Part shown: positions 1-64,000 of the stretch, piece by piece
Position numbering within the stretch: position 1 is the stretch's first letter
Layout of the letters: each line of letters starts with the position of its first letter
Assembly: GCA_048938855.1 (NCBI GenBank)
Contig: JBHLLT010000003.1
Location: 1 to 64,000 of the forward strand
Source: Promethearchaeota archaeon
GTDB lineage: Archaea > Asgardarchaeota > Lokiarchaeia > Sigyniarchaeales > SOKP01
Length of the DNA stretch: 64,000 nt
Direction: 5' to 3'
Notes under the pieces: generated by a model
What the model saw: the letters and a program-made list of their open reading frames with translations, nothing else
The model's database searches: none
Told to the model about the DNA's origin: nothing
Program-made: the position numbers and the translations under genes

Positions 1-193
1 TGTCTGTAAGTGACTTCACGTCTATCGGCTTGTCACTATAGATCGGGTTATCCGGCTGTGGAGCCATGTGGGAAACGTTCGCCTTTTTTAGAGAGAAATA
101 TTCCCCCGGCTTCGCGTTATCGTACGCATTTCTAACCATTTCAGAGATTGCTTCTATTTTTCTTTTATGTATTGCTAGTTTTTCTTCGCTCAT
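1..193 (-). CDS. FAD-binding oxidoreductase (FAD_binding_4, DHCR24/BfaA-like), N-terminal part only; runs off the window edge
   Basis: Not in the ORF track. Manual translation from ATG at 193: MSEEKLAIHKRKIEAISEMVRNAYDNAKPGEYFSLKKANVSHMAPQPDNPIYSDKPIDVKSLTD, open to position 1. Resembles the N-terminus (H..K+..I / L+K..VSH..P / IDV..L) of prokaryotic Delta24-sterol-reductase-like flavoproteins. Confidence 0.55.
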   Translation of the reverse strand, partial: MSEEKLAIHKRKIEAISEMVRNAYDNAKPGEYFSLKKANVSHMAPQPDNPIYSDKPIDVKSLTD

Positions 194-581
194 GTCGAAC
201 ACAGGGTTGGGATTATTGCACAAAACGATCTTTTTTTCGTATTACTTTCCATATTTTTGTTTAATTCCATTAATGAAGCAAGAGATTTTATGTTTAAATT
301 ACTTTTTAATTTAACTGATTTATATTATTAATCATTTTATTTAGTTGATTATATGTATGAATGAGGATATTTTTATTGTTTCAGCAGAGTATGGTAGGTA
401 TCTTGTTGAATCTAAATCTATAATAACTTTAATATTTTTCTTATACTGAAATTCGCATTGTTCATATTCATTGTAGACTATCTAATAGATTAGAAGAGAC
501 ATGACCTTTTAATCAGATTATTTAATGCTTTATATTATAATCAAGAGAAGAATTTCTGGTTAGATGATCTCTTTTTTCCAA

Positions 582-1637
582 TTATGTTGTTATAGGTTTT
601 TTCATATCCTCTTCCAGTTCGAATTTTCTTTTTTTGCGCCGTGCCATTTCAACAAACGCCTCTATACGTGTAATCATACCTGCTTCTCCCGAATGTTCGT
701 CCATTGTAATTTCCAGGAAAGGTAAACCTACAACCTTCATATCTCGCATTATTAATTCTGATATCAAACTATCTGGACCGCACGCAAAACTAACAAGAAA
801 GATTACGCCATCAATCTCATTGCGTCCTTTAGTTAAAAAATACCGAATTGCTTGCATAATTTCCTCTTCATGTTTCCAATAATTACGTAAACGTTTATTA
901 ACAATAACTGGGACCTTAAAAATGGATTCAGGTAGATTTTCTATAGTTAAGACTTCTACCCCTTGATCTCTTAATTTCTTTTGGAAGTCTAAATTAATAA
1001 AAGTATCAAAGATATTATAAGCATGCCCAAGAAGAAGAAATCTAAGGTCTCCCTTATATTTTTTCCTCGGTAAAGTAAATGGGCGGTTATATTCTACAAG
1101 CCTTAAAGCATGATTTACAGGAGCTCCATCCTGTAAAAATTTGTGGTACTCATCAAAGTATTTCTGCGCTTCTCTGTAAGCATTCAATGAATCGTTTTGA
1201 TTTTTGCCTAATTCTCTCCCTAATTCAATAACAGATGTAGCAATTGGAAATTCCTTAACATTAACTTCGAAGTTCAATAGTTTAGGAACCTCTGGCAAAA
1301 TCTTAATAACATCAGGTAGGGATAAAAATTTTGGACAGAAAAATGCCTCCTTTACCTCCGCTACATATCTTGGCACAAATATATAATCTAAGTCTGGATG
1401 ATCACGAACCAATTTTAAAACTTGACCATAATAAATCTTTACTGGAATACAGAGTTCTCCAAATCCATGTGTCACTCCCTCTTCCACTATTTTCTTATTT
1501 GTTGGTGGACTTAAAATGATCTCAACATCCAATTCCTCGAGAAGTTTTTTCCAAAAAGGAAAATACCGATAAAAATGAAGTGCCCTTGGTATTCCAACTT
1601 TAATGTTTTTCTTATTTGATTGCTCACTTGATTCCAT
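582..1637 (-). CDS. Acyl-CoA dehydratase activase-related protein (DUF2229/COG3580), Fe-S reductive module
   Basis: KVGIPRAL, ELCIPVK, FFCPKF, LLGHAYN, SFACGPDS and DEHSGEAG-x-ITRIEAF motifs; three conserved Cys. Confidence 0.85.
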   Translation of the reverse strand: MESSEQSNKKNIKVGIPRALHFYRYFPFWKKLLEELDVEIILSPPTNKKIVEEGVTHGFGELCIPVKIYYGQVLKLVRDHPDLDYIFVPRYVAEVKEAFFCPKFLSLPDVIKILPEVPKLLNFEVNVKEFPIATSVIELGRELGKNQNDSLNAYREAQKYFDEYHKFLQDGAPVNHALRLVEYNRPFTLPRKKYKGDLRFLLLGHAYNIFDTFINLDFQKKLRDQGVEVLTIENLPESIFKVPVIVNKRLRNYWKHEEEIMQAIRYFLTKGRNEIDGVIFLVSFACGPDSLISELIMRDMKVVGLPFLEITMDEHSGEAGMITRIEAFVEMARRKKRKFELEEDMKKPITT

Positions 1638-1657
1638 TTATTCAATTCCTCAAAAAC

Positions 1658-3334
1658 TTACGCTTCAGATGTATCGTAATAAAGCAAATCTCTAATTTGG
1701 TCCATCATTTTAGCTGTAAGTCTCTTAAGTTCATCATAATCAGGCATAGGTTTATCCCAATACTTTTGATGTTCCATAAATGGTGGTCCCGCCCTTAAAA
1801 TCTGACCTTTATAAAATTTCAACATTTTAGCATGTTTGGGGTAAGTCTGCTCGGTACCAGTTATACCAATAGGAATTATGGGAACTTTGGTTTCAATTGC
1901 CAATCGCATAGGACCTGTATGCCCCTCTAAAAGTTGACCATCTCCAGGATTGGTAGTTCCTTCTGGATATGTACAAACACACTCTCCTTGTTCTAAAAGT
2001 TCTCTAGCATAAGTAAAAGCATCTATATCATGCATTCCTCTCTTTAATGGAAATGCATGATGATTTCTTACCCAAGCATTAACTAATGGAAATTTAAATA
2101 ATGATTGTTTCGCCATTTGCCACATTACTCTTCTTGGTTCATGACGTATTAAAGTAGTAGCTAGAATAAGCACATCCCATTCTGAATTATGACTGGGACA
2201 AAGCAAAACACCACCTTCTTTAGGTATGTATTTATCAAAATCTATTGCTTTATATGGCATCATAAGATCAGACCAAGTACCCACTAAATCTCCCGAGAAT
2301 GCCATGACAGTTTTTTGAAATTGTCTACGTACACCAAATTCTTCCAAAGTCTTTAAAAGCGCATACCAAGAATCATCTATAAGCCGGAGAACACCTTTTG
2401 CTTGATCCTTCAAATAACCCATGAAATTAAAACTAGATTTTTTCTCCGCTTCTTCTGGAGCACCTATTGAAAGTTCCTGATCTTCTTCTTTACCGTAAAT
2501 TCCTTCTCTTAATTCCCATACATTATTTCGAAGCTCATCAGTTAATCTACGGATATCTTCATATGATACTGTATTGATGTCATATTCATGATAATAGATA
2601 GGATCCCCTACACGAACTTTTACTTGAGTAGGTTTCATAACAAGATTTCCTTTAGGTAATGCGTTTTTAGAACCAATTACTGCCATTGGAACAATTGGAA
2701 CATCCATCTCTATAGCAAGTCGAACTGCTCCAGTTTTAAACTCTCCTAACACTCCATCTTTCGAGCGGGTTCCTTCTGGGAATATTCCTACCCACTCACC
2801 ACCGGAAATAATTTCTTTAGCTTTTTCCCATCCTCGTTCAGGATTTTCTCGGTCAACTTTAAAGGCACCAAGATTATTGAAAAGAGTTCTTACAATTGGT
2901 GTTTTAAAATTATCCAATTTGCTCATATAACGAATTCTACGATGACAAGCTGCTCCATAGAAGAAGGGGTCAATATGAGATTCGTGGTTGCCCACTAGAA
3001 TGCCTGGACCATATTCAGGGAACATATTCCCTTTTGGATATTCGGCTTTAAAGTTCCAAAATGTTCGGACAGCCCATTTAATATAAATATATGCAGCCCA
3101 CCATTGTAACCGTCCTTCAATAGATTTTAACTCTAAGCGTTTGATAATATAGCGATATAAGTCATTTAAAGGATCGATTGGATTATATTTTAAGATTTTA
3201 TAAGTTATATCTTGATGTCGTTTTTCGTATTTTAGCTCTTCTTGCATCTTTTCTTCAATACTTTTCTTGAGATCGAGCTCTCGAGCTGTATCTACTCCTC
3301 TTTTATCTAATTCTTCAAGTTCCATATTGTTCAC
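1658..3334 (-). CDS. plsC: Tandem two-domain PlsC-family (lysophospholipid) acyltransferase
   Basis: Domain 1 has NHESHID and FPEGTRS. Domain 2 has SHNSEWD and YPEGTT. Both retain the HX4D catalytic motif. Confidence 0.9.
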   Translation of the reverse strand: MNNMELEELDKRGVDTARELDLKKSIEEKMQEELKYEKRHQDITYKILKYNPIDPLNDLYRYIIKRLELKSIEGRLQWWAAYIYIKWAVRTFWNFKAEYPKGNMFPEYGPGILVGNHESHIDPFFYGAACHRRIRYMSKLDNFKTPIVRTLFNNLGAFKVDRENPERGWEKAKEIISGGEWVGIFPEGTRSKDGVLGEFKTGAVRLAIEMDVPIVPMAVIGSKNALPKGNLVMKPTQVKVRVGDPIYYHEYDINTVSYEDIRRLTDELRNNVWELREGIYGKEEDQELSIGAPEEAEKKSSFNFMGYLKDQAKGVLRLIDDSWYALLKTLEEFGVRRQFQKTVMAFSGDLVGTWSDLMMPYKAIDFDKYIPKEGGVLLCPSHNSEWDVLILATTLIRHEPRRVMWQMAKQSLFKFPLVNAWVRNHHAFPLKRGMHDIDAFTYARELLEQGECVCTYPEGTTNPGDGQLLEGHTGPMRLAIETKVPIIPIGITGTEQTYPKHAKMLKFYKGQILRAGPPFMEHQKYWDKPMPDYDELKRLTAKMMDQIRDLLYYDTSEA

Positions 3335-3444
3335 ATATTGTTATTAAAATAAGTGTGAAAAATTAATAAAAAACAATCTTTTCAGCTGAATTATTTTTAT
3401 TAAAATACCCTTTTATATAAAAAATTAATGGTTGGGATAATACG

Positions 3445-3462
3445 CTAAAAAGTATGATTATT
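3445..3462 (+). repeat. 18-bp direct repeat, copy 1 (CTAAAAAGTATGATTATT)
   Basis: Identical to 6170-6187; the flanks are also similar (AATGGT upstream, TGAAAAAATAA downstream). Confidence 0.7.
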
Positions 3463-3665
3463 CATTAGTTGAAAAAATAAAGCAGTACTTTTTTTGCATA
3501 GTCAAAGTTCCTCTTGACTTTTATATGTCTAAATACAGCTCCTCTAAACTACCTTAGAAAGATTTAAGATACCATAATTAAGAGAATCAATTTTAAAGTA
3601 AAAACTAAAAGTAAAAAAAAATTGAAATTTATATTTTTGATGACTAATTTACTTTAGAATTGGCA

Positions 3666-5897
3666 TTATGACGCAATGAAGGAGTAGAAGGATCCAAACG
3701 TGTGCTCATAACCTGGTTGGTTGGCAACTACCATTACATTATATGTTTGAACAGTTTTAGTGTCTAATAAAGTCAATAATTCTCGTCCATCTTCGGTAAC
3801 ATCATCGACATTCATAGAGGCTATATTAATTTTTGTTCTCACTAAAGTACCTCTCCTAAAGATACTTATTGTTTCAATGAAATTCACTTCAAAATCGTTT
3901 GGTATGGCACCATCAGTTATGTACCATCCAGTATTTACGGTCCAGTCATCTTCACCACTCTCAACATCGTCATAAAATCCAATTTCGGGTATTTCTATAT
4001 CGTCAATATACCATCCTAATTCGAGAGTATATGGATCCGTCCAATAGGTAAAGAAAAGTTCTATCTCATGACCTGCAAATATTGACAAATCCATAGACTC
4101 TTCATACCAACCAGGAGAAAGACCTGTAAATCCATTCCATCGTCCTGAATAATAATAGGTTGTTGGTTCACGATAATCAGGACAATTAGGGTTATCTGTT
4201 CCCAAATTATACCCAACATCGCCAACTGTGGCTAATCCAGGAAGAGTGTACCACTCATCAGTGTCAAGATCATGCACCTCTACATAACCAAAGTCCCAAT
4301 CTTCCTCGATTTCGAAGTAAGTCCAGAAATTTAACGTTGCTCCCGATGTAGGTATATCAAAAGTATGACTCATTGTGAACCATGCCCACGCATCACCACC
4401 AGAATACCACTCATATGTACCACTATGTGCTACCACACCACTATAGGCATCACCGTAAAAGTTCATTTCTACATATTTTTTACCTCCAGGATAGAACTCA
4501 ACATAATTCGCTTGATATGGTAACGAGGTCCCAAATGGATAGTTATATCCGTAATTTGGATATGTGTCTACCTGAGTATCGAAGTAGTTTGGATATAAAT
4601 ATTCCCACATCCATAATGTATAGGGTATGTCATACCATTCTGTGTCAGCAGAAGGAATATCTAATGCGTAATAGCCATATATTCCCCTTTTAAATGATGT
4701 ATCATCGAGATAATTTGCAATACACCAATCTTCGAAGATTTCATCAAAAGATTTTTTTATATGGTGCTTAGCAAGCACGTTGTTCCATCCTTCGATTCCA
4801 TTGGTTTGTTCATGAGTAAGATCCCATATTAACGGTGCACCCCCATAATGTTCGTACATATAGAACGTCCACAGAAACACCGCTCCGTAATCAGCTAATG
4901 TACCTTGCCAGATCACCAATGAAACATCCCACCAGTAGATCAAATACTCTGATATATGTCCTGGTGAGAATCCATATCCACATATCCATTCAGCTAACGT
5001 TGAACATCCTTCATTAACCCATGATAATTCATCAGAATCTACATCATAATGGACAAGGTGTTGAAATTCATGGGCAAATGTACCTTCGTATTGAAGTGGG
5101 AGTGGATTGAGACCATAGGGAAGTGGAGGAGTTGGGTAATCGAGTCTTCTCCACCATTGGTAAGTATCCATATGGAATATATTTGCATCATTGAGATTAC
5201 TAGCAAAAGACCAGAAATATCCTATTGTAAACCAGGGAGCGTTTATAGGATCATAGAAGAGTCCATCTCGGATATTGAATATTAATATCTGAATTTTGTA
5301 GTCGTTCAATGGACCTGGTCGATCAGCATACTCACCGAAGTGGGACACGACCGTATCATGGATGTTATTATCGAATTCGTCTACAACATGCAGTAAGTCC
5401 GCTCCTGTTATCCAGTCGCAATAGCCAGGTGGTAAATAGTACCCATCCTCATCAGGATCAGGGGGACCTGGTAGGCCTATTGAACTCCATGGATATACAA
5501 AATACCAGGTATCATCTTCGAAACCAGAACCTCCAGGATCATAATAGTCTTGGAATCCTCCATCCCAGATATCAGGATTTAATCCAATCCAAACATTACA
5601 GTGAACTCCTTGTAAAACGCACTCAAAGTCTTGATAGTAAAATCCGCCATAATAATCATCAGAAACAGGTACAGTCCATGGATTTCCAGTATCTGGTTGT
5701 GCTCCTACCATTGTTAATCCTTCAAGACAAGGGGTCCCGTCGATTCCTTCTAGATTTCCTAATGATCTCGAGGGTAACTCTTTTAAGGTGGGTTCATCAG
5801 CCTTAATCTCTCCTCTAGTATAGAAAGCTAGTGAAATGTTTGTCGTACTTATAAGAGTGAAGACTAAAAACATTATTAAAAAATATTTTTTTCTCAT
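3666..5897 (-). CDS. Secreted zinc metallopeptidase (M30-like catalytic domain plus InhA/M6-type C-terminal beta-domain)
   Basis: Signal peptide (MRKK + hydrophobic stretch); HEFQH zinc motif followed by WVNEG; C-terminal F..EEDWDFGYVEV...GWYIDDIEI immune-inhibitor-A-like domain. Confidence 0.8.
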   Translation of the reverse strand: MRKKYFLIMFLVFTLISTTNISLAFYTRGEIKADEPTLKELPSRSLGNLEGIDGTPCLEGLTMVGAQPDTGNPWTVPVSDDYYGGFYYQDFECVLQGVHCNVWIGLNPDIWDGGFQDYYDPGGSGFEDDTWYFVYPWSSIGLPGPPDPDEDGYYLPPGYCDWITGADLLHVVDEFDNNIHDTVVSHFGEYADRPGPLNDYKIQILIFNIRDGLFYDPINAPWFTIGYFWSFASNLNDANIFHMDTYQWWRRLDYPTPPLPYGLNPLPLQYEGTFAHEFQHLVHYDVDSDELSWVNEGCSTLAEWICGYGFSPGHISEYLIYWWDVSLVIWQGTLADYGAVFLWTFYMYEHYGGAPLIWDLTHEQTNGIEGWNNVLAKHHIKKSFDEIFEDWCIANYLDDTSFKRGIYGYYALDIPSADTEWYDIPYTLWMWEYLYPNYFDTQVDTYPNYGYNYPFGTSLPYQANYVEFYPGGKKYVEMNFYGDAYSGVVAHSGTYEWYSGGDAWAWFTMSHTFDIPTSGATLNFWTYFEIEEDWDFGYVEVHDLDTDEWYTLPGLATVGDVGYNLGTDNPNCPDYREPTTYYYSGRWNGFTGLSPGWYEESMDLSIFAGHEIELFFTYWTDPYTLELGWYIDDIEIPEIGFYDDVESGEDDWTVNTGWYITDGAIPNDFEVNFIETISIFRRGTLVRTKINIASMNVDDVTEDGRELLTLLDTKTVQTYNVMVVANQPGYEHTFGSFYSFIAS

Positions 5898-6169
5898 TTT
5901 ATTATCCGCCCTTTTTTTGTATTTAATTCAAGAAAATTCACTATTTTCTGTAGAAATAAAATAATGAAATTTTTTTTTCAAAAATGTTGCATTTAGCTTT
6001 AAGATTAACTAATATTTAACACTTTTGTCAAAATGACTAATCAATTGATTTCAGTCCCAATTATGCCAAATTGGATCAAAATTGCTTAAAAATTCATCTA
6101 AGTCTTGTAAAATGAAGAATTCTTAGAGTTTACAAAATCCAAATCTTGAAGAAAAATGGTATTCATTTA

Positions 6170-6187
6170 CTAAAAAGTATGATTATT
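6170..6187 (+). repeat. 18-bp direct repeat, copy 2
   Basis: Identical to 3445-3462. Confidence 0.7.
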
Positions 6188-6316
6188 TTTATGAAAAAAA
6201 TAAGATATAAATTTCCAAAAAAAGTTCTTTGTAGAAAATTAGTCTCTAACTCGTCATTTGACTTATCTAAATATACAAAAATTAATAAATCAAATATAAA
6301 AAAAGAAAAAATAAGA

Positions 6317-6584
6317 TTATTCTAATATTTTTTCTAACTCATCTAGAGATTCAACTAGAAGATCAGGTTTATAATTTGTTAAAATTTCGGTTTTACTTAC
6401 TCCACTTGCCACACCTATAGTCCAAAAACCAGCTTCTCTGCCAGCAGTGATGTCTGAAGGCATATTACCGATCATTAAAAATTCATCTCTTCGACGTTTT
6501 TCATAGTTTTCCAATGTTGGCTGTAATGCCATTGGATGGGTTTTTGAACAGGTATTTTATCACTTCCATAAACTCCTTTAAAAT
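6317..6584 (-). pseudogene. Displaced/duplicated 3' fragment of the HAD hydrolase gene at 10012-10746
   Basis: Translates to near copy of the HAD C-terminus (ALQP.LENY..RRRDEFLMIG.MPSDI.AGREAGFWTIGVASGVSK). 32-bp exact match of 6539-6570 with 10238-10269. One-base deletion near 6537; no 5' two-thirds of the gene. Confidence 0.9.
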
Positions 6585-6646
6585 TTAACCCAATTTTTAT
6601 AAATATTACAAATTAGAAAAAGAAAAAATAGAAATTTTATATAATT

Positions 6647-6748
6647 TTATAACCTTTTTCGATTGACCTTGATTATAACGGCAGATATTATGATTATCAT
6701 CAACAAAATCAAGAATAAGTCGTAACCGGGGATTTCAGGTGGAAATGT
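6647..6748 (-). pseudogene. Orphan Loki-CTERM sorting-signal remnant
   Basis: Manual translation TFPPEIPGYDLFLILLMIIIISAVIIKVNRKRL* (IPGYD + transmembrane helix + basic tail + stop). An in-frame TAA lies immediately upstream and there is no start before the motif. Confidence 0.75.
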
Positions 6749-6953
6749 TTATAGGTTATCTATTCATGATGCAAATATAAATTTCGAAAATAATTAATGA
6801 TATTTTACTTATAGAGAAAGATATAGGTGAATTTATGTCTTTAATTGTATGAGAAGGTTATTAATTTTCTTTAACTGTATTGTCTCGTAAATTATTAATA
6901 ATTTTTTCAAATTAAGTAATTATTATAAATTTAAAATTTACTCTACTTCTGTT

Positions 6954-7925
6954 TTACTCTCTATATTGTTTAAAATATTTTTCTAGCTTGTATTTTCTGA
7001 TAATTACAACAATTACTACTCCTAAAAGAAAAACGGAAATTATTCCTATAAGAACGTAGAATATAACTTTTGGAGTGGAACTTGTAATTTTATAGAAAAC
7101 ATAATCTTCTGAGTCCTTAATAATGATATTATTGATAAAGCCTTGAGTATTGTAAGTTGCTTCAACAGAATAACTTTTTTCTCCATGTCTTTGCAAAATA
7201 AGAGAATTACCTTGAATTGTTGTGTTTGTGCTTCCAACAGCATTTATGAATGAAGATAAATATTGATTTTTAGGAATACATAATGCAAGTCTTTTAGTTA
7301 TTAATTGTAAAACTAGATCATCTCCACTAAGAATAGGTAACGAGTAATTTAATGACTGTAAAACAGGATCACTATTAACTATTCGAGAATAATTATTATA
7401 ATCATTTAATAATGATAAAGAATTTTGGGGAAATTTAAAGATATATGATCGCTGGATATGTGTAGTATCATTGAATTCTTTAGTTGTAAATCTCCAAAAG
7501 CTAGAAGTATAACTACTGACTTCATATACATTTGGATAATGGTTTTCAATATAATATTGATCATATCCATAATCTTTAATGAATTCATAAATGGATAAAT
7601 AATTTTGTGGAATTACCATCCTCAAAAACAAAGAAGGTGTAGTCACATTCACATCAAAAAAATATGATAGTGTATATTTACTCTTAGCTCCAATTTTATC
7701 AGCATCTCCCCCAAACCAATCACTTGGAGTTGATGATACATTTACCGTGTTTTTCCAAATTTCAGCATCATATTTTTTAACTTGGAATAATTGTGTACCA
7801 ATTTCCAAATCATTAGAGTAGGGAGAATCAGCATTTACTACAGAAATTAAGATGAGATTTATTAATGGAATTATAATAAACAAAATAATAATTATCTTTG
7901 AAGTTATCCATGTTTTTTCTATCAT
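6954..7925 (-). CDS. Secreted, C-terminally membrane-anchored hypothetical protein
   Basis: N-terminal signal/TM segment, N-glycosylation sequons, C-terminal TM followed by basic residues; co-oriented with the ABC genes. Confidence 0.75.
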   Translation of the reverse strand: MIEKTWITSKIIIILFIIIPLINLILISVVNADSPYSNDLEIGTQLFQVKKYDAEIWKNTVNVSSTPSDWFGGDADKIGAKSKYTLSYFFDVNVTTPSLFLRMVIPQNYLSIYEFIKDYGYDQYYIENHYPNVYEVSSYTSSFWRFTTKEFNDTTHIQRSYIFKFPQNSLSLLNDYNNYSRIVNSDPVLQSLNYSLPILSGDDLVLQLITKRLALCIPKNQYLSSFINAVGSTNTTIQGNSLILQRHGEKSYSVEATYNTQGFINNIIIKDSEDYVFYKITSSTPKVIFYVLIGIISVFLLGVVIVVIIRKYKLEKYFKQYRE

Positions 7926-7972
7926 ATTTTTATCACATTTTATTTATCAATTCAATTTTCATTTTTTTTATA

Positions 7973-8779
7973 TTAAAATTCTCTATATTTAAATATTAAA
8001 ATACTTAGAACAAGAAATAATACAATGTAAAGCGAAAATACAATTAATGCTTCTTCTATACCTGGAAAAAGCCAAACTCCTGTAGGATCACGTCTATTCC
8101 ACTCGGAAAAATAGGGATATAAAATATTCACTACTATTTGAAAAAGATAGTCGAATGAAAATAATGGCTCTATTCGGGAATTAATGTATAAAATAGAGTA
8201 TCTAATCATTGGATCTCCCATGAAAAAATATCCTACAAATATTATAATTACGGGAATCATTGATCGAAAAATAGAACTTAAAAAAGTCGCAATGCTACCC
8301 AATGCTAAAGCATATAATACTGCAAAACTAAAACTATATAATAAAGTTTTAAGTAGTGGTCCAGCAAAGAAATAGTAACCAAAAAGTGCCATAGATAAAT
8401 AATAAACTGAAATAATACCAATAACTAATAGTGAATTTGCAAAATACTTTCCGAGAATTAATTTATATCTATGAATTAAAGGTACTATTTCTAAGCCTGT
8501 CTTATTTTTATACTCAGAACAAATAATACCCCCAAACAAAAAAGAAACAGCTAAACTAATAAATAGAGGGAAAAAATATAATCCAAATACATAGAACATA
8601 TCTTGACTATCTAAAAACTGTGCTTGAATAGTTGCTATAAAATTATTTAAGAATAATGCAAGAATAGATATTCCTGAAAAGATAACAACTTTTTTCCATT
8701 GTAATCTTATTTGAAAAGTGATAGTATGAAAAATAGGTTTTATTTCCAAATACAAATTATTTAATAAATCCATTTTCAC
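7973..8779 (-). CDS. ABC-2 type transporter permease
   Basis: About six TM helices; I.SEY...T...+.P+.R..++.GK motif. Confidence 0.85.
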   Translation of the reverse strand: MKMDLLNNLYLEIKPIFHTITFQIRLQWKKVVIFSGISILALFLNNFIATIQAQFLDSQDMFYVFGLYFFPLFISLAVSFLFGGIICSEYKNKTGLEIVPLIHRYKLILGKYFANSLLVIGIISVYYLSMALFGYYFFAGPLLKTLLYSFSFAVLYALALGSIATFLSSIFRSMIPVIIIFVGYFFMGDPMIRYSILYINSRIEPLFSFDYLFQIVVNILYPYFSEWNRRDPTGVWLFPGIEEALIVFSLYIVLFLVLSILIFKYREF

Positions 8780-8784
8780 ACCCT

Positions 8785-9816
8785 TTATTTATGCTTTTTT
8801 TTACTATTTATTATTTGAGTATATAATTTTTCTAGTTGAGATGTTTTTGGTTTAGAGAATGAATCAATAGTAAATTCTGATTTAAATTCATTAACTAAAA
8901 TGTTTAATATCTCAGATCTAGATTCTTCTTTACCATTATAATAGATAATAATTTTCTTCTCTTGTGGATTATATATAACAGGATTTTTTGAAATTGCTAT
9001 ATCTAAGTTTTTATCTAAGTACGGTTCAAGATGTTGAAAGAGTTTTGTTATTATTGAGTCCTTCTTTTCTATTGTGATTGGTTTTGAAAGTTCACAGACA
9101 ATTTCCTTAGTTACAAGTAAATTCTCTAGATTTTCTAAAGTATCAAATTCTATAATTGAGCCTTTATTTATTAAAGCAATTTTATCACAAACCTCAGTAA
9201 TTTCATATAGCATATGAGAAGAAACAAATATTGTCTTTCCTTTTTTTTTTAGTTCTTTTATATTCCTTCGCACATCAATTCGAGCAGTAGGATCTAATCC
9301 AGTTTGAGGCTCATCTAATATTATAATTTCAGGATCATGAATAATTGCTGCGATAAAACCTAATTTCTGATTCATTCCTTTGGAGAAATTCTTAACCTTC
9401 TTATATTTCCATCTAATTAAATTAAAAGATGTTAATAATTGATCAATTCTTAGTTTTAATTCCTTTTTAGGATAATTCTTAAGATTTCCTATATACTTTA
9501 ATAATTGATAAGGTGTAGAATTGTAAAAATGAGGAATATCTATTAAGAAACCCATATCTACAAGGTTTTTTAATTTTTCTTTTATATTTTGTAATTCATT
9601 CTGGTTGTTTAATATGCAAATTTCTCCAGAAGTTGGTCTGATTAGTCTCGCAATTAATTTTAATGTTGTGGTTTTACCAGCTCCATTTGGCCCAACAAAT
9701 CCAATTACTTCACCTTTTTTAACTTCTATACTTATATTGTTAACAGCTGTTAAATTTCCAAACTTCTTAGAAACATTTTCTAATTTTAAAATTGTTTGAG
9801 AAATGAAGCCCACCAA
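8785..9816 (-). CDS. ABC transporter ATP-binding protein
   Basis: Walker A GPNGAGKTT, signature FSKGM, Walker B ILDEP, SSH switch. Confidence 0.95.
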   Translation of the reverse strand: MVGFISQTILKLENVSKKFGNLTAVNNISIEVKKGEVIGFVGPNGAGKTTTLKLIARLIRPTSGEICILNNQNELQNIKEKLKNLVDMGFLIDIPHFYNSTPYQLLKYIGNLKNYPKKELKLRIDQLLTSFNLIRWKYKKVKNFSKGMNQKLGFIAAIIHDPEIIILDEPQTGLDPTARIDVRRNIKELKKKGKTIFVSSHMLYEITEVCDKIALINKGSIIEFDTLENLENLLVTKEIVCELSKPITIEKKDSIITKLFQHLEPYLDKNLDIAISKNPVIYNPQEKKIIIYYNGKEESRSEILNILVNEFKSEFTIDSFSKPKTSQLEKLYTQIINSKKKHK

Positions 9817-10011
9817 TTAGGATTTTCTTTATTATATTGGGTCTATTAAAAGTAAATTGTATATAAAAATATTATATTTTTTCTTAAGACTAATTAGGAT
9901 AATGTATCAAATATAATCAAATCTATTTGGTTTTCATTAGATTTTATTTTCAATTAAGAAACATAAGCGTTTCTATAGAAGGAATAGAATGGATTATAAC
10001 TATTCTAATTG

Positions 10012-10746
10012 TTAATTTTTCAATAATTTTAAGATATCATCTAAAGATTCAAACATAATGTCAGGTTTGTATTGTGTTAAAATTTCAGCTTTACTCACCC
10101 CACTTGCGACCCCTATAGTCCAAAAACCTGCTTCACGACCAGCTATAATGTCTGAAGGCATATCACCTATCATTAAAAATTCATCTCTACGACGATTTTT
10201 ATAATTTTCTAAAGCTGGTTGAAGTGCTAAAGGATCTGGTTTTTGAACAGGTATTTTATCACTTCCATAGATTCCTTTAAAATCTGAATCAAGCCCTTCT
10301 TTTGTTAAATGCGTAATTATTGTTTCTGTTTTATTATGGGAAACAATAAAAAGATCAAAAGTCTTGCCTAATTTTTTTAGCAAAGGTTTCACTGTCGGGA
10401 AAAATTGGGCTTCTTTTGCATATTCAAGATATTTAGCAAAAATCTTAACAGCAATTTGTAATTTGTTAAAATAACTTAAACCTTGGAGTGCAGTTATATG
10501 GTTAAAAATTTCATAAGATTCAAGTAAAACCTTAGGTAGAGGATATCCTTGGATTGTTTCTAATAAAGCACCGATCTCTTGTATTGTTGCTTCCATATCA
10601 ATATCTAACTTCTTTTCTCCTAAGACTTCTTCGATTGATTTTTTGATAATTTCCCTTATATCAAGTAAAGTTCCATCAAAGTCAAATATTATTCCACGAA
10701 GTGAACCTGCTTGAAGTAATTCAATTAACTGCTTATCTCTACTCAT
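10012..10746 (-). CDS. HAD-superfamily hydrolase (phosphoglycolate phosphatase-like)
   Basis: DFDGTL motif I, KPDP motif III, GDMPSD motif IV. Confidence 0.9.
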   Translation of the reverse strand: MSRDKQLIELLQAGSLRGIIFDFDGTLLDIREIIKKSIEEVLGEKKLDIDMEATIQEIGALLETIQGYPLPKVLLESYEIFNHITALQGLSYFNKLQIAVKIFAKYLEYAKEAQFFPTVKPLLKKLGKTFDLFIVSHNKTETIITHLTKEGLDSDFKGIYGSDKIPVQKPDPLALQPALENYKNRRRDEFLMIGDMPSDIIAGREAGFWTIGVASGVSKAEILTQYKPDIMFESLDDILKLLKN

Positions 10747-10792
10747 ATAGTATAAAATAGTAGAAGAGTTAAAAATTTTTCGTATAATAGAT

Positions 10793-11476
10793 TCAAGATT
10801 GCAGTTGTTTTAAAGCGCCATATCCTTGGTAAATTTCACATATAAGGAGTGTATAGATTATTATTTTTTGCCCCGAAACATAAATAAATAATATTGTTGA
10901 AGTGATAGTGCTTGGAATAAAGAATAAAGTAAGATAATATATCATTAAAATAAAAGATGCGCTTGCTAATACAATTGCATATGATTTTGGGTATTCTTTA
11001 TTTTGAAATAATGTAATTGTAAACAAACTAAGTGAGATAAAAATCGAACCAAAACCAAGAAAGACGAAACCATTATGCCAAAAGCCCAAAATGTCTGACG
11101 GTGTAAAAGCAATTCCTATAAAGAAAATTCCAGTAAAGACTCCAAACAAGGATCCCAAAGTACTAAGAATTTTCATTTTTTTGTAACTTTTAAAAAAATC
11201 TTGGAATGCAATATAAAAAGGGATTTGAGATAATCCCCAAATACTCAATGTAATTGTAAAAAGGATAAAAGATATTATATTAAGATTACCAGAATGAGCA
11301 AATATTCGCCCTAAATCGCTAAAATAATTATACCAGAATTGGTAACCTTGCGTTAATGGATCTACATAACTTCCTCCCGGATAATAAAACATGGCTATGA
11401 ACGTAATTATTATAAATTGAATACAACCAAATATGTTAATAAGAAAAATCCAGCGTTTCCTTTTCGTTTGAATCAT
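10793..11476 (-). CDS. DUF998-like multi-pass membrane protein
   Basis: YPGG...Y.FWYNYFSDLG motif; five to six TM helices. Confidence 0.65.
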   Translation of the reverse strand: MIQTKRKRWIFLINIFGCIQFIIITFIAMFYYPGGSYVDPLTQGYQFWYNYFSDLGRIFAHSGNLNIISFILFTITLSIWGLSQIPFYIAFQDFFKSYKKMKILSTLGSLFGVFTGIFFIGIAFTPSDILGFWHNGFVFLGFGSIFISLSLFTITLFQNKEYPKSYAIVLASASFILMIYYLTLFFIPSTITSTILFIYVSGQKIIIYTLLICEIYQGYGALKQLQS

Positions 11477-11610
11477 TGAATAATTTCACATAATTCCGCT
11501 TGAAATAAAAATAGTTATAGAATAAATAAGTTAAAAATATAAAAACAATTTAGATTTGTAATTAGGAGATAAATTGTTAAATTATGCAAATATAATAAAA
11601 AGATGGTTTT

Positions 11611-12369
11611 ATGAGCGAATTTTTGATATTTAATCTTTTGATGATAACTTTTGGTTTTACATCAATAATTGTTTTTATACTACTTTTAAGGATACCCGCT
11701 GGATATGGTCAACATGTTAGTAAAAAATGGGGACCATCTATTGATAATAGATTAGGCTGGTTTTTGATGGAAATTCCTACCATTATTGTTTATTTAATAT
11801 ATTATCTCATTGGAGATCGAAAATTAGATATAGTTCCTCTCATTTTTATGGCTATATGGATGTTACATTACTGTCAACGTACATTAATCTTTCCATTGTT
11901 GATTCGTGGTAAGCTTCCAATGCCCTTAACAATAATCATGATGGGATTTATATTTAATGGAATTAATTCCTATTTACAAGCGAGATGGATTTACACTTTT
12001 TCTCCAGCATACCCTTTAAGTTGGTTATTGCATCCCTTTTTCATTATAGGAGTTTTAATTTTCTTAATTGGCTTTATTATTAATCTCCATTCTGATTATC
12101 TTATTCGCAATTTAAGAAAACCTGGAGAGACTGAATATAAAATTCCTTACGGAGGGATGTTTAAATATGTGAGTTCTCCTAGTTATTTTGGTGAAATAAC
12201 TGAATGGATTGGATGGGCAATTATGACGTGGTCATTTCCAGGACTAGTTTTTGCGATATGGACCTTTGCAAACCTAGCACCAAGAGCTCGATCTAACCAT
12301 TTATGGTATATTAAAACATTTCCAGATTATCCCAAAAATCGAAAAGCACTAGTTCCTTTTATTTTTTAA
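11611..12369 (+). CDS. Steroid 5-alpha-reductase family (3-oxo-5-alpha-steroid 4-dehydrogenase, SRD5A1/2/DET2-like)
   Basis: GWFLME, HY.QR, HSD..IRNLR, YKIPYGGMF.YVS.P.YFGE..EW, NLAPRA...H.WY, YP..RKAL.PF motifs. Confidence 0.9.
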   Translation: MSEFLIFNLLMITFGFTSIIVFILLLRIPAGYGQHVSKKWGPSIDNRLGWFLMEIPTIIVYLIYYLIGDRKLDIVPLIFMAIWMLHYCQRTLIFPLLIRGKLPMPLTIIMMGFIFNGINSYLQARWIYTFSPAYPLSWLLHPFFIIGVLIFLIGFIINLHSDYLIRNLRKPGETEYKIPYGGMFKYVSSPSYFGEITEWIGWAIMTWSFPGLVFAIWTFANLAPRARSNHLWYIKTFPDYPKNRKALVPFIF

Positions 12370-12501
12370 CTAATTATTTTTAAATTATTTAATATAATTT
12401 AGAATGGGATTTGATTTAGATTCGATTATTGGTGTCAATTAATTTTAGACTACTACATCCTCTTTGTTAAAAAAAAAATAGTAAAAAGCTAGATTAAATT
12501 T

Positions 12502-13455
12502 TTATTTTTTTAGCTTTCCCAATAACTCACGAATTCTAATTAATTCATCTAAGCGTAATGAATCCTCAGTTCTTTCATTTAAGTTATCAATCTCAAATGA
12601 ATGATCAATTAATTTTACTTTTTCCCATATTGCTGTCCGAATGAATTCTGATTGAGTTTGATGAGAAAGTTGGGCATACTTTTTAATAAAATCTAATTCT
12701 TTTTCATCCACTAAAAATTTTACTTGCTGGGTTTTTTTTAATGCTTCTTCTACTTTTTCTAATTCTTCCATTCGATGAATTTTTTCTCTTTCTCTCTCTT
12801 CTAAAACCGCTATATCAATTTCTTTTAAAAACTTTCCTTCTATATGTGATGGAATAGCTTGCTCTTTAATTTCTTTAATAACCTTAGCTCTTGTATTACG
12901 TGGTCTCTGCTTACCATAGAAAGATTTCAGATAAACAATTTGTTTAACTAAACTAGGAATTTTTTCCTCCAATTGACTGATGTCATTTGTTGATGTCTCA
13001 ATATATCCGTATATCCCTTCTTTTATTACAAATTCACGATATTTTTTTCTCTCGATTTTACCTTGGGACCCAACAGTATCTATCTTGTTTCCTATTAACA
13101 AGAGTGGTGCCCTATTTAGATTAATTTGCCACCATATATTTTTTAAACAAACTTTATGATAATCAAATGTTTCTGGTCTTGATAAATCAAAAACAAATAA
13201 AACAGCTGATGCCCCACTAGCATAAAGCTGATGAAATTTTTCAAATTGTTTATTACTAATAAAATCCCAAAATTGTAGTTTATAATTATCTTCATTGATT
13301 TTTAGTTGTTTTGTAAAAAAATTAACCCCCATTTTTTGAGTTCTCTGCTCTTCAAATACTTTTTCGGCATATAGCTCCATAATAGTTGTCTTACCAACAC
13401 CAGACGCCCCAAGAACTATGATCTTGAATAGATCATCCAAATATTCTTCACTCAT
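12502..13455 (-). CDS. Rab-like small GTPase fused to a C-terminal ribbon-helix-helix (CopG/MetJ-type) domain
   Basis: G1 GASGVGKT, degenerate G3 WDFISN, G4 NKID, G5 ETST. C-terminal QQVKFLVDEKELDFIKKYAQLSHQTQSEFIRTAIWEKV fits the RHH pattern. Confidence 0.8.
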   Translation of the reverse strand: MSEEYLDDLFKIIVLGASGVGKTTIMELYAEKVFEEQRTQKMGVNFFTKQLKINEDNYKLQFWDFISNKQFEKFHQLYASGASAVLFVFDLSRPETFDYHKVCLKNIWWQINLNRAPLLLIGNKIDTVGSQGKIERKKYREFVIKEGIYGYIETSTNDISQLEEKIPSLVKQIVYLKSFYGKQRPRNTRAKVIKEIKEQAIPSHIEGKFLKEIDIAVLEEREREKIHRMEELEKVEEALKKTQQVKFLVDEKELDFIKKYAQLSHQTQSEFIRTAIWEKVKLIDHSFEIDNLNERTEDSLRLDELIRIRELLGKLKK

Positions 13456-13462
13456 TAGTATA

Positions 13463-13470
13463 ATCCTCCT
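13463..13470 (-). promoter_or_regulatory. Shine-Dalgarno sequence (AGGAGGAT) of the GTPase-RHH gene
   Basis: Reverse complement of atcctcct, 7 nt upstream of the ATG at 13455. Confidence 0.7.
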
Positions 13471-13491
13471 ATAACTCTATAATGAATTATT

Positions 13492-13568
13492 TATATGTAC
13501 TGATTATGTACACAAATTAATCATAAGAAACATGCCTATGTAAATATATGTACTGAATAAGTACATAT
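13492..13568. promoter_or_regulatory. Pair of palindromic operators TGTAC-N7-GTACA overlapping a TATA box
   Basis: Site 1 is 13496-13512. Site 2 is 13549-13565 and extends to the perfect ATATGTACT-N5-AGTACATAT (13546-13568). Period is 53 bp. Minus-strand TATAAATA at 13488-13495 abuts site 1. Confidence 0.75.
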
Positions 13569-13630
13569 TGAAATTAAATATAACAAAATCTTTAAAATTT
13601 GATAATCAAGAATACAATAAAGAACTCAAT

Positions 13631-15991
13631 TTAAATTGCCGTATGCTCTGTTCTTCTTATGATCTCATTCTGTAAAACAATTCCTAAATCCACAAAATAA
13701 TCACTATACCCTGCTACTCGAACAATTAAATTCCTATATTGTTCTGGATTTTTTTGTGCCGCTCGTAGGGTATCTGCTGAAACCACATTGAACTGAATGT
13801 GATGGCCATTCATTTCAAAATATGCTCTTATTAAATGAACTAACTTATTAATCCTATTTTGATCTGAAAGAAACTGTGGTGTAAATTTTTGATTCAATAA
13901 AGTTCCACCTGTACGTAAATGATCGATTTTACTAGCAGATTTAATTACAGCTGTAGGTCCATTTACATCCATACCTTGAACAGGAGAAATTCCTTCTGAT
14001 AAAGGCATATAAGCTTCGCGGCCATCTGGGGTAGCCCCTGTTACTTGGCCAAAGTACACATGAACTGTTGTAGGAAGCAAATTAATTCGATGTACTCCAC
14101 CTTTAGTATTTGGACGATTATCAATTGCATTAAAAACTAAATTAAAAACTTGCTTTGTTATAGAATCTGCATAATCATCATCATTTCCATATTTAGGTGT
14201 TTTATACAATAATTTCTGTTGAATACTCTCATAACCTTTAAAATTATTTTCTAAGATTTTTAGTAAATCTTCCATAGAAATAAGCTTCTTATCAAATATA
14301 TTATATTTAATGGATGCTAGACAATCAGTAATACTGCCCATCCCTACAATTTGAATATAAGAAGTGTTGTATTTTGCCCCCCCATCATTATAATCCTTGC
14401 CTTTTTTAATACAATCATCAATTAATATTGACAAGAATGGTGCTGGATTATTAGCCCATATCTGCTCAATAATTTGGTTACCCTTGATTTTAATATTTAT
14501 GAAATGCTTAACTTGTTCAGAATAGGCTTTAAAGAAATCATCAAAAGTATTAAAGCTTGTGATGTCACCCGTTTTCAATCCAATTTGCTTCTTACTAACT
14601 GGATCGATACCATTATGGAGTGTGATTTCTAGAATTTTCACTAGGTTAAAATATCCTGTTAGAATATAAGCTTCTTTCCCAAATGCACCTGCTTCAACAC
14701 AACCACTAGCTCCTGCATTAAATGCATCTTTTATAGATTTTCCTTGTCTTGTTAATTCTTGAACAATTGCATCTGTATTGAAGATTGAAGGCTGACCAAA
14801 ACCTGTCTTTACAATTTCAAGAGCTCGTTTTAAGAACATCTCTGGAGTTTTTTTACTAATTTGAACATTACTACTTGGTTGTACTATCCGCATTTCTTCA
14901 ATTACATCTAGGAGCATATAAGAGACCTCATTAACTCCATCAGAACCGTCCTCTTTGAGACCACCAATATTAATGTTGCAAAAATCCGTATAAGTATTAC
15001 TCTCCTCTGCTGTAATACCCACTTTAGGAGGAGCTGGTTGATTATTAAATTTAACCCAAAAAGCTTGGAGCAATTCATATGCATCTTCCTTTGTTAATAC
15101 TCCTTTTTCAATATCATCTTTGTAGAAGGAGTATAGATGCTGGTCTAAACGACCGGGATTGAAAGAATCCCATGTATTATACTCAGTTATAACACCTAAA
15201 TGAATGAACCAATAATATTGCAGTGCTTCCCAAAATGTTTTGGGTGCTTGTTTTGGGACTTTAAAACATATTTCTGATATCTTTTCTAATTCTCCTTTTC
15301 TATTAGGGTCATTTTCTATACTTGCTAATCTTTTTGCTTCTTGACCATAGCGTTCAGCAAAAGATATTATAGCATCCCCACATATTTCCATTGCTTTTAA
15401 TTGCTCTCTTTTATCATAAGCGTCAGGATCGTTATAAAAATCTAATTCTTGGATACTATTTTTTATTTCTTGTTTAAAATCTAGAAATCCCTTTTCCCAA
15501 ATATTTTTTCCTGCTACAGTATGTCCAGGTGCTCTCTGTTCCATAAATTCTGTAAATATACCTGCTTCATAGGCATAAATCCATTCATTATCAACTTGAG
15601 AAAAGATTTTATCTCGAATTGATTTTCCTTTCCAGAATGGAATTATAATATCTCTTGATTTTTGTTTTGTTTTTTCAGATACTTTAAATGAAATTTTTTC
15701 TCGGGTATTAAGAATATCCAAATCTTGTAAAGTATGACAACATACTTCTGGGTATGTAGGAGTTGCTTTTGGTTCTGGACCGCGTTCACCTACAATTAAT
15801 TCCCCTTCATTAATACAGATTTTTTTATTATCTAGGATATATTTGAATGCTTTTGCCCGAGTAATTGGAGTAGAATATTTAAGGACCGCTCCACTTTTAT
15901 AAAATTCTGTGATTAGTAGAGCACGTTCTGATGAAAGATAAGGAATAGCTTCTCTACTCTGCGTTCGTAATTGCTTAATTCGTTCATTCAT
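13631..15991 (-). CDS. hypD: Glycyl radical enzyme, trans-4-hydroxy-L-proline dehydratase-like
   Basis: TYPEVCCH, FTEFMEQRAPGH, WVKFNNQPAPPKVG, ES.TYTDF, SGCVE, LPTT and RVAGY motifs, closely matching the C. difficile HypD pattern. Confidence 0.85.
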   Translation of the reverse strand: MNERIKQLRTQSREAIPYLSSERALLITEFYKSGAVLKYSTPITRAKAFKYILDNKKICINEGELIVGERGPEPKATPTYPEVCCHTLQDLDILNTREKISFKVSEKTKQKSRDIIIPFWKGKSIRDKIFSQVDNEWIYAYEAGIFTEFMEQRAPGHTVAGKNIWEKGFLDFKQEIKNSIQELDFYNDPDAYDKREQLKAMEICGDAIISFAERYGQEAKRLASIENDPNRKGELEKISEICFKVPKQAPKTFWEALQYYWFIHLGVITEYNTWDSFNPGRLDQHLYSFYKDDIEKGVLTKEDAYELLQAFWVKFNNQPAPPKVGITAEESNTYTDFCNINIGGLKEDGSDGVNEVSYMLLDVIEEMRIVQPSSNVQISKKTPEMFLKRALEIVKTGFGQPSIFNTDAIVQELTRQGKSIKDAFNAGASGCVEAGAFGKEAYILTGYFNLVKILEITLHNGIDPVSKKQIGLKTGDITSFNTFDDFFKAYSEQVKHFINIKIKGNQIIEQIWANNPAPFLSILIDDCIKKGKDYNDGGAKYNTSYIQIVGMGSITDCLASIKYNIFDKKLISMEDLLKILENNFKGYESIQQKLLYKTPKYGNDDDYADSITKQVFNLVFNAIDNRPNTKGGVHRINLLPTTVHVYFGQVTGATPDGREAYMPLSEGISPVQGMDVNGPTAVIKSASKIDHLRTGGTLLNQKFTPQFLSDQNRINKLVHLIRAYFEMNGHHIQFNVVSADTLRAAQKNPEQYRNLIVRVAGYSDYFVDLGIVLQNEIIRRTEHTAI

Positions 15992-16147
15992 ATATGGTTT
16001 TTATTGCAAAATTTAAAACCTTTAATTATTGAGAATAAAGAATTGACCTTATAAAAAATTATCTCTTATACCTCTTGCTACATTTACTATTTTTAGGTTC
16101 AATTTTAGGTTATGTTTCAAGTTCGATTTAATCTGAAGACTTACACT

Positions 16148-17836
16148 TTAAGTAACCTTTCTATTTTCTGCTTTTTTAGCTTCTTTGTCTCGTACTACTC
16201 TTCTCAAAACTTTTCCGACTGCACTCTTTGGAAGAGAACGAACAAATTTCACTATTCTTGGATATTTATAAGCAGCCATGTTTTCCATTGACCAATCGAT
16301 AATTTCTTGTTCAGTAATTTTTCCTTTATATTCTTCTTTAAGAATAATATGTGCCATGATATTTTCGCCTTTTTCTTGATCCTTAAAACCAATTACAGCA
16401 CATTCATGAATTGCAGGATGTTCATATAACACTTCCTCAATCTCTCTAGGATAAACACTATGTCCTTTATATTTTATCATATCTTTAACTCTATCGAGTA
16501 AGAAAATATAACCATCTTCATCCAATTTTGCATAATCCCCCGTTCGCAACCATCTATACCCCCCTGTTTCAAAAAATACCTTTTTATTTTCTTCCGGACG
16601 ATTATGATATCCTAGCATAATCTGAGGTCCTGATGCAACTAGTTCTCCAGATTCTCCTATTGGTAGAAAATTTAAATTTTCATCAATAATTCCAACTAAG
16701 GTGCTAGCTATAGGAACGCCACAGCTTCCTTCTTTTTTCTTACTCCATGGGGGTGAATTTGAAACACAAACAGTTGATTCACTCAAACCATATCCTTCTC
16801 CTAATGGAAACCCAGTTTTTTTTTCCCATTCTTTTGCAATTTCAATAGGCATGGCAGATGCTCCTACATTGCAATATTTAAGATTAGAAAAATCAACATC
16901 CTTACTTAAGGGAGATCTTAATATATTGATAAACATAGTGGGCACACCAAGTATAAAATTAGCCTCCATATCTTTAATAGCCTCAATTATTCGAGGAATA
17001 TCAAATGTTGGAAAAATAATACCTTTTCCTCCAGTTATAGGGCCCTGTAGAAGCTCACAAATTTGACCATATACATGATACCAAGGGAGTATAGAAAGTC
17101 CTACGAGGTCTCCCTTAATATAGTGTTCTCTCATATAATCTGAGATTTGTTTAATTTGCATTAGGTTTGACAGAGCATTATAGTGAGACAATTCAGCACC
17201 TTTTGGATCGCCTGTTGTACCACCTGTGTATTGAATAATTGCAATATCTTCTTTTGGATTTATCTTAACTGTAAATTCTTTAAATGGTTCAGAACTTGAT
17301 TCCATTAAAGTGTTGTAATGCAGTATTTTGCCTGTTTCAGGTATATCAGGAACTTTTCCTTCTACATTCACTAAAATAAGTTTTTCCAAAGGTATTTGAT
17401 CTTCTACTTTCTTGAATTCTCGAAAAAATCTATCAATCATTATCAGATATTTTGCTCCTGAATCTTTAATTTGATGAACCATCTCTCTCGCAACAAATAG
17501 GGGACTAATTGCTGTTAAAGTAGCTCCAAGACCTAAAGAAGCAAAATAACAAATACTAAATTGTGGACAATTTGGCAACCAAAGGGCTACTATATCCCCT
17601 TTTTTTATTCCTATTTTTAATAATGCATTAGCAAATCTTCTTGTTAATTGATCCATTTCCCCATATGTAAATTCCTTTCCAAAGTAATTAAATGCTACTT
17701 TATTGGCATTTTCTTTAGCACCTGTCTCAAATATATCAATTAATGACTTATCTTCAGGAATTTCAATTTCAAGAGTCATTCCATCTGGTAGATGATCCTT
17801 CCAAATTCGATTTGTAATATAATCTGGTAATTCCAT
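16148..17836 (-). CDS. fadD: Long-chain fatty acid--CoA ligase
   Basis: YTGGTTGDPKG, EGYGLSE, RTGD, DRVKDMI, LPKSAVGKVLRR motifs. Confidence 0.9.
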   Translation of the reverse strand: MELPDYITNRIWKDHLPDGMTLEIEIPEDKSLIDIFETGAKENANKVAFNYFGKEFTYGEMDQLTRRFANALLKIGIKKGDIVALWLPNCPQFSICYFASLGLGATLTAISPLFVAREMVHQIKDSGAKYLIMIDRFFREFKKVEDQIPLEKLILVNVEGKVPDIPETGKILHYNTLMESSSEPFKEFTVKINPKEDIAIIQYTGGTTGDPKGAELSHYNALSNLMQIKQISDYMREHYIKGDLVGLSILPWYHVYGQICELLQGPITGGKGIIFPTFDIPRIIEAIKDMEANFILGVPTMFINILRSPLSKDVDFSNLKYCNVGASAMPIEIAKEWEKKTGFPLGEGYGLSESTVCVSNSPPWSKKKEGSCGVPIASTLVGIIDENLNFLPIGESGELVASGPQIMLGYHNRPEENKKVFFETGGYRWLRTGDYAKLDEDGYIFLLDRVKDMIKYKGHSVYPREIEEVLYEHPAIHECAVIGFKDQEKGENIMAHIILKEEYKGKITEQEIIDWSMENMAAYKYPRIVKFVRSLPKSAVGKVLRRVVRDKEAKKAENRKVT

Positions 17837-18005
17837 TTTAATCTATTTATAGTCTAACATATTTTCAATTATTAAATTTGCCATCAATATTAAAATTCTT
17901 AGAATCAACTTTACAAATCATTTTTTAATGATTTACTACTATAAATCAAGTTAAGCTGAAAAACTCAAAACACATATTTTTAATTTTATTTATAGGTAGA
18001 ATAAT

Positions 18006-19616
18006 ATGAAATCACAAGAGGAACTAGGAATTCCAATCCCAGCAAATAAGCCATTGGTTATCCGAACTATAAAAAAAGTCACAAAAGAACAAAGAGAATA
18101 TGCGTTGAAGAAAACAGAATATAATATGTTTTCTTTTCCAGCAGACTTGTTATTTGTAGATTTTTTGTCAGATTCAGGATCTGGAACAATGACAGATTTT
18201 CAATGGGCAGCTCTCTTTCATGGTGATGAGTCCTATGCCCGTAATAAAGGATATTATGTTCTTTTGGAAGCAATAAGGGATACCTTTGAAAGAGGAGATA
18301 AGCCGAAAAAATCAATTGATTTAATTATTTCCGGTGAGACAAATGTAGATAAATTAATGCATGAACTTTATATTACCTCTTATGAAGGAGGTTTTGTAAA
18401 TGGCGGGATTCATCAATTAACTCGACCAAATGCTTTCATAGTCCCACAAGGTCGATGTTCTGAACATTTGCTTTTCTCTACTATCGCACCAATTTTAAAG
18501 GAAAGAAAAGATATTTCATACTATATTCCGAATAATGGGCACTTCGATACAACCGAAGCTAATATCGTAGCCAATGGTATCAAAGCAGTAAATTTGTTTT
18601 CAGGAAATTTAATGGATGATTTTCCCTATGAAGATATGGATAAAAGAAACCCATTTAAAGGTAATATGGATTTAATAGCTCTTGAAAATCTAATTCAAGA
18701 AAAAGGTGTTGAAGCAATTCCCTTAATATATCTTACTATCACAAATAATACTGCCGCTGGTCAACCAGTATCAATGAAAAATATTAAAGAAGTTCATAAA
18801 ATTGCCAAAAAATATAATATCCCATTGTTCTTCGATGCTTGTCGATTCAGTGAAAACGCAAATTTTATCAAAGAATTTGAAGAAGGCTATCAGAATCACT
18901 CAATACAAAAAATCGTGCAAGAAATGTTCTCTTTTGTTGATGGATTTACGATAAGTTTCAAAAAAGATGGTTTAGCTAATATGGGTGGTGGATTCTTCTT
19001 TAAAGATAAGGGGTTATTCCATGAAAGGTTTTCTGCTGATGAAGATATTGGAATTATACTAAAAGAAAAGCAAATCTTAACCTTTGGAAATGATTCTTAT
19101 GGTGGAATGAGTGGAAGGGATATAATGGCTCTAGCTGCAGGACTTTATGAAGTAGTAAAATTACCTTATTTAAATGAAAGGAAAAGTCAAGTTAGGCGTT
19201 TTGCGAGAAAACTTGCTCAAAATGGAGTCCCTGTTATACTTCCTGCCGGTGGTCATGCTGTATACCTTGATATGTATAAATTCTTTCAAGGAACAGATAT
19301 GAAGATTGATGATTTTGGAGGTGTTGGATTTACAATTGAACTTCTAAAACACTATGGAATAAGAGCGGTTGAACTAGGACCCTTTGCTTTTGAGTGGGAT
19401 AAAAAAACTCCAGAGCAAAGAAAAGGTATACTTAATTTAGTTCGTTTTGCAATGCCAAGAAATGTATATAGTGCCTCTCATATTGATTACACAGTAGCAG
19501 CAATTACAGAACTCTATAAAAATAAAGATATAATCCCAAAAGTGAGGATTTCTCGTGGAGCAGAATTGCGATTAAGACATTTTCAAACGGGACTTCAGCC
19601 AGTTTATAAAAAATAG
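18006..19616 (+). CDS. tnaA: Tryptophanase (PLP-dependent beta-eliminating lyase)
   Basis: DFLSDSGS, GDESY, HFDTT, TITNN..GQPVS, DACRF.EN, SFKKD (PLP Lys). IRAVELG and LRHF are TnaA-type rather than tyrosine phenol-lyase-type (ERG, LRFF). Confidence 0.85.
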   Translation: MKSQEELGIPIPANKPLVIRTIKKVTKEQREYALKKTEYNMFSFPADLLFVDFLSDSGSGTMTDFQWAALFHGDESYARNKGYYVLLEAIRDTFERGDKPKKSIDLIISGETNVDKLMHELYITSYEGGFVNGGIHQLTRPNAFIVPQGRCSEHLLFSTIAPILKERKDISYYIPNNGHFDTTEANIVANGIKAVNLFSGNLMDDFPYEDMDKRNPFKGNMDLIALENLIQEKGVEAIPLIYLTITNNTAAGQPVSMKNIKEVHKIAKKYNIPLFFDACRFSENANFIKEFEEGYQNHSIQKIVQEMFSFVDGFTISFKKDGLANMGGGFFFKDKGLFHERFSADEDIGIILKEKQILTFGNDSYGGMSGRDIMALAAGLYEVVKLPYLNERKSQVRRFARKLAQNGVPVILPAGGHAVYLDMYKFFQGTDMKIDDFGGVGFTIELLKHYGIRAVELGPFAFEWDKKTPEQRKGILNLVRFAMPRNVYSASHIDYTVAAITELYKNKDIIPKVRISRGAELRLRHFQTGLQPVYKK

Positions 19617-19702
19617 ATAAATAACAAATTGTAAACTTATTAAAATTAAATTTATAGTGCTTCTATATCCTTAAAAAGTATAAAATTATGATATTAGATG
19701 TT

Positions 19703-20002
19703 TTATATATCTAACATCCTTAATTTCTGTGAAATATTTTTTCTTCTAAGAATCTTCATGAAATCGTCCTTTCTCTGTTGAAGTCGTGTTAAGAAGGAAT
19801 CTAGCTTGTCGAAATTATTAAAAAAGTACTCTTTACCATCAACCATAATTTTAACTCCCTTCCTTTCATTTTCAAGAATCGCATAAATTCCGCCTACTTC
19901 TGAGTCATGTTTAATAAATACTTTCTCTGCCTCGGGATATTTTTCATTTCCTTTTTTTGCCCAGAAATTATTCTTTAATAAATATGATCGATACATACTC
20001 AT
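19703..20002 (-). CDS. Small hypothetical protein (likely start MSMYRSY at 20002)
   Basis: ORF with typical composition; GTGG RBS-like sequence before the ATG at 20002. Confidence 0.55.
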   Translation of the reverse strand: MSMYRSYLLKNNFWAKKGNEKYPEAEKVFIKHDSEVGGIYAILENERKGVKIMVDGKEYFFNNFDKLDSFLTRLQQRKDDFMKILRRKNISQKLRMLDI

Positions 20003-20366
20003 TTTTACCACACACAACCGTTTTTGTTTAATTATGATAAGTCATCGAGATATGCTTATTCATATACTCATTATGACCATCGACATATAGTTCTAAATAT
20101 TATATATTAAAGTCAATTTATAATACACAGTAATATGCAAGAAACATATCACGCGTATAATATAGAACTTTAATTCTATACTACACAAGAAATATAGTTA
20201 CCATAAGTCCTTTTAAATCACTAAGTAAAAAGCTCTGAAGTATTTACTAAAGAATTTTTACTTAGGGTTAAGGTAAAAAAAGTTCGGTTGGAAAATTTTG
20301 CATGAAGATATGAAATTAATTAGTTTTATTTAGAATGAGGTCTAGAAATGGTTTAGTGATTAATGT

Positions 20367-21244
20367 ATGACAAGTCAAAAAATTAAATTGGGCGAAAACT
20401 CAGGCTATATCACTATTGATGAAATTAAACTTCATTATGTTATTGAAGGAAAGGGGATTCCGTGTCTAGTTATTGGCATGCCATCAAGCTTCTACCGTCC
20501 AATTTTTTCTAGTAAAATAAAAGAGCATATTAAATTTATTTTCGTAGGTTTTAAGATATTTAAACCTTCTGTTTCCATTAATGTGAGTAATTTATCCATG
20601 GATACCATAATAAAAGATCTTGAAAAAATACGCAATGCATTAGGTTTTGAAAAGATTGCTGTATTGGGACATTCTGCATTTGGTATTGTAGCTCTTGAAT
20701 ACGCTTTTAAATATCCAGAGTACGTATCTCATATTATAATGATTTGCTCTTTTCCACCAAACACAACAGAAGAGTATTTAAAAAAGGATCTGGATTTTGG
20801 GAATCTGACGCAACTAAAGAAAGGAAAATGATTCGAGAGAAAAATAATGAACCTCTTACAAAAGATTTTTTAGGTAGAGTATCTCCTACTAAAGCTCTTA
20901 TATTACAATATGTAGCTAACGCCCCAGTTTATTGGTATAATCCAACCTATGATTGTTCATGGATTTGGGAAGGAATTGAACTTAATATGGATTTATTTAA
21001 TTACTTCTATTCTAATATTGTCAGAGGAAGAAATATTACAAATAATATCTTAAATAATACAATTCCTATATTTCTCGCGATGGGCCGGTATGATTATTCG
21101 GCACCATATATACTTTGGGAAGATCTAATTAATGAGATTCCTAATTTGACATATTATCTATTTGAAAAAAGTGGTCATTACCCAATGCTCGAGGAACAAA
21201 TGTTATTTGATAGAAGACTTATTAATTGGATCAAAAAGCTTTAA
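20367..21244 (+). pseudogene. Alpha/beta hydrolase (proline iminopeptidase-like) split by a -1 frameshift at ~20777-20786
   Basis: ORF1 carries the GHSAFG nucleophile elbow. ORF2 carries G.YD and FEKSGHYP (Asp/His). The frames meet at T TTA AAA AAG. Confidence 0.8.
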
Positions 21245-21281
21245 AAAAATAGGAAGAAATTAATTACGATTAAATCTTAAT

Positions 21282-22073
21282 TTATGGATATTTTTCATTT
21301 AAGCTATTAATGAAATCCTCTAATTCCTTCATTGTAAACTTTTTTGGATCATAAGCCATTTTCCCACACTCGTCTTCTAAATCCAAGCATGACTTAATAT
21401 AGGCTTTATTCATAATCCGTAACATTGTTTTAGTAAAGAAACTAAATTCTTTTTGATATTTTACTATCTGTTTTGCAAAATTGAAAGTCTCAGTATCAAG
21501 CTTTTCAATTGGAAAAATACGAGTTGGAAAGTTGATATTTTTTAATTCTTCTAACCCAATTTTATCAGTGGTAAATAGCAAATTCTTTGCATAAGTTAAT
21601 CCAAATGCTAATAAAGGCAAAAGAGTTGCTCCCGTTTGAGGAAATGCCGAAATTGCAAGTTCTGGTAATCTTAAATACAATTGTTCCTTAGGTTTGTCGG
21701 CAAAAACCTTCAAATCAGAGCCCAAAATAATCATAAAGCCAAGTCCTATCGCAATTCCTTGGACCTGAGTTATTATTATTTTTTTCATCAATATCACAGT
21801 TTCATTAACCTTTCTACCCCACTCAGTTATTTGTGCTACATTTTCAGGAGCGCCTTGAATCTCCTTTAAATCATAACCAGCAGAAAAGAATCTATCTCCA
21901 GTACTCTTTATAATAATACATTCAACTTTCTCATCTTCATCTGCTTTCAATAATTTTTGATATATTGCTTTTAACATCGCGATATTACATGAATTTGCTT
22001 TATCGGGTCTATTTATTGTTATAGTTGCTATCCGCCCTTTCGCTTCATATAGAATGAAATCTTGATTGCTCAT
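21282..22073 (-). CDS. Enoyl-CoA hydratase/isomerase (crotonase) family protein
   Basis: ITINRPDKAN, FFSAGYDL, LPE motifs; the first catalytic Glu position is replaced (GLGFM). Confidence 0.85.
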   Translation of the reverse strand: MSNQDFILYEAKGRIATITINRPDKANSCNIAMLKAIYQKLLKADEDEKVECIIIKSTGDRFFSAGYDLKEIQGAPENVAQITEWGRKVNETVILMKKIIITQVQGIAIGLGFMIILGSDLKVFADKPKEQLYLRLPELAISAFPQTGATLLPLLAFGLTYAKNLLFTTDKIGLEELKNINFPTRIFPIEKLDTETFNFAKQIVKYQKEFSFFTKTMLRIMNKAYIKSCLDLEDECGKMAYDPKKFTMKELEDFINSLNEKYP

Positions 22074-22174
22074 AATATCTTTAACCTAACTTCACATATA
22101 AAATATATTAAACTGGTATGGAAGAGCTAAATCTTAATATGTTTATTACTTTTATAACAATTAGGTGAAATACC

Positions 22175-23101
22175 ATGAAAATCAGACCGTATAAAGATAG
22201 TGATAAATTGTGCGTTGTATCAGTATTAAATGAAGTCTATAAGGATATCAATCCGACTTTAATAATTAATGAGGAAGTATTTGATTCAGATATGAAAGTT
22301 GATGGGGATCAAACTATTCTTTCACGTGATTATATTGTAGCAGAAGATGAAAGTGGAGAAATAGTAGGTTTTGCCGGGCTTTATAAATCCTCCAAACGTG
22401 ATTATTGGGGTCTTGACCTTTTTATGTTGCCTAAATTCTTTAAATCCAAACGAATGGTAGAATTATTTCATTCTGCACTTATACTAGCAAAAAAACAAGA
22501 TGCTCCAGAACTTCGCTTCATCAGAATTAAATATACATTTGAAGATACCCCACTGCATGATGAAATAAAAAAAATGGGACTAGAACCAGTGAATTATGGT
22601 TTTTGGATGCGTTTAGACGATTTCAGTTCCCAACCACAATTAAAAATTCCGAGTAATATAAAAATACAAAAAGAAAAAGTATTAAATGATATAAGTAGTT
22701 ATGTTGCTGTTCGTAATGATGCATTTAGTAAACATTTTGATTTTAGAGCCCTTACTGAAGAAGAATTAAAGGAAGTTCTGGAAGGCATTTGGAAAGATTA
22801 TAATCAAGAGCACTGGTTTGCCTATGATGGTGATAAATTAGTAGGGATATGCTCTTCAATTATTAATCCAGAAATAAAGCATATTGGAATAATTAATAAT
22901 TTGGGAGTGCTTCATGAATATCATCATCGCAAAATTGGCAGTTCATTGCTAGGACATGGAATTCACTCACTTATTAAAAAGGGATGTAAACAGATTGAAT
23001 TAGGAGTAGAGGGAAAAAACGAAAAAGCATTAAATCTTTATAAAAAGTATGGTTTTAATCAAGTAGAATCACGTACGATAATAGTATATACGATTAAATA
23101 G
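22175..23101 (+). CDS. Tandem GNAT acetyltransferase (MshD-like architecture)
   Basis: Two GNAT domains; the C-terminal one has GV..EYHHRKIGS and N.KA..LY.KYGF. Confidence 0.85.
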   Translation: MKIRPYKDSDKLCVVSVLNEVYKDINPTLIINEEVFDSDMKVDGDQTILSRDYIVAEDESGEIVGFAGLYKSSKRDYWGLDLFMLPKFFKSKRMVELFHSALILAKKQDAPELRFIRIKYTFEDTPLHDEIKKMGLEPVNYGFWMRLDDFSSQPQLKIPSNIKIQKEKVLNDISSYVAVRNDAFSKHFDFRALTEEELKEVLEGIWKDYNQEHWFAYDGDKLVGICSSIINPEIKHIGIINNLGVLHEYHHRKIGSSLLGHGIHSLIKKGCKQIELGVEGKNEKALNLYKKYGFNQVESRTIIVYTIK

Positions 23102-23159
23102 ATAAATTAAATACAAATTATTCATAAAATAATTTAAATTTAAGAGATAGGAAATAGAT

Positions 23160-23897
23160 TTGAAAACTATAAGAAAAATATTAACCCTTTTTGTGGTTAT
23201 CTCTATTATCTCACTTTCTTCTACAACTAATTCATTGTGTATTGATTATGGTTATAGCGTTAAAGAAGGTGAAGAACATATATGGACTGTGATGGTGGGA
23301 AATCAGGCTATTCTCCTAGCTCAAGGTTCAAAATTTAGAGTAGTTATCGAAGGCAATTATAATGGAACCTGGATTGAGGATTCTACACCATATTTAGGTA
23401 CAATTCTTAATTATTCAATCGAAGTTTATAGCACCTTTTATACAAATCCAACATGGGATGTATTGTTTAATGGAAGTGCGATATTTTTCAATGAAACCAC
23501 AAGAGTTTTATTCACTAGTTTTACAACTGATTGGCATATTGCACTTTTTGGAATGTTATTCTTTATACCTACTCCGGTTAACCTAACGTGGATTGGTGAT
23601 TATTTGAACCAAACTTCATTAATATTATTTGATGATTACAATATAAATGGAAATAGCTTAATTATGCAAAATATTACTTCTAATATTAATTTCACATTCG
23701 ACTTTAACGAAAATGGTACATTAACTGAATATAAAGTAAGTTCGGGTGGATCAATTGGTTATCAAATAAAGTATGGAAATATTCAGTTAAACAATCAAAT
23801 TCCATTTGGAAATCTCTACCTAATCATTGTTCCATCTACAATTATAATCATTATTATCCCTACTTATTACAAACTAAGAAAATGGAAAAATTATTAG
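23160..23897 (+). CDS. Secreted protein with C-terminal IPFG-type (Loki-CTERM-like) anchor
   Basis: Signal peptide, many N-x-T/S sequons, C-terminal IPFGN + TM + KLRKWK. Confidence 0.75.
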   Translation: MKTIRKILTLFVVISIISLSSTTNSLCIDYGYSVKEGEEHIWTVMVGNQAILLAQGSKFRVVIEGNYNGTWIEDSTPYLGTILNYSIEVYSTFYTNPTWDVLFNGSAIFFNETTRVLFTSFTTDWHIALFGMLFFIPTPVNLTWIGDYLNQTSLILFDDYNINGNSLIMQNITSNINFTFDFNENGTLTEYKVSSGGSIGYQIKYGNIQLNNQIPFGNLYLIIVPSTIIIIIIPTYYKLRKWKNY

Positions 23898-24298
23898 ATC
23901 ATTTCGTTTTTTAACTTTCAGTTTAATTTAACGCATTAAAATGGTTTTTTCTTGGTAGTTAGGAACTTTTAGGAACTCCTCAATAAAATTGATATCTAGA
24001 TATTATTAGTGTTTTAATTCTAAGGTTATCAAATCATTCTTATAATTTCGCATTGGAAATACTAACGTACGAAAAAGTCAATTAAAATATACAAAATTGA
24101 AGAAAAATTTTCAAGAGTTAATGATCTAGGAAATATGTATGTAATAATATGATTAATTTCGTCTATTAAACATTAAATTTAGATTGTGAGTATTATCATA
24201 ACGAAAAAAATCTGAAATAATTGAGTTCAAATATATTAATGGATAAATATTTACTTATAATTGCAAGAAGGAAACATGTATTTTTCAGCACATAAGGG

Positions 24299-24619
24299 TT
24301 GAGGTGGTATAGGCTAAAATTGATCTCGGAAGTAGAGTTTTTTACAGAAATTTTCAAAGATTTTCTTGGTTTAGATGGTAATTTCTATGAGAATGATTTG
24401 TGGAGATCTCATTCAATTCTAAAGTTGATGAATAGTTCAAATGAACTTGTTGACAAAAAAATTATAGAAGAGGGTCTCAAAATCATTATCAACTTATATA
24501 ATTTTAAAGAATGTGGTGCACTATCTGATTGTTATGAGATAGGAAGCTACACCATTAATGAATTAGCAGAATCAGAAAAAACTCTACTTGGATCAATTTT
24601 GAAGGCGGAATTTATTTAA
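24299..24619 (+). CDS. Hypothetical protein (start uncertain, possibly TTG at 24320)
   Basis: ORF of about 100 aa; GAGG/AGG RBS-like elements; converges on the PUA gene with an 8-bp overlap. Confidence 0.55.
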   Translation: MRWYRLKLISEVEFFTEIFKDFLGLDGNFYENDLWRSHSILKLMNSSNELVDKKIIEEGLKIIINLYNFKECGALSDCYEIGSYTINELAESEKTLLGSILKAEFI

Positions 24620-25118
24620 ATTGCTTTTCAAAGTCCCATACAGAATCTTGAATTGTGTGAATATTCTTTATAACTTTTCCAGAAGCTTTTGTTTCCATTT
24701 CAGGAGCATCAAACAATGCTTTTCCTACAGCTAATGGTCTATTTTTTGTTTCTTCTATGATTCTCACGATATCTCCTTTTTTAATTAAAGGATCTATCTT
24801 AGTGATCCCTGGACGCATTACATCAGCACCATTTGTTACATATCTAACGGCTCCAAAATCGACAACAATAGTTTTCAAATCTACTTGGTTTTTAATTAAT
24901 AATGTTAGTACTGGAATATATCCATCTTTGGATTTCCACAATTTTAGGACATTATTGATTGCAAATAAAGTATCTCCTGCTTCGGTTTCAACAACCTCGA
25001 CATTGCATTTAGCAGGAAAGATTTGATTCACAAATTTTTGATCATATTGTTGTAAAATCTCTTTTTTTAAGGGTTTGATTTCGGATTTTCGTATGAAGTG
25101 CCTATTTTTTATTTTCAT
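24612..25118 (-). CDS. PUA-domain RNA-binding protein (DUF1947 + PUA; archaeal MCT-1/Tma20 homologue)
   Basis: VVDFGAV..V.NGADVMRPGI, GKVIKNIH...D.VW motifs. Confidence 0.9.
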   Translation of the reverse strand: MKIKNRHFIRKSEIKPLKKEILQQYDQKFVNQIFPAKCNVEVVETEAGDTLFAINNVLKLWKSKDGYIPVLTLLIKNQVDLKTIVVDFGAVRYVTNGADVMRPGITKIDPLIKKGDIVRIIEETKNRPLAVGKALFDAPEMETKASGKVIKNIHTIQDSVWDFEKQFK

Positions 25119-25281
25119 GTTTCAAAAGAGAATTAAAATTTACTAAAATAAAAAGTTTAATTTTATAATTTTTAAAATTGCAATTATCTTATTTATAATT
25201 AGAAATCTACTTGAATTTAAATTTCTAAATCTTTACGAATGAGTCTTCAATTCTCTAATAATAAAAAATGGAAATATAATT

Positions 25282-25824
25282 ATGAGTAAAGTTTTTACTT
25301 CTGCTGTTGTGATTATCCCTCCAGAAGAAAGTTGGAATCCAATTCAAGAAATTCGTAAAAAATATGATCAACATATTTATCGTTGGATGCCCCATATTAC
25401 ATTGTTATATCCATTTAGAGCCGAAAATGAATATCCAAAACTTGAAAAAGAATTTTCTAATAAGTGTAATCATATTGAGTTTTTTGAAATTCACTTAAAG
25501 CAATTCAAATTTTTTAACCATGGGAAGCAAAGATATACAATGTGGTTAAATCCAGAACCCATTGAATCAATTAAAGATTTACAATCAAAAATTCTAGAAA
25601 TAGTTCCGGATTGTAATGATGTAAATAAATACAAGTATGGATTTAAACCGCATTTGAGTCTGGGACAAATAGAAGGAAAAAGCAATTTAGATTATGTGAT
25701 TAATAAGCTACAAAACAAATGGAAGCCTATCAGGTTTTTATTAGATAAAATCCACTTTATCTCTCGAGAACAACACAAGAAATCGAAATTTGAAGTAATT
25801 AAATCAATAAGCTTGCAAAATTAA
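25282..25824 (+). CDS. 2H phosphoesterase / 2'-5' RNA ligase family protein
   Basis: Two HxT/S motifs: RWMPHITLLYPF and FKPHLSLGQ. Confidence 0.9.
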   Translation: MSKVFTSAVVIIPPEESWNPIQEIRKKYDQHIYRWMPHITLLYPFRAENEYPKLEKEFSNKCNHIEFFEIHLKQFKFFNHGKQRYTMWLNPEPIESIKDLQSKILEIVPDCNDVNKYKYGFKPHLSLGQIEGKSNLDYVINKLQNKWKPIRFLLDKIHFISREQHKKSKFEVIKSISLQN

Positions 25825-25843
25825 ATCTAAGCATTTAAGAATC

Positions 25844-25884
25844 TAATACAAATTCAATTACTGATTGTATTGAGATTTGTATTA
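25844..25884. repeat. Imperfect inverted repeat (15-bp arms, 10-nt spacer) just upstream of a TATA-like box
   Basis: TAATACAAATTCAAT / ATTGAGATTTGTATTA with one bulge; TTTATATAAA at 25896-25905. Confidence 0.5.
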
Positions 25885-26154
25885 TTAGAAATGGATTTAT
25901 ATAAACCATTTATGATATTTGGAGGGATTTCCATAATTTGTGAATTAATATTCGAGGTGTCTAATATGCTGAAGAAAAAAAATTTACCGAGAAGTGTAAA
26001 ATGATTTTTATTACATTAAGAAAATATTCTTTCAAGGCTTAAAATCAAAAAACGAATAAAACTTAAAGGATAATAATTAAAATTTTTATATTCGAATTTC
26101 ATTAATTAATTAATTAAAAACTTAAAATTAACAAAAAAAGACAGTATCAAAATC

Positions 26155-26736
26155 ATGACGGATGATAAAGAAAAAGGAGACATTGTATTTCAAGGAAAAA
26201 CTGAGATGATATTTAAGATAATTGTAATTGGAGACCCTGCAGTCGGTAAAACTAGTCTTTTGACAAATTTTTGTGGTGAAAAATTTACTTATGAATATGT
26301 ACCAACTGTAGGAGTAAATATTACTAAGGAACCAGTCACCATCAAGGACGATATGGGGAAGGATATCACTGTGAATCTTATGATCTGGGATATAGCCGGA
26401 CAGCCGCAATTCTACATGCTTCACAGGCCATACTTTAACGGGGCGGATGGGATGATGTTAGTTTATGATATCACGCGATCTAGTTCATTTTCAAATATCA
26501 ACAATTGGTATAGTACAGCTGTTAAATATGCCCTTTCAGGAATTCCACGTGTCCTTGTCGGTAATAAGATTGATTTAAAAGACGAAAGAAAGATTATACT
26601 TCCAATGGCTGAACATTTAAGTGAAAAATTAGCTGCTCCCTTTTTTGAAACTTCAGCATTAACAGGAGAAAATGTAAAATTAATCTTTCAAAAAATTGCT
26701 GAATTGACTCTACATTCAAAATTGGAAGAAAAATAA
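26155..26736 (+). CDS. Rab-like small GTPase
   Basis: GDPAVGKTS, YVPTVG, WDIAGQ, NKID, ETSAL; no C-terminal prenylation Cys. Confidence 0.95.
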   Translation: MTDDKEKGDIVFQGKTEMIFKIIVIGDPAVGKTSLLTNFCGEKFTYEYVPTVGVNITKEPVTIKDDMGKDITVNLMIWDIAGQPQFYMLHRPYFNGADGMMLVYDITRSSSFSNINNWYSTAVKYALSGIPRVLVGNKIDLKDERKIILPMAEHLSEKLAAPFFETSALTGENVKLIFQKIAELTLHSKLEEK

Positions 26737-26863
26737 TATTTGTATTTCTGTTTCACTTTCTATATTCTCATTTTTTAAATCTTTAATGGATTTTATTTTT
26801 AGACAGAAATATATAAAAATCAAAATATCTTAGTTCAATTCGAAAATTCATAAGGTGAGTTTT

Positions 26864-27013
26864 ATGCCTATTCTTGAAAGAAAAATCGAAATTAATGTAC
26901 CCGTTACGAGAATTTGGGAAGTTTTATCAAATGTAGAGCATATCCCTAAATCGAATTTTTCTATAACTGAACTGAATCTTCAAAAATCTAAAAAATTCTT
27001 GAGGTTTAAATAG
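26864..27013 (+). pseudogene. Truncated SRPBCC/START-like gene remnant
   Basis: AGGTGA RBS followed by MPILERKIEINVPVTRIWEVLSNVEHIPK..., a typical SRPBCC N-terminus, but it stops after 49 codons. Confidence 0.6.
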
Positions 27014-27207
27014 ATTTCTTTAGAACTAGTTATATTACTTTGATCACTATTTAGCTCTTTTCAATTGAAAGAATAGAGAGAAGAAAATATATTATTAATT
27101 TCATAAAATCTACTTCTAAAACTTATTCTCTTGAATTCTCTCTATACTATTAATAGAGCTTGATTGTGAGTAAACAAGAGGAAATCAAAAGTAATTAAAA
27201 TTATAGG

Positions 27208-27783
27208 TTAACCCTTAACAGATAGTTTATTTACCCAGAAAGTAATTTTTTCTTTTAGAGATTCTTTCATATCATCTGGGATCGTTTTTAAGCCAGTTAA
27301 TCTATTCGCAAATTGTCCAATTTCATACAGAATTCTATGACCTCCAGTAAAAACAAAGATTTCTTCTTTAATGTTTTCTAGACTCTCAACAATAGTTTCT
27401 GAATTATTATTCTGTTGAAGATATTTTTCTAGTGCATTAAATTGGTATATTATTGCTTGTTTTTTATCAGTAGCAGATGTATCTCTTTCAATTTCTTCAG
27501 CTTTAGCCTCTTTTGAGTGAAAGGAAATCTCTGATCTCTGAATTAGAGATCTAATAAGGTCCAGTTCTTCTTCGAGAATTTTTTGATTTTCAATTACATT
27601 ATTTAGTTGAGGTGCTAACGCTTTTATGTTGAGAGTTGCTTTACTTAACTCATTGATTTTATCAGTTAATATATTCATATTTAAGTTAATCTGGCCCAAT
27701 TTTGTGATAATATCTAACCCAAATTTTTCAAGGATCGATGCAAATTTATCTATTTTGTTATTAGGGCTGTCTGAATTAGTCAA
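27208..27783 (-). CDS. Hypothetical coiled-coil protein with a C-terminal helical domain shared with 55129-57330
   Basis: Heptad-rich N-half; C-terminal QF...LE...G..IL...LK..I.FW..KL. Confidence 0.75.
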   Translation of the reverse strand: MTNSDSPNNKIDKFASILEKFGLDIITKLGQINLNMNILTDKINELSKATLNIKALAPQLNNVIENQKILEEELDLIRSLIQRSEISFHSKEAKAEEIERDTSATDKKQAIIYQFNALEKYLQQNNNSETIVESLENIKEEIFVFTGGHRILYEIGQFANRLTGLKTIPDDMKESLKEKITFWVNKLSVKG

Positions 27784-27910
27784 TATACTTCCTCTTTGAT
27801 TCTTGATTAAAAACTTTTTAAAATATTGAAATAAAGTACTTTTACAAAAATTAATTTTTATCGAAATTTATTATTAAATTAATATAATGCTATTATAAAA
27901 AATTTCTCAA

Positions 27911-28789
27911 GTGCCAAAGTTGATTCAGTACGTTAATATTCTTACCAAAGACGGTAAATCACTATTATTTAGAAACTATGGAACTACTGATGTGGATCGA
28001 GATCTTTTAGCCGGATTCTTAAGTGCTTTTTCAGGTTTTATGAAGGAAATCAGCCAAAGTGATATTAAAAATACACAAACGGAAGATTTCAAGTATTTTT
28101 ACACAATTATTGACACGATCATTATTGTGTTATGCTCTGACCTTAATGAAGACGACAATCAGATTAATTCTAAAATATTGAGTTTAAGGACCAAATTTCT
28201 AGAGAAATATAGTAGTATTCTTGAGGATGGAAGTTGGGCAGGTAATCGAAGCATTTTTACTGAGTTTGAAAAAGAGGTAGACGATATTATTTTGGGAGCG
28301 ATCAAAGTGTCTATTATTGGATTTGGTGGAGTTGGAAAAACTACTCTAACAAGATTAATTTGTGGAAAGGATGTAGACCTTGAATATGTTCCAACAATTA
28401 CAGCGGATATTGCTGCTTATGACGGCGATGAATTTGAAAGATCTATTACTCTCTGGGATTTTGCTGGACAAGCTCAGTTTGAATCCCTATGGCCAAGCCT
28501 TTTACAAGGGACTGACATAACCCTATTAGTAACTGACTCTACATTTGAAAATATTAATAGTTCAAAAGAGATAATTCATGGGATATTAGATAAATTTTTT
28601 CCAGACAAATTAGTAATAGGTATAGCAAATAAGCAAGATTTAAAGAGTCGGTTAACTCCAGAATTCTGTGAAAAAATTCTCTCTACTAAAAAACGAAGAA
28701 TTAAAACACATGGAATGATTGCTATCGAACCAATATATCGAGAAAAAATTTTGGCAATTTTAAAAGAAGCAATAAAAGAAATTTCATAA
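27911..28789 (+). CDS. Longin-domain plus small GTPase fusion (Arf/Rag-like)
   Basis: N-terminal longin pattern (IL..DG..L...Y...D.DLL.GF.SA...F). GTPase motifs GFGGVGKTT, YVPT, WDFAGQ, NKQD. Confidence 0.85.
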   Translation: MPKLIQYVNILTKDGKSLLFRNYGTTDVDRDLLAGFLSAFSGFMKEISQSDIKNTQTEDFKYFYTIIDTIIIVLCSDLNEDDNQINSKILSLRTKFLEKYSSILEDGSWAGNRSIFTEFEKEVDDIILGAIKVSIIGFGGVGKTTLTRLICGKDVDLEYVPTITADIAAYDGDEFERSITLWDFAGQAQFESLWPSLLQGTDITLLVTDSTFENINSSKEIIHGILDKFFPDKLVIGIANKQDLKSRLTPEFCEKILSTKKRRIKTHGMIAIEPIYREKILAILKEAIKEIS

Positions 28790-28811
28790 GAAAATAAAAT
28801 CCTATCATGTT

Positions 28812-30575
28812 ATGGTGAAAGATTTGATAAATTTTGAAATCGAAGATATTAACTTAGAAGAATTAGAAGAAGGAATTAGGGTTATCAAGCTACCAGAATT
28901 AACAGAAGAAGAAAAAGAGATAATAAATCCAATCGTAGCACCAACATCTGGATTGCGAATTCAACTTCTTGAAATTCACAAAAAGGAAGAGAAAGAATTT
29001 TATATTCTAACTAAGAAAAAATTCTTTCTATTTCTTAGGATGTTCAAAGCGATTAGTATAAAATATAAAGAATTGAAGAAAAATCAAAGGTTAAATGTAC
29101 TAATATTTACTGATGATAGACCAACCAAGAATATCCTACTTCAATTTTGTTCAGAGATTTTTGCTTATGATGGTTTTAATATATATTATCAGAAAGATGA
29201 TCCTGGAGAATCAAGAATTTCTTCTCCTTATGGTGCTGCGTCAATCGCATTATATGAAAATATAGATTTAATATTAGTATTAACTGCTAGTCATAATGAT
29301 TTATCTTGGGATGGAGTTAAACTGTACATTGACTACCCCATTCCTATGTCGGGGAATTTATTCAAGGAGATCTCAGAAAAAGCTCTTGAAGTGAATGAAA
29401 TTCCCTTAAAATCTGATTATGAACCTATAAAACTTGATGCTGAACAAAAAAATAATGATTATATAATCAATCTATTATCTAAAGTTCTTGAAATAAAAAG
29501 TATAAAAGATAAAAATATAGTCATTTGGCCATATTTGGGAAAAGCAAGAGGAATTGTAAATCTATTTAAACACTATGGTGCGAATGTAACTCTTATAGAG
29601 GAGACTCTTAATCCTCCTAATCCTCTTAAAAACGTACAAGAGGAAAAATTGCAAAATGTAATGGAAAAAGCAAAATCCAATATAGCACTGCTTTTAGATG
29701 CTGATAGGGATCGTATTGCTTTATATGTCAAACAAAATGGAAATTACTTTACTTATATTCCAAATGAGATTTACACAGCAATGCATAACATTTTATCTAA
29801 GGAATTTAACAAGAAAATTATTAATGTAAGGACAATCCCTAGTGATTTGCGTGGAGATAATACAAGTTTTATTAATATTCTAACAGGAGTTGGATATAAG
29901 CATTTGGGAGTGATTATGTATTTTCTTCTTGGCATTGAAGTAGAACAGTCAAAAATTGATACTGCTATATTATATTATGAAGATCAGAATGGAAAGTTAA
30001 TAAAAATTAATAACCCTACACCCCTCAGAAAAGAGATCATAAGATTAATGGAGAATCAAAAATTAGAAAAAGCCTCTTTTTTAATGGTATATTGGGAGGA
30101 AAGTGGAGGCCATACATTAAATATCTTAGACGTTTCCAAGAATAATGAAACTAAAGATTATAATTTTACCACTGATTATACATTAATTGCTGATAAATAT
30201 CCTGTACCTGCGTTAGTATTAATAACAGAACTTATATGCAGAGGAAATGTCATTTCTGAATCAATAGATTTGACTATTAACGGTATCAATCGTACAATCC
30301 CAGCTATAGATGAAGAAAAAATCAGAATAATGAAAAACTTTGAAAGAAATGACGGTAAATTTATCACCATTAATGATAAAAACTACAAAGTGCATGCTTT
30401 ATCAGATAATAATAATATGATTGACATTTATCGACTAAAAAGTCAGGATTCCACTCTATATTTTAGACCAAGTGGTACTGGTCCAGAGGTTCGATTTTAT
30501 ATTTTTGGTAAAGTGGAGACTCATTTAAATGAAATAAAAAGAGTTCAAAAGTATGTAAGAGATAATTATATTTAA
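28812..30575 (+). CDS. Phosphoglucomutase/phosphomannomutase family protein (divergent)
   Basis: TSGLR, TASHN (phospho-Ser), DADRDR metal loop, EESGG, RPSGT motifs. Confidence 0.85.
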   Translation: MVKDLINFEIEDINLEELEEGIRVIKLPELTEEEKEIINPIVAPTSGLRIQLLEIHKKEEKEFYILTKKKFFLFLRMFKAISIKYKELKKNQRLNVLIFTDDRPTKNILLQFCSEIFAYDGFNIYYQKDDPGESRISSPYGAASIALYENIDLILVLTASHNDLSWDGVKLYIDYPIPMSGNLFKEISEKALEVNEIPLKSDYEPIKLDAEQKNNDYIINLLSKVLEIKSIKDKNIVIWPYLGKARGIVNLFKHYGANVTLIEETLNPPNPLKNVQEEKLQNVMEKAKSNIALLLDADRDRIALYVKQNGNYFTYIPNEIYTAMHNILSKEFNKKIINVRTIPSDLRGDNTSFINILTGVGYKHLGVIMYFLLGIEVEQSKIDTAILYYEDQNGKLIKINNPTPLRKEIIRLMENQKLEKASFLMVYWEESGGHTLNILDVSKNNETKDYNFTTDYTLIADKYPVPALVLITELICRGNVISESIDLTINGINRTIPAIDEEKIRIMKNFERNDGKFITINDKNYKVHALSDNNNMIDIYRLKSQDSTLYFRPSGTGPEVRFYIFGKVETHLNEIKRVQKYVRDNYI

Positions 30576-30701
30576 AATCAATACTTACGAATTCCTTCTA
30601 ACTCTTTTTTAAAATCAAAAATTTAATTGTAATAAAAAATTTAGACTAATTAATATAAATACTTTCAAATTACAAAATAAACAATTAAAATTGACGAAAA
30701 T

Positions 30702-31961
30702 ATGTTTCAAGAGAAAATTATTGATGATAATATTCTTGAAAAAATGACACTGGAAAATGTGTTTAAAATTTTTAATGATAATGTTTTTCCAATGTTAAAC
30801 CAAGAAGAGAGAGAGTATTGTCAAGAATTACAAAATTTTAGCTTAGATTTACATCCTAATATTGATAAATCAAAAGACGTTTATGGGTTACTTCCTGAAC
30901 TTGGAAAGAGGGGGTATATACAACGAATAAATCCATGGAAGGATTTCAAACCTTATGGAATGAAAAAAGAAATATTGCTAGGAGCACATCTATCATTACT
31001 TGACCCTCAACTGGAACTTGCTAGACTCGCTAGTGGAATCTTATGTGGTAATCCTACTTTCCATTATTATGAACATGGAGGAGAGTCTGACATCCCTATG
31101 AAAGTTCAGGATGAACTTTTATCAGGACAAAAGATTGGTTGTATAGGTATAACTGAGCCTGAAAGAGGTTCGGATGCAGTAAATTTAACAACTAAATGCA
31201 CGAAAACAGATGATGGCGTCATTTATAATGGAGAAAAAGTTTATACTACTAATGGGGCTGTAGCTGATTACTTTGCATGTTATGGGGTCTATGATGAATC
31301 TAATCCAAGAGATACTATGGTGCAAGCGATTATTGCACGTGAATTTGGAGTACGAACTGAACGTTTAAAAATAAATTCTGTCCCACGGGTTCAGATATCA
31401 CATACAATATTGGACAATGTACTAGTTCCAAAAGAATATGTACTTGCAGATGATGGACTTGGATATAAAAGACTTTTTGAAGGTTTGGTTCCTGAACGAC
31501 TCTCGATAATGGGTAGTGGTGTAGGAATTTGCTGGGCGGGATTAATCTATGGTATTATTTACACCAATTTAAGGAAACAATTTGGTAAACCTGTAATTAG
31601 ATATCAAGGTGTTGGCTATGGTTTGGCAGACCTATTGACAAAAACTAATGCTGCCACTGCATTAGCTCTACAAGCAGCATCTGTATATGATGAGAGAATT
31701 TTATTTACTGATAAACCCTCTAAAGAGGCAGAAAAATGGGTTGCCGCTATTTCATCTCAAGGAAAATATTATTTAGCAAAACTTACCCATGACGTGTGCT
31801 ATGAAGTTCAGCAGCATATGGGAGGAGTATCAGTCACTGATAATACTCCTGTCGATGAATACTGTGATGTAAGTAAAATTGAAGAAGTCATTGGTGGCGC
31901 AAGAAATATTCAACTTCTTTTAATTCAGTCTCAGATCCAACGCTATACAGGGTTTTTATAA
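30702..31961 (+). CDS. Acyl-CoA dehydrogenase
   Basis: ITEPERGSD, NGEK.YTTNG, RKQFGKP...YQ, Q.MGG motifs. Confidence 0.92.
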   Translation: MFQEKIIDDNILEKMTLENVFKIFNDNVFPMLNQEEREYCQELQNFSLDLHPNIDKSKDVYGLLPELGKRGYIQRINPWKDFKPYGMKKEILLGAHLSLLDPQLELARLASGILCGNPTFHYYEHGGESDIPMKVQDELLSGQKIGCIGITEPERGSDAVNLTTKCTKTDDGVIYNGEKVYTTNGAVADYFACYGVYDESNPRDTMVQAIIAREFGVRTERLKINSVPRVQISHTILDNVLVPKEYVLADDGLGYKRLFEGLVPERLSIMGSGVGICWAGLIYGIIYTNLRKQFGKPVIRYQGVGYGLADLLTKTNAATALALQAASVYDERILFTDKPSKEAEKWVAAISSQGKYYLAKLTHDVCYEVQQHMGGVSVTDNTPVDEYCDVSKIEEVIGGARNIQLLLIQSQIQRYTGFL

Positions 31962-32146
31962 ACAAATTTATTAATTCCCCTTTTTTTATTTCATTTTTTA
32001 ATATTCTTCTGAGGATATGTTTTCATGGCTTTTTCTAACTTATTCATTGCATTGGATACAAAATTAGCAATTTCACTTGCTATATCTATGCATTTTTTAA
32101 ATTTGTTTAGTTAAATATCTTTTCTATCTATTTTGATTTTTTAAGT

Positions 32147-32908
32147 TTAAAATATTAGACCTAATAATGAAAAAATTATTGATTTTAATCCAATTATGAC
32201 TAAGAAACAAAACAGAATAATTTGAAATTTTTCAATAGGTATTTTTGGAGTAATCTTATGACCAACTCTAGTTCCTAAGAATATTATTGGGAAGGCTAAC
32301 AAAAACACAAATATTAAATCGTATGGAAATACGTTTCCAATAAAATAAATTGGGATTCTTGAAAGGGATAATATGGTACCAATAGCGCCGAAATTTTCAA
32401 TAAAACTTTCACGATAATGACCAGTCTTTTCTAGGATTGCTACATTTATAGGTCCAGCAGCGCTGATTAATCCAGTTAATAAACCATATGAAAAACCACC
32501 AAAAAAAACGACTGGATGTGTAGTATTTAATTGATTTTTTACTTCTATAACTTCAGGATTTTTATAATAATTAATAAGTTTCAAAGAGGAATATACAAAT
32601 ATAAAACTTCCTAAAATTAATTCTATCCATTCAACTTGAATATTTATAATAAGAAAAGTCCCTAGAATTGTAGTTGGAATACCCAATGACAAAAATCGGT
32701 AAAAATATCCCTTATCTAAGAACTTTCGATATTTTATGAAATTTAGAAGTGCAGGAAATGTTCCCCATATATTCACTAATACTACCGCATTTCTTACTCC
32801 TATTATTGGAGTTATAATAGGTAATAAAACCAAAGCATCGCCAAATCCGATTATTCCATATACCATACTGGAAAAAAATATTGCGATTAGCGAGAGATAT
32901 ATTATCAT
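32147..32908 (-). CDS. TauE/SafE (TSUP) family membrane transporter
   Basis: GIIGFG, GL..GLISAAGP, G..VG.KI...IP...F motifs; about eight TM helices. Confidence 0.85.
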   Translation of the reverse strand: MIIYLSLIAIFFSSMVYGIIGFGDALVLLPIITPIIGVRNAVVLVNIWGTFPALLNFIKYRKFLDKGYFYRFLSLGIPTTILGTFLIINIQVEWIELILGSFIFVYSSLKLINYYKNPEVIEVKNQLNTTHPVVFFGGFSYGLLTGLISAAGPINVAILEKTGHYRESFIENFGAIGTILSLSRIPIYFIGNVFPYDLIFVFLLAFPIIFLGTRVGHKITPKIPIEKFQIILFCFLVIIGLKSIIFSLLGLIF

Positions 32909-33006
32909 ATATAAGAACTCAAAATCATCTTTAGGTAAAAGCTTTTAGATTACCTTATTTTTACAAAGAAGTTAAAAACAATAAAATAAAATATAAAGAA
33001 AAAAAA

Positions 33007-34569
33007 TTAGGGCTTATAACGAGCGTATCCATTCATAATTTTTCCATCCAAGATCATATCATTAACTTGCATACCAGCAAGTAAGCATCCAAATACACCA
33101 TGAACGAATTTCGGTTGGAATAACCCTTCTACTGGTGTCCTCATTTTTAATCTTGTTCTACCAAAATTATTCGTATATGGAGCCATATCATATACCGAAC
33201 CAGTAGGTGAACCTGAATACCGAGCATAAGTAGCTGGTGTAGAAATATCAAGAGTTTTGATATGTTTTTTCAGGTCTGGAATTAAATATTTTTCAATTTT
33301 ATCTATAAAAAAATCTGCCCATTTTACCTTTTCTTTTTTATATTCTTCTGAATCTTGTTCACGCAATTCTACCCAATTTCCTATGGGTATAGGCGTAATT
33401 CTAACTGTTAAATTTGGTTTTCCCCCCGTTGTTAATGATGGGCAAATTACTCCCAAGTGGAATCTATTATCACTGAATCCAATTTCTCCCTTTTCATAGG
33501 AATCAAATAATCTATCATATGTATCTTCACCAGATGTGATAACATTATATCCACAATCCAATCCTAAAGCCTCAAGATCAATTTCATCATCAACTCCTAT
33601 GCTTAAATTCATTGAAGAGCATGACATCTTCACTTCTTCGACTTTTTTAGCATATTTTGCATTTAATTCTCTAATTACATCCAATCCTACCATATCTATC
33701 ATGGCTAATTTAGGATCCACAGTGCTTACTATATAATCAGAATATATTTCTTCCCCACTTTCTAATTTCACACCTTTCACTTTACTATTTTCTACAAGGA
33801 TTTTATTTACTTTTGTATTTAATAGCACTTTCCCACCAAGTCTTCTTAAGCGAGTCTCAAATTTTCGTGAAAATTCAATAAATCCTTTTGTTGGTCGAAA
33901 AGCACCATCTAGTAGTGAATTCATAGCCGATATTGGCACAATAGCAGAAACTTGTTCTGAAGGTAGAGCGCTAAATTCAGCAAATACGTTAAAAATGTCT
34001 ATTACTTCAGGTTCTGTTATTCCAAATTTCTCAAAATATTTTTTGAATGTTTTAGAAGCATTTTTCACAATTTTAGGGCACTTTACCAAAGTTTTGAAGA
34101 TATCTGCTACAGCTGGTTCCACTTTTAAATTATATAGCTCTAAGTACATCTCTCTTGAATAATCTAAGAAATTACCAATTTCATTTGCATTAGAGGGATA
34201 TTTTTCCATCAATTGGCTTTTGAAAGTCTCAAGCCCTGAGGGTAATTCGAGTACTTTAACCTCGTCAGTTTTGGGATCGACAACAAATATTCGCATGTAA
34301 TACCCTTTAAACTTCTTTAGATCAATTTCTATTCCAAAATAATCTAATAATTCAGAAATATTGGGTATCATCTGACAAGTGTCAAATAAAAATCCATCAC
34401 GTTCGTATGAAGTGACATAACCTCCAGTCTTGGGCTCTTTTTCAATCAGAAGAACAGGTTCCTTTTTAACATCATGATTTATTGCCCATGTAAGAGCTGT
34501 ACTTAGGCCTGTCATTCCTCCACCGATAACAATCAATCCATAATTCTTTTTATCAGTCATAATGTTCAC
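33007..34569 (-). CDS. Phytoene desaturase/retinol saturase family FAD-dependent oxidoreductase
   Basis: IGGGMTGL Rossmann motif, EK...GGY....R.GF.FD, P.KGF, TP.TYARY....GS.Y, TPVEGLF. Confidence 0.8.
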   Translation of the reverse strand: MNIMTDKKNYGLIVIGGGMTGLSTALTWAINHDVKKEPVLLIEKEPKTGGYVTSYERDGFLFDTCQMIPNISELLDYFGIEIDLKKFKGYYMRIFVVDPKTDEVKVLELPSGLETFKSQLMEKYPSNANEIGNFLDYSREMYLELYNLKVEPAVADIFKTLVKCPKIVKNASKTFKKYFEKFGITEPEVIDIFNVFAEFSALPSEQVSAIVPISAMNSLLDGAFRPTKGFIEFSRKFETRLRRLGGKVLLNTKVNKILVENSKVKGVKLESGEEIYSDYIVSTVDPKLAMIDMVGLDVIRELNAKYAKKVEEVKMSCSSMNLSIGVDDEIDLEALGLDCGYNVITSGEDTYDRLFDSYEKGEIGFSDNRFHLGVICPSLTTGGKPNLTVRITPIPIGNWVELREQDSEEYKKEKVKWADFFIDKIEKYLIPDLKKHIKTLDISTPATYARYSGSPTGSVYDMAPYTNNFGRTRLKMRTPVEGLFQPKFVHGVFGCLLAGMQVNDMILDGKIMNGYARYKP

Positions 34570-34659
34570 CTTTATTATATTAAAAAGTCGTTTTAATAGT
34601 ATTTAAAACTATAATTTGCAAATTTCCTCAGAAGAATTAGGGAGTAATTCTTTTAACAA

Positions 34660-36048
34660 TTAAATTTTTCGATAGAGATATCTATCATATACAACAAATT
34701 TCACTTTTTTTGTTGAATCATCCCTAATGAATCTGATAAATTGTTTAGGTATTGGTAAAGTGCTACAAATGGTAAAGGTTAAACGCTCTACTTCTTTAGG
34801 TATCAAGGGAAGGGTCATAGATCCATCATCGATTTCAATATCAGCAAAAAGTACAGTTCCTTTAAGGTATATTTTTATTTTGTATAAATCATGGGAAGAT
34901 TTATATTCACCAGAGATTTCTTCAATGATTTGCTCCATCTTTAATTCTTCAATATAACTAATCGGATCTAGGCCAAGTAATATAGATAGTGCAGCTTTAG
35001 AAATCGAAGAAACAGTACCCGTACATGTATTTTGTCCTACTGAGACACCTAATTTCATTCCAGGAATAAGACTTAAATCAGCACAACTTGTTCCAAGTCC
35101 ACCACTATGATGCATACAAGGGTACTTAAAATAAGAAGCATCCAAAATCCATCCTAAACAATATTTTGGATCTTTTCCATACCCATATGGGCTAGAAATT
35201 CTTGGTGTCCATAATTCGTCTATTAATTCAGCAGAAAGTAACTGTATTCCTTTATACATTCCTTTTTGAATTAGACATTGAATATAATTCATCATCTCTT
35301 CCATCGAAACGTATAATCCACCTGGAGCATTGAGATAATCATAAAGTGGAACTGAATACTTTTCAGGTACCATTATATTATCTTTATTTTTAGGCATGTA
35401 TCCAGTGATCTTATTACTATCTTTCTCAAAATCTTTTTTTGAAAAAACTGCACGATTCATATCAAGTGGATCGAGAAGTTCACGTTGCATAAATTCTGGA
35501 TAAGACAATCCAGATAATTCCTGTATAATAAATCCTAAACACGTGAACATATCATTATTATAAAAAAATTTTTCTCCTGGATTAAAGATAATATAATCTT
35601 CGGGTTCACCAAGATGCGCAATAAAATCTTCTTTTGTTGTAGCGGGATATACTTTTTTATAATCCCCGAAGGTGTAAAATAAAAAAGCTAATCCACCATC
35701 TGCTGCAGGAACACCACTTGAATGTGAAAGTATATGCTTAATTAGAATATCGGGATGTGTAGTAAAAGGTGCGAAATCTAAATATTTTGATACAGAGTCT
35801 TCAAGAGATAGTTTCCCTCTTTCAACAAGCTTCATAATACCGAATGCGGTCATAGATTTAGTGATACTACCGATCCCAATGAGTGTTTGTGGGGTCATTG
35901 GAGTAAATTCTTCAAGATCACGGGCTCCAAATCCCTTTGAATATACAATTTGGTTCTCCTGAAAAATAGAAATTGCTAATCCAGGAATTTTATATTTACG
36001 CATATAATTTCGAACAATCTTTTCTAATTGGGTGAACTGTTTTTCCAT
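34660..36048 (-). CDS. Serine hydrolase, beta-lactamase class C / Pab87 peptidase-like
   Basis: GSITK (SxxK), F.YNN (YxN), HSGG motifs. Confidence 0.9.
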   Translation of the reverse strand: MEKQFTQLEKIVRNYMRKYKIPGLAISIFQENQIVYSKGFGARDLEEFTPMTPQTLIGIGSITKSMTAFGIMKLVERGKLSLEDSVSKYLDFAPFTTHPDILIKHILSHSSGVPAADGGLAFLFYTFGDYKKVYPATTKEDFIAHLGEPEDYIIFNPGEKFFYNNDMFTCLGFIIQELSGLSYPEFMQRELLDPLDMNRAVFSKKDFEKDSNKITGYMPKNKDNIMVPEKYSVPLYDYLNAPGGLYVSMEEMMNYIQCLIQKGMYKGIQLLSAELIDELWTPRISSPYGYGKDPKYCLGWILDASYFKYPCMHHSGGLGTSCADLSLIPGMKLGVSVGQNTCTGTVSSISKAALSILLGLDPISYIEELKMEQIIEEISGEYKSSHDLYKIKIYLKGTVLFADIEIDDGSMTLPLIPKEVERLTFTICSTLPIPKQFIRFIRDDSTKKVKFVVYDRYLYRKI

Positions 36049-36088
36049 ATTATTTCAATCTAAAGATTTTTTTAAACTAAATATATGG

Positions 36089-36829
36089 TTAATATTTATC
36101 ATTTATTTTTTTTTGAGGGCTTTTTTTCTTCTTACCAAAAAGCAGTCTTTGATTTTTTTCAACAAATTTCCAGCCAAATCCAGTAAGTTCTGCTAAAGGT
36201 CCTTTAATTCCTTTAGGGTTTCCTGTTTTAGTATATGTAATTTCTGTATGTTTTATCGCTTTGAAAACTTGATACGGATTTTTAAATCTATCAATTAAAG
36301 CATTAGCTTTTTTAGGACCAATATCCACCAATCCTTCAATTATAAAAGATCTTCTTTCTTTTTTGGTCAAATTTTTTGGTGCCTTTCTTGAAAATATGAG
36401 ACTACTATCTTTCACTTGTTCTCTATAGGCAATTCTTTCAATAACTATAGCCGTATCTTCTAAATTTCTTGTCGGTATTACCGATATTCCCAATTTATAT
36501 GAAATAAATGCCAGAGCGCCATAAATTGACGAAATTTTCATTCCCGTATTCTCGAAAACATCATCATTTAAGCCTTCTATAATTAAAATTGGATATTCAT
36601 ATGTATCTTTTAATCGGAGTAATTGTTCGAATAATCTGTTATCCATTATTGAGGAAACAAAATCGTTTCCTTCTTTTCTTTCGATAGCAACTTCACTAGA
36701 AATAACAATGTCAGCGATATCTAACTGTTTTGATTCATAAGTTATTATATCACTCTTTTTATCTAACAGAGCTTTTAGTTTTCCTTCTCTATTATCAATA
36801 ATTATATGGAGTAGATTGTTTTGAGTCAT
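36089..36829 (-). CDS. xpf: ERCC4/XPF-family structure-specific endonuclease (short, helicase-less form)
   Basis: IIDNRE, ADIVI...IERK...DF..SI.D.RLF.Q nuclease motif and two HhH motifs (DIGPKKA, GFG.K). Confidence 0.85.
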   Translation of the reverse strand: MTQNNLLHIIIDNREGKLKALLDKKSDIITYESKQLDIADIVISSEVAIERKEGNDFVSSIMDNRLFEQLLRLKDTYEYPILIIEGLNDDVFENTGMKISSIYGALAFISYKLGISVIPTRNLEDTAIVIERIAYREQVKDSSLIFSRKAPKNLTKKERRSFIIEGLVDIGPKKANALIDRFKNPYQVFKAIKHTEITYTKTGNPKGIKGPLAELTGFGWKFVEKNQRLLFGKKKKSPQKKINDKY

Positions 36830-37113
36830 CCTCTATTTAAAAATTAATAACTTCAGTATTAAATATTTCATATTTTAGTTATTAAACTAATAATTCCAAG
36901 TCATAAAATAAAAAAATTATTAAATCGATTATTAAGGTATTCAAACTAAAACCCCCTCCTTAAATACTTCGTCTTAAGTATAATTTTCATGTACTATTTT
37001 AATTAATGCACTAACAGATTTTGTAGGAATTAAGGAATTTTCTAGTTAGGAAAGGATTGTCAATGCATTAAATCTTTAATTAACAATTAAAATCTTATAT
37101 AATTAGAAAAATG

Positions 37114-38625
37114 CTAACACATGTCTTTTTCCCTAATTTCAGGTTTTTTTGAACCAGATGTCAGCTGTAAATTTATAGTGCTTAAAAAAAACAGCATATT
37201 TATCATGCTAATTGAAGTGTCAGTAAAATTTTCTGTCTTATAGTTTATAACATTATAAAAATGAGATAGCTTACTTTTTTTAAAAGCTTCCACGACTTCT
37301 GGAAAAGAGTTATATTTTAATTTTATTCCAAATTTTTCAGGAGATTCATGGGCTGGTGATCCAGGGAAAACATAATACGGTTCATTCATAATGGTGATTG
37401 GTTTTGAGTTTGATCTTCCATATTTCAAATCACATTTCAATCCAAAATTAAAATCCTGAAGAACATCAAAGTGAGTTTGGAATGGAAAACCTATTGTTAG
37501 CCATATTCGTAAAGTACGTTGGAATAATAAGGCATTTTTTATTAAACCACTAATTTGCTCTTTAGGAAATCTAAAAGTAGGATCACATATTTTAGCTATT
37601 TTCTGCTGGACATTCTGGGACATAGTTCGAGGTGAAATGCTTATCGATGAATATTTTCGATCAAATGTATTATAAAATGATTTCCACATAGTTTTAGGAA
37701 ATGGTAATCTCCAAATCTCCAAGTCAGCACAAATATCTAGTTTTTCTTTTCTTATTAGCTCAAAAAGAGTATTCCAATATTTATAATTTCCAGGATAAAC
37801 TCCGTGACCAAAAAAAACACTTGGAATTTTATAATCATCAAATATTTTACTAATATCTTCTATGACTTTTTCTGGATCTCGTAACACTACTTGATTTCTT
37901 CCCATATAATTATTTTGTGCTCTTTGACCTCCCGCACAAAATGGGCAATTAAATGGACAACCTCTTCCAATAGGAAGATTAAAAGAAATTCCCATTATTT
38001 TTCTACTGCATTCCAAATATTCTCTAGCATTTTTTAGCAAAACCATATTGGTAAAATTAAAGTCATCAAGAGTTTTTGCGCTATATGTTAGAGCATTGAC
38101 TTTTACTCGTTTAGAGGTATCTCGAAAAGTAAAATTCGGAATTGAATCATAAGATTGAACTCTTTTTCTATTTTGCACTAACCTTAAAAAGGGTATCTCC
38201 CCTTCTCCCCTAATTACCCCATCAATGTAATTGTAATATTTTAAAATCTGGTCATGGTAGTATGATGCACTAAATCCCCCTAAAACTACTTTAGAATTAG
38301 GTTTTATAGTTTTCACTAATTTAGCCACTTCAAGGGCGCCAGAAGCATTATGAATCCAATGTAAATCTATCCCACATATATCAAAATCAATAGTTTTTAG
38401 ATAATCTGTAAGCTCCCAATTAGAATTTAAATATTTTTCAAGCGGATAGTTTATAATTTGGACTCCAAAGCCTTCTCTTTCCAGTAGATCTGCTATGGAA
38501 AAAGTACCCATTGGAATAAAAATAAAAGACCCTCTAACAGTTCTGGACTTTTTTCTATTATTTAATTCTAGTATTCTTGGGGGATGAATGAGAAGAATGT
38601 CATAATTGGTCAATTTAATTACCAT
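37114..38625 (-). CDS. Cobalamin-binding radical SAM protein
   Basis: N-terminal B12-binding domain (VVLGG, D.VIRGEGE) and RGCPFNCPFC motif. Confidence 0.9.
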   Translation of the reverse strand: MVIKLTNYDILLIHPPRILELNNRKKSRTVRGSFIFIPMGTFSIADLLEREGFGVQIINYPLEKYLNSNWELTDYLKTIDFDICGIDLHWIHNASGALEVAKLVKTIKPNSKVVLGGFSASYYHDQILKYYNYIDGVIRGEGEIPFLRLVQNRKRVQSYDSIPNFTFRDTSKRVKVNALTYSAKTLDDFNFTNMVLLKNAREYLECSRKIMGISFNLPIGRGCPFNCPFCAGGQRAQNNYMGRNQVVLRDPEKVIEDISKIFDDYKIPSVFFGHGVYPGNYKYWNTLFELIRKEKLDICADLEIWRLPFPKTMWKSFYNTFDRKYSSISISPRTMSQNVQQKIAKICDPTFRFPKEQISGLIKNALLFQRTLRIWLTIGFPFQTHFDVLQDFNFGLKCDLKYGRSNSKPITIMNEPYYVFPGSPAHESPEKFGIKLKYNSFPEVVEAFKKSKLSHFYNVINYKTENFTDTSISMINMLFFLSTINLQLTSGSKKPEIREKDMC

Positions 38626-38643
38626 AGTGTTTTGTTGGAAAGA

Positions 38644-39918
38644 TTATATTCTAAAAAAATAGAAAAAATAGAACAGAATTATGAATAAAATTAAAAATTC
38701 AATAGATATTTTAAGAGCTTTTTTGATTAAATAATTATAAGGCACTAACTTGTCATGAAACAAATCCAAATTCTTAAACAGATTCGAAACCTTGATAGTC
38801 CCTAAACCTTGAGTGTTTGCATTATCTTCCAAATCTATCCTTGATTTATTAAACAAATCCATTAGAATATCGTGAGTAATATTAGGGTCATATTCTTTAA
38901 TTAATGCAATTACTCCTACACCAGTGGCAGTAGCTACACTAGTACCTGAAACATTTAACCTTAAATCGTTTGTTATAGGGACAAGTATATTAGAACCAGG
39001 AAAACATAAGTCTGGTTTTTTTCTTTTGTCAAGAGTGGGGCCCCTTCCACTAAAATTTGAAATACTAAGCTCTTTATCGAAAGCCCCAATTGTAATTACT
39101 TTTTTTGCAGCACCCGGACTTCCAATACTATAGGAATTTGGGCCAAAATTTCCTGCGGGACAAACAACTATAATATTTTTATCTGATAACAAATCACAAG
39201 CTAAAGATAATAGATCTTTACCATCAGATGAGTTTTTTGTAGTTAAAGAAATGAAAATTATATCAAGATTAATTTGTTCTTCATAGATTTTATCAAATAC
39301 ACGTAAAATATCATTAAAGGAGTGTTCTCGATGAGAATTGGAAATATCAAAATCGTAAATTTTAACATTTGGAGCAATTCCAATATAATTACCATTAGAA
39401 TCCTCAAATCTATTACTGATTATGCTTGCCATTACTGTACCATGTGAAATTTCACCATTATCTCTTATAGTTTTTTCCACATCATACAATTTAAACTTTT
39501 TAAGAGACACTTCAGATAGTGCAGGTATTTTCTCATTAATTCCATCATCGATAATACCCACTTTCACGTTTTTTCCTGTATAGGAAATTTCAGAATTTTT
39601 ATATTCATCTAATTCCAAAATTTTATTAACATCTAACATTGCGGGATATACAATTTGATTTTCTTCAATTTGTTTTATTAATGCTTCACTTTCGTAATTA
39701 AAAATCTGTTTTTTCTTTAAATTAACCAAAATTGAGGGAATAAAATCAAATTTGCATATTATATCCAATCGGTTATATTTTTTTATGAACTTATCTCGGT
39801 TTGAGAGATCATCAAATGAAACTAAAACACTAAGAATTTGATCTTCTGAAAGAATTTCAAGTTTATCCTTAAAAGGGGGATAGACATTCATAATACTTGT
39901 AAGATTAGAACTTATCAA
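38644..39918 (-). CDS. Subtilisin-like S8 serine protease with C-terminal TM helix
   Basis: Prodomain, then IIDDG (Asp), SHGT (His), AGN (oxyanion Asn), SGTS (Ser), FSGRGPT; C-terminal hydrophobic tail. Confidence 0.85.
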   Translation of the reverse strand: MISSNLTSIMNVYPPFKDKLEILSEDQILSVLVSFDDLSNRDKFIKKYNRLDIICKFDFIPSILVNLKKKQIFNYESEALIKQIEENQIVYPAMLDVNKILELDEYKNSEISYTGKNVKVGIIDDGINEKIPALSEVSLKKFKLYDVEKTIRDNGEISHGTVMASIISNRFEDSNGNYIGIAPNVKIYDFDISNSHREHSFNDILRVFDKIYEEQINLDIIFISLTTKNSSDGKDLLSLACDLLSDKNIIVVCPAGNFGPNSYSIGSPGAAKKVITIGAFDKELSISNFSGRGPTLDKRKKPDLCFPGSNILVPITNDLRLNVSGTSVATATGVGVIALIKEYDPNITHDILMDLFNKSRIDLEDNANTQGLGTIKVSNLFKNLDLFHDKLVPYNYLIKKALKISIEFLILFIILFYFFYFFRI

Positions 39919-39969
39919 TATAAATGAGACTAACCATTTAAAATTATAGGAATGAAGAGCATTTTATCC

Positions 39970-41541
39970 TTACCATGGTCTTTTTATATATGAATTCCGC
40001 GCTAATTCTAATTTATATGGGTGATTTTCATTAAAGTGAGTTCCTCTGCTTTCCTTTCGAGAAAGTGCGCATCTAATTAAAAGCTCTGCGACCATGGATA
40101 AATTTCTTAATTCTACTAAATTTTTTTCAACTTTATAATTCCAATAGTAATAATCAATTTCTTCTGAAAATATCGCCATCCTTTTGAGTGCTCTTTTCAA
40201 TCGTTCATCAGATCTTACAATTCCTACAAAATTTTGCATTAACATTCGAATTTCATCCCAATTCTGTGTTATTATTACAGCTTCTTGAGAGGGAATAGCA
40301 TCGCCAGATTCCCATTCAGGGAATTCTTTGACTTTTAAATCAGATGTGTGATCCGAAAGATAACCTGCACACTCATAAGCAGTAACTAATCCTTCGAGAA
40401 GTGAATTAGAAGCGAGTCTGTTGCTTCCATGTAAACCTGTGCATGCAGCTTCTCCAATAACAAATAGATTTTTTATATCTGTCCTGCCATCAACTTTTGC
40501 TACCACTCCACCACAACAATAGTGAGCAGCAGGAACAACTGGAATTGGTTCTTTTGTAATATCGATATTAAATTCTAAGCATTTTTCATATATTGCAGGA
40601 TAATGAGTTTTAATAAATGTAGAATCTCTATAAGATGCAATATCCAAAAATACATGATCATTACCAGATTTTTTCAATTCCGCATCAATAGCACGTGAAA
40701 CAATATCACGAGGAGCTAAATCTTTTTGAGGGTGATATTTTTTCATAAATTCATTTCCTCTAATATCCTTCAAAATAGCTCCTTCTCCCCTCATTGCTTC
40801 AGTAATCAAGAAGGATTTTGCATATGGATGATATAAACACGTAGGATGAAACTGATAAAACTCAAGATTAGATATCATAGCTCCCGCCCTATAAGCCATT
40901 GCAATACCATCACCTGAAATTATGTCTGGATTTGTAGTATATAAGTATATCTTACCTGCACCCCCTGTAGCTAATATAGTCGCTTTTGCAGCAATATTAT
41001 ATATTTCTTCTGTTTCTTCGTCTAAAATATGTGCACCATGACACTTTAGGTCTTTAACATATAAATTTACAGCACACCAATTTTCTTTGATTTCAATATT
41101 ATCCAATTTTTTTACATTTTCAACAAGTATTTCTTCCACACTCTTTCCAGTTTGGTCATTTACACGAAAAATTCTTCTAACTGAGTGACCACCCTCTTTT
41201 CCTAAATCATATTCCCCATCATCATTGCGATTAAAATTTACTCCTAATTCTATCAGATCAGTAATTCTGTCAGGTGCTTGTTGGATTATATGCCTTACTA
41301 CATTTTCATTACACAGTCCATCTCCCGCAATTATAGTATCTTGAATATGTTTCTCAAAATTATCTCCATTATTCCATACACATGCTATACCACCCTGAGC
41401 ATGATAGGTACTACTTTCTTGCAAAGTTCGTTTAGTTATTAGGAAAATATTTGCTTTTGGCATTAATTTTGATAGGTATAAAGCAAATGAAAGCCCAGAA
41501 ATTCCACTTCCAATAACTAAAAAATCAGTTTTATACATCAA
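39970..41541 (-). CDS. nadB: L-aspartate oxidase
   Basis: GSGISG, AQGGIA, EGGHS.RRI, QFHPT, LITEA.RGEG, LAPRDIV.RAI, HYCCGG, GLHG.NRLASNSLLE, RKESRG.H. Confidence 0.95.
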   Translation of the reverse strand: MMYKTDFLVIGSGISGLSFALYLSKLMPKANIFLITKRTLQESSTYHAQGGIACVWNNGDNFEKHIQDTIIAGDGLCNENVVRHIIQQAPDRITDLIELGVNFNRNDDGEYDLGKEGGHSVRRIFRVNDQTGKSVEEILVENVKKLDNIEIKENWCAVNLYVKDLKCHGAHILDEETEEIYNIAAKATILATGGAGKIYLYTTNPDIISGDGIAMAYRAGAMISNLEFYQFHPTCLYHPYAKSFLITEAMRGEGAILKDIRGNEFMKKYHPQKDLAPRDIVSRAIDAELKKSGNDHVFLDIASYRDSTFIKTHYPAIYEKCLEFNIDITKEPIPVVPAAHYCCGGVVAKVDGRTDIKNLFVIGEAACTGLHGSNRLASNSLLEGLVTAYECAGYLSDHTSDLKVKEFPEWESGDAIPSQEAVIITQNWDEIRMLMQNFVGIVRSDERLKRALKRMAIFSEEIDYYYWNYKVEKNLVELRNLSMVAELLIRCALSRKESRGTHFNENHPYKLELARNSYIKRPW

Positions 41542-41805
41542 TAGAATTTATTCAAATTCTCCCATTAATAATTGAAATCTATCTTAAAATAAAATCAATT
41601 AAATTAAAATTTTATTACATAAAATTATAGATTTCCTATTGAAAACAAAGATTCAATATCCTCTTTATAAGCTTTGAAAAATTATTTCATCAGTCATAGT
41701 TTATTACCTAACGTGCTAGAATCTTTTAGTTTTCTGTTATGTTTAATCAAAATTTATTTTTTGTAGAGAATATTTCAATTGATTAAGGAACAAGGAGAAT
41801 ATAAA

Positions 41806-42312
41806 ATGTCTAAAATAAAGAGAGTTCTTTTTTTATGTGCGGGAAATACTTGTAGAAGTCCTTTTGCAGAAGCTTATGCAAATTGGTTAAAAAACACAAG
41901 ATTCAAAGATGAATTAAAATCTGTAGAATTCGATTCAGCAGGTATTTATCATTACTATGAAACAGCTCAACCGGGAACTGTTTATTACTTAAAATCTAAG
42001 GGTATTGAGTTCTCAGATTTTAAGACAAAAAGGATAGATGAGAAGATTCTGGAAAAGCAGGATCTTATATTAGGATTTGAACAAAAACATCATATTGATA
42101 AAATAAAGAGAAAGTTCAAAAATCTTAAAGATTTAGATAAAAAAGTATTTTTACTACTAGATTATGCTGGAGAAAAACAAAATATAGAAATTAAAGATCC
42201 ATTTGATTTACCACAAGAAGAATATAATAAAGTTCTTGAAAGAATTGAAAGAGGAGTATTAAAAACTATTCAGAAGATTATTAAATATAACAAGTTAGGA
42301 AAAATTTATTAA
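41806..42312 (+). CDS. Low-molecular-weight protein phosphatase (LMW-PTP; YwlE-type P-loop)
   Basis: CAGNTCRS P-loop, DSAG, IKDPF general acid. Start placed at ATG 41806 after a GGAGA RBS. Confidence 0.9.
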   Translation: MSKIKRVLFLCAGNTCRSPFAEAYANWLKNTRFKDELKSVEFDSAGIYHYYETAQPGTVYYLKSKGIEFSDFKTKRIDEKILEKQDLILGFEQKHHIDKIKRKFKNLKDLDKKVFLLLDYAGEKQNIEIKDPFDLPQEEYNKVLERIERGVLKTIQKIIKYNKLGKIY

Positions 42313-42334
42313 ATAATTCTTTAATTGATTAAAC

Positions 42335-42820
42335 GTGGATAAAATTAAGCGAGTTCTCTTTGTATGCCTAGGAAATACTGCAAGATCTCCAGTTGCAGAA
42401 TACCTAGCTCGATATTATGCTAAAGAAATGGGTGTTGATCTACTTTTTGACTCATGTGGATTTATTAATGCTTTTGATTATATCCAAGCAGAATCTCGTG
42501 AATATTTAGACAAGAAGGGAATAAAACATAGAGACTTTGTTCCAAAAATTATTAGTCGCAGGTTATTAGAAAATCAGGACTTAATACTCACCATGGAGAG
42601 AAAACATTCTAATGAGATAAAAAACAATTTTAGGAATGTCAAAAATATTCAGAAAAAAACATTTACATTAAAAGAATTTAACGGAGAATCTCAGAACATT
42701 GATATTGTTGATCCTTATTACACTTCTGATGAAACTTATAGAGAAGTTCTTAAAATTATTGATGCTCAGGTTGAGAAAGCTATCAAGAAAATTATTAGTA
42801 TGAATAAGTCATTAGAATAA
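42335..42820 (+). CDS. Low-molecular-weight protein phosphatase paralogue
   Basis: CLGNTARS P-loop, DLILTME, IVDPY. Confidence 0.9.
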   Translation: MDKIKRVLFVCLGNTARSPVAEYLARYYAKEMGVDLLFDSCGFINAFDYIQAESREYLDKKGIKHRDFVPKIISRRLLENQDLILTMERKHSNEIKNNFRNVKNIQKKTFTLKEFNGESQNIDIVDPYYTSDETYREVLKIIDAQVEKAIKKIISMNKSLE

Positions 42821-42969
42821 AAATTGTAGAACTAATTTCAATGTTTTAGATAAAAATTTAATTTGGTGGAATCTAATTTGAAATTAAGTTTTAAATAGTT
42901 CTAAAGCAATAATTATTTAAAAGGATCTATATATTTTTAGATTGTTTTACGGTATTTAGGGGATAAAAA

Positions 42970-43497
42970 GTGGAAGAGTATATAAAGGAGATAAATGAAA
43001 GAATTCAAAATCCGATTGAGAATATAAATTCAATTAAAGGGTTTGAAATCATTTCTGAATCATTAGTTTATAAAGTATATGATCTCTTTGGTCGCAATAG
43101 TTTACTTTCCATTTTATATCAAATTGGTGTTTTTCCCGGGACTCAAATTGCGGAGAGACTAAAACGTGAATACAATAGAGAAGAATTTGAAATAATGGAA
43201 GCATTAGTTATTTTAATGGAGGAATTAAAAGATTATTATTCTATCCAAATAAAAGATATTCAACAATCTGAAGATAAAGTAAAAATAATAATTGAAAATC
43301 ATTGTTTCTTACGTACACCAATCAGTCATCGAGAGAAATTGAATTATGGAAAATCTTTTTGTAGGACTAATAAGGGATACTTCGAAACAGCATTTAAGAT
43401 ATTATTAGGAAATAAAATAAAAAAGATTGAAATAAATTTTCTTAATAATGATGCTGAGAAAGATGTGTGTGTGGAGGAACTAATTTTTTATAAATAA
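42970..43497 (+). CDS. V4R/MetOD1-like domain protein (TRAPP-Bet3/H-NOX-like fold)
   Basis: LYQIG..PG..IA helix, then ENHCFL...FC...KGYF...C conserved Cys triad. Confidence 0.65.
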   Translation: MEEYIKEINERIQNPIENINSIKGFEIISESLVYKVYDLFGRNSLLSILYQIGVFPGTQIAERLKREYNREEFEIMEALVILMEELKDYYSIQIKDIQQSEDKVKIIIENHCFLRTPISHREKLNYGKSFCRTNKGYFETAFKILLGNKIKKIEINFLNNDAEKDVCVEELIFYK

Positions 43498-43597
43498 TTC
43501 ATTCTCAATTTTTTGAAAAAAAAATTATAATTGATGTTAAATTTAACATAGCAAATATATAATTTCAAAAAAAATTTTAAGAGGATGAAATATAAAA

Positions 43598-44785
43598 ATG
43601 GCAGATATTAAAAATATTGTAACATTAGGTGTAGGTCTTATGGGTCAGGGAATCGCCCAGGTTGCTCTTATGGCAGGATATAATGTTACACTAGTAGATA
43701 TCAACGATGAATTGGTTAATAAAGCTTTCTCAAGTATAGAAGGTGGTGTTAAAAAATCTGAGGAGAAAGGAAAATTGGGAGAAGGCGTTACTACCACAGA
43801 TGTAATGGGAAGATGTAAAAAATCAACAGATCTAGCATCAGCCGTAAAGGATACTGATATGGTTATCGAAGCTGTTATTGAAAAAATGGATGTTAAAAAA
43901 CAAGTATGCAAAATTGTAATGGATAATGGTCCTTCACATATTATTTTTGCTTCAAATACATCTACTATGAGTATCACTGAAATTGGAAAAGATAGTAGCG
44001 CTCCGGATAGAGTCTGTGGAATGCATTTTTTTAATCCCGTCCCACTAATGCGATTAATTGAAGTAATTAGAGGTAAAGATACTTCAGATGAAACCTTTAA
44101 TGCAACAATGGATTTTGCAGGCAAATTACCATGTTTAAGGGGTCAAAGATATATTGCTCCAGTATTAAAAGATGGACCAGGTTTTATTGTGAATCGTTTG
44201 AATGCTCCTGTGTTAATATATTTGCATTGGGTTTTTGATGAAGCAAAAAGACAAGGTATTCCATGGGAACGTTTAGATGCTGATGCAGGTGGTAAAATGC
44301 CAATGCCACCCTGCGTGCTAACAGATTTTACGGGCATTGACACAAATTACCATATTATGAATTATTATAAAGAAACACTTTCTCCTGATTTTGAGTGTGG
44401 TAAAGCTATAAAAGAATTATATGAAAAAGGAGATTTCGGTCCAAAAACAGGAAAAGGTTTTTATGATTGGAGTCAAGGAAGAGCCGCACTTATGGAAAAG
44501 ATTAATAAAGCTGAACCAGCAGGTCTATTCAATTTAAATACTGTATTTGCAATAATGTTGAATGAAGGGTGCCGTATCTTAGATGAAGGTATTGCAAGTG
44601 GATTCAAGATTATTGATGATGCAAACATGGCAGGTATGAATGCACCAGGCCCTTTTGGTGCTGGAAAGAAGAATTATGAAAGCTGGTCCAAGATTTTGGC
44701 TGATTTAGCTGATAAAACGGGTAAAGAATATTTCCGACCTATTGAATTGATGAAATCTGGTGGATTTGTTAGTATGAGAAAGTAA
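43598..44785 (+). CDS. 3-hydroxyacyl-CoA dehydrogenase (duplicated C-terminal domain)
   Basis: G.GLMGQGIA, EAVIE, ASNTST, GMHFFNPV..M.LIEV, PGFIVNR, G.KTGKGFY. Confidence 0.95.
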   Translation: MADIKNIVTLGVGLMGQGIAQVALMAGYNVTLVDINDELVNKAFSSIEGGVKKSEEKGKLGEGVTTTDVMGRCKKSTDLASAVKDTDMVIEAVIEKMDVKKQVCKIVMDNGPSHIIFASNTSTMSITEIGKDSSAPDRVCGMHFFNPVPLMRLIEVIRGKDTSDETFNATMDFAGKLPCLRGQRYIAPVLKDGPGFIVNRLNAPVLIYLHWVFDEAKRQGIPWERLDADAGGKMPMPPCVLTDFTGIDTNYHIMNYYKETLSPDFECGKAIKELYEKGDFGPKTGKGFYDWSQGRAALMEKINKAEPAGLFNLNTVFAIMLNEGCRILDEGIASGFKIIDDANMAGMNAPGPFGAGKKNYESWSKILADLADKTGKEYFRPIELMKSGGFVSMRK

Positions 44786-44834
44786 ATACCAAATATTTAT
44801 TTTTTTTTTAAACAATTAAAAAGAGGTAAGAGTA

Positions 44835-45788
44835 ATGTCAGAACAAAAATTTGAATATTTAAAAATTGAATGGCCAACAGCTGTAGATGAGAGTGGAAAC
44901 GTCATCAGAGAAGGTACAATTGATGGAAATTATGCTGTGATTTCGATAAATCGTCCTGATAAATTAAATGCCTTAACTGATGATGTAGTTGCTGAAATTG
45001 CTCAAGCACTAAGATTAATGGAATGGGATGGGTCAATAAGAGCGGTTGTCCTCCGAGGAACAAAAGAGGTGACAAAGAAAGCTTCTTTTTCTGTTGGTGC
45101 TGATTTAGCAGCAATGTTTAATAAAAGGTTAAAACCTAACATCCCTATGCACATGAGTCAAGCGATGAGAATAAGACATCGAGATTATGACGAAATGGAA
45201 CAATTTACAAAACCATTAATAGCTGCAGTGGATGGTTTTGCTTTAGGCGGAGGTTGTGAATTAACACTATGCTGTGATATTGTTATCGCCAGTGATCGAT
45301 CAGTATTTGGGCTTCCAGAGATTAACAGAGGAATCTTTCCGGCTAATGGTGGAATCACAAGAATGGCAGCTAGAATTGGCCTTAATAGAGCATTACGAAT
45401 GGCTATGTTCGGAGAGCATATTGATGCGAAAACCATGCTAGATTGGGGATATGTATCTTGGATGGCCCCTGCTGGTGATGAGTTCGAGAAATTAGTTCAT
45501 GAAAAGGCAAAGTGGTTAGGAGATGCAGCAACAACATCATTATTCATTATTAAAAAATGTGTGAAATTTGGAACTCGATATCCTCAATTAGGGTTAATGA
45601 TGGAACAATTAGGTTTTGGAATTACCTTTGGAGGAAGTACTGATGCAAAAGAGGGAATAATAGCATTTAATCGGAAAATTAAATGCCCTGTATGTGGCGG
45701 TAAAGGCAAAATGGAAGATGGAAGTACTTGTCAAAATTGTGGTGGCAGAAGAAAAATAAAGGATACACCACATTTTAAAGGTATTTAA
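44835..45788 (+). CDS. Enoyl-CoA hydratase with an inserted C-terminal DnaJ-type zinc finger
   Basis: NRPDKLNAL, FSVGADL, GGGCEL, GLPE, P.NGG motifs; CPVCGGKG...CQNCGGR inserted before PHFKG. Confidence 0.9.
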   Translation: MSEQKFEYLKIEWPTAVDESGNVIREGTIDGNYAVISINRPDKLNALTDDVVAEIAQALRLMEWDGSIRAVVLRGTKEVTKKASFSVGADLAAMFNKRLKPNIPMHMSQAMRIRHRDYDEMEQFTKPLIAAVDGFALGGGCELTLCCDIVIASDRSVFGLPEINRGIFPANGGITRMAARIGLNRALRMAMFGEHIDAKTMLDWGYVSWMAPAGDEFEKLVHEKAKWLGDAATTSLFIIKKCVKFGTRYPQLGLMMEQLGFGITFGGSTDAKEGIIAFNRKIKCPVCGGKGKMEDGSTCQNCGGRRKIKDTPHFKGI

Positions 45789-45896
45789 CCAAATTTTAAA
45801 CATCTTTTTTATTTTTTTAATTATTATATTATTCGATTTTCTTTGTTATAATTATAAATAACATATGGAAAAAATCTTAACAGCTATTAATTACCC

Positions 45897-46445
45897 ATGA
45901 ACCAAAAATCTCAGATTATTGAAGAAATAAATGATGGAAATCTCTACTTAAGAAAAATATCTAAAGAAGATATAGAATTTGTTTTTGATAGTCTAAATAA
46001 TAAAGAATTAATCACGTATTTAGCATTAGGACCATTGGAGACCTATGAACATTCAAAACGACTAATTAAAGGGTATTTGAGATACTGGAATAGTAATTTA
46101 CAATATAACTATATCATTGAGCTTCATGAGGGTGTTAAAATTAAAATTGGTTCGATTAGTCTTTGGAATGTAAATTGGCAACATCAAAGAGCTCAAATTG
46201 GCATATGGTTAATCCCTTCTTTTTGGAATAAAGGACTAGGAGAGAAATCTCTTATTTTGTTAAAGAATATAGCATTTAATCATCTAAAAATTAACAGACT
46301 TGAAGCTTATATTGCTGTAGAAAATACGAAATCAATATTTCTATTTAAAAAATGCGGATTCATCCAAGAAGGAAGATTAAGGGAATATTTAAGATTTCAT
46401 GGAAGCTTTCATGATGCTCTGATAATGACCTGCTTAAAAAAATAG
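45897..46445 (+). CDS. RimJ/RimL-type GNAT N-acetyltransferase
   Basis: IG.WL.P.FWNKG.G, EN..SI.LF.KCGF..EG.LR motifs. Confidence 0.9.
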   Translation: MNQKSQIIEEINDGNLYLRKISKEDIEFVFDSLNNKELITYLALGPLETYEHSKRLIKGYLRYWNSNLQYNYIIELHEGVKIKIGSISLWNVNWQHQRAQIGIWLIPSFWNKGLGEKSLILLKNIAFNHLKINRLEAYIAVENTKSIFLFKKCGFIQEGRLREYLRFHGSFHDALIMTCLKK

Positions 46446-46455
46446 AATAAATATT

Positions 46456-48240
46456 TTAAGAATTACCTGGTTTGGTTTCTTCTCCTATAGTATCTTTAAC
46501 TATCTCATCTAATTCTTCCTTTTTCTCCAAAGACTTAGTAATTAATTCTTCAGAATCAATTTGTTTTTCCATAACTTTATCCGAAGGTTGCTCAATAGCT
46601 CCTTTACCAGCTAAGATAGATTTATTAGTTTCACTTGGCTTAATTTTTAAAAATTTAGAAGATGCTCCTAGTCCATGTATATAAGCCATACCAAAAGCAA
46701 CATCTCTCGGCATAATAGCGATATCTGGCTCTTGGCTTTTTCTTAAAGTTCTTCTATACTTCATCACTTTTCGAACAGGTCTAGGGTACTTTAAAACTCT
46801 TTGATATGCAATAAAATAACCACCAAGACTTACGGCAGCCACGCTAGCAAATACTAATAGCGCAGCAAATACCCAAGGTTCAGTAAAAAAGTCATGAAAT
46901 ATTTCAATATATGAAATATATAAATACACATCATCTATCGAAATCGTAATGTTTTGAGGATTTCCAAACACATCAGCCATATAGACTTGGATTGAAAGTG
47001 TAATATTAATATCTTTTAAAATTAAAGCTGTAACATCAAATCCTCCTTCTTTTGCGATTTGGAAAGTCCCATTTGCTGTACTTAACTTAATTGTATGTCT
47101 CATTGAATTATTATTCAAAAGAACTCTAATTTCTGAATTTGGAGATGCATTCACTGGCCATGGCTGATCAATTTTATATTTGAAATTGACATTTGCATGT
47201 GTGACTTGAACATTTGTCCCTGATATTGCATTTCCTTCTTGTTCCCATGAAAATGCAGTATATTGATCGATTTTTTTTTCATAAGAAAAAGTTAGATTAA
47301 AAGATCTCATTATTAACATATTCCATGTATCGATGTCAACATTATACTCATTATCTTCGCAATAAATATCGATCCCCAGAGTAATTACAAAGTGAAAATT
47401 ATCCACTTGTAATATTGAGTTTAAATATGAAATAAGTAAGCTTTTTGGTACCGTATCGAGAAGAGTATCTGAGTAATTTGACACTTCTGGAGAGTCTTGA
47501 CCAAGATCAGTAGTTTGATTTTTTGCCAACAAAAATGAATTAGTATTATTAATATCAGACACTAATACATAAAAAGTAGCAAAATCTCCTATTCCAAATT
47601 GAGGTACACTTGGGGGATTACCTTCTGTATAATCACCAGGTCGTTCAATTCCTCCAATGTGAGGCTGTAAAGGATTAGATCCAACAGCGGTGACGGTAGC
47701 ATTAAATACTGACTTCAGCGAAGCATCAGTAATAATATAATCTGACATATTGACTGGCATCGTAAATGTTCTCTCCCAATGAATGCTTGGTGTATTTCGA
47801 GTTTGATCAATCCCTTCATTCCACTCATGACTGATATATAATCCCGCTGAAGAACTCCCATTTACATCAGGGGATATTGGAAAGTCTGGATTGTTATAAG
47901 GTTGCCAGTCGATATTATTTAAGGGATCATCAATTTGCATTATCTCAGCATCACCTATTACTTCATAATTTGCTTGACCTTGAGAAATGTTTCCAGATAC
48001 ATCTCTTGAATCGCCTTCAATTCTCGATTCCCAGGGTTGTCCTGCCCCGTCAAATGTAGGATTATCAATCCATGAATTATTCAAATGATACTCTACTCTT
48101 GAATTTCTCAGTTTCTCGTTTTGTATATTAAATTTATTGTTATTATTGATATTATTTGTGATAATCATGCTAGAAAACAATGGAACTAAAAGGAATATCA
48201 CTATTATAAGCAATCGCTCAATCTTATTTTTCCTCTTCAA
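46456..48240 (-). CDS. Membrane-anchored surface protein, paralogue 3 (one beta-sandwich module)
   Basis: Signal/TM, W.DNP.F...IDDV module, CEDN, SPNSEIR, TM, YQRVLKYPRPVRK tail. Confidence 0.85.
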   Translation of the reverse strand: MKRKNKIERLLIIVIFLLVPLFSSMIITNNINNNNKFNIQNEKLRNSRVEYHLNNSWIDNPTFDGAGQPWESRIEGDSRDVSGNISQGQANYEVIGDAEIMQIDDPLNNIDWQPYNNPDFPISPDVNGSSSAGLYISHEWNEGIDQTRNTPSIHWERTFTMPVNMSDYIITDASLKSVFNATVTAVGSNPLQPHIGGIERPGDYTEGNPPSVPQFGIGDFATFYVLVSDINNTNSFLLAKNQTTDLGQDSPEVSNYSDTLLDTVPKSLLISYLNSILQVDNFHFVITLGIDIYCEDNEYNVDIDTWNMLIMRSFNLTFSYEKKIDQYTAFSWEQEGNAISGTNVQVTHANVNFKYKIDQPWPVNASPNSEIRVLLNNNSMRHTIKLSTANGTFQIAKEGGFDVTALILKDINITLSIQVYMADVFGNPQNITISIDDVYLYISYIEIFHDFFTEPWVFAALLVFASVAAVSLGGYFIAYQRVLKYPRPVRKVMKYRRTLRKSQEPDIAIMPRDVAFGMAYIHGLGASSKFLKIKPSETNKSILAGKGAIEQPSDKVMEKQIDSEELITKSLEKKEELDEIVKDTIGEETKPGNS

Positions 48241-48307
48241 AATCTTATCATTCCTCTATTATTTTCTATATATTTCTACTACTCTCAGCTGTTGTTTCAT
48301 ATACATT

Positions 48308-49933
48308 TTATTTTGTTGGAAACGGTTTTTCTTTTATTTCTGTACTTTCTTGTGTTGGTTTTCCTTTTAAAAATGATGAGGTTTTATGCAATTCACTCCT
48401 ATATTCCTTTTTGAATGCTTTTTCTCTCTCTATAATAAGAACTGTGGGTTCCTTTTTTCTTGCTAAAGTTCTTCTATACTTTCTTACTTTTCTTACGGGT
48501 CTAGGATATTTTAAAACCCTCTGATAAGCAAATAGATATCCACCAATACCCACACCTACAACACTGGCAACTATTAATAATATCCTAAATAACACCGGTT
48601 CTGGGAATAGGTCATCTGTTGTTACAATATAAGTAATCCTAAAATCTGCATTATCAATAGTAATTGTGATATCCTTAGTTAATCCAAACTTATCTGCTAA
48701 AAATAATTGAATTTTAAGTGAAATGCTAATATTTTTTGAGATGTAAGGTGTTACATCAAGCATCCCATCAAATGCGGGTTGTAGAGTCAATATTGCTGTA
48801 CTTAATTTTAGGGTTTCTGGCAGTTGTTTATCATTGATAAACACTCGAATTTCTGAATTAGGAGATGCACTAGAGGGCCAAGTTACATTTGTTTTAAAAT
48901 CAAAGTTCAAGATAGCGTTTGATATACGAGTATTTTCTCCTGTAATCTTGTCTCCTGTCTGTTGCCATGAGACTGTTGTAAATTGATCAATTTTCTTTTC
49001 ATATGAAAAGCTAAGGTTAAAATTTCTAATTATCAAGGCATTCCATCTATCAATATCTACTCCTATTTCATTGTCTTCACAATATATATCAATTCCGAGG
49101 GTTACCACAAAATTATGCCCATCATTTATAAAAGCTGAAGTTAATACATCTTTTAAAACATTTTCAGGTACTACCCTCATAGGGGTGTCGGGATAACTTC
49201 CTAAAGCAGGAGAATCTCTTCCCAACTCACCTGTGTGATTATAAGCAACTCTAACAGGTGTAAAGGATTCCTCAGTATCTGAAATTAGAATATAGAACTC
49301 TGAATAATCACCTGTAGAGTAAGCATCCAAACCAGTATCTCCATTTCTATCAATACCACCATTATTCCAAGGCGCAACTGTTACTGTTGCATTGAAATCA
49401 GATTCTAGTGAAGCAGAGGTTATTATATAGTCTCTCATATCAATTGGCATGTGGATAGTTCTTTGCCATCTCACACTTGGGCGATTGGTAGTTTGGTTGA
49501 TGTTTTCATCCCATAAGTGAGAAACATAGCATCCAGATGAATTGATCTCATAATCATCTGGTAAAATAGGTAAGTCAGGATTTTTAACAGCGGTCCAATC
49601 TGCATCACTAAGCGGATCATCTATAGTATAATTACCAGAATCACCATAAATATAAAAATTTCCCGCCTGATTGCTTATTGAGGCATTAACATCATTAGGA
49701 TCTCCTCCCTCCTTAATTGATGTCCATGCTGTAAAATCATTGAAACGCCGATTAGTAAGCCATTGTCTTGAAATCGTTCTTTCTGCTGAAATATGCAAAT
49801 TTTGGGGATCTTTTTCTTGAGTTAAATAATAGTTAGAATTAAAATTTGAAATGAACACAAAAAGAAACAAAATTAATAATGTTGATATGAAGAAATAATA
49901 TTTTTTATTTCTTTGATGATTGTAATTTTTAAT
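48308..49933 (-). CDS. Membrane-anchored surface protein, paralogue 2 (probable ATT start at 49933)
   Basis: Same module as its neighbours. The frame stays open upstream of the track start (49870) to an ATT 8 nt after a GGTGAT RBS, which restores a full signal peptide. Confidence 0.8.
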   Translation of the reverse strand: MKNYNHQRNKKYYFFISTLLILFLFVFISNFNSNYYLTQEKDPQNLHISAERTISRQWLTNRRFNDFTAWTSIKEGGDPNDVNASISNQAGNFYIYGDSGNYTIDDPLSDADWTAVKNPDLPILPDDYEINSSGCYVSHLWDENINQTTNRPSVRWQRTIHMPIDMRDYIITSASLESDFNATVTVAPWNNGGIDRNGDTGLDAYSTGDYSEFYILISDTEESFTPVRVAYNHTGELGRDSPALGSYPDTPMRVVPENVLKDVLTSAFINDGHNFVVTLGIDIYCEDNEIGVDIDRWNALIIRNFNLSFSYEKKIDQFTTVSWQQTGDKITGENTRISNAILNFDFKTNVTWPSSASPNSEIRVFINDKQLPETLKLSTAILTLQPAFDGMLDVTPYISKNISISLKIQLFLADKFGLTKDITITIDNADFRITYIVTTDDLFPEPVLFRILLIVASVVGVGIGGYLFAYQRVLKYPRPVRKVRKYRRTLARKKEPTVLIIEREKAFKKEYRSELHKTSSFLKGKPTQESTEIKEKPFPTK

Positions 49934-50216
49934 TGAAACTTATCACCAACACTTAAGATATTCTAATATCAATATTTCATTGAATTTAATATTTAATATT
50001 AATAATTGCAATAAATATTCTTAAGAATTAATTAAAAAACGTTTATTAAAAAAGTTATTTATCATAGTTTTGGATAATTCTGTAGTTTGGATTCTTTAAG
50101 AAAAAAAATCTATTTGTACAAAATTATCATTTGGATCTTTGAAAAATAAAAACCCTTTTATGAATAAAAGGTCAGAAATTGAATATCAAAAAATAATAAA
50201 TAAAAATAAAATTAGA

Positions 50217-53200
50217 TTAGGATGTATCGTTATTCAATTCATTTCCAATAGAATCTTTAATTATTTTATCTAATTCTTCCTTTTTTTTCAACGATTTCGT
50301 GATGAGTTCCTCAGAATTTATCTTTTCATCTTGTCCACTTTGAGGAAGTATTTCAGATTTCATAACTATATCTTTACTTTTCGCCTTTTCACCTTTATGT
50401 AATAGTAAATTAGTGTTCAATTCTTGGGAGATTTTAGCTACTTCTTTATTATATAAATGCTTGAATGCAAACTCTTGACTCACAATAGGAATTTCAGGTG
50501 TTTTTTCTTTATTTAAAGATTTTCTAAATTTTCTGACTTTCCTTACAGTTTTAGGATATTTAAATATTCTTTGGTATAATATTACATAAGAAGCTAAACC
50601 TCCAATTCCAATACATGCCAAAACGAATAAAATCTCATACAGTATAAATTCTTTAATTGGTATGAAAATGTCATAAGAAATCCATAAACTTACATTATCT
50701 ATTGAAATTTTAATATTTTCACCTAAAGCAAATTCGTCAGCAAGAAATACTTGAATGGTTACATTTATCTCATCATCATTAGGTATTATACTTCCAACAT
50801 TAAATCCAGTTTCTGAAACATTTTGAAATATCATTCCTATATCATTTAGTCGAACAGTTTCATTATGTTCTACTCCATTAATAGAAATCTTAAATTTAGA
50901 ATTAGGAGATAAATCTGAAGGCCATAATTTATTCAATTTTGTTTCAAATTTAAGTTGTGCATCTCTTACTTCAACTCTATATCCATTTGCCTCAATTTGT
51001 TTACCATGATATGTCCAGGATCCAGTATTAAATTGGTTTATTCTCTTTTCATATGATATCGATAGGGAAAAGTTTTTGATAATCATCATCTGCCAATCAT
51101 CTGAATCTCCTGGATGGCCACTATCTTCACACCAGAAATACATACCTAATGTAATAGCAAAATTCTGATGATCGTATTGCAAAGCCTGTTCAAGATAAAA
51201 AATTAAAGTCTCTTCATTAACGGGAGTTATTAAAGTATCATTTAGCTGGGTAATACCAGGCGGTCCATCTTTACCTAAATCATCAGTTTGATATTGCGTA
51301 GCAATGAATTCTCTATTCTTATCAACATCTGAAATCATGATAAAAAACCGAGCAAAATCACCAGTAGCTATTTGGACTGTTGTACCTCCAGCTAATGTAT
51401 CTCCTGGTCGATCTATACCTCCACCATTTACAGGACTATCATCTACAGTTCCATTAATCCAAGCCTCTAATGAAGCAGAGGTAATATAATAATCCGACAT
51501 ATTTACGTTCATGGTAAAATTTTTCCTCCATTGTACTTTTACTGATTGAGGTTGATTATCCGGCCAAAAGAAGTATGAATACCACCCTCGATCATCCATG
51601 CCTGATCCACCACTTGAGATTGGATCAAAATAATCAGGTAATACAATATTGTCTTCATTTTGAAGTTTAGTCCAGTTGGCACTAGTACCATCTTCATAAA
51701 AGTTCTGTGTTCCATAATCTCCTATAATTTCATAATTAGCACTGCTATTGTCAATATTCAAAGATAAATCGGTTGCATCACCCTCCATAAACGTAGTCCA
51801 ATTATCATTTACATCAAAATTGGAATTTTCAATCCACTGTTCATGATGAGAGATTCTATTAAATAAAAGAGGATTTTGAACTTGTAGCATGTTTAAACTC
51901 ATTAATTTGTTTTTACCTACATAATTAGGAAAGAAATAACCTATCATAGGAATGAAAATTAAACCTATTATAATCATAAAAATAATGACAAGTTTTTTCG
52001 CAAGTTCTATATTTTCTTTGGAACTATTTGATTTAGGTATTTTAGATACTGTTTTAGTAGGGGGTTTTAAAGTTACCACATTTGAAGTTTTCTTCAATTC
52101 TCTGTTATAATTTGAATTAAAAGCCTTTTGTCGGCTTTTTATTGGCACATTTGGAGGCTCCTTCTTATTGAGTGTCCTACGGAATTTTCTGATTTTTCTT
52201 ACTTGTCGGGGAAATCTTAAAACCAACCTATAATATACAAAATAACCTCCCAACAAAACAGAACCTGTTAAAGCCACAATTAATAATATAATAAAAAGAT
52301 CATTATCCCTTGTGGGAAGGAAAACATCATATGAAATATTCAATATTACATTATCTATACTAATTGTTATATCGTCTTTTAGATTGAATTTATCAGCTAG
52401 AAATACTTGTATGGAGAGGTTAATTTCCTCATTATTAGGAATTAAATAACCTATCTCAAAACCTCCGATTTTTGCTGGTTTAAAATTTTCTTCAGCGAAT
52501 TTTAAACTTATTGATTCAGTATGTTCATTATCGTTTATTAAAATTCTGATTTCAGAGTTTGGTGATAAATCCTCTGACCATTCTTTGCTGATTTTATAAT
52601 CAAATTGTAAATTTGCATAGTTAATTTCTACAGCACCCCCCCTATTGTCAATTGGGTTTCCAAGATATTTCCATGATGCACTAGTCAACCTATTAATTTT
52701 CTTTATATATGAAATTGTAAAATTACAAGATTTAAAATAAGCTCCAGTAAATTCATCTAAATCAGTAGAACAATTATCCTCACAATTAAATTCCATTCCT
52801 AGAATAATTAGGAAATTCTGATAATCACCATTTTCTAAAACTTGATTTAAAAAGAATATTAGATCCTCTATATTATCAGCATAAAATATCATATCATTCA
52901 AATAATCATATGATCCGTTTACTTCTGCTCCATCCTCTCCGAGAGTAGTAGTTTGAAATTGGGCTACTTTATAATTAACATCTTTATTTAGAGTTGAAAG
53001 TCTAACAAAAAACCTAATGAAATCGCCTTCAATGAATCGAACTACCCCTGTTGTATCGCCAACTGCTTCAACACCTTCCCAATGCCATACATCTCCACTT
53101 CCACATCCGACGAAAGATTTAGCAGTTGCATTTATCTTAACATCTAATGTAGCATTAGTTATTGTATAATCAGACATATTTTGGGGAGTTGTAATAACTT

Positions 53201-53651
53201 TCTCCCATTGAACACTAGTTTTTTGATAGGCATTTGTAGTAGTTCCAAGATGTTCAGCCCACAAGTGGGAAGCAAAACAACCATATTTATTAATTTCATA
53301 CCCTTGAGTAGGATAAACGGGTATCTCTGGGTTTGTATTATTATACCAGCCTTCTGATGTTGAAGAATTTGGGGTTCCTGATATTAAAGTGATTGTATAA
53401 GTTTCTCCTTGAACATTAAAATTTGCTTGTCCAGCACTGATATCATTATTAACATCAGTTACGTCTCCATTAATTTCGGAAATCCAATTAGCATTATCAT
53501 TAAAATCTGGATTTTGGATCCACTGTTCAAGATAAGTCGTTTTTGTCAATTGCTGAGCCCTTACGGGCATGATAAACATGTTGGTAAAAAATAGAAAAGA
53601 TGCTAAAATAATTAATATTTTTAAGATTTTCTTTTTAGATTTTAAATTCAT
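50217..53651 (-). CDS. Membrane-anchored surface protein, paralogue 1 (two modules in tandem, four hydrophobic segments)
   Basis: Two copies of the ~500-aa unit (signal/TM, module, TM, basic tail) in one frame. Confidence 0.85.
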   Translation of the reverse strand: MNLKSKKKILKILIILASFLFFTNMFIMPVRAQQLTKTTYLEQWIQNPDFNDNANWISEINGDVTDVNNDISAGQANFNVQGETYTITLISGTPNSSTSEGWYNNTNPEIPVYPTQGYEINKYGCFASHLWAEHLGTTTNAYQKTSVQWEKVITTPQNMSDYTITNATLDVKINATAKSFVGCGSGDVWHWEGVEAVGDTTGVVRFIEGDFIRFFVRLSTLNKDVNYKVAQFQTTTLGEDGAEVNGSYDYLNDMIFYADNIEDLIFFLNQVLENGDYQNFLIILGMEFNCEDNCSTDLDEFTGAYFKSCNFTISYIKKINRLTSASWKYLGNPIDNRGGAVEINYANLQFDYKISKEWSEDLSPNSEIRILINDNEHTESISLKFAEENFKPAKIGGFEIGYLIPNNEEINLSIQVFLADKFNLKDDITISIDNVILNISYDVFLPTRDNDLFIILLIVALTGSVLLGGYFVYYRLVLRFPRQVRKIRKFRRTLNKKEPPNVPIKSRQKAFNSNYNRELKKTSNVVTLKPPTKTVSKIPKSNSSKENIELAKKLVIIFMIIIGLIFIPMIGYFFPNYVGKNKLMSLNMLQVQNPLLFNRISHHEQWIENSNFDVNDNWTTFMEGDATDLSLNIDNSSANYEIIGDYGTQNFYEDGTSANWTKLQNEDNIVLPDYFDPISSGGSGMDDRGWYSYFFWPDNQPQSVKVQWRKNFTMNVNMSDYYITSASLEAWINGTVDDSPVNGGGIDRPGDTLAGGTTVQIATGDFARFFIMISDVDKNREFIATQYQTDDLGKDGPPGITQLNDTLITPVNEETLIFYLEQALQYDHQNFAITLGMYFWCEDSGHPGDSDDWQMMIIKNFSLSISYEKRINQFNTGSWTYHGKQIEANGYRVEVRDAQLKFETKLNKLWPSDLSPNSKFKISINGVEHNETVRLNDIGMIFQNVSETGFNVGSIIPNDDEINVTIQVFLADEFALGENIKISIDNVSLWISYDIFIPIKEFILYEILFVLACIGIGGLASYVILYQRIFKYPKTVRKVRKFRKSLNKEKTPEIPIVSQEFAFKHLYNKEVAKISQELNTNLLLHKGEKAKSKDIVMKSEILPQSGQDEKINSEELITKSLKKKEELDKIIKDSIGNELNNDTS

Positions 53652-53844
53652 AATTCAGATTAACCTCATTAATAATAAAAATCAACAAGTCATATTCATT
53701 TTTATTGTTTAATATAGTTATTAGTATTATACTTGAAATTTCACACGTAAATTAAATAAAATTAATAATAATAAGTTACTTAAGAAATTATTATATATAT
53801 TTCATTAACTGAGTTATAATAAAACATTTAAGAGGAATCTAAAA

Positions 53845-55098
53845 TTGATCCAAGGAATTTTAACATTTCAGTTCAAAATCAATCAAAAAGATACGGGCGA
53901 AATAGAACCGGAATTTGAACCTGTTCAATTAGTATTCAGGGAAGATAAATACGATGAAGAGGATTTTTCAGAATTATTAGCTGAAAATGATATTTTCGCG
54001 ATTTTTTATCAACATACTACGGGACTTTTCGGAGTCAAATATAGTTATAGTAATTTTTATGAGGGAAGACTAAAAGAGACTCCATATCAAGTAGTATCAT
54101 ATTTCAAACAAGTAGCAGATGGAACACAGTACTTAGCAATATCTATATTTGAGTTGGATGATGAAATTGGAATTTTTGAAGATTTAATAAAAGAAATGGG
54201 GAATCGATTAGATGTCATATTTGATAAATTAACAAGAGCACGGAATTCGAAACAGCTCTCTTTAATTGAAAATATTAATATTAGGCTAAAAAATGAAATT
54301 AAATTCACGATATTTCAAGTTGATAGACTATCCAGTTTAGATAAGCTTCAAAAAGCGGCGCTAATCTATAATAGTGAAGAACGTTTAAAGATATTGGAAA
54401 TTTTACGTAGAGCTCCGATATCGAAAAAGGATATGAAAAGTATTTTAGAAAAAATAACTGCAAATATCAATATTGATATTTTACTTCAACCATTTTTAGA
54501 GTTAAATATTATTAGAAGAGATTGGATAAAGGGGGAAAAAGATAAAAAAACAGGAGAGATAACACATCAAGGAGAATATTTATTCCTTGTTAAGGATATA
54601 ATGCTTGTTCGCGTTCCAAATGAAAATCTCTTAAACCACTTTAAGGACACAAAAAATGAATTATTACCTCTTTATAAACAAAAAGTTATTGACTTCTTTG
54701 CAAACTACGATCCTTATGCTGAAACTATTGAGGAAACGAGAAAATTAGCCGCGATTATTTTAAATCCAGATGTTTATGATTTCTTCGTATTGATGAGACA
54801 TAATCATTACCCATTGGACAAAATACCAAAAATATTTTCCGAATTTGCAGTTACAGAGATTTTACTGGATGATTTGAAAAAACTTAATATTATAACCGAG
54901 GTTATTGACGATAATAATAGGAAATGGATATGTTTATTAACGGATATTAAACCTTTGATAATTTTTCCAGAATATCTACTTCCTAAAATAAGAGAAGCCT
55001 ATAAAAATCAAGAAACTGATGGAGCAATAACTTTTGAAATTGCTAAGAAAGCACTTAGCTTATTAGAAGTAACTTATCCTGAGAAAGTAACTTTTTAA
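53845..55098 (+). CDS. Hypothetical protein; probable longin/uDENN-like N-domain plus winged-helix domains (NPRL2-like architecture)
   Basis: N-terminal beta-beta-alpha-beta-beta-beta-alpha pattern; wHTH-like ERLKILEILRRAPISKKD...LLQPFLELNII and a second ...ILLDDLKKLNII.EV.D. Confidence 0.55.
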   Translation: MIQGILTFQFKINQKDTGEIEPEFEPVQLVFREDKYDEEDFSELLAENDIFAIFYQHTTGLFGVKYSYSNFYEGRLKETPYQVVSYFKQVADGTQYLAISIFELDDEIGIFEDLIKEMGNRLDVIFDKLTRARNSKQLSLIENINIRLKNEIKFTIFQVDRLSSLDKLQKAALIYNSEERLKILEILRRAPISKKDMKSILEKITANINIDILLQPFLELNIIRRDWIKGEKDKKTGEITHQGEYLFLVKDIMLVRVPNENLLNHFKDTKNELLPLYKQKVIDFFANYDPYAETIEETRKLAAIILNPDVYDFFVLMRHNHYPLDKIPKIFSEFAVTEILLDDLKKLNIITEVIDDNNRKWICLLTDIKPLIIFPEYLLPKIREAYKNQETDGAITFEIAKKALSLLEVTYPEKVTF

Positions 55099-55128
55099 AG
55101 TTTAAAAAAAAGAGGATGATTAGAAAAA

Positions 55129-57330
55129 ATGTATATGTTTAAAGATAAAGATATTGTAGAAGTTCCAATTACATGTAAAATATGTCTAAAAGAGATTAAA
55201 TTTCTAATTTCAGCGGACGAATATAAAGAAATCAAAAAATTCCCAATTACAAAGGAAAATATTCATGGAGATCCACCTCACAAAATAATTGTTTTTTTAA
55301 ATCAATATTTAGAAATTGAAAATTTTGAAATAAAGAATGTAATTGAAAAAACTGAAGAGGTTTCTTATTCAAAAGAGCTAACCAAACAAGTACTAAGTGA
55401 AATTGATTTATCCGATGATGAAATTGAACTCTATTTTCGTACAACAGGTCGAGAAGCAGTCTCTATTGGCGAAATGTCTATTTTAATCAATAAATCGAAA
55501 GAAGATTGTAAAAAAATTGCAGAAAAATTTGTGGACAAAGGGTTATTTAAAGAAATCGTTGGTGCAACACCTCATTTTCAAGCTTTACCTCCTTATGCTG
55601 CCTTAATTGCTCAATTACAAAATTTTTATAAATACATTTCAGATATTAAATCAAAAATTCCTAAACAATTAGATGTTTCTTTCGCTAAATTAGAAAGTCA
55701 AACAGAAGGAATGGAGAGATTAAAAGATTCGAGCGAAGTGATGGATGGATTAAAAGAAAAAATGCTATCTCAAATTCAAGCTCAAAAGAAGGAATTCGAT
55801 AGCACAATTTCTGCAATTGATCAGATTAGAACAATTTCAGAAGATATATCTCAACTTGGAGATATCACAAAATCACTCACAGATGATCAATTGGGTTCTT
55901 TATCAAAACAATTTGAAAATCTTAATGTCAGGACATCTCAAATAATTAAAAATCAAGTAGATGATCTTAGGGATCAGTTTGGCGATATTAAAAACACAAT
56001 TACAGATAATTTACAGAAATTAAGATTAGGTGTAATTCAACAGGCAGTAGGAGATGTAATTGATAAGGTCATAGCCTCTCGCTTAAAAGATATAACTGAT
56101 AACTTAAATGTGCAATTAAGTGTTAGTCAAACTGTTTTTGCTGATGAATTAAAAAAAGCTACTCAGGGGATAAATACAGAAGTAGTTTCAAAATTACAGG
56201 ATTCACTTCAAGAAGCTGTTAAGAATATTGATTCAATTACGGCAAAATCTGGTGAAGATAAGAATAAAATATTTTCTGATCTTTCAGACAATTTCAATAA
56301 GGCTGTAAAATTAGCGGAAGAAAGAATTGATGGCCTTTCAGGAGGTATTTTTGAATCATTTGGGAATATAAAAGATATATTTGGAAAAGGGATTGTTGAT
56401 ACTTTGGATAATACATTATCAGATATTATGAGCCGACTGGAAGTTAGTGAAATTACTACTAGAGAATTCTGGGAACAAGCTAAAGGAAGACGAGGTATTA
56501 CGATGAAAGATATCTGGTTTATTCGCTCTCCAGAAGCAGCTAAAGCTCATATTAATGATGAGATTTCGAAAGCAAAGATGAGAGTTTTAATTGTTGCTCC
56601 AAATCTTTCCGATATTGACATTGAGGCTATTAAATCTCGACCCTCGCGTATTAATTTCAGAATTGCAGCATATATTGATCCAACTATACCTGAACATGAA
56701 GCAATAATGAGAGAGATGGATAAAATGGATAATGTAGACTATAGAAACCGAGGACTTCAAAATCTTTGGGGTATTAATAAAGACTATGAAGAAGTAATAT
56801 TATGCGTTCTTTCAAAAACTGAGTTTAGAGGAGAAACAATTACAGAAATCGCAGGTATTGGAAGTATTATAGAAGAACACATCAAAATATTTGTTCCAAT
56901 AATAGAAGAGGCTTGGGTAGGAGCAAGAAAAGAAATCATGCGTACAATTAAAAAACCAGTATTAGAAGAACCATTGAAAGAAGAACCTTTACGTGAAGAA
57001 CCTTTTGTATCCACTCCTGCAATAACCATCCCTCCTGAAGAAGAAGCCCCAGAAACAGAAAAAGTCGTTGAAGCGCCTAAACCAACCATATTATCAAACC
57101 AATTTGATGAGATTATTAATAATCTTGACAATATGACTGGAACTGAAATATCTTTAGCATTAGAACGATTTCAAAATGAATATGTAAAACTTGAAGGCTA
57201 TAATAGCGTTTTGAAAAATGTACACAACACAAGTATAGAATTAAAGAGCAATCCTGAAAAATTGAGTAGTCCAGAAAAAGACGAATTAAAATTATCAATG
57301 AAAATCTGGAAACAGAAGCTAAATCTTTAA
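55129..57330 (+). CDS. Giant TrmB-like regulator: Zn-binding domain, wHTH, long coiled coil, PLD-like domain, P/E linker, helical C-domain
   Basis: CKIC...HGDPPH; LS.DE.ELYF...SIGE.S....K....F..KGL...ALPP (TrmB HTH); about 290 aa of helical repeats; IWFIRS.E...I.KAK.RV.I.AP (TrmB effector domain). Confidence 0.7.
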   Translation: MYMFKDKDIVEVPITCKICLKEIKFLISADEYKEIKKFPITKENIHGDPPHKIIVFLNQYLEIENFEIKNVIEKTEEVSYSKELTKQVLSEIDLSDDEIELYFRTTGREAVSIGEMSILINKSKEDCKKIAEKFVDKGLFKEIVGATPHFQALPPYAALIAQLQNFYKYISDIKSKIPKQLDVSFAKLESQTEGMERLKDSSEVMDGLKEKMLSQIQAQKKEFDSTISAIDQIRTISEDISQLGDITKSLTDDQLGSLSKQFENLNVRTSQIIKNQVDDLRDQFGDIKNTITDNLQKLRLGVIQQAVGDVIDKVIASRLKDITDNLNVQLSVSQTVFADELKKATQGINTEVVSKLQDSLQEAVKNIDSITAKSGEDKNKIFSDLSDNFNKAVKLAEERIDGLSGGIFESFGNIKDIFGKGIVDTLDNTLSDIMSRLEVSEITTREFWEQAKGRRGITMKDIWFIRSPEAAKAHINDEISKAKMRVLIVAPNLSDIDIEAIKSRPSRINFRIAAYIDPTIPEHEAIMREMDKMDNVDYRNRGLQNLWGINKDYEEVILCVLSKTEFRGETITEIAGIGSIIEEHIKIFVPIIEEAWVGARKEIMRTIKKPVLEEPLKEEPLREEPFVSTPAITIPPEEEAPETEKVVEAPKPTILSNQFDEIINNLDNMTGTEISLALERFQNEYVKLEGYNSVLKNVHNTSIELKSNPEKLSSPEKDELKLSMKIWKQKLNL

Positions 57331-57456
57331 ATGATTATTTTTTTTTAATATTAAAATTATGTAAAGTTGACTATTTTTCATAATCAAATATCTTTCTCTT
57401 TAAAGATGTATATAAGATAAGAATTCTAAAATTATCCTTGATAAAATTATAATTAA

Positions 57457-58683
57457 TTGATATCATTAGATTTTATAATGGATGGAATTGTAGATCAATT
57501 CGATGTTTGCATCATTGGGGGAAGCATTGCTGGCAATTATTTATGTTATTTATTATCAAAAACGCATTTAAAAATAGTGGTTATTGAAGAACATAAAGAA
57601 ATTGGATATCCTCTACAATGTGCAGGCATTCTTTCTCAAAAATTAAGTAATTTAATTGATTTACCAGAAGAAATCATTATAAATAGAGTAAATACAGCAA
57701 AAATCATCGCTCCCTCTGGAGATTATATTAAATTATCCGGAGCTGAAAGACCATATGTAATTAATAGAATAGCGTTGGATAAGCTATATTATGAGAAAAT
57801 AAAAGATCTTAATAATATCATTTATTATTTTGAAGAAAAATTCAAATCTTTCAAATATGTGATCGAGGATAGAAAAAAGTTACTATTAATTGAGACTACT
57901 AAAAGAATAATCAAATCAAAATTATTAATTGGATGCGATGGCCCTTTAAGTACAGTTGGCAAGATATTAAGAGTTAGAAATAAGATTTTGTATGCTTCTC
58001 AAATAAGAATTAAGAATAAGTTCAATCAAGATGAAGCTGCAATGTATTTTAACCCAAAATGGAAAGAACTGTTTGGATGGATTGTCCCTGAAGGGAATAG
58101 TATATTCAGAATTGGCTTAGCTTCTTTAATGAATGTAAATACTAATTTCAAAAATTTCATTAAATCACTTGGGATTGAAAAAAGCCAAGCAATTGATAGA
58201 CAAGGAGGGTTAATACCATACGGTATTATGAATAAGGTTGCTTTTGATAATATTCTATTATTAGGAGACTCTGCATGCCAAGTAAAAGCAACCACAGGAG
58301 GCGGTATTATTTTATTATTAATAAGTGCTAAATTTGCTGCTAATTGTATAATAAACTGTTTTAAAAGTGATATATTTTCAAAAAGGTATATTAGAAAACA
58401 TTACGGAAAGCCTTGTGCATCTACTGTTGGAAAAGAATTAAAAATACATTATTTAATCAGAATCTTTTTAGAGAATTTAACTGAAAAGGATTTTAAAATT
58501 CTCTTTAAAATCATTAGAACAACAAAGATCGGACATTTAATCTCTTTTTATGGTGATATGGATTTCCCAAGAGTTTTAGTATTAAATTTGTTAAAGAATC
58601 CACTTGTTATTTCCTTCTTATTAAAGTATTTGCTAAAAAATCCAACAATTATCATCAGGTTTCTAAAAATCCTAAAAATATGA
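57457..58683 (+). CDS. Geranylgeranyl reductase family flavoprotein (DGGGPL reductase-like)
   Basis: IIGGSIAG, P.QCAG, GCDG, FGWIVP, LLGDSA.QVK..TGGGI motifs. Confidence 0.9.
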   Translation: MISLDFIMDGIVDQFDVCIIGGSIAGNYLCYLLSKTHLKIVVIEEHKEIGYPLQCAGILSQKLSNLIDLPEEIIINRVNTAKIIAPSGDYIKLSGAERPYVINRIALDKLYYEKIKDLNNIIYYFEEKFKSFKYVIEDRKKLLLIETTKRIIKSKLLIGCDGPLSTVGKILRVRNKILYASQIRIKNKFNQDEAAMYFNPKWKELFGWIVPEGNSIFRIGLASLMNVNTNFKNFIKSLGIEKSQAIDRQGGLIPYGIMNKVAFDNILLLGDSACQVKATTGGGIILLLISAKFAANCIINCFKSDIFSKRYIRKHYGKPCASTVGKELKIHYLIRIFLENLTEKDFKILFKIIRTTKIGHLISFYGDMDFPRVLVLNLLKNPLVISFLLKYLLKNPTIIIRFLKILKI

Positions 58684-58684
58684 A

Positions 58685-59044
58685 TTATGGAGGTACCATA
58701 GAGAAGAAGGCTATTTGGTAAAATAAAAAATACCAAATTATCATAAACGATGCCACTGCGACTGTGGAAATCAAACCAAAACCTTTTACACCTCTAGGAA
58801 TGCCAAGACCTTCGGTATTATTTCTTTGAATAAAAGCTCTTATCATTGCCACAACATATATTAAGAAGATTATTAGAGCAACAATCCATAGAAATAGCAT
58901 TAATAGTGATAAAGTATATACAGGAAAACTGTTTAACCATACCCAAAACCTTATTATTAAATAAGTTGGAATTACTGAATATATAACTGCTGTAAATAAA
59001 AACACTATTCCCCATGCTATCCCTTTGATAGCCATTTTTACCAA
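58685..59044 (-). CDS. Small three-TM membrane protein
   Basis: Three hydrophobic segments; AGGT RBS-like sequence. Confidence 0.7.
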   Translation of the reverse strand: MVKMAIKGIAWGIVFLFTAVIYSVIPTYLIIRFWVWLNSFPVYTLSLLMLFLWIVALIIFLIYVVAMIRAFIQRNNTEGLGIPRGVKGFGLISTVAVASFMIIWYFLFYQIAFFSMVPP

Positions 59045-59168
59045 CCTATAATTATTTTTTGGGTTAATTGTTTGATTATTTTTATTTATTATAATTTAAA
59101 AGATTTGCTGGAAACGTTTTTTCATTACAAAATCTTTGATATCAAGCCTAACCTATTAAAAATTAATT

Positions 59169-60215
59169 TCAAATTATGTTTTTTATTAACCAACGCATTG
59201 CGTTCATTAATTTTTCATCTTCTTTTAGAATATTTATTGGATAATATTTCACTTTAATTCCAATTTCTCTTAATTCTTTTATTTCAAAGGTTTCGTAAAC
59301 GAATTTAGAATTCAAACCTTTTTTATCAAAAAATTTATTGCCAATAATTAAAATTGGTGCTAAATCTGTTTCCATTTCTAAACGGGTATTATCAACAATT
59401 TTAAAAATTTCTTTTGTCTGAATAGCTGAATCCTTTTCTGATAGATTAAAAAGTAGAATAAAGCCTTGGGAGAGATTAATACAATTTTGTAAATTTTTAA
59501 ATTCTCTGCATTCAAAAGCACTGAACTCGTTGTCATATTTTAAAATTTCAAGATTTTCAATAACAACCTCAAAAATCCTGCTTGGTAAATCATTTCTTTT
59601 AATATTTAGGAATTGAATTAATTCAATATTCTTTAAAAGAGTTGTTTTTCCTGCCATTGGAGCCCCAATAATGAATATTTTTTTTATCAAGCGTTTATCC
59701 TTTATAGGAGTTTCTAACAAATATTTGGGGGATAATTTCACAAAATATTTATTAAAAATTATTAAGAATTTCTTTCTTAATTCTTCATTTGCTAGATCTA
59801 ATGCATATTCCACTGTTCTTTTACTTTTTTTTGCGTGTAAAATTGATATAATATCTTTTAGTTTTTGTATTTCTCCAGCAAATTCACTTAATACAGGTGC
59901 TTTAGAATCTAAATATTTGAAAACATCGACTATTTCATCCTTAAAAATCGCTGTTTTAATCATATACGTAATCATCAATAGTTCTTTGCCGCCACGAGCT
60001 AAATCGGAATCCATATAAAAAATATGATTGACCGTTTGGAATTTTCTATAAGCAAAAATAAACGTACCTTCCTCATCATTGAATTCGAGGATTTTATTTA
60101 CATCTGGGGCGTCAGAAGATTTAGAAAGACTTTCACTTGAATATAATGTATTTGGTCCGATAACTTGGTCAAAATAAGTTATAGTTAGAATTTGGTTTGA
60201 ACTTTGTGTCATCAT
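59169..60215 (-). CDS. uDENN/longin domain fused to a degenerate Arf-like P-loop GTPase
   Basis: N-terminal YFDQVIGP and ARGGKELLM motifs; G1 GAPMAGKTT; G4 GNKF; no DxxG. Confidence 0.75.
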   Translation of the reverse strand: MMTQSSNQILTITYFDQVIGPNTLYSSESLSKSSDAPDVNKILEFNDEEGTFIFAYRKFQTVNHIFYMDSDLARGGKELLMITYMIKTAIFKDEIVDVFKYLDSKAPVLSEFAGEIQKLKDIISILHAKKSKRTVEYALDLANEELRKKFLIIFNKYFVKLSPKYLLETPIKDKRLIKKIFIIGAPMAGKTTLLKNIELIQFLNIKRNDLPSRIFEVVIENLEILKYDNEFSAFECREFKNLQNCINLSQGFILLFNLSEKDSAIQTKEIFKIVDNTRLEMETDLAPILIIGNKFFDKKGLNSKFVYETFEIKELREIGIKVKYYPINILKEDEKLMNAMRWLIKNII

Positions 60216-60293
60216 TGAAAAAATAAGACTTGTTCAAATTTAAAACTTATAAATTTAATTTAAAAGATTTCTCTAAACTAAAAAAAAAGAAAT

Positions 60294-62006
60294 TTATAAA
60301 AATCGTGTTAATATGAAAGCCAAACCACTTTGCGGAGGGGACATTGTAATTACCAAGAAAGTACTCAAGACAGCATTTATTACTGCTGCAGAAATAATAT
60401 TGCCTGTTTTTTTATAAGTTATTACGGATACTGCTGACGTTAAAACAAACATGATGATAGCAATAGGAAGAAATACTCCGAAATAGAAGAAACTCCTCGT
60501 AATTCCGGCGACGATCAATAAATAAACAAAGAAATACAAGAATGGAAATATAAAACCTAAATATATAACTTTCAAGTTATTTTTCAGAGAATCAGAGAAT
60601 TTACTTTGAATTATCATTTGCATTAATATATTCTGAATTAAGATGACAAAGAAATATATAACAAAAAAGATAGGAATGGTCCAAATTTTATCTATTGAAG
60701 GTAATAATGCTAAATAATTTAACCCTATTGAGAAATATGAAATAACATATAATATTGCAGCTAAAATCACACCTAATACTAATTCTCTTAAGAGTTTATT
60801 TCTTCCACCACTAAATGGTTTTTTCAAGATATCTTTAAATGATAATTTTACTTTCTTACCAATTCTCCATATTAGGATTAACAGCCCGAAAACCTGACCA
60901 AATAATAAGGTTACCACAAATCCAGCTATTGCTAATGGCAAAATTAGCATTATAGGTATAAAAATGAACATCCCGGGAATACCAAGGGATAAAGAATAGA
61001 TTAAAGTTCTAATTGATATATTAGCAATCGAAGTTTCAGGGGTATCAATTTTATAAAAAATATCTTCCAAATCTCTATCGTTTTCTTCTTTTTTAGATAA
61101 TATTAATTGAGAAAATGGCTCAATAATTAAAAAGAAAAATCCAATACCTCCAATAACTTGAATTAATAATATAATTGCTCTTATATTTACATAAAAATTT
61201 TCATCCAAAACATTAAGATCAAATGAGTTTATAGCCCAATCTTTTGCCTCTCGAATGAAATCTTGATCCCAAGCTACCTTCAAATGATTACTATCATCAT
61301 CTAAATAAATCATTGTTGCATTTCCATGTTCAAAAGATCCATATATTTTATTTGAATATATATTTGATATTGGAATCCCTGTACGGTTTCCTACGCTATT
61401 CTTTAATTCGCTAAGTTTAATAGCTTCATCAAAAAGTGCTTGAATCATAAGAACATTTAGAGGATTAGTTGAATTCCCTTTTCTAAGTGTAGGATATAAC
61501 CACGTACCAATTCCAATAAAACATTTAAAAGACGTATCGTTATGAATCACACTTTGTCCCAAACCCCCCATACTATAACCAATATAACCTAATGAATTCA
61601 TATCAATATCGCTCATCCCATTTAAATAATCTTTTATAGCCAGAATATCTCTAAACATAGCATTATTATCTCCTGAAGTGCTTTGTCCATGTCCTCTAAA
61701 ATCAAATGGAACCGCAACAAAACCTGCAGCTGCCAGTTCTAATGCATATCCCTTTAACATTTCCTTGTTTGCCATAAATCCATGACCAATTATAATCGCA
61801 GGTTTACTCAATCCTCCACTTACAGGTTCAAAAACATTGAATGAAATTGTAACACCATCGGTCGTTCTAATAGATTTATTATATGTTGCTTTAACACTAA
61901 TTGGTACAGTAAAAATAAAAACTGTCCCTGTAATAAAGATCGCTAAAAAAATAGATAGTAGAATAATTCTCTTTTTAGTTATTTCAATCCTGTTCATATT
62001 AGTCAA
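60294..62006 (-). CDS. Alpha/beta hydrolase with a multi-pass C-terminal membrane domain
   Basis: N-terminal TM, HGF, DFRGHGQS, GYSMG; about eight C-terminal TM helices. Confidence 0.85.
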   Translation of the reverse strand: MTNMNRIEITKKRIILLSIFLAIFITGTVFIFTVPISVKATYNKSIRTTDGVTISFNVFEPVSGGLSKPAIIIGHGFMANKEMLKGYALELAAAGFVAVPFDFRGHGQSTSGDNNAMFRDILAIKDYLNGMSDIDMNSLGYIGYSMGGLGQSVIHNDTSFKCFIGIGTWLYPTLRKGNSTNPLNVLMIQALFDEAIKLSELKNSVGNRTGIPISNIYSNKIYGSFEHGNATMIYLDDDSNHLKVAWDQDFIREAKDWAINSFDLNVLDENFYVNIRAIILLIQVIGGIGFFFLIIEPFSQLILSKKEENDRDLEDIFYKIDTPETSIANISIRTLIYSLSLGIPGMFIFIPIMLILPLAIAGFVVTLLFGQVFGLLILIWRIGKKVKLSFKDILKKPFSGGRNKLLRELVLGVILAAILYVISYFSIGLNYLALLPSIDKIWTIPIFFVIYFFVILIQNILMQMIIQSKFSDSLKNNLKVIYLGFIFPFLYFFVYLLIVAGITRSFFYFGVFLPIAIIMFVLTSAVSVITYKKTGNIISAAVINAVLSTFLVITMSPPQSGLAFILTRFL

Positions 62007-62142
62007 TTTTAAAATATTTTGTGAAATAATATTAGTTAATTTATTAGATTTTAATGTTTATTAAGTTTAATTTTTCCTACAATAATTTTAAATTATGGAA
62101 TCAATTTATTAGGAATATAAAGATTTAAATATTTCTTTAAAT

Positions 62143-62811
62143 ATGGAGAATTTTGTAAAACGGATTAAATTAACTTATGTTAACTGTTATTTGGTCAAAG
62201 CTCGTGAAGGTTTTGTTTTAATTGACTCTGGATATCCTTCTAAACTCTCAAGTTTAGAGGAAGAACTTATATCAGAAGGAGTTAAGCCAGGAAATCTTAC
62301 TCTTATTATTATAACTCATGGTGATTTTGATCATATAGGAAATTGTGTATATCTCCGTGATAAGTATAAATCTAAAATTTTAATGCACTCGATGGAAGCT
62401 AAAACGGTTGAATCAGGAGATATGACATATAATAGAAAAGCTAAGACAGATAAACACTCTCTATTTTTTAGGTTGATTTCATCTTTTGGAGGATCTGAGA
62501 AATATCAGGGATTCTCGCCTGATCTCATAGTTTCTGATAATGAAGATCTTACTATTTATGGATTTGATGCGAAAATTATTCTGATACCGGGACATACAAA
62601 AGGTTCAATTGGAGTTTATACACAGGAGGGTAATTTTTTCTGTGGTGACTTACTAAAAAATTATAGAAAACCTAGCTTACATTTCTTTATAGATGATATG
62701 TCTAGTGCTCGGGAAAGTATAAATACTCTAATCAATTTGGGTGTAAAAAAAATCTTCCCTGGACATGGAAAACCATTTTTAATGGAAGAATTTCTTAAAC
62801 GATATAAGTAA
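62143..62811 (+). CDS. Metallo-beta-lactamase-fold hydrolase
   Basis: LIDSG, THGDFDHIG, PGHTKG, GD, PGHG motifs. Confidence 0.9.
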   Translation: MENFVKRIKLTYVNCYLVKAREGFVLIDSGYPSKLSSLEEELISEGVKPGNLTLIIITHGDFDHIGNCVYLRDKYKSKILMHSMEAKTVESGDMTYNRKAKTDKHSLFFRLISSFGGSEKYQGFSPDLIVSDNEDLTIYGFDAKIILIPGHTKGSIGVYTQEGNFFCGDLLKNYRKPSLHFFIDDMSSARESINTLINLGVKKIFPGHGKPFLMEEFLKRYK

Positions 62812-62843
62812 TAAAAAACCTAAAATAAGATTTGTTAATAGAG

Positions 62844-63923
62844 CTATATTTTAGCGGGATTATGTATAAAAGCTTCAATTAATCGGATCGTCTGTAAAAT
62901 ATCATCAAGCTTTAATAAAGAAGTTGGTGAATGAATATATCTGCAAGGAACAGACACAATTGAACTTGGTACACCACTACGCGTAATTAGAATTTTTGCC
63001 GCGTCAGTACCTCCATATCGAGGTTTTTTAAATTGATATGGAATATTTTCTCGCTCTGCATTTTTAATTAATCGCTGATTGACTTTAGGATTTGATATGA
63101 CCGTTCTATCCGCAACAGTTATCGCGGGGCCTTTTCCAATACTTACTGGAATTTTATCTTTACTAATCCCAGGAACATCTGCAGCAGTCGTATTCTCAAC
63201 AGCAAGTGCCATTGTAGGTTCCAATTTATAAGCCCCCACCATTGCTCCTTGGCCACCAACCTCTTCTTGTACAGCAAAATTAAAGACTACTGTGTCAGAA
63301 TGTTCTTTTTCCTTTAAAAGCATTAAAATGTGAAGAAGAACGTTACAAGCAGTACGATCATCAAAAGCTTTGCCACGAACCATTCTGTTAGGAAATTCTA
63401 TAAAAGGGCTAACTAATGTACCTACAGTTCCAATATTAATCTTATTATCAATTACCTCTTTATAAGAAGTCAAACCAATATCAATATACATCTCATCAAT
63501 ATCGACTATTTTTTTTCGTTCTTCAATAGAGCTAAGATGAGGAGGTTTTGAGCCAATAATTCCATTGACTGTCTTTCCATCTCCTGTTTTCAATATAACT
63601 GGTTGTCCTAATAAAATTCGATTATCCCAACCTCCGATTGATACAAATCGTAAAAAACCCTTTTCATTAATATGAGAAATCATAAATCCAATTTCATCGA
63701 TATGAGCATCTAGTAATATTCTATTTTCGCTATTAGATCCCTCCTTAATTGCTAAAACACTTCCTAAGGGGTCAATCCATGCTTTATCAGCTAAATCTTT
63801 TTTTTCAATCTCGGCAAGAATGAAACTACTAACCTCTTCTTCATGTCCAGATACGCCAAGTAATGATGATAACTTCTGTTGTAATTCTTTAATACTTTCT
63901 ATATTTAGACTCATTTTCCTCAT
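62844..63923 (-). CDS. M42 family aminopeptidase (TET-like)
   Basis: GVSGHE, AHIDEIG, KAFDDR, QEEVG, GGTDA, P.RYIHS motifs. Confidence 0.95.
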   Translation of the reverse strand: MRKMSLNIESIKELQQKLSSLLGVSGHEEEVSSFILAEIEKKDLADKAWIDPLGSVLAIKEGSNSENRILLDAHIDEIGFMISHINEKGFLRFVSIGGWDNRILLGQPVILKTGDGKTVNGIIGSKPPHLSSIEERKKIVDIDEMYIDIGLTSYKEVIDNKINIGTVGTLVSPFIEFPNRMVRGKAFDDRTACNVLLHILMLLKEKEHSDTVVFNFAVQEEVGGQGAMVGAYKLEPTMALAVENTTAADVPGISKDKIPVSIGKGPAITVADRTVISNPKVNQRLIKNAERENIPYQFKKPRYGGTDAAKILITRSGVPSSIVSVPCRYIHSPTSLLKLDDILQTIRLIEAFIHNPAKI

Positions 63924-64000
63924 GAGTAAGATTCTATTAAATTAATAAGTAAACAATTAATAATTCACATAAATAGTTTAAGGAAATTCGAGAAAATTGA

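Follow-up and report, generated by a model that had tools for sequence, protein, structure and literature searches.

Two genes lie side by side on the minus strand near the start of the analysed window, which comprises 64,000 nucleotides of the Promethearchaeota archaeon assembly GCA_048938855.1 and whose position 1 coincides with the end of contig C62. The upstream gene, PlsC2 (1658..3334), encodes two PlsC/LPLAT acyltransferase domains in one polypeptide chain. PF01553 (E 7e-57, Pfam) and the 1-acyl-G3P acyltransferase model TIGR00530 (E 1.4e-46) both match it in two stretches, and each domain carries the HX4D motif (HESHID at 117, HNSEWD at 382) as well as motif III (FPEGTRS at 185, YPEGTT at 456). 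Among full-length orthologues, HX4D is present in 64 of 64 in domain 1 and in 63 of 64 in domain 2, with HNSEWD itself found in 62. The ORF list gives 558 aa from a GTG at 3334; the true start is likely the ATG at 3325, which replaces that GTG and yields 555 aa, the length given in public records. Three PF01553 matches exist in this genome, all within the cluster, and PlsC2 carries its sole catalytically intact PlsC-family domains. Judged from its sequence, PlsC2 is a double acyltransferase with both catalytic motifs complete. Weak profile matches of PlsC2 were also seen to the lyso-ornithine-lipid and Aas types.

The downstream gene (582..1637, minus strand) encodes P0001, a stand-alone DUF2229 protein of 351 aa. 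PF09989/DUF2229 covers its residues 13–234 (E 2.1e-44, 152 bits; Pfam), and a Pfam search over the 351 aa found no PF01869 activase domain. P0001 has three cysteines in total, in the contexts GELC63IPV, AFFC101PKF and SFAC286GPD. These are the three motifs quoted in an initial annotation of the locus, and all three residues proved invariant across 79 stand-alone homologues; such a [4Fe-4S]-type motif would be expected to bind a [4Fe-4S] cluster. The AlphaFold model (pLDDT 94.9) adopts the HAD/BCR catalytic-subunit fold. In the PDB it comes closest to the beta subunit of 2-hydroxyisocaproyl-CoA dehydratase (HadBC), to the double-cubane cluster protein DCCP and to the class I benzoyl-CoA reductases BzdNO/MbdON, with a Foldseek E of 1.9e-10 against 3o3n_B. 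With these proteins P0001 shares the subunit fold, the predicted ligation of a cluster by three cysteines and the predicted dependence on an ATP-driven activase, but it differs in its Pfam family, in an identity of 13–17% and in TM-scores of ~0.5–0.58. Its grouping with the 2-hydroxyacyl-CoA dehydratases of amino-acid fermentation (PF06050), a possibility raised at the outset, was not observed: there is no full-length HGD-D profile match, only a short C-terminal one of 59 residues (273–331; 30.7 bits against a cut-off of 28.4), and similarity to PDB sequences is marginal (HadB, E ~2e-3). P0001 orthologues are 66–95% identical across the family. On the combined evidence of the catalytic-subunit fold, the three-Cys site and the HgdC/BcrAD-type activases present in the cluster, P0001 belongs to the ATP-dependent benzoyl-CoA reductase (BCR) / 2-hydroxyacyl-CoA dehydratase radical-enzyme superfamily, as the D (alpha-like) subunit of a split enzyme with three components.

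The spacer between the two genes (1638..1657, minus strand) is 20 nt long, reads TAA-gtttttgaggaattgaataa-ATG and contains a GAGGA Shine-Dalgarno-like motif, so that the shared orientation and the 20-bp distance reported earlier are confirmed. It suggests that PlsC2 and P0001 are co-transcribed with coupled translation. The AT-rich stretch upstream of PlsC2 (3335..3665, minus strand) is the presumed location of a candidate operon promoter, with a TTATATAAAA element ~80 nt ahead of the PlsC2 ATG. On the other side, the contig breaks within a further gene of interest. Positions 2..202 (minus strand) hold the first 67 codons of a gene that continues beyond the contig end and encodes a FAD_binding_4 (VAO-type flavoprotein) domain fused to another DUF2229 domain of the split type: in tblastn, residues 1–67 of the 806-aa fusion from L034 match C62:202-2 with 95.5% identity. 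Full-length FAD-D fusions in relatives measure 806–837 aa, with both domains recognised by Pfam, and residues 38–343 of the activase that follows the fusion begin at C25:1 (tblastn). Farther upstream of PlsC2, a HAD-IA phosphatase gene (10012..10746, minus strand) shares 56% identity (E 3e-100) with the HAD gene located just upstream of PlsC2 in genome G083. In relatives, the phosphatase is conserved next to PlsC2 on the upstream side; in the present window it stands ~6.7 kb away, with inserted genes in between. The operons of families f30 and f32 also contain a gene for a 488-aa HAD-domain phosphatase.

The initial annotation had remarked that activase and COG3581-type genes are absent from the window, which is true, but only since the window begins at the contig end. 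The genome search that it proposed did recover activases and second-subunit genes on another contig, C25, where free-standing activases occur together with two partner subunits of the HAD fold and an entire PlsA/PlsR-like pair. Synteny in relatives places C25 immediately downstream of the C62 PlsC2–D operon, with an expected gap of ~2.3 kb between the starts of the two contigs. Stand-alone activase genes are found at C25:79-921 and C25:18065-18997; the latter, act310, is of the BcrAD/HgdC type and in relatives follows the partner of the D gene. That partner, HGDlike396 (C25:16769-17959), represents the R (beta-like) subunit and in relatives comes directly after the D gene. In at least 20 related loci, the D gene is followed immediately by orthologues of both. 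HGDlike396 and act310 are accordingly the predicted R and activase partners of P0001; as they lie on another contig in this assembly, their linkage here rests on synteny in relatives. The predicted structure of R has the same fold as P0001, three Cys are invariant in the R family too, and hhalign recognises D and R as homologous (probability 99.9%, E 2e-31). The two subunits are paralogues, each with three invariant Cys. The R-family profile gave no match against PDB sequences, and R was placed by fold search.

The PlsA/PlsR-like pair of C25 consists of BBD985, with two activase domains and DUF2229, followed by the 468-aa partner R468. They are 73% and 61% identical, respectively, to a pair in the closed genome CP070831.1 that follows the D-gene orthologue at a distance of ~2 kb. 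Since the BLAST similarity of R468 to a Fusobacterium PlsR-type protein is marginal (E 0.006), the label "PlsA/PlsR-like" reflects domain architecture and gene order; orthology of R468 is not implied. The FAD-D fusion of the same supercluster has its own activase and R subunit (R444). A UbiA prenyltransferase gene was also noticed inside the C25 stretch.

The link between acyltransferase and D genes is conserved class-wide, a favourable outcome of the synteny comparison across Lokiarchaeia proposed earlier. A PlsC2 homologue lies upstream of the D gene on the same strand in 75 of the 77 related loci with enough upstream DNA, although most sampled genomes are close kin and such counts overstate independence. 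The gap between the genes has a median of 21 bp and is ≤60 bp in 66 of the 75 loci. Such adjacency is far beyond chance. The core of PlsC, D, R and activase recurs contiguously in other Lokiarchaeia families, two single-contig genomes included. Genomes with the core operon comprise G178 and G228, of one contig each, and G155, of 10 contigs. Across families, the link involves one, two or three PlsC domains, at 27–34% PlsC identity and 43–47% D identity, and it persists through gene fission, fusion and rearrangement. A D gene of the related clade, located on another contig, also adjoins PlsC. Additional genes join the operon in particular lineages: a LarA-type 2-hydroxyacid racemase gene stands between the PlsC genes and D in families f30 and f32, the operon includes a HAD phosphatase, with three PlsC domains in certain families, and a 3-hydroxyacyl-CoA dehydrogenase gene adjoins the pair in CP070831.1. 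Both D and PF01553 are missing from at least 10 genomes of the class, including one that is 100% complete, while about 10 have PlsC2 without D (threshold E<=1e-30). One of the latter kind is G083, where the modules are absent between PlsC2 and a single PlsC-fold gene; the retention of PlsC2 without D indicates that the D module is accessory to acylation. Conversely, genome L055 has D, but the 4.6 kb of contig sequence ahead of this gene contains no PlsC2 homologue. Overall, PlsC2 and P0001 stand at the start of a lipid gene cluster that is conserved throughout Lokiarchaeia.

DUF2229 had been connected in the initial annotation with the reduction of lipid esters, and it is indeed the named reduction domain of both Ger and PlsA (Sahonero-Canavesi et al. 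2022). Ger, represented by Thermotoga maritima Tmari_0479 and Desulfatibacillum alkenivorans SHJ90043, converts the sn-1 ester into a saturated alkyl ether, a reaction confined to anaerobic conditions, and the BBD core (two BcrAD_BadFG activase domains fused N-terminally to D) occurs in all confirmed alkyl-ether producers (Sahonero-Canavesi et al. 2022). The same study reported Ger homologues in Lokiarchaeota, including the cultured strain (Sahonero-Canavesi et al. 2022). These published homologues are probably BBD985-type proteins and not P0001. PlsA and Ger, both anaerobic ester-to-ether enzymes, were the only PF09989 proteins with tested function that we found.

PlsA/PlsR exists as two genes in Clostridium perfringens (CPE1194/1195) and as a single gene in Listeria, Enterococcus and Lactococcus. 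It shares with the locus described here a BcrAD/HgdC-type activase, a PF09989 D domain, a second HAD-fold subunit, anaerobic hosts and a lipid context, and the BBD and partner pair of this genome is arranged as plsA-plsR. The second HAD-fold component of PlsA/PlsR and Ger has its counterpart in trans in HGDlike396, which adjoins D in relatives. Unlike PlsA, however, P0001 lacks fused activase domains, the activases being separate genes, and its operon includes acyltransferases, none of which were seen beside the bacterial genes examined. Ger has the PF09989 domain in common with P0001 but adds HGD-D-type domains and two activase domains in one BBDH... polypeptide, whereas D, R and activase are here three genes of a sister branch.

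A quick IQ-TREE ML tree separated BBD-type D domains from split-type ones with an SH-aLRT of 97 and placed P0001 in the split-type group, not in the branch of the PlsA-type proteins. Under an HMM of stand-alone D, split-type domains scored 321–442 bits (P0001, 401 bits) and BBD-type domains 130–199 bits, and P0001 is only 24–29% identical to Asgard BBD D domains. In both comparisons, the named PlsA and Ger sequences of C. perfringens, T. maritima and D. alkenivorans were represented by proxies, namely BBD-type proteins of Listeria monocytogenes, Fusobacterium animalis and Paraclostridium bifermentans. Hence, of the earlier idea of a split PlsA/Ger system, one part stands, P0001 being one subunit of a split system, while orthology to PlsA/Ger does not. 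Instead, P0001 appears from these comparisons to be a cousin in a split-type branch with separate D, R and activase, which is also bacterial. Three-gene D-R-activase modules were found in Thermoleophilia, Omnitrophota and Monoglobus, and these constitute the true family of P0001. Their separate genes encode D of 329–340 aa, R of 376–407 aa and an activase of ~330–341 aa; their D subunits are 35–41% identical to P0001, and R matches R at 34% (E 2e-64). RefSeq names them [quoted passage not shown], as in Monoglobus pectinilyticus WP_102365312/311/310. The bacterial modules examined mostly do not neighbour lipid genes and are not beside PlsC, in contrast to the Lokiarchaeial ones, which are so class-wide. 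No split-type member whose function has been tested is known to us, nor are any biochemical data on the bacterial or Lokiarchaeial split modules.

Such a combination of genes induces us to propose, with a probability of roughly 0.4, that the conserved lipid cluster couples acylation by PlsC2 to an ester-to-ether reduction by D, R and activase. According to this scenario, PlsC2 would esterify fatty acyl groups onto glycerol phosphate or a lysolipid acceptor. The activase, using ATP, would then inject a low-potential electron into the [4Fe-4S] pair of D and R, and this pair might reduce, and possibly dehydrate, the ester carbonyl of the lipid, leaving an alkyl or alk-1-enyl ether in the manner of the bacterial PlsA/PlsR and Ger. 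Ester-to-ether chemistry by these three proteins is plausible. Given that the separate PlsA/PlsR-like pair BBD985–R468 and the FAD-D module share the supercluster, the same lipids may be subject to several related reductive steps. Counting against the ester-to-ether reading are the position of D outside the PlsA-type clade, the want of a functionally tested split-type member known to us, the genomes with PlsC2 only, the bacterial modules mostly without lipid neighbours, the location of R and activase on a separate contig in this assembly and a published isoprenoid-only lipidome. Regarding the last point, lipid analysis of a cultured Lokiarchaeon reported isoprenoid archaeal lipids only, with methods that might miss ester lipids.

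It might be supposed instead that D, R and activase act on a soluble acyl thioester, as 2-hydroxyacyl-CoA dehydratases or enoyl/aryl-CoA reductases do, and thereby supply the acyl donor of PlsC2, the product being an unusual ester lipid and no ether. All solved structural relatives use CoA thioesters or small molecules, and RefSeq calls the bacterial homologues acyl-CoA dehydratase components. Moreover, the LarA-type racemase of the f30/f32 operons recalls pairs of racemase and (R)-2-hydroxyacyl-CoA dehydratase, and the dehydrogenase gene of CP070831.1 would also fit. Nevertheless, we consider this route rather unlikely. Pfam assigns P0001 to PF09989 with no more than the HGD-D tail, and its resemblance to HadB in the PDB is marginal. 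Among the cluster-adjacent genes examined, in a non-exhaustive survey of the genomes checked, no CoA-transferase or CoA-ligase was recognised, and no fermentation-pathway gene such as 2-hydroxyacid dehydrogenase was seen near the cluster.

Equally, the cluster could modify some other membrane or secondary-metabolite substrate, for instance by acylating and reductively tailoring archaeal isoprenoid lipids or head groups, or by forming a neutral lipid via the phosphatase, with a radical reduction unrelated to ester-to-ether conversion. The diversity of PlsC-family acceptors, together with the weak matches of PlsC2 mentioned above, speaks for it, as do the HAD phosphatase and triple PlsC domains of some operons, the UbiA gene of C25 and the flavoprotein–D fusion. 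We find it doubtful, however, as nothing specific indicates such a substrate and the closest functionally defined relatives of the D domain are ester reductases. Finally, it is very improbable that PlsC2 and D are neighbours merely by descent within one family: the sampled genomes are mostly close kin and one gene occurs without the other in G083 and L055, but the link outlasts fission, fusion and rearrangement across families, its ~21 bp spacer bears a ribosome-binding motif, the related-clade D gene is likewise PlsC-adjacent and both genes are jointly absent from at least 10 genomes.

How eukaryotes gained fatty-acyl membranes from archaeal ancestors with isoprenoid ether lipids, the problem of the "lipid divide", is an open question. 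Proceeding from the acylation and ester-to-ether reading, it is tempting to suppose that Lokiarchaeia, cultured strains probably included, make fatty-acid-derived glycerolipids via a class-wide operon and that a hitherto uncharacterised split PlsA/Ger branch turns them into alkyl or alkenyl ethers. This broader proposition is tentative and, in our estimate, unlikely; if true, the closest archaeal relatives of eukaryotes would make non-isoprenoid ether lipids of bacterial or eukaryotic style beside archaeal ones. PlsC genes and Ger homologues of Asgard archaea are already known and were published separately, and our literature search found no paper on the operon link between PlsC and D. What is new here is this conserved physical link, joining the sole intact acyltransferase domains to a defined three-protein radical enzyme, together with the presence of two more modules of related type within the cluster. 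The locus highlights a split-type branch of the PlsA/Ger family that is widespread in bacteria and archaea and whose chemistry has been tested by no one, and offers a small explicit gene set for expression, lipidome and transcriptome work on cultured Lokiarchaeia.

Two minor points concern the flavoprotein–D fusion. An assignment of its FAD domain to alkyl-DHAP synthase (AGPS) was considered and rejected as not specific, since AGPS was matched only at E ~7e-3 and the best PDB sequence matches were cytokinin dehydrogenases (E 1.5e-18), followed by EncM and DprE1. Selenocysteine was likewise considered for frames with one TGA and discarded: in L022, the stop-free ORF has 837 aa against 846 aa with read-through, and the most likely position of the TGA is just ahead of the start.

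At the start of the window, whose position 1 is the end of contig C62, two genes follow one another on the minus strand. The first encodes a two-domain acyltransferase (PlsC2; 1658-3334, an open reading frame of 558 aa); after an intergenic spacer of 20 nt with a GAGGA motif comes a gene of 351 aa (582-1637) for a DUF2229 subunit (D), here called P0001. The probable start of PlsC2 is the ATG at 3325, giving 555 aa and matching the public-record call. PlsC2 has two PlsC-type acyltransferase domains (Pfam PF01553, E 7e-57; NCBIfam TIGR00530, E 1.4e-46), both with HX4D and motif III. P0001 matches PF09989/DUF2229 (E 2.1e-44), with a short HGD-D tail besides, and has three cysteines in all, the same three as quoted in the initial annotation. 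Since these domains, the match and the cysteines are all confirmed, the co-oriented, closely spaced pair had been read correctly from the sequence.

Downstream of P0001, about 360 bp of AT-rich DNA are followed by a gene starting near 202 and running off the contig. In its full-length relatives (806-837 aa), a VAO/PCMH-type FAD domain, closest in sequence to cytokinin dehydrogenases among PDB entries, is joined to a second DUF2229 domain. In these relatives, an activase (a BcrAD/HgdC-type ATPase) belonging to the fusion and a 444-aa HAD-fold partner come next after the FAD-D fusion gene. The window holds the first 67 residues of the fusion (2-202, minus strand), the remainder lying in an assembly gap toward C25:1-921 on another contig of the genome. 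Because the fusion begins on C62, and C25:1 is where the activase found after it in relatives starts, the two contig starts almost certainly adjoin, with about 2.3 kb missing between them. In many related assemblies, too, the contig ends no more than about 1 kb past the D gene.

Activase and second-subunit partners, which the initial annotation did not find in the window, are both present on C25, and the genome has eight BcrAD_BadFG matches. The contig opens with an activase cut by the contig start (C25:79-921) and the 444-aa HAD-like protein (C25:915-2249). A PlsA/PlsR-like pair comes next: a 985-aa protein with two activase domains fused to DUF2229 (BBD type; C25:2635-5592) and a 468-aa partner without Pfam match (C25:5598-7004). 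Further along are the 396-aa HAD-fold partner subunit (R; C25:16769-17959) and its activase (C25:18065-18997). Between these two pairs lies a UbiA-family prenyltransferase gene (C25:11953-12801, minus strand). A 231-aa PlsC-fold protein (C25:19212-19907) lacks both HX4D and motif III, as do the second PlsC-like genes of loci L030 and L127; such proteins (229-274 aa), whose genes adjoin the activase gene or separate PlsC from D, are probably non-catalytic, judging from their motifs. PlsY (PF02660) has one match in the genome (C34:303283-303798), inside an open frame that is unusually long at 402 aa.

The two genes form a genuine, conserved pair that belongs to a larger cluster. We surveyed 80 loci of species-representative genomes, 77 of them with enough upstream DNA, and a same-strand PlsC2 homologue lay upstream of D in 75 of the 77 (median gap 21 bp; at most 60 bp in 66 loci), though the sampled genomes are close kin and such counts are non-independent. 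The adjacency, left by the initial annotation to be checked across Lokiarchaeia, is thus kept in related loci, and in other families as well. Across the family, P0001 orthologues (66-95% identity) are better conserved than those of PlsC2 (49-89%). Among 151 genomes of the class, 122 have a D homologue (E<=1e-30), covering 28 of 29 genera, and 134 have PF01553; both are absent in at least 10, one of them rated 100% complete.

A single-contig genome of 4.36 Mb from another family has the order PlsC, PlsC-like, D, R, activase, and a second, also from another family, PlsC, D, R, activase. Two further families (L128:2465-11131 and L130:6767-15493) show a triple-PlsC protein (876 aa), a homologue of the LarA-type nickel-pincer 2-hydroxyacid racemase, a HAD phosphatase (488 aa), D, R and activase. 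These gene orders define the conserved core as acyltransferase(s), D, R and activase. A radical SAM gene comes next after the L128 operon. In the family of the genome studied, the core is often split by insertion of other modules. Across the 80 loci, three modules recur downstream of D: R with activase is the first recognised gene set in 20 loci, the BBD protein with its partner occurs in 12, and the FAD-D, activase and 444-aa partner module in at least nine. The closed genome CP070831.1 reads PlsC2, D, a reversed 3-hydroxyacyl-CoA dehydrogenase, BBD, partner, TrmO and peptidase; the last two correspond to neighbours on C25, whose BBD and partner share 73% and 61% identity with those of CP070831.1. 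From synteny, we infer the linkage of R and activase to P0001 in this assembly.

The AlphaFold model of P0001 is confident (pLDDT 94.9), and its top PDB folds are catalytic subunits of (R)-2-hydroxyisocaproyl-CoA dehydratase, the double-cubane cluster protein and class I benzoyl-CoA reductases (E 1.9e-10 to 1e-7, TM about 0.5-0.58), to which sequence similarity is marginal. Nine columns are invariant when 79 stand-alone homologues are aligned, C63, C101 and C286 among them. By its fold matches and invariant cysteines, P0001 is a single subunit, of catalytic type, in an ATP-dependent radical enzyme that belongs to the BCR/HAD superfamily. R has three invariant cysteines in its family, shares homology with D (hhalign probability 99.9%, E 2e-31) and has the HAD/DCCP/BCR fold, so that D and R appear to correspond to the alpha and beta subunits of this class.

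PlsA and PlsR are BCR/HAD-family enzymes according to published work, and PF09989 also covers the PlsA and Ger D domains. The claim of a PlsA/Ger-type module nevertheless holds only in part: assignment to a related split radical enzyme is well supported, whereas orthology is not. A stand-alone-D HMM gave 321-442 bits for split-type D (D, R and activase as separate genes) versus 130-199 bits for D domains of BBD proteins, Asgard and bacterial alike, and the two types separate in a quick maximum-likelihood tree (SH-aLRT 97). The DUF2229 domain of the FAD-D fusion is also split-type. P0001 groups with D of other Lokiarchaeial families, FAD-D fusions and another PlsC-adjacent D, with Omnitrophota as sister to this clade, while Asgard BBD domains group with PlsA-type domains of Listeria, Fusobacterium and Paraclostridium. 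By these scores and this separation, P0001 is, at sequence level, a cousin rather than an orthologue of PlsA/Ger. Scanning the full set of protein representatives gave hundreds of stand-alone D proteins (about 330 aa, 30-41% identity) and D-R fusions of about 700-770 aa. The named examples are bacterial (Omnitrophota, Thermoleophilia) and lie in three-gene D-R-activase modules; Monoglobus pectinilyticus carries the same module, its R being 34% identical to that on C25. We know of no split-type member whose chemistry is known.

The proposed conversion of ester to ether is the likeliest single explanation of the cluster, at a probability of about 0.4, the main rival being a thioester-directed role of D, R and activase. 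Counter-evidence comes from the bacterial split modules examined, which mostly lack a lipid link, and from some genomes that have PlsC2 without D. Among bacteria, a context suggestive of membrane lipids was seen once, in a Thermoleophilia bacterium (L035:3657-10301), where D-R-activase directly follow glycosyltransferase, polysaccharide deacetylase and LPG_synthase_TM genes. PlsC (Manoharan 2019 and work cited there) and Ger homologues, the cultured strain included (Sahonero-Canavesi 2022), were already reported in Lokiarchaeota; in the cultured Lokiarchaeon archaeal lipids alone have been detected so far, with a methods caveat attached. Our full-text literature searches found no description of the PlsC-D operon link.

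A natural deletion variant, genome G083, lacks the D, R and activase modules; its locus (L032:14142-18421) reads HAD phosphatase, PlsC2, a small deaminase-toxin-like gene, the only gene in between, and a PlsC-fold gene. Its HAD gene, directly upstream of PlsC2, is 56% identical to a HAD-IA phosphatase at 10012-10746 (minus strand) of the window, separated there from PlsC2 by a metallopeptidase gene and an ABC-exporter stretch. These separating genes fit an ancestral HAD-PlsC2 neighbourhood with later insertions.

Follow-up and report, generated by a model that had tools for sequence, protein, structure and literature searches.

The operators of the ribbon-helix-helix (RHH) proteins Arc and CopG contain sub-sites about one helical turn apart, an arrangement that suits a dimer of dimers. 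In NikR, a further RHH protein, the nickel-binding domain is an integral part of how the protein works. Among the atypical GTPases, the RGK (Rad/Gem/Kir) and Rnd types keep their nucleotide motifs with an altered switch I or G3, a pattern that predicts nucleotide binding without a classical switch; to our knowledge, these eukaryotic proteins are not fused to DNA-binding domains. Asgard small GTPases have been studied as forerunners of eukaryotic membrane-traffic switches, and almost none has a known partner or output. One paper (PMC10933270) puts the small-GTPase sequences of MK-D1 at 74, with 35 single-domain proteins and 26 that have roadblock or longin domains, and a figure legend in it lists architectures that include 'various domains of unknown function'; the text consulted does not mention an RHH-fused GTPase. 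In open-access full text, we found no paper on a Ras-family/RHH fusion and none on trans-4-hydroxy-L-proline dehydratase (HypD) in Asgard archaea, and on pseudo-GTPases in archaea only general reviews.

We describe here a gene of a Promethearchaeota archaeon in which such a fusion is found. The window, a stretch of 64,000 nucleotides of contig JBHLLT010000003.1, contains an intact open reading frame for a protein of 317 aa, ending with a stop codon at 12502-12504. A Rab-like G domain, a conserved charged helical segment, an RHH domain and a conserved tail helix follow one another from the N- to the C-terminus (Table 1). The gene is present in a single copy in its 3.95-Mb genome. An AF2 model of the whole protein, built on 54 relatives, has a mean pLDDT of 72, with most of the G domain above 85. 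C-terminal of the G domain, it comprises helices at 188-205 and 215-242, the extended stretch QVKFLV, helices at 251-263 and 268-285, a disordered stretch and a last helix at 297-316. A preliminary description of this DNA, made from its letters alone, had proposed a Rab-like domain without canonical switch residues fused to an RHH; Pfam, Foldseek, motif counts and the RHH model all agree that this fusion is genuine. We favor, with a probability of about 0.62, the reading that the gene encodes a self-repressing RHH protein with a switch-less Rab-like G domain, in which the RHH and the tail would form the working core and the G domain would be accessory.

Table 1. Features of the GTPase-RHH gene and of its upstream region, with positions in the window
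Feature	Position	Strand	Remarks
Whole gene	12502..13455	-	G domain, helical segment, RHH, tail helix
Distal operator O1 (predicted)	13545..13569	-	Core 13550-13564, from -109 of the ATG; perfect 9-bp inverted arms
TATA-like box between the operators; relatives' consensus ATTTATAAATG	13536..13549	-	87% column identity; putative promoter element
Proximal operator O2 (predicted)	13492..13516	-	Core 13497-13511, from -56 of the ATG, over the predicted transcription start
Shine-Dalgarno-like AGGAGG	13465..13470	-	GAGGTG/GGAGG conserved in relatives
Rab-like G domain, residues 8-180	12916..13434	-	Pfam Ras, E 3e-27; AF2/Foldseek matches to Rab11/Rab1
G1 P-loop GASGVGKT, intact	13387..13410	-	G21 and K22 invariant, 54/54 relatives
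Switch I RTQKMGVNF	13318..13344	-	Mg/gamma-phosphate Thr position is K41 (HMMER alignment to Rab30/Rab2)
G3/switch II WDFISNK, replacing WDxxGQx	13249..13269	-	WDTAGQE of Rab30/Rab2 aligns to WDFISNK
G4 NKID, intact (guanine specificity)	13078..13089	-	Relatives: N 51/54, K 47/54, D 51/54
G5 ETST	12988..12999	-	Relatives: E153 54/54, S155 53/54
Charged helical segment, residues 181-239	12739..12915	-	Missing in 255-aa short forms; common to LRR and stand-alone forms
RHH domain, residues 240-285: strand QVKFLV, helix 251-263, helix 268-285	12601..12738	-	DUF6290 and VIA-align
Amphipathic tail helix, residues 297-316	12508..12567	-	E304, L305, I308, L312 invariant; helix in both AF2 models

The Pfam Ras profile covers residues 11-173, and the Roc and Arf profiles match too. 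By sequence, the nearest solved structures are Rab30, Rab2, Rab32, Rab7 and Rab1 (E 1e-20 to 1e-17), while Foldseek on the AF2 model retrieves Rab11, Rab1 and Rab8 (E 1e-14, target-normalised TM-score 0.8-0.89). G1, G4 and G5 had been reported as present, switch I as devoid of its Thr and G3 as WDFISN, with neither Gly nor Gln; the alignment and a count over 54 family members lead to the same picture. At the switch I Thr position, the family has Lys in 43 and Arg in 4 of the 54 members (47 in all) and Thr in only 2, whereas 51 of the 58 Ras-like paralogues of the same genome retain the Thr. The G3 Gly is found in 1/54 family members versus 49/58 of these paralogues. The position of the catalytic Gln is occupied by N, D or E in the family and never by Q (0/54); the 58 paralogues have Q in 38 cases and E in 14. 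Since this pattern holds across 54 relatives and is rare in 58 paralogues of the same genome, the degeneracy of the motifs does not look like chance decay. The state of the family, nucleotide-binding motifs without canonical switch or catalytic residues, thus appears stable and selected, and not that of a decaying gene. Because G1, G4 and G5 are under selection, the G domain has probably kept its ability to bind guanine nucleotide; the Thr/Gly 'loaded-spring' switch and Gln-assisted hydrolysis would be beyond its reach. Also conserved in the family are F46, W63 and Y78, which we take to align to the Rab interswitch hydrophobic triad. The protein terminates in ...GKLKK, after the RHH and the tail helix, with no prenylatable C-terminal Cys.

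Profile searches with the whole protein place DUF6290, an RHH-type family as the fold matches below bear out, together with NikA-like, RelB and aCcr1, on residues 240-280, all below cut-off. With the isolated C-terminus, DUF6290 reaches 29.2 bits against a Pfam gathering cut-off of 27, and the NikA-like (25.2 bits), RHH_1 (16.4 bits), RelB and aCcr1 profiles stay below theirs. Modeled on their own with AF2, the last 82 residues reach a pLDDT of 75, with values of 83-93 over the two helices. VIA-align matches this model to RHH proteins only (MazE-mt9, TacA, AtaR, CopG, Arc, PutA, AmrZ, NikR and MatP among them), with Z of 5-7.5 and rmsd of 1.1-2.5 A over 43-54 residues. Foldseek lists essentially RHH proteins alone as well, each with a non-significant E-value (at least 0.2). 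The ribbon is an unpaired coil of low pLDDT in the monomer models, as expected because the RHH fold is an obligate dimer. In a sequence search of the PDB with the C-terminus, no match was obtained at E-values up to 10. Invariant RHH residues in the relatives are Q244, K246, F247, L248, Q266, S269, F271, I272, R273 and A275; of these, the strand residues Q244 and K246, as well as S269 at the N-terminal end of helix 2, occupy positions with which RHH proteins read DNA and contact phosphates. The profiles and the C-terminal model confirm the location of the RHH given in the preliminary description (12613-12729, residues 243-281), and the C-terminus, whose modeling had been suggested there, does align to RHH proteins alone. 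The same description saw a 'charged coiled linker' ahead of the RHH. The segment is indeed charged and helical, but it is conserved and recurs in LRR, stand-alone and paralogous RHH forms, and is not a mere spacer.

About 56 full-length relatives were retrieved by a word-indexed search. Every one stems from a metagenome bin of Loki-type Asgard archaea, and databases name them 'GTP-binding protein', 'Rab family GTPase' or 'hypothetical protein'. The records of some relatives carry other Asgard names. The G-RHH proteins fall into two length classes, of 255 aa and of at least 317 aa. In the 255-aa form, the last G-domain helix almost directly joins the ribbon. In the long form, to which the window protein belongs, a charged helical insertion of about 60 residues (59 in the window protein) lies between the two. 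From residue 185 to its end, the protein shares 53% identity with the C-terminus of LRR-repeat proteins in which no G domain is present. In a six-frame search of 400 genomes of the phylum, we found the RHH module in 48, usually as a single copy; 46 of these belong to one family and 34 to the genus of the window (35 with its own genome). The corresponding reading frames come in four sizes: short G-RHH, long G-RHH, LRR-RHH (420-455 aa), and a form of 152-179 aa consisting of the helical segment, the RHH and the tail without an N-terminal domain. A phmmer search with the C-terminal module against 1.8 billion cluster representatives returned 22 clusters, all in one narrow family, with no classical RHH family among them.

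Between the stop codon of hypD and the ATG of our gene lies a spacer of 175 bp with two predicted operators of the form TGTAC-N7-GTACAT, 53 bp apart and flanking a TATA-like box. These operators lie within the region 13480-13575 that had been singled out earlier for a gel shift, and on what is probably the gene's own promoter. Seven homologue loci have both sites, at -106 to -110 and at -53 to -57 relative to the ATG, in spacers that otherwise differ, and the same positions recur in 29 further loci from species-level genomes. We aligned the spacers of 24 distinct G-RHH loci, oriented by gene direction since the sites are palindromic. Mean column identity is 96% for O1 (19 nt), 89% for O2 (19 nt) and 87% for the block after O1, whose consensus ATTTATAAATGAATATTTCT makes a good archaeal TATA box, versus 57-60% in the spacer flanks. 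The eight GTAC core positions of O1 are 100% identical. The window's own TATA box, ATATATTTAC, is less canonical than those of its relatives. O1 would abut this box at the BRE position and, judging from the distance to the TATA block, transcription would start at the 5' edge of O2. In all loci compared, the stop codon of hypD is directly followed by an oligo-T run, which argues for termination there and for a separate promoter of the GTPase-RHH gene.

These sites stand out in the 3.95-Mb genome. GTAC itself is under-represented (5773 found versus 10936 expected), and GTAC-N7-GTAC occurs 12 times, two of the occurrences being O1 and O2. With a weight matrix built from 14 sites, the two operators score 33.7 and 33.8 versus 15.8 for the next best site; the genome scan revealed no site above 15.8 beyond the gene's own promoter, and most weak matches are intragenic. 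One intergenic GTAC-N7-GTAC, at C34:71073, has a low matrix score. An RNA element in place of an operator was considered and rejected: Rfam gave nothing above noise, the fold z-score was -1.6, the GTAC cores never vary, and spacer positions vary without compensation.

Orthologues make up most of the operator-bearing loci, so that co-inheritance inflates the count. The association between operator and RHH extends to loci outside the syntenic arrangement. Four or more G-RHH loci with no hypD in their flank keep both sites. Stand-alone RHH genes occur in three other genera (L059, L060 and L062), and one GTAC-N7-GTAC lies immediately before each of them; in L059 and L060, a TATA-like box comes next. 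An LRR-RHH gene that has been relocated (L075) is preceded by two GTAC-N7-GTAC sites, 58 bp apart with a different spacer, and a distant homologue in another family (L066) by five GTAC cores in exact 11-bp phase, ending about 25 bp before the start codon. At one locus (L057), an SDR gene stands between the operator pair and the G-RHH gene. Irrespective of the N-terminal domain or the neighborhood, RHH-module genes are preceded by GTAC cores with an 11-bp spacing. A paralogous family of stand-alone RHH proteins, which shares the charged helical segment and has the ribbon KLIKILV, shows instead GATC(ATA) repeats with a 10-11-bp period downstream of its TATA box; no GTAC sites are seen upstream of these paralogues. 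Ribbon residues and operator cores are co-conserved, and they change together in the KLIKILV family. For RHH dimers to line up along one face of the DNA, each two-fold-symmetric ribbon would require a 4-bp palindrome, repeated at every helical turn. Taken together, these comparisons provide good indirect evidence that the RHH binds the GTAC sites.

We propose that RHH dimers would insert their beta-ribbon, with Q244 and K246, into each GTAC palindrome, with a pair of dimers on each operator, one per core and a helical turn from each other. O1 would sit at the edge of BRE and TATA box and O2 would cover the transcription start, five turns away on the same helix face, and occupancy of both operators together would close the gene's own promoter. 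Cooperativity between dimers could be provided by the tail helix, by the G domains, or by both. In sister genomes, the G domain is replaced by an LRR domain or by nothing, with the same promoter sites, RHH and tail. The N-terminus is swappable or absent, and the DNA-binding cassette therefore appears to work without the G domain. The latter may be an accessory module for binding a partner or ligand, its dosage held steady by the RHH loop, with no obligatory role as a sensor. As the regulator has no visible target but its own gene, this model does not account for its output in the cell.

The preliminary description went further and saw in the G domain the sensor of a one-component regulator, perhaps with longin partners. 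Of this interpretation, the fusion and the palindromes at 13480-13575 stand. The sensor role is weakened: with LRR or no domain in place of the G domain, no constant coupling of sensor and DNA-binding domain is seen across the family. Nothing points to longin partners, and the linker fared as noted above. Still, a nucleotide-gated transcription factor deserves to be weighed. Occupancy by GTP or GDP, for example through G-G dimerization bridging RHH dimers, would set the affinity for the operators, and transcription would report the guanine-nucleotide pool or a GEF/GAP-like partner. Such gating would be in keeping with the strong purifying selection on G1, G4 and G5 in 54 relatives, for the conserved Lys or Arg at the switch I Thr position, and for the G-domain helix that runs nearly straight into the ribbon in 255-aa forms. 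Moreover, in related Rab-like proteins the fusion partner is a winged-helix domain, matched by Pfam at cut-off or slightly under it (P0060, and C81:92627-93835 in the window's own genome), so that the pairing of a G domain with a DNA-binding domain recurs. We nevertheless consider this reading unlikely: canonical switch residues are missing family-wide, operators, RHH and tail persist when the G domain is swapped for LRR or lost, 59 helical residues part the G domain from the ribbon in the window protein, and no regulon is visible in the genome. It is equally doubtful that, in more general terms, the Ras-superfamily G domain directly controls RHH assembly on the phased GTAC cores, whether through nucleotide or through a GEF/GAP-like or effector partner that docks on the conserved interswitch surface of F46, W63 and Y78.

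Other readings give the RHH module or its location a different meaning, and each of them is weak. The module could be an antitoxin-like, protein-binding cassette whose tail helix neutralizes or recruits a partner as in AtaR, TacA and ParD, the operators being bound by some other factor. Its best structural matches are indeed RHH antitoxins with a C-terminal partner-binding helix (AtaR, KacA, TacA, MazE-mt9, ParD), and the tail helix is conserved under any N-terminal domain. This is improbable given that no co-directional toxin-sized gene follows, the next gene (11611-12369, plus strand, encoding a Steroid_dh-family membrane protein) being convergent and other loci having a CheR-like gene or nothing after the RHH gene, and that ribbon residues and operator cores are conserved and change together. 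PADLOC left the LRR form unmatched and gave the window protein no more than a mad8 hit below threshold (E 0.004); membership in a defense system was rejected for want of a match above threshold. Local control of metabolic neighbors is more improbable still. The upstream gene, 13631-15991, encodes the glycyl radical enzyme HypD at equivalog level (1308 bits versus a cut-off of 1100), preceded by genes for an acyl-CoA ligase and a divergent beta-eliminating lyase; a glycyl-radical activating enzyme was not seen near hypD among the reading frames tested. In nearly all loci of its genus, the GTPase-RHH gene lies about 175-200 bp 3' of hypD on the same strand, as a regulator of HypD and the ligase might. 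Yet the operators sit after hypD, with none upstream of hypD, the ligase or the lyase in loci of 8-13 kb, nor before the other syntenic neighbors. Besides the hypD-less G-RHH loci mentioned above, forms from other genera, where the hypD association is broken, keep their operators. The hypD block and the downstream genes, encoding the Steroid_dh-family protein, a 227-aa membrane protein and a HAD hydrolase, are syntenic across the genus, so that we read the adjacency as probable inheritance of gene order, without a regulatory link. Just as improbable is a locus-specific DNA tether of the ParR/ParG kind, in which RHH proteins arrayed along phased repeats would bring in, by way of the tail helix or the N-terminal domain, a partner from a filament or a GTPase network. 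The 11-bp-phased repeats upstream of the gene, up to five cores in L066, and an RHH followed by a C-terminal interaction helix, which resembles the ParR layout, would fit; the absence of an adjoining ParA/ParM-type gene, a single-copy chromosomal site with four cores only, and an overlap with core promoter elements, as in plain repressors, do not.

Whichever role its G domain plays, the self-repressing RHH protein favored here offers for an Asgard GTPase a defined, testable output, a 25-bp, genome-unique predicted operator with a predicted DNA-reading ribbon, and the natural variants in which the G domain is swapped or deleted are built-in controls. A dependence of DNA binding on nucleotide state would make it the first known member of the Ras family with a direct readout on DNA. 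Control by the G domain would amount to a one-protein route from small-GTPase signaling to transcription in Asgard archaea, and the G-to-LRR swap at a fixed promoter-RHH cassette to a modular rewiring of input. Should nucleotide state be irrelevant, the protein would still show cleanly how an archaeon conserves, under selection, a Ras-family domain devoid of its switch, and how domains are exchanged next to an autoregulatory cassette that stays the same. Ribbon type also appears to go with operator core (GTAC or GATC, with an 11-bp period), which may provide a small and tractable RHH recognition code.

Compared with known systems, the window gene differs from ParR/ParG-type RHH genes by having no adjacent ParA/ParM-type motor gene. 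The RHH type II antitoxins AtaR, TacA, KacA, ParD and MazE-mt9 are its best structural matches (Z 6.5-7.5), with the same order of RHH, flexible stretch and terminal helix and, as predicted here, autoregulation through promoter operators; unlike theirs, the window operon has no toxin gene, and an N-terminal G or LRR domain is present. With Asgard Rab-like GTPases (Thor-Rab, MK-D1; PMC10933270), the protein, one of about 70 GTPase paralogues in its Loki-type genome, shares a Rab-like fold without C-terminal prenylation cysteines, whereas in its family the Thr of switch I and the Gly/Gln of G3 are lacking and an RHH is joined to the G domain. It has no homology with the RGK and Rnd proteins beyond the Ras fold. 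Arc/Mnt of phage P22 and CopG of pMV158 have the same beta-alpha-alpha fold (Z 5.5-6.2, rmsd 1.1-2.8 A) and likewise, as we predict for this gene, operators overlapping their own promoter, with a spacing of sub-sites close to one helical turn. To this layout, the window protein adds a 180-residue Rab-like G domain, a helical segment and a tail helix, in an archaeal BRE/TATA promoter context and in a family isolated in sequence, as the 22 clusters and the PDB search indicate. NikR and PutA, both among the structural matches, also combine in one chain an RHH with a larger domain that does not bind DNA; here, in contrast, the partner is a Ras-superfamily G domain, placed N-terminal to the RHH and dispensable or swappable in sister lineages.

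The 'linker' of the G-RHH protein (residues 185-239; window 12739-12903) carries a conserved motif, LRxxVMxELK...IPxHxNGxYLEKPxExE, which is found in its homologues and is common to the long G-RHH, LRR-RHH and stand-alone forms. It also occurs, in permuted position, in a paralogous family of stand-alone RHH proteins of about 118-140 aa, observed at seven loci (L065, L067-L072) in other genomes of the same taxonomic family, where it follows the RHH domain rather than preceding it. The segment is probably a functional peptide motif rather than a spacer. In this paralogous family the ribbon reads KLIKILV or KFIKIML, and the promoters contain GATC(ATA) repeats with a 10-11-bp period in place of GTAC.

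Across the whole genome of the archaeon, GTAC is about two-fold under-represented, with 5773 occurrences found versus 10936 expected from base composition; a GTAC-specific restriction system is one possible cause. The pair of predicted operators upstream of the G-RHH gene, O1 and O2, stands out all the more because of this depletion. About 40 nt upstream of O1 (window ~13585-13612), and at the equivalent place in relatives, lies a semi-conserved block with consensus TTTTAAAGGTTAGGAG followed by a T-run. This block may be either the terminator region of hypD or a second promoter element. At three LRR-RHH loci (L040, L050 and L052), the stretch separating O2 from the start codon of the LRR gene contains a short upstream ORF (46-57 codons) that begins MT(E/Q)..(L/F)KKPE; a remnant of this ORF is visible at a further locus, L053.

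The glycyl radical enzyme encoded upstream of the G-RHH gene matches trans-4-hydroxy-L-proline dehydratase, HypD, at equivalog level. The ORFs tested near hypD revealed no activating enzyme, and we found no paper on HypD in Asgard archaea in the open-access literature.

Features of the G-RHH neighbourhood and related GTPase genes elsewhere in the genome (G000; contigs C59, C72 and C81)
Feature	Location	Strand	Remarks
HypD, glycyl radical enzyme	window 13631-15991	-	upstream of G-RHH gene; equivalog-level match, 1308 bits vs cut-off 1100
Acyl-CoA ligase	window 16148-17836	-	upstream of hypD, same strand
Beta-eliminating lyase	window 18006-19616	+	divergent, farther out than the ligase
Ras-like paralogue	C59:5397-5888		G3 = WNVESED
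Ras-like paralogue	C72:7241-7723		G3 = WDMDEDK
Ras-like paralogue	C72:11539-11889		G3 = WIISEDK
Rab-like GTPase with probable winged-helix domain	C81:92627-93835 (locus L054:1426-2724; strand as given for L054)	-	432 aa

As in the G-RHH family, three further Ras-like paralogues in this genome lack a canonical G3, and the one on C59 likewise has Lys replacing the switch I Thr. The Rab-like protein on C81 retains the switch I Thr and an ExxG motif; its HTH_IclR match scores 20.9 bits, below the cut-off of 22. Two homologues of this protein, P0060 and P0061, have a MarR match right at the cut-off and a G3 of WDIVDNEKF. The C81 protein represents a second kind of fusion between a G domain and a DNA-binding domain in the lineage, the latter being a probable winged helix.
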